A stretch of DNA of 64,000 bases from Callorhinchus milii (taxonomy: Eukaryota), in NCBI RefSeq assembly GCF_018977255.1, contig NW_024704743.1, positions 8,372,001 through 8,436,000 of the forward strand, in the 5' to 3' direction. The notes below the pieces were generated by a model, which searched no databases, had not been told where the DNA came from, and saw only the letters and a program-made list of their open reading frames with translations. Positions within the stretch are counted from its first letter, which is position 1; the number at the start of each line of letters is the position of its first letter. Below are positions 1 to 64,000 of the stretch, one piece after another. A program made the translations under genes and the position numbers.

Positions 1-357
1 ACTTCACAGGATATCCTGTAAATTTGTAGGTGAATACTAAATTTGTAGTATTTTGTAGGCGAGGCCGGCAGCCAGTTTGCATACAGCTATGCATCACAAA
101 CAGCCATGGAGTGAATGACCAATTTTATTTGGGAGATTGTTGGCCAAGACACCTCTGTTCTTTGAGTAGTGCCATGGGATCTTTAACGTCCATCTGAACA
201 GGCAGATGGACCTTGGTTTAATGGCTCATCCGAAGAACAGCACCTCCCAACAATGCAGCACATCCAACACTGCAATGGAGTACCAGCTTAGACTTGGGAG
301 TTCAAAGTTCTGACGTTGAGCTTGAACCCACAAGCTTTTGACTCAAGGTACAGTAGT
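1..357 (-). mobile_element. Deu-domain SINE (SacSINE1/AmnSINE1-related), old copy, cut by the window edge
   Basis: gtagtgccatgggatctttaacgtccatctgaacaggcagatgg...ggtttaa...tcatccgaa is the reverse of the recalled Deu core; degenerate tRNA-like head at about 310-357. Confidence 0.7.
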
Positions 358-371
358 ATTATGAGGAGCTA

Positions 372-39689
<39,318 letters not shown>

Positions 39690-39717
39690 TGTCCCTTTTT
39701 TTAAAAAAAAACTGTCG

Positions 39718-39738
39718 TTATTTCCTTTTCACCCGCAT
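39718..39738 (-). other. Second short uORF MRVKRK*
   Basis: ATG CGG GTG AAA AGG AAA TAA, weak Kozak (ctgATGc), stops 28 nt before the KIF5B ATG. Confidence 0.45.
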
Positions 39739-39945
39739 CAGCAGCAAAACAATAAATAAGATATCTGAGACGGTTCCACGTTAGTGTTTGTCTTGTCTCG
39801 CGCTTCCCCCGCCCCCTCCGGCGTTTCGATAAAAAGCTTCCTCCGCCGGCTGCAGAGGGAATTGAAGGGGTGAAGGAAGGTGGTGGAGGAGGTGGTCCTG
39901 CTCCTGACGGCCACTTTTTTTTCCCCCCCTCTGTCCTCTTCGCCT

Positions 39946-39972
39946 TCACTTCCGATCCAACATGGCCACCAT
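39946..39972 (-). other. Upstream ORF MVAMLDRK* in the probable KIF5B 5' leader
   Basis: ATG GTG GCC ATG TTG GAT CGG AAG TGA read on the minus strand; TSS not determined. Confidence 0.6.
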
Positions 39973-40825
39973 TAAAGACCGGCGAGCGCCCGGGCCACGG
40001 CCTCGCTCTGGCTCCGCGGGAGGAGGGGAATGGGCACCAGCGCGCAGGCGCGACCCCCTCGTGACGTCACCACTGCGGAGGACGTGCGCGCGCCGCTGCC
40101 CCGGTAACCGCAAGTCAAACGTCTCTTTCCAATATCTCGCGTGTAAGAGTCACACCCGGAAGCCACGTGAACAAAATCACTTCTTGTTGTGGTGTGTGTG
40201 TGAGAGAGAAAGAGAGAGAACGAGCGCGGGAGGAGGAATGGAAGGGACTTGGTGCTTGCATTCGCCAGGAGGGGAGAGAATAAAGTAATAAAGGAGGCGG
40301 CGTGAAACCACGACACAGGAGGAGGAGGAGCCGCCGCGACCTCGCTCCTCGAGTGAGACGCTGCCCGGAAGGATTGTGGGTGATATGGCAATCACGTGGC
40401 GCTCACTGGCAGCGGATGCGCTGAACGGATGACATCATCATGCGCGGCGGCTCAAACGTCGCGAGATTTCGGCCTCGCCGGCGGGGCTGGCGCGGCGTTC
40501 GGTCCGATGGAGGAGGGGACCGCCCCCCCACCGCCGCCTTGTCACGTGACCCAAAGCAGGCACGTGCCTGGCTTGGCTGCTGAGCTCACTGTGGGGGGAG
40601 GAGGGGATTCCTTTGGCTGAGATGAGTTGCATTGGCCCAACGGGAGACGTCGAGGCAGTTCCGTTGCGACTCTGCCGTCGCTTTGCCGGCGCAGCCTCAG
40701 CAATGCCGTTGGGTCGGGCGCGATACTCGACTGCGAATCGACGGCCTCAAAGGCCCGGACGTTTGCCCACGTTCACGTTCCTGGAAATGATCCCTGCCTT
40801 GTGGGAGAATAATAATAATAATACT

Positions 40826-40920
40826 GGAGTCCTGTAGCTCAGTGGTTAGAGCACTCGCTTTGCAAGTGAGAGACCTGAGTTCAATTCCCGGCAGAGGGCG
40901 AAACCTCGGGCAAGTTTCCT
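40826..40920 (+). mobile_element. SINE tRNA-like head only, at the CpG-island edge
   Basis: ggagtcctgtagctcagtggttagagcactcgctttgcaagtgagagacctgagttcaattcccggcagagggcgaaacctcgggcaagtttcct. Confidence 0.85.
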
Positions 40921-41157
40921 CAGTATCTCTGCTAATCGTGTTAAAATCTATTTTATCCCATTGTGCCTGTGCTGGCTCTAAAAAACGCTATCTGTTTATT
41001 CCCATTCTCATACCCTTTTATATTTCTCCTTTTCAAATATTTGTCCAATTTCCTCTTAAAAGGTAACACTGTAACTCCCCTCAAACTGTACGAACACAGC
41101 TGCTTCCTTCGCCCTACCTGCCCCACCATCAGATGTTGAGCTTTCAGCCTATCTATG

Positions 41158-41955
41158 GAGTGCTGTCATGAAGTGTTTAGCCGCTCGCCTCGCAAGTGAG
41201 AGGACTCGGGCAGGGCAAAACTTGGGCAAGTTTCCTTACTTCACACTTGCCAATCAATCTGCCAATCGACTACTTGTTAGTCGATTGGCAGATTGTTTTT
41301 CCAGGGATAATAATCCCTGCAAAAAAATAATAATAATGAGGTCACTCAATCCACAACTGTTTGTGGGACACTGCTCGACATCACGGATCAACATCAAGAT
41401 TCTCTTGTTTGTTTTCAAATCACTTGATTCCCTTGCACTTCCCTACCTATGCGACCCCCACCTCCCATTCCACCAACCGCTGCCTCCACTCAGCTGGCTC
41501 TGGCCCCCTATTAGCCCCTTGCGTGCTCAGTTCCACTATCGGTGGCTATGCCTTCAGCCACTACAACAACAACAACAACAAGATTCCATTTATAAAGCGC
41601 CTTTCACGTCAGGAGGACGTCCCAAGGCGCTGCACAGTTGGGTCATGACCCGAGCCGAGGGGAAATGGTGAGGGGAGGGAAGGGAGGGAGCGAGGAGGGG
41701 GAAGAGAGTCGAGAGGGGAGCTGAAGGCTCGGTCAAAGAGAAAACTACACCCCGAAACGCTGGAATTCTCTCCCTCAGTCCCTCCGCCTAGCCCCCTCCC
41801 TCCCCACCTTTGAGTCCTTTGATCACTTCCTTTTTGATTGTGCTTATGGTTACTTCCCCCCTCCCTCCCCCCGACTCTTTGTCAGACTCTGCCACTGTGA
41901 AGCGTGGCAGGATGCTGCCCTGAGTGAAAACGCTACATAAAATGCAAGTTGTTGA
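41158..41955. mobile_element. Cluster: SINE (+, 41158-41372), L2 3' end (+) with a nested young L2 tail (-, 41563-41743)
   Basis: RINIKILL..FKSL..LA.PYL L2 peptide; (caa)n tail followed by sequence nearly identical to 63251-63430. Confidence 0.8.
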
Positions 41956-42056
41956 AGTTAGGTGACTATTAGAATGTGCTGCAGCAGTTTGTTCAATTAA
42001 TTTTTAAATTTTCCTTCAGGAGTCATTTTATAATTTCATTTTCATAGCTAATCAAA

Positions 42057-42352
42057 TAATAATAATACTTGCATTTGACGTCTTCTCGACATCTCAAAGC
42101 GCTTCACAAAATAGACTGTAAATTGAATTGACTGTATATTTGTGGGCGAAACACGGCAGCCAGTTGCGCACAGCAGTGTCCCACAAAGAGTCGTGGATTG
42201 AAAATGACCAATTTATTATTGCTTTGTTTTGGAGGGATTATTATCAGGCGTATGGAGTAAGGAAACTTGCCCAAGGTTTCGCCCTGCCGGGAATTGAACC
42301 CAGGTGTCTCGCTTGCAAGGCAAGTGCTCTAACCACTGAGCTACAGGACTCC
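42057..42352 (-). mobile_element. tRNA-derived SINE with 8-bp target-site duplication TAATCAAA
   Basis: TAATCAAA at 42049-42056 and 42353-42360. Confidence 0.9.
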
Positions 42353-42624
42353 TAATCAAAACCCTGTTTTGAGTTGGTTTTATTAAATAGATTGTTTTAT
42401 TGATCTATTATTATATAATTTAAAATGAAAAATTGTTGCTCTAACTCCTGTCACTCAAAAATATCATGCGATATTCTCTTGTTCAATCCCACTCTTTACC
42501 CCAGTCCTACAGACAGCCATCGCACATTTCCACAGTGACTATTAATATAAATCTGAAAGTCAGAGAGAGAAAGATCCACTCACACAAAGTGAAGACTTAT
42601 ACAATGTCCAGGTCCCAGCTTTTA

Positions 42625-43005
42625 AACAACAAAATTACATTTGTATAGAGCCTTTCAAGTTGGGAGGACATCCCAAGGCGCTGGACAGTCAGTTTCCAAC
42701 CCAAGCTGGGGGTCGGGATTGGGGCAGGGGGGGAAGGAGGGTGATTAAAAGCACAGTCAAAGAGGAGGGTCTTGAGATGGGTCTTGAAGGAGGTAAGGGA
42801 GGGAGCAAGGCGGGGGAACTGTGGGATGGAGTTCCAGAGGGTGAGGGCAGAAGGCCTGCCCATCAATGGTGGGGCGGGCGAGGTGGGGGATGTGAACCAG
42901 CCTGAAGCCTGCTGAGCAGAGGGAGCGGGCAAGTTGGTAGGGAAATTAGGAGGGCGCAGAGGTAGGGGCGAGCAAGGCCATGGAGGGCTTTGAAAGTGAA
43001 GACCA
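42625..43005 (-). mobile_element. L2 LINE 3' end
   Basis: LWNSIP..RLAPSL.SFKT.LKTLLFD.AF in ORF 42597..42932. Confidence 0.85.
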
Positions 43006-45569
43006 TTCTAATCCTTAAAGATATTCAATAATATTTACAGCCAAAAACAATTCTGTTATTTTTAAAAATCTATTAAGTTTCGTCTGCCTTTTTAGGGTGG
43101 TTATTAACATTCCACTTCAAAAACAGAAGGGAGTTTTGCTGGTGTCCTGCCCAATACTCCGCCAGATAAAATTGTTCATTCATATTCACGCGTGGCTGTT
43201 TATGGGATATTGCTGTGCACAAATTGGCTGCCGTATTACAGTCATCATACTTTACAGTAAATCCTGTGAAGTGTTTTGAGATGTTTCAATGACGTGATAA
43301 GGTGATGTATCAAATGCAAGGATTATGATTGATTATTGTTAGAGTAAGTAGCACTATCTTTAGCACCAAGCGGCCTTCTCTTCTGCTGTAATTTTTATGA
43401 TTTCCATGTTCTGTTTACAGATCAATCTTGGACTTTTTCCCACATCTTTGCTGAATGTGTTTGTTTTACTGGATGCCAGAAGCTAACAACGAGACAATAC
43501 TGAAGAAGTCACAAGTGCATCATTGTTACAACCATCAGTTTCCAGTTTAACTGCACAGTTACTTATAAAATTGATCAACAGTACAATTTTAACAAGCTGT
43601 TATTGTCTGTAACGTTGCTTGATTTCCCCTAGGCTCGGTTCCTTGAGTCTGTCTTGTTCCATTGTGCTGAGAGAATTTTTGCTCATTGTTACAGAATGAC
43701 AAGCAGCAGCCTTGATGTGTCAGCAGCAGTCAATAGTCAATTGTGCCCACAAAATATACAGTCAATTCACTTTACACTTTACGCTTCTGTGAAGCGCTTT
43801 GACATATCTCGAAGATGTGATAAGTCGCTATTTCAAATTCAAGGATTATTTTTATTAATACATTTGGAAACTGTGCTGGCAGTGTATAGCTTCTTATTCG
43901 TTGGTAAAAAAAAACAAAGAATCGCCAAGCAAGGAGGTAAAGGGCTGGTCATAGGCATACATTTTTAAGAGGTCTTTGAAGGTAGGAAGAGAAGGCACAA
44001 GTAAATTAATTTTAGTAGAGAGTTCCTGAGAGCAGGGCCATCGTATCTGAAGACTTGATCTCTGTAGAGTGAAGTAAGAACAAGCAGTACACTAGAGATG
44101 GAAGAGTGAGTGGGCAGGAAAATAAATTGCTAAGGGAGGGAGGAGTAAGATCATGAAGAGATTTGAAGGTCAAGATGACAATCCTGAAGTTACTCTTCAA
44201 CAATAACTTGTATTTATATAGCACTCTTCCTGCAAGGTAGCATCTCAGAGCCCTTTTGTGGTAGGGAGAACCAATGCAAAGCTCGGGGTAATGGATGTGC
44301 AGAGCCTGATGCAGGAGAGTACAAGGCTGCAGAGTTTATAGAGTGGAACTGAGAGATCTGCCAAGAGAAACTTCAAGATATCTCTTCTCTGTACTCTTTT
44401 ACAATGTATCACAGGAAGTTCTTTAAAAGAACCAGCTTCGAAATTAAGTCAAATTTTTAAAATTCGATGTGACCTTGAATTCAAGCCAATAAAGATCTTT
44501 TAAGCTAAGGTTTGGTGGAATTTGAGTCTCAAAGTGATGAAAGTATGGATAGGAATTTGGCAATGTTAGGATAAGATAAGGATGTTCTTCAAACAGGCGA
44601 ACTGAAAAAAAGGCGATTTTAGTCAAGGACCGGATGAAAGGTTTGCAGCAGAGCAGAGGATCAAACAAAATGTCATGGCTACACACTAGCCCTAATAACC
44701 AGAGCGAAGAGCCAGGGAGCTTGGCAGAGTTGGAGACAGAGACAAGAAGTCATTAATGCAAGCCAAGCAGAACAGCTTCAGTTTTGTTGACATTCAACTG
44801 AAGGAAGTTAAGGCTCATCCAGGACCTGGTGTCTGGCAATCAGTCAGACAGCAATGATTCTGGAATTGAATAGAAGAGCACATATATAGGTATAGCTGGG
44901 TGTCATTGGTACATATATATATATATATATATATATACAAACACTTGTGTGTCAGCCTGGCTAACTTGTTAGAGCTATCGCCTCTGCGTCATAAGGTTAT
45001 GGGTTCAAGTTGAGACTTTGACTCGCTGACTCTCGAGTACAACAACAAATTACATGTGTATAGTGCCCTTCACATCAGAAAGACGTCCCAGGGCGCTGGA
45101 CAATCAGGGGTTTTGGACCTGAGCTGGGAGTTGTGGTCAGAAGGGGAGGAAGGCAGGGGGGTGGGAATGGGAGGAACTGAGTTTTATTAAGAACTGTAAG
45201 ATCAGTTCAATGTTTTGCCCAAGAACCTTTAAACTTTGTTAGTTTTGCATTTGAACATTTCTTTTGTATTTTCTGCATTCAGACCAGAGTTTGGCTATAG
45301 CTGTCCACATCAATTCCAATTTGAAAATCTCCTGTTGGAGTTGTCATGGACCGCACTCCAAATCAAATCACTGTTTGTTCATCTGTCTCCAATCAAAGTA
45401 ACACTGCACAGAAACTATATCAAATCAACACAAATTGTATTGTTTAACTGAAGGATTCATTACAAATCAGTAGTACTTCTTGTAAACTAATGGGGTTGTA
45501 TAAGATTCTAAACTGATCAATACTTTTATATCTTAGAAGTACTATCTTCCTAGGAGGTGGGGGGGAGGT

Positions 45570-46110
45570 AAGCTGAACTGATGACATTCCAAGTGACATG
45601 TTTGGTAATGGAATATCAGAATTGAGCCGTCTGCGGTGGTCTCAACAGTCCAGTTCTTGAGCCAGTGGGATCTGCAATATTCCAACTCACTGCTGATGAA
45701 AACACAGCCAGCCGCGCTCACAGGCAAACCAGTCACTGTGAGGCATAGACTCTTCTCACTCAGCTCTTCTTATTCCTGCAAGCCAAAGCCCTAAGAGGTA
45801 GAGTGGTCCTAGCTGGATAAGCAGCAGGAAAGCTTGCCAGATGTTGCTTTAATGCCAAACATAGGTTTTAACTGGTTAGACTCCAGCAGTTACCCCAATA
45901 CACACTCTGGGGTCCTCAGCCTTGGCTCTTACCAACTTCCGCCTGATAGTTCCAGAATGAAACAAGCAGGATGCATCCCTCCAGCGAGAGAGTGTGCATT
46001 CCATTCTAATAAACATCTCTGAAATGTAGGCAAGATCCACAAACTCTCAGTTTGGTTTGGATACTCTTAAGCATGATGGTGGGTTTCTGCATGTTTCAGA
46101 TACCCGGCTC
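45570..46110 (+). repeat. Unclassified ~550-bp dispersed repeat, copy A
   Basis: Colinear with 61013-61540 (e.g. actcagctc..cctgcaagccaaagc, gactccagcagttaccccaatacacac, agccttggctctt). Confidence 0.8.
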
Positions 46111-46499
46111 ACCAAGAAAAGAAACTTTTATAATCGCAGTATGTGAAATGTGTTATATCCCTAATAAAAGCAAAATGAACGCATCTTTAACTATCAGTAT
46201 TGCCTGTTTTTTCTGGTGGTGTCTTGAAACTGACTGCTTGTTCAACACATGTGAAACTGGTCTGTAAACATCACATGCTGCTCATGTGGCACACCTCCTC
46301 TGCTCCCCAGGGCATACAGTCAATCTAATCTACAAAAATCTACTGGAAATATATTGGGCTGTTTCATGTCAAGTTACCAATAATTTAAGAACCAGAATTT
46401 TGCAAAAAGGAAAGATTTATTGTGAAGTGATAATCTGTTGATTTGTGACTGTATACCCCACCTCCTTAGATTAGAATATACAATTTGAAGAGTGATAAT

Positions 46500-46880
46500 A
46501 AAAAAATTCTTACATTCGATATAGCTCCTTTCATGTCAGGAGGACGTATCAAAGCACTTCACAGCATTTCTTATTGTAAAATAGTGTACATTTATAGGCA
46601 AACACGGCAGCCAATTTACACACAGCAATGTCCCAAATAGAGCCATGAAATAAATGACATTGGCCACTGGGAGAAACACCCTTCACTTTTCAAGTAGGGC
46701 CACAGGATCTTTAATGTCCACCAAAATAGGCAGTTTAACATCTTTTTAAGGAAAGTACCTCCAGCAACGCATTGGAGTGTCAACCTAGACTATGTGAGTT
46801 GAAAGTCCCAACATGCAGCTTGAGCCTACAACCTTATACTCAGAGGCAAGAGTGCTACTAACTGAGCCAGGCTGACATTA
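46500..46880 (-). mobile_element. Deu-domain SINE, near full length, degenerate
   Basis: ggatctttaatgtccacc core plus reverse tRNA-like head ending ...actgagccaggctgaca. Confidence 0.7.
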
Positions 46881-47893
46881 CTCAAGAAACACAAAAGAGA
46901 AGGTTAATACATAGTATTAATTTGGGACGTCCTCCCGACGTGAAAAGCGCTATATCAAATGCAAGGATTATTATTATTATTATTATTATCTCTACATCTA
47001 CCAGCTGCTAAAAGGTAAAAACCACATTGAAAGACATGCCTGTGTTTTGTATTTTAAGTTCACAAAGCGTACGGGGATAATTGAAGCCATGAGACTGTCC
47101 ACTGTAGCCTGAGGGTTTGAAACTGATGTGCAAGAACATGAGAGCTCTGGACATCCAGTTTAACTTTCCTCCCACTTCAGCACTAACTGGATAATGTGAC
47201 AATCTCTTTTTACTTTGTTTCTAAACTTCTGTAATGATGAAAGTTTTACTTTGGTTTTTACCTAACTTTGTGGCAAAATAGGCCATGGTTACAATAGTTG
47301 ACAGATAGATTGGTCGCATACGGTACAATTCAAAATTACATTTGTATTGTGCCTTTCACATCGGGAGGACATCCCAAGGCGCTGACGTCCCAAGGTGTTG
47401 GCTTACAATATGTAATAAGACAGAACTTTAAAAATTTGATGCAAATATTTAATTTTAAGGTAGCTTGGGTTTTTATTTTACACTTAAAAACACCCACTCC
47501 CTAAACCACACACCCACCCTGCTACCCACATGGCCAATTATTCAACACTATAGAATTTTAGAATTATACTGCACAGAAGGAGCCCATTCGGCCCATTGTA
47601 ACCGAATTATCCAAATCAATCCCACTCCCCCGCTCTCTTCCCATAGCCTTGCAAATTTGTCTTCCCCAAATATCTATTTACTTCTCTTTTGAAAGTTGTC
47701 GGCTTCCACCACCTTTTCAGGCAATGCATTCCAGATCCAAACAACTCGCTGCGTGAAAAATGTTTCTCCTCATCTCCCCTCTGGTTTAGTAGTAGTGGTC
47801 TTATCAACAAATGGGGAACATTGATACTAGTTTATAAAGCTCATTAGTTTACAACTTTATAATCTTTGCAGTAATGTGTTCAGGTCCTAAATT

Positions 47894-48190
47894 GAAGTCC
47901 TGTAGCTCAATGGTTAGAGCACTCGCTTTGCAAGCAAGAGACCTGGGTTCAATTCCCGGAAGGGTGAAACCTTGGGCAAGTATCCTTACTCCACACACCT
48001 GATAATAATCCCTCAAAACAAAATTGGTCATTTCAATCAGTGACTGTTTGCGGGAAGCTGCTGTGCGCAATTGGCTGCCGCACTTCGCCCACAAATATAC
48101 AGTCAATTCACTTTACAGTCTATTCTATGCGTTTTGAGACATTTAGAAGACGTGAAAAGCGCTATATCAAATGCAAGGATTATTATTATT
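47894..48190 (+). mobile_element. Young tRNA-derived SINE, full length (possible TSD TAAATT)
   Basis: Head gaagtcctgtagctcaatggttagagcactcgctttgcaag through tail aatgcaaggattattattatt. Confidence 0.9.
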
Positions 48191-48684
48191 TTAAATTATT
48201 TATTGTTGGTTAATTTCTCATTTTTATCCATAGTTCCCCCTGAAAATTAGCACGAAATTCAGAAGTAAAACAAATGCTGCTGCAAAGAATACTTTAGAGA
48301 ATTTTCACTTTGGGATCTAATTTATGGTATTTTTTAACAAGATTCCTTAATGAGAAACATTGTTATATTTTTGGGGGAACTCTTCTTCAGACGTAAACTC
48401 CATTTGTGTGCAGTTCCCATTGGTCAGGGTGACGTATTTCTGAACACCAAATCAATTGACTTTGATTACCTATTAAGGAATCCTATGAAGAAATATTGCA
48501 AAATAGACCCCTTATTAAAATTAGGAAAACACGTAAACATACTGTCCAAATGAAACTGAAGTATTATATTCATCTCTGATGTTGAATACACTCCGCACAG
48601 TCCTGATGTAAAACATCAAATGCAAGAATTATTGTATACCCCATTGCAAAAATACATACAGTACTTTAAGTCACTTTTCTCAAT

Positions 48685-48702
48685 TGTCCAGCAGAGGGCA
48701 GC
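48685..48702 (+). promoter_or_regulatory. CTCF-like site
   Basis: tgtCCAGCAGAGGGCAGC matches the CTCF core consensus. Confidence 0.55.
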
Positions 48703-49419
48703 TTTAGTAAGCTTTGTACATGAGTCACAAAACAGCAATTGATTGTGGATGATAATATTAATACTAATACTTGGATTTCCTGAGAGCAGCTTATCACATC
48801 ATTGAAATTCAAAGCACTTCACAGGATTTACTGTAAAGTGTAGTGAATGTGTATTTTGTAGGCGAACTCAGTAGCCAATTTACACACTGCAAATGTCCCA
48901 CAAACAGCCATGAAGCGAATGACCAATTTTATCCTTGGGACTGTTGGCCAGGACATTGGAAGAAATCTCTTCTCTTTTTTAGTAGCGCCATAGGATCTTT
49001 AACATCCACCTGGATAGACAGGATCTCATTTAAGCATCCCATCTAAAGGACAGATTCTCTTCAGTAAATATAAAAACTGTTGATTCCATTAAATGGTACA
49101 TTTTTGTGCAATTTTGTATATGAAAAATATCCTACAAATAACAGCAAATAAGTTTATTTTCTTTGAACTCCTCTATTGATATTTCTGTGTTGTATCATTT
49201 TGGAGGGTATTTAGCCTTTTTCCCCCCAATAATAACACCTGCATTTAATTATAGCACCTTCCATGTCAGGAGGCCACATGAAAGCACTTCACAGAATTTA
49301 ACGTAAAACGTAGTGACTGTGTATTTTGTTTGCGAAAATACATCTACTCTGGCCTCCTCACACTACTTTCACTGACTCTTGGGGATATAACTTTCTCCTA
49401 GACATAAAATGTTGGGAAA

Positions 49420-49519
49420 AAAAAACAAAAGCCGCTGGGAACACACAGTGGGCAAGGCAGCATCTATGGAAAGAGAAAAATTAGTTAATGTTTCAGGTCT
49501 AATGACCTATTCGTCAGCA
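49420..49519 (-). mobile_element. Second Penelope-type relic with hammerhead core
   Basis: Minus strand: tgCTGACGAat-aggtc-atta-gacct-GAAACattaac...tctctttccatagatgctgcc. Confidence 0.6.
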
Positions 49520-52500
49520 TCAACATATAAAATGTTAATGCTGCTCTGAGCCCATCATTATACAACATCATAAGATTGGTTCGAAAAAGGCTTTTCTGCC
49601 CATCCAATCTCATCTCTCGAGAACAACCACTCTACCATCCTTCCATCACTGCATCACTTTTCCTGGCAAATTGATCTTCGATTACACTCTGAGTAAAGAG
49701 AAACTTCCTTCTATCTGTTCTGAAATTGCGCTTTACAACTCTTAAACCATTGTCTTCTTGTTCTACTGTCTTGTTACATCCTAAAGTATTGATCTGGGTT
49801 TACTTTTTCAATCTCAATCCCTGTGTCTTTTTGCTCTGTTGAGTTTGGCATTTCTGAAAGTATTATTTTGGGCTTACTTTCTCTATCCCACTTGGTATCT
49901 TTTGTTCCTCTGTAAGGTCAACCTTGATTTCCAATATGGATAACCTTGAGCATGGAGATGTGTTTCCACAGGTGTCACACGCCAGGCTGACCAAACAAAA
50001 TCCTCCTGAGACATCCATTTTCTGTCAAATGAATGAACTGGTGGAACAGGCTCCATGGACTAATGCCCGTTCCCGTTCTGCTATGATCCACACACTGCTC
50101 TATGTAGGCTTCTAAGATTCTGAGAAAGCTTCTAGAAGGGACCGTACAGAAGCACATAAACTCCAAAATTCAACACTAAACAACAGCAAATTGCATTTAT
50201 ATAGGATCTTCATGTCTGGAGGATGCCCCAAGATGCTGAACAATGATGGGTTTGCGGGTTGGTATCAGATAGAGGTGGAGGGCAAGGGGAATGGAGGAGG
50301 GAAGATAACCAAAAGCACGGTCAAAAAGGAAAGTCTTGAGATGGGGAAGACCATCTAAAGAAAAACGGTGCTATAGAGATACATCTACTGCCTCCAGCTT
50401 GCCTGACAGGAGATCCTTGAATTGAGAACCATGACTAATCCTCATTGAATGCTCATTTCAATTGAACCTGTTATTAAACACGTCAATTCAACTTGCTGTT
50501 GGCCAAGCAGGAAACCCCTCAATCTCCCTCGGCAGTTGTGGGACATCCCATCACTCCTCCCCTTCCCCAAATGAGAGTGCTCAGTTCTTCATTAGTTTCA
50601 ATTATTCCAGTTGTTATTATTCCATCAAATTACAATGTTTGATGTTGTCATCAACAGCCCTCAAGAGAAGTCTCCATCTCTATTTTTTAATAGAAGTATA
50701 AAATGAACATTTTCACAGGACCCAGTACAGTTAAGCCTTATTTATAATATTGGTTCTGAGACTGTCACTCAGCCAATCCCAATTTTTTAATTTCATATCC
50801 AAAGCAATGCCAGTTTTTCCCAGGAGCTGTCTCTCTCTCGCTCTGTCATTGCTCAAATGCCGCAGAATACCTTTCCAAGGGCATATTCACATTGAGCAAA
50901 TATATTTTCCACAAAATAAACATTCTTTTCATTGTTAAAAAAAATCATCTGTCCATTAAAAATAAATTAAAATCAGCCACAGAGAGCGAGAGAGAGCTTG
51001 TACTTTTACCAGCTGATTGGAAAAGTCATTCTTAATCTGTAATTGAATCTGATTTCCTATAAATTTTAAATAGCGAACTACAAAGGGGATGTGTTAGGGC
51101 TGCAAATGAGATGAGGTCGGGTGGGATGGAGTGTGACATTTCTCAGTGCAGTTTGCTTACTCCCTGTGCAGAGCTTTAGCTATCACTCATGCTTGAGTTA
51201 CAAGTCAAACCGTGTGGACTTTAAGAGGCATTGGAGGGTGACGCAGTGCAAGGGAGCAATGCTGTTGACAAGCTGTGCTGTGGCAGATTATCTTTGTTGA
51301 GACACCCTCGCCTCCGGGGCAGAAGATAAATGGTTCAAGCTCCACATTGGGAATTGAGCTTATACTCTAGGCCACGATGGCCTAACTGTCAGCCCAGGTC
51401 CAGCCTGAGGAATGGTTTCACCCAGGACACGAACACAATCACACTGTGTGTTCAGAGCCAGCAGGAAAAACAGCGGGCGTGCCACATTCCTTACTTCTAC
51501 TGATCAAAAACCTCAACTCATTCCAACCTCTCCTGGAAAGACGCTATATAAATGTAATTTGTTGTTGTTGTTGTCCTCACCTTTGCTTCAGGCCTCATCA
51601 CTAGCTCACTGTGGACTGATTTCTAGGTCCTCACCCTCCCCTGCAAATCCACCCATTCCCTGGCACCTCCTTATTTCTCTGTATAAATGCACGGTGTTGA
51701 TGTTGTGTTAAAATGGCTGCAATGTCTCACTGCAAAAATATTCAGTCACTACACTCGAGAGTAATTAGTGTAAAGCGCTTCAAGACGTTTCAAAAAAAAG
51801 TTATTTCTTGTAAGTAAAACATACGTTGTCTCTAACTGGCAGATAGAGGGCTGAGGTTCACTGTTAAAATGTAAAGCGCTTTGAGATGATTCAACATGAT
51901 AAGGCACTATATAATTGCAAATTATTTTACATATATATAATTAATATACATCAGATTATTCATCATAAAACGGCCCTGCATTAATCAGCTCTTAATTGGT
52001 TAGCAATTAGGATCTACATAAGCAGGGGTTAGTTAATCAACTCATATTTCTGCTTGTCCCAGACCTGACCATTTGTCAGCAGAATTGTGAGGACTGACTT
52101 GGCTGGACAGCCTGGCAGGTGTGTTGCAGTGAAGCCCCTTCATTACTGAGAAAACATTTGACCGCAGTTGCTTTAATGAAAGAACCATAGTTGCTTGGTT
52201 CAACAGTTGCCTTCTCAAGCTGAATTTGAATGAGGTGCAGGGTACAGTGTGTGTGATGTCCTCTTCCTGACTGATTTCCTTTTAGAAGACCTCAGAGGGA
52301 ACGTTTGCTGCAAATTGAGATCATTTTGAGATGCCGAATAAGGGCTCCTTTTGTACACCATTCGCTCAGTAACTGTTTTCTTCGGCTGCGAGCTGTGTAA
52401 TCTAATTGTATGTAGTGGGTTTGTACGGGAACAAAGAGAACAAATTGTACTAATAACCCACAGTGTAACAATGTGGACTTTGCCTGAAGGTATATGTGTT

Positions 52501-53474
52501 CATCGATGTGTGACTGACTGGTAGGTTGCGTGCAAATTAATTATAATAATAAAAAAAAATTGCATTTGATACACTGTCTTATTATTGTCAAAATTTGTCA
52601 GATAATAGGATTCCTTCTATTTGAGAATGTGCCTCATCACATTGTCGCAACATCGAAAAGCTCTTCACAGAGTATATAGTAAAGCGGTGTGACTGTATTT
52701 TGGGGATGAACATGGCAGCAAAATTGTGTACAGCAATGTCATATAAACAGCTATGGAGTGAGTGACCAATTTTATTTGAGGATTTACTTGTAAGATACCA
52801 GGAGAAACTCTCTTCTCTTTTTGAATTATGCAATGATATCTTTAATGTCCACCTGAATAGGCAGATGGGATAATGTTTCATCCGGAGGATGGCACCTCTG
52901 GTACTGCATTGGAGTGTCAACATGGACTATATGGGCTCCATATATGATGACAGACCAGCGAGCTTGCCTCATTGACAGGAATTGGAGGGGCAGACAGGAA
53001 GCAGTATTCTCCACACTGAGCTCCTGTTAACCCTGCAAGCTAAAGTCCTAACAGGCAAGACGATCCTAACTGGATAAGCAACAGGAAGCTTGCCAGACAG
53101 TGCTCAAAATGGTAAGACATGAAGTTTTAGCTGATTGAAGTCCAGCAGTACCCCAATGTAAGCGGGTGCATGTATTCTCACCCACACTAAATTTCATACC
53201 CCCCATCACACCAGTCCTCACCAGACTCCACTAGCTCCTTATCACAGAACGGATCCTTCAAGATCTTTTCAACCTGCCTACAAATCCTTTTACGCTCTGG
53301 CACCTCCCCACCTTTCTGACCTGCTTTCTCCCCACTCCACTACCCGCTGTCTCCTCTCAGCTGGCTCTGACCTTCTGTTTGTCCCTCGTGCTGTCTGCTC
53401 CACCATCGGCAGCCAACACTTTCATCCACTACGCCCCGAAGCTTTGGAACTCTCTTCTTCAATCTCTCCACTTT

Positions 53475-53784
53475 ATAATAATAATAATCCTTGCATTTGA
53501 TATAGCGCTTTTCACGTCTTCTAGACATCTCAAATCACTTCACAGAATAGACTGTAAAGTGAATTGACTGTATATTTGTGGGTGAAATGCAGCAGCCAAT
53601 TGCGCACAGCAGTGTCCCACAAACAGTCGTGGATTGAAATGACCAATTTATTATTGTTTTTTTTGAGGAATTATTATCAGGCGTGTGGAGTAAGGAAACT
53701 TTCCCAAGGTTTCACCCTGTTGGGAATCAAACCCAGGTCTCTCGCTTGCAAAGCGATGCTCTAACCACTGAGTTAGAGGACTCC
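53475..53784 (-). mobile_element. Young tRNA-derived SINE nested within L2/CR1 fragments
   Basis: Full head and (ATT)n tail. Confidence 0.88.
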
Positions 53785-54736
53785 TGGGCAATGGGAGTGC
53801 TTAGACGATTTTTCTTTCCCCCACAGAGTTGTTGGGACGTGAAAACCCTGCCAACGAAGGTGGTAGAATCAGAGTCCATTGTGGGTTTCAAGGGGGAAGT
53901 AGACAGGTACATGAAGAATAGAGGCTTGAAGGAGTGTGGAGATAGGGTATTGCCACTCTTTTAGATCACAGCTGAAGATCTTCCTCTTCGATCGTGCTTA
54001 CAGTCACCTCCTCCTGTGCTCCGGCTCAACATCAGGCTCCACCAATGTTAAGCACTCCGAGACCCTGCCCCGCGTGAAGGGCGCTACATAAATGCAAGTT
54101 GTTGTTGTATTCCATTCCAGACGCAGAGATATGGAGGGATTCTGAGTCTGGTTTGGATACTCTTAAGCATGTTGTTGTGTTTCTGCATGTGTCTGACCAA
54201 AAAAGAAAGCTATAGTGACTACAACAACAACAACGACACACATTTATGTAGCACCCTTCACACTGGGTAGCATGCCAGAGCATTTATTGTTATATGGACC
54301 AATACAACATCTAATCTGCATTAGCAGCAGCCTAAAATTGGTTGCTGGGTTTCACCCACAAATATACAGTCAATTCACTTTACAGTATATTCTGTGAAAC
54401 GCTTTGAGGTGCCTAGAAGACTTGAAAAGCGCTATATCAAATGCAAGGATTATTATTATGTTACAAACAGCAATGTGAACTTATTTAATTATTGTCTTAT
54501 TTTGTTCTTATTGCAACTAAACACTTTCCCAACATTAAAAAACGTATTCTTCACAAAAACACATATAATCTGGATTTTACTATAAAAGTTATTCTGTCTT
54601 GAAAGTTGAGTGCCCATTTTACAATACAGGATCACAAGGTTTATGGATGAAACAGACTCCTCGGTCCATTTGATCTCACCCTTCCAGAACATCTACCCAA
54701 CCTTCTTCCCATTATAGCATAAAATCATAGACATTT

Positions 54737-55760
54737 ACAACAACAAAATTACATTTGTATAGCGCCTTTCACATTGGGAGGACATCCCAAGGCACTGGAC
54801 AGTGTACAGCATTTCAGACCTGAGCTGGGGTCAGGGGGGAGAAGGGAGGGGAAGGGGGATGGCCGATGGCATGGTCGAAGAGGAGGGTCTTGAAGTGGGA
54901 CTTGAAGGAGGCTAAAGAGGGGGCGAGCTGGATTGATTGAGGGATGGAGTTCCAGAGGTTGGGGGCAGAGTGGCTGAAGGCTCTCCCGCCAATGGTGGGG
55001 CGGGTGGGTCGGGGGACGTGGAGCAGGCTGAAGCCGGCTGAGTGGAGGGAGCGGGCGGGTTGGTAGGGGGTTAAGAGGTCACAGAGATAGGGTGGGGTGA
55101 GACCATAGGGCTTTGTAGGTGAGGACCAGGATCTTGAACTGGATCCTCTGAAGGATAGGGAGCCAATGGAGTCGGGCGAGAATGGGGGAGATGGGGTCAC
55201 GGAGTTTGGTGCGGGAGAGGATTATCTGCAACCTGTGGAGGGAGGAGTTGGGAAGGCCGACAAGCAGGGTGTTTGCATAGTCGAGCCTGGAGGTGATGAA
55301 GGCATGAACAAGAGTTTCCGCGGCCTGAGGGGTGAGGTAGTAGTGGAGTCAGGCGATGTTACGGAGGTGAGGGAAGGCAGAGGGTCATGGCTTGGATGTG
55401 GGGAAGAAAAGACAGTTGAGGGTCGAACAAGACACCTAGGTTCATGACTGGCTGGCGAGTTGATGTTGCCAGAGGCTGAGGTGCAGAGGCGCTGGCGCGA
55501 GCCAATCAGGAGGGCCTCAGTCTTGTTCACATTCAACTGCAGGAAGTTTGCCCTCATCCAGGACTTGATGTCCGACAGGACAGCAGTGGTCCTGGAGTTG
55601 AGGGTGGAGGCAAAAAGATAGAGTTGGGTGTCATCCACATACATATGGAAGTTGACCCCATGTCTGCGGGTGATGTCACCAATGGGGAGCATGTAGATAT
55701 TAAAGAGGAGAGGGCCAAGGACAGAGCCCTGGGGGTCACCAGAAATGACAGTGCAGGGGC
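54737..55760 (-). mobile_element. L2 LINE 3' ~1 kb including the RT catalytic motif
   Basis: [19 protein letters not shown]...[10 protein letters not shown]...[11 protein letters not shown] and the 3' end LWNSIP...FKTLLFD. Confidence 0.92.
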
Positions 55761-57255
55761 TAGACAGCACAGAAGGAGGCCATTTAGCCCATCAAGTCAT
55801 TTAGTTCTAAAAGCTAGGTGTTCATTTCAATCTCTTTAATCTGGAAACCCAATCCAGTGGCTTCTACCAAACTTCCTGGTAACAAGAGATCGAAATGAAG
55901 GTTGAGTGCAGCAAGTTTTCAAATCATCTTCCACTCAGTTTTATCATATACTATACATGTTGAATTTGTTACTATAACAACCAACCGCTTTATCTGTTCC
56001 GAAGAATAAAACATTAAAAAGAACTAACCCATTCACTTGGACAGCAAAGTCCTCTGAACAATTCATTTTAAGAGAAAACTGCAAACATGAGGGGAGGGAA
56101 TAGACCAATATGTCCGCTCTGCAGGCACTGACTGCTCCACGTCCCCCACTCTGTCTGCTCCACTATCAGCAATCAGGTCTTCAGCCTTTCTACCACCACC
56201 CTCTGGAATTCCATCCCAGAGCCCCTCTGCCTCATCCCCTTCCTTGCCACCTTCAGGGCCCATTTCAAGACCTTCCTTTTCAACCATGTCTTTAGTTATC
56301 TTCCCCTCCTCCAACCTCTTGCCCTGCACCCCTCTCTGATCCCAACCCGCATCTTGGGTACATTGTCCAGCACCTGGGATGTCCTCCCTATGTGACAGGT
56401 TCTACATATATATATATATATGCAATTTGTTCCTGTTGTAAAGGGGTGCAGGAGAGGGCAAAATGAGGGTTGGGGCCTCATCTGGAGTCTAAACATTAGC
56501 AGAAACTAGTTGGGCCAAATGACCCTTTTCCATAACGTATAACTCATATGTAACTCAACGTAACTTCATCATTTGTGTATCATAGAATCATACAGCACAG
56601 AAGGAGGCCATTCAGCCCTTCGTGTCTGTGCTGGATCTTTGAAAAGAGCTATCCAATTCAATCCCACTCCCCCACTTTCTCCCTGTAGCCCTGCAAACTT
56701 GTCCAGATAAATAATTATCTATTTGACTATAATAGACTATATTCAGCCACTCTCTCCTGTTTTCTAAAGCATTGAAACTTATTTTAAACTGATGTTTTCT
56801 AGAAAACAAGCGGTTCTTTTGTTCAGACTGGCACGTGGTGGAATTTTTAATGGTTGAACAAGAAAAGATGTAAAGACAATCTTAAAAACTGTTTATAAAT
56901 CCTACTACAGCTCGCCCTTTGTTCAAAGCTATTAGCTCAATGCTGTCTACAAATTAGCTGCTATCTTTGCCTGTAAATATAATCACTACACTGTAAACAA
57001 ACACTGTGAAGCACTTTGCGACATTTTCAAAGTGGTATATCAAATGCAAGGATTATTATTATTTGATTAAGGTGAGATCCTTGTTGAGCGTTATCTATTT
57101 CTGGTACAAACAATAGTACAATAACACAATGTAGCAGTTTCCATAATCTCCATCTATTGGAATAGTTTATTACTGTAGTATTATTACTACTGCTCTAAAT
57201 GAACTGCAACACAATGTTGGCAAACTGAGGAAAGTCCACATGTTGTCTGGGTTGC

Positions 57256-57288
57256 TGCAATTCCCGTGGCATCCACCAGATGGCAGAA
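57256..57288 (+). promoter_or_regulatory. CTCF-like site with upstream (ZF9-11) module
   Basis: TGCAATTCC-cgtggcat-CCACCAGATGGCAG. Confidence 0.65.
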
Positions 57289-59718
57289 CAATTTCATTTA
57301 CAAGATTGACTCATTAATACTGTGAACACATTTCTCAGTCTGCATTTCAGCCACACTTTAATGAGGTCCTGCGACATTATTTAGGACTCCTTACATTTGC
57401 TTTTTATTTAACTGTATTCAGAGTGTATCATAGTAAAATAATAATAATCCTTGCATTTGATATGGCGCCTTATCACGTCATTGAGACTTCTCAAAGCACT
57501 TCACAGAATATACTGTAAAGTGATTGACTGTATATTTTGTGGGCAAAAGGCAGCAGCCAATTGCATACAGCAGTGCACCACCAACAGTCGTGAAATGAGT
57601 GACCACATTTTTTTTCAAATGAGAGCATCTTACAATAACCGTAGGTACATCGCACCGACCCAGGATAACTCTGCTTTGAACAATGAATTTCCAGAGCATT
57701 GTTCCCATGGGCCATTGAGCTATGAGGAGTTGGGTTATGTGGCAGATTAACCGGGGGTGCAGCTGATTCATTAACAAATACTATTAAGAAATACTGCAAA
57801 TGAGACCAAATGAACAGCAGGATTCTAAGTAGCTATTATAGTTCATATCAAAGTTTCTCTTATATAAATGTGTTTATTTAATTACTGTATGTTTAAGAAA
57901 GTTTTTGACTGCAACAAGACGCTTTACTATTACTTTTCCTCAAGTCATTTCATCCTGCCAGTCATAATATAACACATTTGGCAGATGTTATTACTTGTAC
58001 AGTAGTTGCACACCATGGGACTCACTTCTGCATTAGGCTCTGTCACTGAAGTGTCTTTACATGGTAGAGTTGACATTTTCTTCATATTGAGCTGCAGCAC
58101 AGAGATCAGCTACACTGCTCCAAGGGTTGTGAATACCAACCAGAGTATTCATCCAGTGATGAAGCTTGCTTTTATACTTTAGTTGTGCAGAAAACTACAA
58201 TATCATTGCATTAATCTCAACGTTAATGAGTCCTTTCTGCAAGTTTTCTGCACTATTTTCCGCTCCCCCTCCTTTATGTGAGCACAGGTCATCTACCTCA
58301 CTCAAGTGGTCATTTTTCATGCGTGAGCTTTGAAAGTCAGTTCCCACGCTCTCTGGAACTCCATCCCAGAGTTCATGGTGTCTCTCAAGACCTACCTCTT
58401 TCTTTTAAGTCATCTTTCTCCTCCCAACCTCAGGGCTTGGGAGGTGGTATCAATGCCAAGCCCAACTCTGCTCGCACACAACAGCTACACGTGTAAACCT
58501 CTCATCAGGAATGTTGGATAGTGATCACAAGATCACAAGTTTGGTTTGGCCCATCTGATCTCATCCTTCCTGAATACCCATCAAGCTGTTCTATAAGTGA
58601 GTCCAGCATCCTGGGCTGAACCACAATTCCTAGTAACTAGTAAGAATCTGAAAGTATTCTTCTGGGTTTACTTTTTCAATCTCATTTAAACATTTACACA
58701 ACTCTATAGATAAACTTTGATAAAGTCTCCTTTCAAGACTGAAGAGCCCTAGCACTTCTAATTGTTGTTCGTTGCTCATTCCTCAACACAAGAGCTGGAC
58801 CTCTTCCGCTTCTTAACCCAGGACCCTGAAGTTAATTGTAATAATAATAATTCTTGCATTTGATATGGCACCTTATCACGTCTTTGAGACGTTTCAAAGC
58901 GCTTCACAGAATATAAAACTTGGATTGGAAGAAATGTTTTTGCAGACGGTTGTTGGTGTGTGGAATGTCTGGCCAAGAGCGAGTGTTGAAGTTGAATTTG
59001 TAATAGCATCAGAAAGGCAATTTGATACATACTTGAGGAAAAACTATTAAAAGATTACAAGGAATGAGCAATGGAATTGGTTTAGATAGCTCTAGCATAA
59101 GCACGATGGGCCAAATACCTTCCTTCCGTGCTGAAAACTTCCCATGATTTTTCATGTTTATTGAGTATACCACCGGCTGGAGATCAAACCCTGCTCTATC
59201 AATGTGGTTCAATATACATTGGGTAAAGCATTGGAGTCCTTTTTTATTAAGTCTTTATGCCAATAATAACAGCTATGACACAGAGAAATTACTGATCGCA
59301 ATAGATAGGCTGATGAATATTACAGATTTAAATTGTATTGAATGTGTAAGTTAAATGTACCTTAAAGAGATTAGAGTCAAATTTATGTTTAGCACCGTAA
59401 GTATTACTTTTTGTTACTTGTGAGTCAAATGATCCCAATTCTTCAGGGCAAGTAATATAACCATTGAGAACATAAAACTCATGTGTTGAATGTTGATTCT
59501 GTTTCAGTTGGTAGTACACTAACCTCGTGGTTATAGGTTCAAACCCTGTAGAAAGAGGTGAACTCATACTGTAGGCCAGTGTGGTTTAGCCTTCAGGGTT
59601 TCGAGGACTGGATGCCATATTTGAGAAACGTCCGTGGACAGAATAAGCATTATTTTTGTTTTTCCTTCCAGAAACATAAAAGAATTATCCAGAAATCCTA
59701 TGTTTTAAATTGTGTAAT

Positions 59719-59812
59719 TGTATTATTAAATATTTAATATTTAATAATACACATATATTTCCATTTGAACTGATCATTATTTAATAATGATCAGTTCAAA
59801 TGGAAATATATG
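59719..59812. repeat. Two abutting perfect palindromes (16-bp arms and 30-bp arms, each with a 1-nt T spacer)
   Basis: tgtattattaaatatt-t-aatatttaataataca and catatatttccatttgaactgatcattatt-t-aataatgatcagttcaaatggaaatatatg. Confidence 0.95.
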
Positions 59813-60504
59813 CCTCAATTTTTTTAATGTATTAAAGTCAAAAGACAACATATCAATTCAGCACGTGGAGGCCCCTACAGAGAATGCTCAACACAAACAA
59901 AAACAGATTAATCCACAATTGCAAAACTAATTCTGAACTCCTTCAACACAGATGTGACTTGCAAGCAAACAACGCATGAGGTCGAGCGCTTTGGGATGTC
60001 CTCCTGTCATGAAAGGTGCTATACAAATGTAATTTGTTGTTGTGTTCCAGTACTTTCAATAAGCAAGTAATCCACTTCCCACTTACACTGAAATCCTCTG
60101 TGAATTTAAGATTACATGGCGCATATTTGAAAGACCAAAGAGTTCTCCCAGTGACAATGACCGATAGACCAACACTCAGGAAAAAATAATTATGATGCAG
60201 AATAATTGTTCATTTGTTGCGCTTTATGAGACTTTGATAGTCCAGGCCAGCTGTTATGTTTGTCTGTATCACAAGTTACGATATTACTAAAGTTACATGT
60301 GTACATCATGTGATATTTTTGCGGTCTGATAAGGCAATGTAACAAATGATTTTTTTAAAATTTAAAAACATAAAGCATGGAATGAGAGATACCTCTGTCC
60401 CATCCACAGAACATGAAAATCAATGCATTCTATTCTATTGAATATCTCCTACCCACCCATTCCCTCTCTTGTGGAAAGCCTTCATCACAAAGACAATAGA
60501 GCAA

Positions 60505-60815
60505 AAGACTCGTCCTTCAGATGTTAAACCAAGGTCCTGTCTGCCTGTACAAATGGCCATTAAAGATCCCATAGCACTATTCGAAAAGAGTAGGGAATTT
60601 CTCTCGGTTTTCCTTGCCAACAATCCCTGAAAATAAAATCGGTTATTCACTTCATGGCTGTTCGTGGGACATTGCTGCATTTATAGGCGAACACAGCATA
60701 TTGGCTGCTGTGTTTGCCTATAAAATACACAGCCACTGCACTTAATAGTAAATACTGTGAAGCAACCTCTTGATGTGAAAGGCGCTATATCAAATGGAAG
60801 AATTCTTATTGATTT
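60505..60815 (+). mobile_element. Deu-domain SINE 3' part
   Basis: gatgttaaaccaaggtcctgtctgcctgt...ttaaagatcccatagcactattcgaaaagagtaggga. Confidence 0.75.
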
Positions 60816-61012
60816 ATGATTCTAATATTTACCACATCTCCACGATTCACCGCCCCCCTTCTTCCCTCTGCAGACAAATTACTTCCATGCTCAGTCTCAG
60901 CAAAACAGAAATCATTCTGTCCTGTGAACTATTTGTTTGTCTCAACTACATCCTCCAATATCTATCCTCCTTTTGGGGGGGGTGGGGGGGGGGGTAAGGG
61001 GGCTATCCTTGA

Positions 61013-61540
61013 AGCTGAACTGGCTCAAAGGTGACATGCCTGGCAATGGAATGTCGGGATTGAGCCATCCCACTGTGGTGGTCTCGGTCGTCCAATTCCT
61101 GAGCCTGCAACAGCCAGCCTGGTTCATTGGCAGGCTTGGATGGGCAGACCAGTTACCCGGGACAGGGAATCATCCCACTCAGCTCCTCTTAATCCTGCAA
61201 GCCAAAGCGCTGACGGCTAGGGTGGTCCTGGTTGGACAAGCAGCGGGAAACCTTGCTGTACAGTAATATCAATGGCAAGCTATACAGCCTTAGCTGGTCA
61301 GACTCCAGCAGTTACCCCAATACACACACTGGGCTCCCCAAGCCTTGGCTCTTGCCAACCTGCTCCTAATATTTTCCCAAATTAGATAAGCAGAATCATT
61401 CCCTCCAGGGAGAGAGAGCACATTCCATTCCAACAATCTATCTCTGGGATTTCCATGTGTAGGTGGGACGCATGCAATTCTCAGCTTGGTTTGGCTACTC
61501 TTATGCGTGGTGATGGGTTTCCGCATGTGTCAGACACCTG
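61013..61540 (+). repeat. Unclassified ~550-bp dispersed repeat, copy B
   Basis: Colinear with 45570-46110. Confidence 0.8.
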
Positions 61541-61699
61541 ACTAACACCCCACACCCACCCCCCGACCAAAATAAAATCCTCTAATATTGTTCTGAGACA
61601 GATAATTAATTAACTGGTTTGTTTTTTGAAGAAGTTAATTAGCGCAGTATGAACTGCTCTTGTTGGAATTTTTATCACAGATCCACCACACTGCAGGGA

Positions 61700-62090
61700 G
61701 CAGATTTCTAGTTCTGCCTGAGACTTGTTAATTTTAAACCTCGATGAGTGTGAGGCAGAGGCCAGGGAAGTTGAGGAGTGCAGATCCACAGGAGTGAAGA
61801 CGTTGACGGGAGCCAAAGAGTATGGCTTCTGCCTTGTCCACATTCAGCTGCAGGAAGTTTGCACTCATTCAGGTCCTGATGTCTGCCAGACAAGCTGATA
61901 GAATATCGGGGGACCTGGAGTTGGTACTGGAGGAGGCAAAGCAGATTAGTGTGTCATCCACATACATGTGGAAGTTTACCCGGTGTCTGCAGATCACATC
62001 GCCCAGAGGGAGCATATAGATAAGAAAAAGGAGCAGGGTAAGGATGGAGACCTGGGGTACCCCACAGGTGAGCACCTGACCAGGACAAAT
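61700..62090 (-). mobile_element. L2 RT fragment
   Basis: [34 protein letters not shown] in ORF 61869..62174. Confidence 0.85.
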
Positions 62091-62116
62091 ATTGGCAAGG
62101 AGCTGGAAAATGGGAT

Positions 62117-62449
62117 TATAATAATAATCCTTGCATTTGATATAGCACCTTATCATATTGTTGAGACGTTTCAAAACGCTTCACAGAATATACTGTAAAG
62201 TGAACTGACGATATTTTGTGGGCAAAACACGGCAACCAATTGTGCACAGCAGTGTCCCACAAACAGTCGTGGATTGAGTGACCAATTTTTTACCCCCGGA
62301 AAGCAATTCGGTTAATAACTGGGTGCCTACTTACTGCTAAGGTAAGTGTAGACTAAGGAAACTTGCCTAATGTTTCGCGCTGCCTGGGAATGGAACTCAG
62401 GTTCTCTTGCTTGTGAAGCGAGCGCACTAACCACTATATTACAGGACTC
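62117..62449 (-). mobile_element. tRNA-derived SINE, long variant
   Basis: Head reverse ...accactatattacaggactc; (ATT)n tail. Confidence 0.85.
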
Positions 62450-63250
62450 AACAAGATTAACAATGAAGGGTGATAATAAAAGTAGCAGTGATACAGACTC
62501 GATGGGCTGAACAGCCCACTCCTCCTGAAAATTTCTACATTTATGGTTGCCTACACCTCTCATACTTTTAAAGACTTGGATCAGGTGCTCCCTTAATCTT
62601 CTTTTTTCCCAAGAAAACACGTTCAGCTCTGAGAGGCTCCTGCTGTTTTTTATTGCTTGTCGTTTTTGGACAGCTTCTGCAGTCAGTAAGTGAGGTTTAT
62701 TCCTCAGGGGAATTGTTAAACATTTATTGGTAACAATGCTTTTAGAATTTATTTAAAGCCCTTGGCTTAACTAAGTTATGTTGTGCTATACATGGCTGGC
62801 TTTTTCCATGATCCTTCTGACTAGATTAGTTGCAGCATGTGACTTGTCTGTTGCTATTTGCTCTGTGTTTCTCAGATTCTTCATGTGTGATAGTTACCGA
62901 GTCTCAAAGGGCTCTTTGACTCAGAGTTTCTATGTAGAAAGAGGAAACGAGAGCATTCAGCGTTTTGTTTGCAGGAGCCAAGGAAAAAGAAATCAATTGT
63001 GTCATCATTTTAGTGACAGATTATATAGTGCTTTTGCAGGATGACAGCAAATTCACATTGATTCTTGTAAGTTTTTGCAGGGTTTTGACAAAATATACTC
63101 AAAATATAATATTCACAGTATGCTCTGTGAAGCGCTTTGAGACGTTTTGAAGACGTGATAAGACACTATACCAAATGCAAGGATTTTTATTATTATTATT
63201 GTCAGTGAAGCACTTTCTCTTTTACCAAACACAATAGCAACATTTTAGAC

Positions 63251-63640
63251 ACAACAACAACAAGATTCCATTTATAGAGCGCCTTTCACGTCGGGAGGAC
63301 GTCCCAAGGCGCCGCACAGTTGGGTCAGGACCCGAGCAAAGGGGAAATGGTCAGGGTGAGGGGAGGGAAGGGAGGGAGCGAGGAGGGGGTAGAGAGTCGA
63401 GAGGGCAGCTGAAGGCACGGTCAAAGAGAAAGGTCTTGAGACCGCCCTTGAAGGAGGAAAGGGAGGAAACAAGGTGAAGGCACTGGGGGATGGAGTTCCA
63501 GAGCCTCGGGGCTGAAGGCCCGGCCACCGATGGTAGGGCGATTGGGGCAGGGTATGTGGAGCAGACCGGAGCCAGAGGAACGGAGGGTACGGGCAGGTAG
63601 ATAGGGGGATAGTAGGTCAGAGAGGTAGGAGGGAGCAAGG
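63251..63640 (-). mobile_element. Young L2 LINE 3' end
   Basis: Closely similar to 11432-11810; (TTG)n tail. Confidence 0.9.
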
Positions 63641-64000
63641 TCAGAATTGCTCCATATTCTTTGGTAATACAGGAGGGGCCCACAAATAGGTATGTTTAAT
63701 GAAACATAATGTTCAGGGCACCAAATCCAACTTATCTGAGCATGAAACAGAAAGGTAATGGTAGGTACATTACATCCTATCTGCGAAGTTAATAATGCAA
63801 AATGTGCCTCCATCACCATTTCACCTTTCCTCTGGGATTAGCCCCGAAACTCTGGGACACTCTCCCTCAATCCCTTTACTTTGCTCCCACTTTCCCCCTT
63901 TTCAAGTCCCACCTGAAGATCTTCCACTTCGATCGGGCTTACAGCCACCTCCCCCCGGCGCCTCCACTGTTAAGCGCTTTGAGAGGGCGCTATATAACTG

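Follow-up and report, generated by a model that had tools for sequence, protein, structure and literature searches.

A short upstream open reading frame in the elephant shark KIF5B leader and its translated human counterpart

Gene content and leader of the KIF5B locus

The window, which is the whole stretch of 64,000 nucleotides that was analysed, carries the KIF5B gene of Callorhinchus milii (elephant shark). One internal exon was 100% identical to the kinesin-1 heavy chain of Callorhinchus milii; against sharks and rays its identity was 79-84%, and against bony fish it did not exceed 63%. The neck exon scored 82 bits against a 963-aa kinesin-1 heavy chain and 73 bits against KIF5C. The main ATG of KIF5B is at position 39689 on the minus strand. 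None of the 100 proteins containing exon 1, among 120 homologous proteins, had an N-terminal extension through the leader, and BLAST revealed no second copy of a 111-nt region. No divergent gene was found in the window, where 2 of 74 frames had Pfam matches, both to reverse transcriptase (PF00078; 55225-55791 and 61872-62180, minus strand; 50.7 and 21.5 bits). These fragments are probably LINE remnants. At about 40830-40900 (minus strand), on the border of the CpG island, a stretch resembling the end of a tRNA-derived SINE was seen by eye.

The sequence-only reading of this DNA had claimed a short minus-strand upstream open reading frame (uORF1) with a second in-frame start codon in the context gccATG. 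Both were confirmed (Table 1). From 39972 to 39946 the codons read ATG, GTG, GCC, ATG, TTG, GAT, CGG, AAG and TGA, and the second ATG starts at 39963. Four of the first five codons are start-capable (ATG, GTG, ATG and TTG) and share one stop. The first ATG (39972) has a T at -3 and a G at +4. The spacer between the uORF1 stop and the KIF5B start codon is 256 nt.

Two further frames begin downstream of the uORF1 start codons. The stop of the GTG-started frame (39703-39701) differed from the assembly in all three RNA contigs that cover it; the mismatch at base 39703, which abolishes this stop, sits at a T/A homopolymer boundary, and either an error of the assembly or a common allele could account for it. 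The downstream AUG uORF MRVKRK shares the frame of uORF1 and likewise ends with Arg-Lys-stop; it had no counterpart among the three human KIF5B uORF rows of Ji 2015 (PMC4739776). Upstream ATGs were present within 700 nt in all five kinesin-1 leaders examined (3-10 per leader). The bare presence of a short uORF is therefore unremarkable, and it is the match to human that exceeds chance.

Table 1. Positions of the features described in the text
Feature	Position	Strand	Basis or remark
uORF1, MVAMLDRK-stop, 8 codons plus TGA, out of frame with KIF5B	39946..39972	-	sequence
Second in-frame ATG, gccATGt, purine (G) at -3	39961..39963	-	sequence
YY1-like GCCATGTT, which doubles as Kozak context for the second ATG	39959..39966	-	match to YY1 consensus
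ETS-like core CGGAAGTG across last codons and stop	39947..39954	-	match to ETS consensus
GTG-started frame, 82 codons, 4-nt overlap with uORF1 stop	39701..39949	-	
Downstream AUG uORF, MRVKRK-stop, stop 28 nt before main ATG	39718..39738	-	
KIF5B coding exon 1, 42 codons, followed by GT donor	39564..39689	-	sequence, RNA contigs
Transcribed leader	39690..40379	-	contigs X4 to 39956, X6 to 39972, X1 to 40379
CpG island/promoter	39101..40900	.	CpG o/e 0.6-1.28
NRF1-like match	40042-40051		pattern match only
CRE match	40062-40069		pattern match only
ETS match upstream	40157-40162		pattern match only
E-box matches	40164-40169, 40393-40398, 40561-40566		pattern matches only
BANP-like match	40459-40466		pattern match only
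USF match	40541-40550		pattern match only
KIF5C look-alike	G000:C6:4328035-4328071 (L005:336-372)	-	alignment

Transcripts and promoter

RNA coverage was taken, in the form of contigs, from 4 of 14 listed sequencing runs, and none of the listed runs is recorded as RNA; the RNA status of the contigs is a guess, for which the splice junction seen in X1 and X6 speaks. At the donor of exon 1 these two contigs part from the genome and run on into the next motor-domain exon (read by eye), and are therefore spliced. Contig X6 (3,171 nt) spans 39563-39972, its end falling on the A of the first uORF1 ATG, so that all 27 nt of uORF1, including start and stop, are inside a spliced contig and belong to the mature leader. 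Contig X4 ends within uORF1, X1 is contiguous up to the upstream end of the leader given in Table 1, and a piece of X9 lies at 40134-40308. A start site downstream of the element was rejected, as X6 covers the whole of uORF1 and X1 extends further upstream, and the uORF is inside the mRNA in both shark and human. The ends of X4 and X6, two contigs from a single study, could reflect a start a little upstream, or else the loss of the stretch with 73% GC found there.

No variants were listed inside the 27 nt of uORF1, and the 256-nt spacer had four substitutions and one indel site. Within the leader, a trinucleotide repeat at 39878-39884 was polymorphic, with 3- or 6-nt insertions in three runs. 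The promoter motif matches fall into two separate clusters, at 40040-40170 and 40360-40640, an arrangement that suggests proximal and distal start sites. Contigs of low depth at 40134-40308 and 40418-40617 may represent distal or divergent transcription.

The human counterpart

The uORF of human KIF5B is already catalogued (PMC4739776, PMC10908861). The rows of Ji 2015 (PMC4739776) give three translated human KIF5B uORFs, at 102:197, 243:269 (NM_004521) and 266:424, and the row of Yang 2024 (PMC10908861) gives a uORF of 27 nt with an ATG start at 226:253 of ENST00000302418.5, for which two of the four comparison tools in that table score 0. According to these rows, which contain no sequence, the ribosome-profiled human uORF is exactly 27 nt long and lies about 225-242 nt inside the mRNA; its genomic position is hg19 chr10:32345101-32345128. 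In-frame ribosome occupancy comes from the same Ribo-seq catalogue rows and refers to human only. The human translated uORF at 266:424 begins at the position equivalent to the GTG-started frame of the shark.

Human bases were obtained by searching literature text with a 13-base piece of the shark element, whose matches included PMC2647799 and PMC3613343, both on KIF5B. A human KIF5B RT-PCR primer printed in PMC2647799 matched shark positions 39961-39946 at 15 of 16 bases by eye, the sole mismatch being ATG in human and TTG in the shark at codon 5. The comparison covers the last 16 nt of uORF1, i.e., five codons including the stop. Past the stop, only one of seven bases was identical between the shark and a human shRNA sequence (PMC3613343; by eye). 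This shRNA, directed against the 5'UTR over the last uORF codons and the stop, was reported to lower KIF5B protein by 81% in HeLa cells (PMC3613343), so the uORF is part of the bulk human transcript. The chance of a 15/16 match anywhere between two leaders is about 0.01, before the shared length, frame, start and stop are considered. Length (27 nt), start (ATG) and stop (TGA) are common to the two species.

Thus the element occurs in a mammalian KIF5B leader. Of the human sequence that the sequence-only reading had given, the 27-nt length, the ATG start and the part covered by the primer were borne out. Its claim of a uORF conserved across jawed vertebrates held as far as the translated human uORF of the same length, shark and human alone being compared. 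The two lineages diverged more than 400 million years ago, and because the genes are KIF5B orthologues the comparison spans jawed vertebrates. On this two-species comparison uORF1 is real and deeply conserved, and it is translated in human. The view that it is not a real feature was rejected, with its sequence confirmed and a human counterpart found.

A scan of metagenomes for a third orthologue gave one locus (L008) from 251 candidates, which we read as a KIF5A-like exon 1 and which had no element in the 898 nt upstream; in viral contigs and prokaryote genomes the yield was 0 of 66 and 0 of 30. An exact match to a 21-base pattern (L009:1001-1021) was seen in a GC-rich viral contig without kinesin context; it was attributed to chance, the DNA being non-kinesin and GC-rich. 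KIF5B is missing from a list of hyperconserved 5'UTR elements in 44 vertebrates (PMC7484617). Neither a paper on the conservation or function of the KIF5B uORF nor reporter data on mutants of its start or stop were found in the literature covered, which included few subscription papers; a conservation call may sit in the supplements of Takahashi 2020, Mackowiak 2015, Yang 2024 or NaP-TRAP, outside that literature.

Other kinesin-1 genes of the elephant shark

Mammals are known to have three kinesin-1 heavy-chain genes; the elephant shark genome contains four (C2, where the window lies, C6, C27 and C554). The C27 gene lies at about 2487176-2503713 and the C554 copy, which has a divergent exon 1 (46% identity), at about 12667-35407. 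At both C2 and C6 an Enhancer-of-polycomb gene is located upstream in the same orientation, and the C6 gene has a KIF5C-type neck sequence. C2 and C6 are therefore the KIF5B/KIF5C ohnologue pair.

The best ungapped match to the element in 2,816 nt (19/30) was found in the KIF5C leader, 180 nt before the ATG. The 18/30 match of C27 falls within a simple repeat 1,288 nt upstream, and C554 gave 16/30. Dinucleotide shuffles over 400 and 700 nt gave C6 a P of 0.004 and 0.017, respectively, while six tests on the other three loci gave 0.25-1.0; the best value becomes about 0.03 after eight tests, and the shuffles ignore the YY1/Kozak enrichment of leaders. When extended, the KIF5C match comprises 23 of 37 bases, and its reading is IAAMFR-stop-R-stop. 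GCCATG, i.e., the second ATG, and an in-frame TGA are present at the same spacing, but ATT stands in place of the first ATG, a TAG comes earlier in the frame and there is no ETS core. The ATG of the look-alike closes a 27-codon uORF (MDLCC...AAMFR-stop) that starts 243 nt before the main ATG. This likeness suggests that the element may predate the KIF5B/KIF5C duplication. No published mention of the KIF5C motif was found in the literature covered.

Nature of the constraint

At the synonymous sites visible in both species (D, R, K and stop) shark and human were identical in four of four cases by eye, versus three of ten third bases at shared residues of coding exon 1 (siRNA and reverse primer, PMC2647799; by eye). 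The difference gave a Fisher P of 0.035, or 0.07 without the stop. Among the visible codons one non-synonymous and no synonymous change was seen, five codons being too few for Ka/Ks. Judged from these bases, the constraint on uORF1 looks nucleotide-level and not peptide-level. That the bases themselves are held fits neither a free-peptide model nor a uORF in which only start and stop matter.

It is highly improbable that the conserved feature is a functional peptide of 8 residues (or its 5-residue form), acting as a stalling nascent chain in cis or as a micropeptide in trans. Translation in human, the identical C-terminal D-R-K-stop and the conservative nature of the L/M change would agree with it. 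Against it, a chain of 8 residues stays entirely inside the exit tunnel, peptides of this kind are usually unstable, and the KIF5C look-alike has a different reading with two stops. The conserved micropeptide of the earlier claim is disfavoured because the only visible substitution is non-synonymous while all four synonymous sites are unchanged. The rows listed from Sandmann 2023 (PMC10032668) contained no match by gene name (except as an interactor), transcript id or peptide ending.

Constraint on nucleotides would also be expected of a DNA element, which the sequence-only reading had named as its alternative. In that case the conserved feature would be an ETS site of GABPA/ELK type, with YY1-like sites next to it, in a CpG-island promoter, and the uORF would be a tolerated side effect, because YY1 sites contain a Kozak-like ATG and the ETS core ends in TG. 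The YY1 and ETS patterns applied here are taken to be the consensus. The invariant stretch of uORF1 coincides with the ETS core CGGAAGTG, which is the same in shark and human, and the similarity to the human sequence ends 1 nt past it; the invariant synonymous sites are accommodated too. Contigs X4 and X6 end at the element, as expected for a start site there. In the genome 38 YY1+ETS pairs were counted, versus 25 for the reversed control, and a dual role of AUG-containing YY1-type elements near start sites is described in Elfakess and Dikstein 2008 (PMC2518114).

Other observations fit a DNA element poorly. Both the shark and the KIF5C ohnologue carry the YY1 consensus GCCATNTT, but in human an A stands at the first T of TT: the codon 5 swap replaces one start-capable codon by another and breaks CCATNTT, which needs TTG. 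The site GCCATGTT is accordingly found in KIF5C and disrupted in human. The base before CGGAAG is T, which would be the one least favoured by GABPA. The spacing between YY1 and ETS sites had no preferred value in this genome (a 4-nt spacer in 5 of the 38 pairs), KIF5C retains frame and stop spacing although the ETS core is missing there, the human copy at +226 to +243 is outside the core promoter, and the shark run X1 continues beyond the element. The YY1 part of this alternative is thus weakened, but through its ETS part the DNA element stays a serious rival, which as the sole explanation we regard as rather unlikely.

A translation-independent RNA element, such as a protein-binding site, a localisation signal or a hairpin, would equally account for constraint at the nucleotide level. 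A hairpin at 39985-39946 had z = -2.43, with 2 of 200 shuffles as good. Only one of three folds stood out, however, as a 51-nt version gave z = -1.01 and the KIF5C look-alike z = +0.64, and the hairpin relies on the 5' flank, for which there is shark sequence only. Such an element also leaves the preserved length, start and stop unexplained, and we consider it very unlikely. An inverted ATGG..CCAT pattern was uninformative, occurring about 7,600 times in the genome.

Proposed function

We lean, with moderate confidence, towards a short, conserved uORF by which scanning ribosomes are captured, so that KIF5B relies on reinitiation. Translated and retained in the KIF5B leader since the shark-human split, uORF1 would set the output of the kinesin-1 heavy chain at initiation. 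Scanning 43S complexes would reach the stacked in-frame start codons, and most would initiate there, translate 5-8 codons and terminate at the single TGA. As the uORF is short and the spacer long (256 nt in the shark), the 40S subunit could resume scanning and would reinitiate at KIF5B with the help of DAP5/eIF4G2. The peptide would probably be a by-product, and the fixed 3' bases probably serve the context of termination or reinitiation, an overlapping DNA site, or both. A dual role as uORF and DNA element is compatible with all data.

Dependence on DAP5 would agree with the KIF5B entry in Weber 2022 (PMC9726905), which is classified as "down" in DAP5-null cells (log2FC TE -0.61, padj 3.3e-4); KIF5C had a log2FC TE of -0.63, which was not significant. 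According to the same source, 9-codon uORFs prime the main ORF to be translated in a DAP5-dependent way, while those of 19 codons and longer do not, and with 8 codons and its 256-nt spacer uORF1 fits the short-length rule (about 9 codons or fewer). In cancer cells KIF5B protein was reported to be lost on eIF4G2 knock-down (PMC10997518), a loss that uORF1 could explain. The change in translation efficiency in PMC9726905 arises, however, from a rise in RNA (+0.61) with unchanged footprints (+0.01), human KIF5B has two further translated uORFs, and the effect is not assigned to the 27-nt one. KIF5B had no match in the other two supplementary files of Ji 2015 (PMC4739776), among them a list of genes whose uORF translation exceeds that of the main ORF more than 3-fold; strong repression is therefore not indicated.

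Further points stand against capture and reinitiation as proposed. A plain reinitiation uORF should allow synonymous drift, yet the four visible sites are identical, which calls for a further constraint. Contigs X4 and X6 terminate at and inside the element, as a start site there would predict. The zero scores of two of the Yang 2024 tools (PMC10908861), the absence of KIF5B from the hyperconserved list (PMC7484617) and the restriction of the comparison to two species likewise weigh against it. We nevertheless think that uORF1 probably helps to set the amount of motor made. On this reading uORF1 would also be translated in the shark, would act through reinitiation and not leaky scanning, would be the cause of the DAP5 effect, and could be regulated by stress or cell state.

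Doubtful, though worth stating, is the stronger proposal of a sequence-specific translational switch in these 27 nt that would predate the KIF5B/KIF5C duplication. The last codons with the stop context, or the peptide, would tune termination and reinitiation to a cellular signal, providing feedback or dosage control of the heavy chain, e.g., by matching it to light chains, and the KIF5C copy would be its neuronal version, decayed or retuned.

As a class, such elements are ordinary. The main motor of outward transport is the kinesin-1 heavy chain, and there are few descriptions of how cells set its level. An element of 27 nt, fixed in the leader across jawed vertebrates and located on an mRNA scored as DAP5-dependent, would offer a precise, editable target with which to ask whether KIF5B dosage is controlled at initiation. 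It is also a compact test case for the question whether extreme 5'UTR conservation stems from uORFs or from promoter motifs.

Comparison with known systems

The uORF1 elements of ATF4 and GCN4 are short reinitiation-permissive uORFs that are similar in layout. Unlike ATF4, the shark KIF5B leader has no long inhibitory overlapping AUG uORF. With TISU (Elfakess and Dikstein 2008, PMC2518114) it shares a YY1-like motif with an AUG in the 5' leader. Membership in TISU was rejected, since the motif as described there lies within about +30 of the start site with AAG/AAS before the AUG, while the flanks here are TTTA and GCC and the human copy is at +226 or further.

CPuORFs of the ESUCA set (Takahashi 2020, PMC7530721) resemble uORF1 in being conserved across orders and in having a conserved C-terminal end. 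They are defined by Ka/Ks <0.5, whereas uORF1 has one non-synonymous and no synonymous change in five codons, which leans against membership; the main text of that paper does not name KIF5. The uORFs of WNK1, a DAP5/eIF4G2 target (Weber 2022, PMC9726905), are likewise short, AUG-started, out of frame and followed by a long spacer, in an mRNA scored as DAP5-dependent. The sequence of the WNK1 uORFs was reported there not to matter, in contrast to KIF5B, whose bases appear fixed. A further close system is the human KIF5B uORF itself (Ji 2015, PMC4739776; Yang 2024, PMC10908861), which, as far as the catalogue rows and the printed primer go, has the gene, the length, the ATG start and the position of the downstream overlapping frame in common with uORF1, and from which the shark differs by TTG at codon 5 and by the extra AUG uORF near the main start codon.
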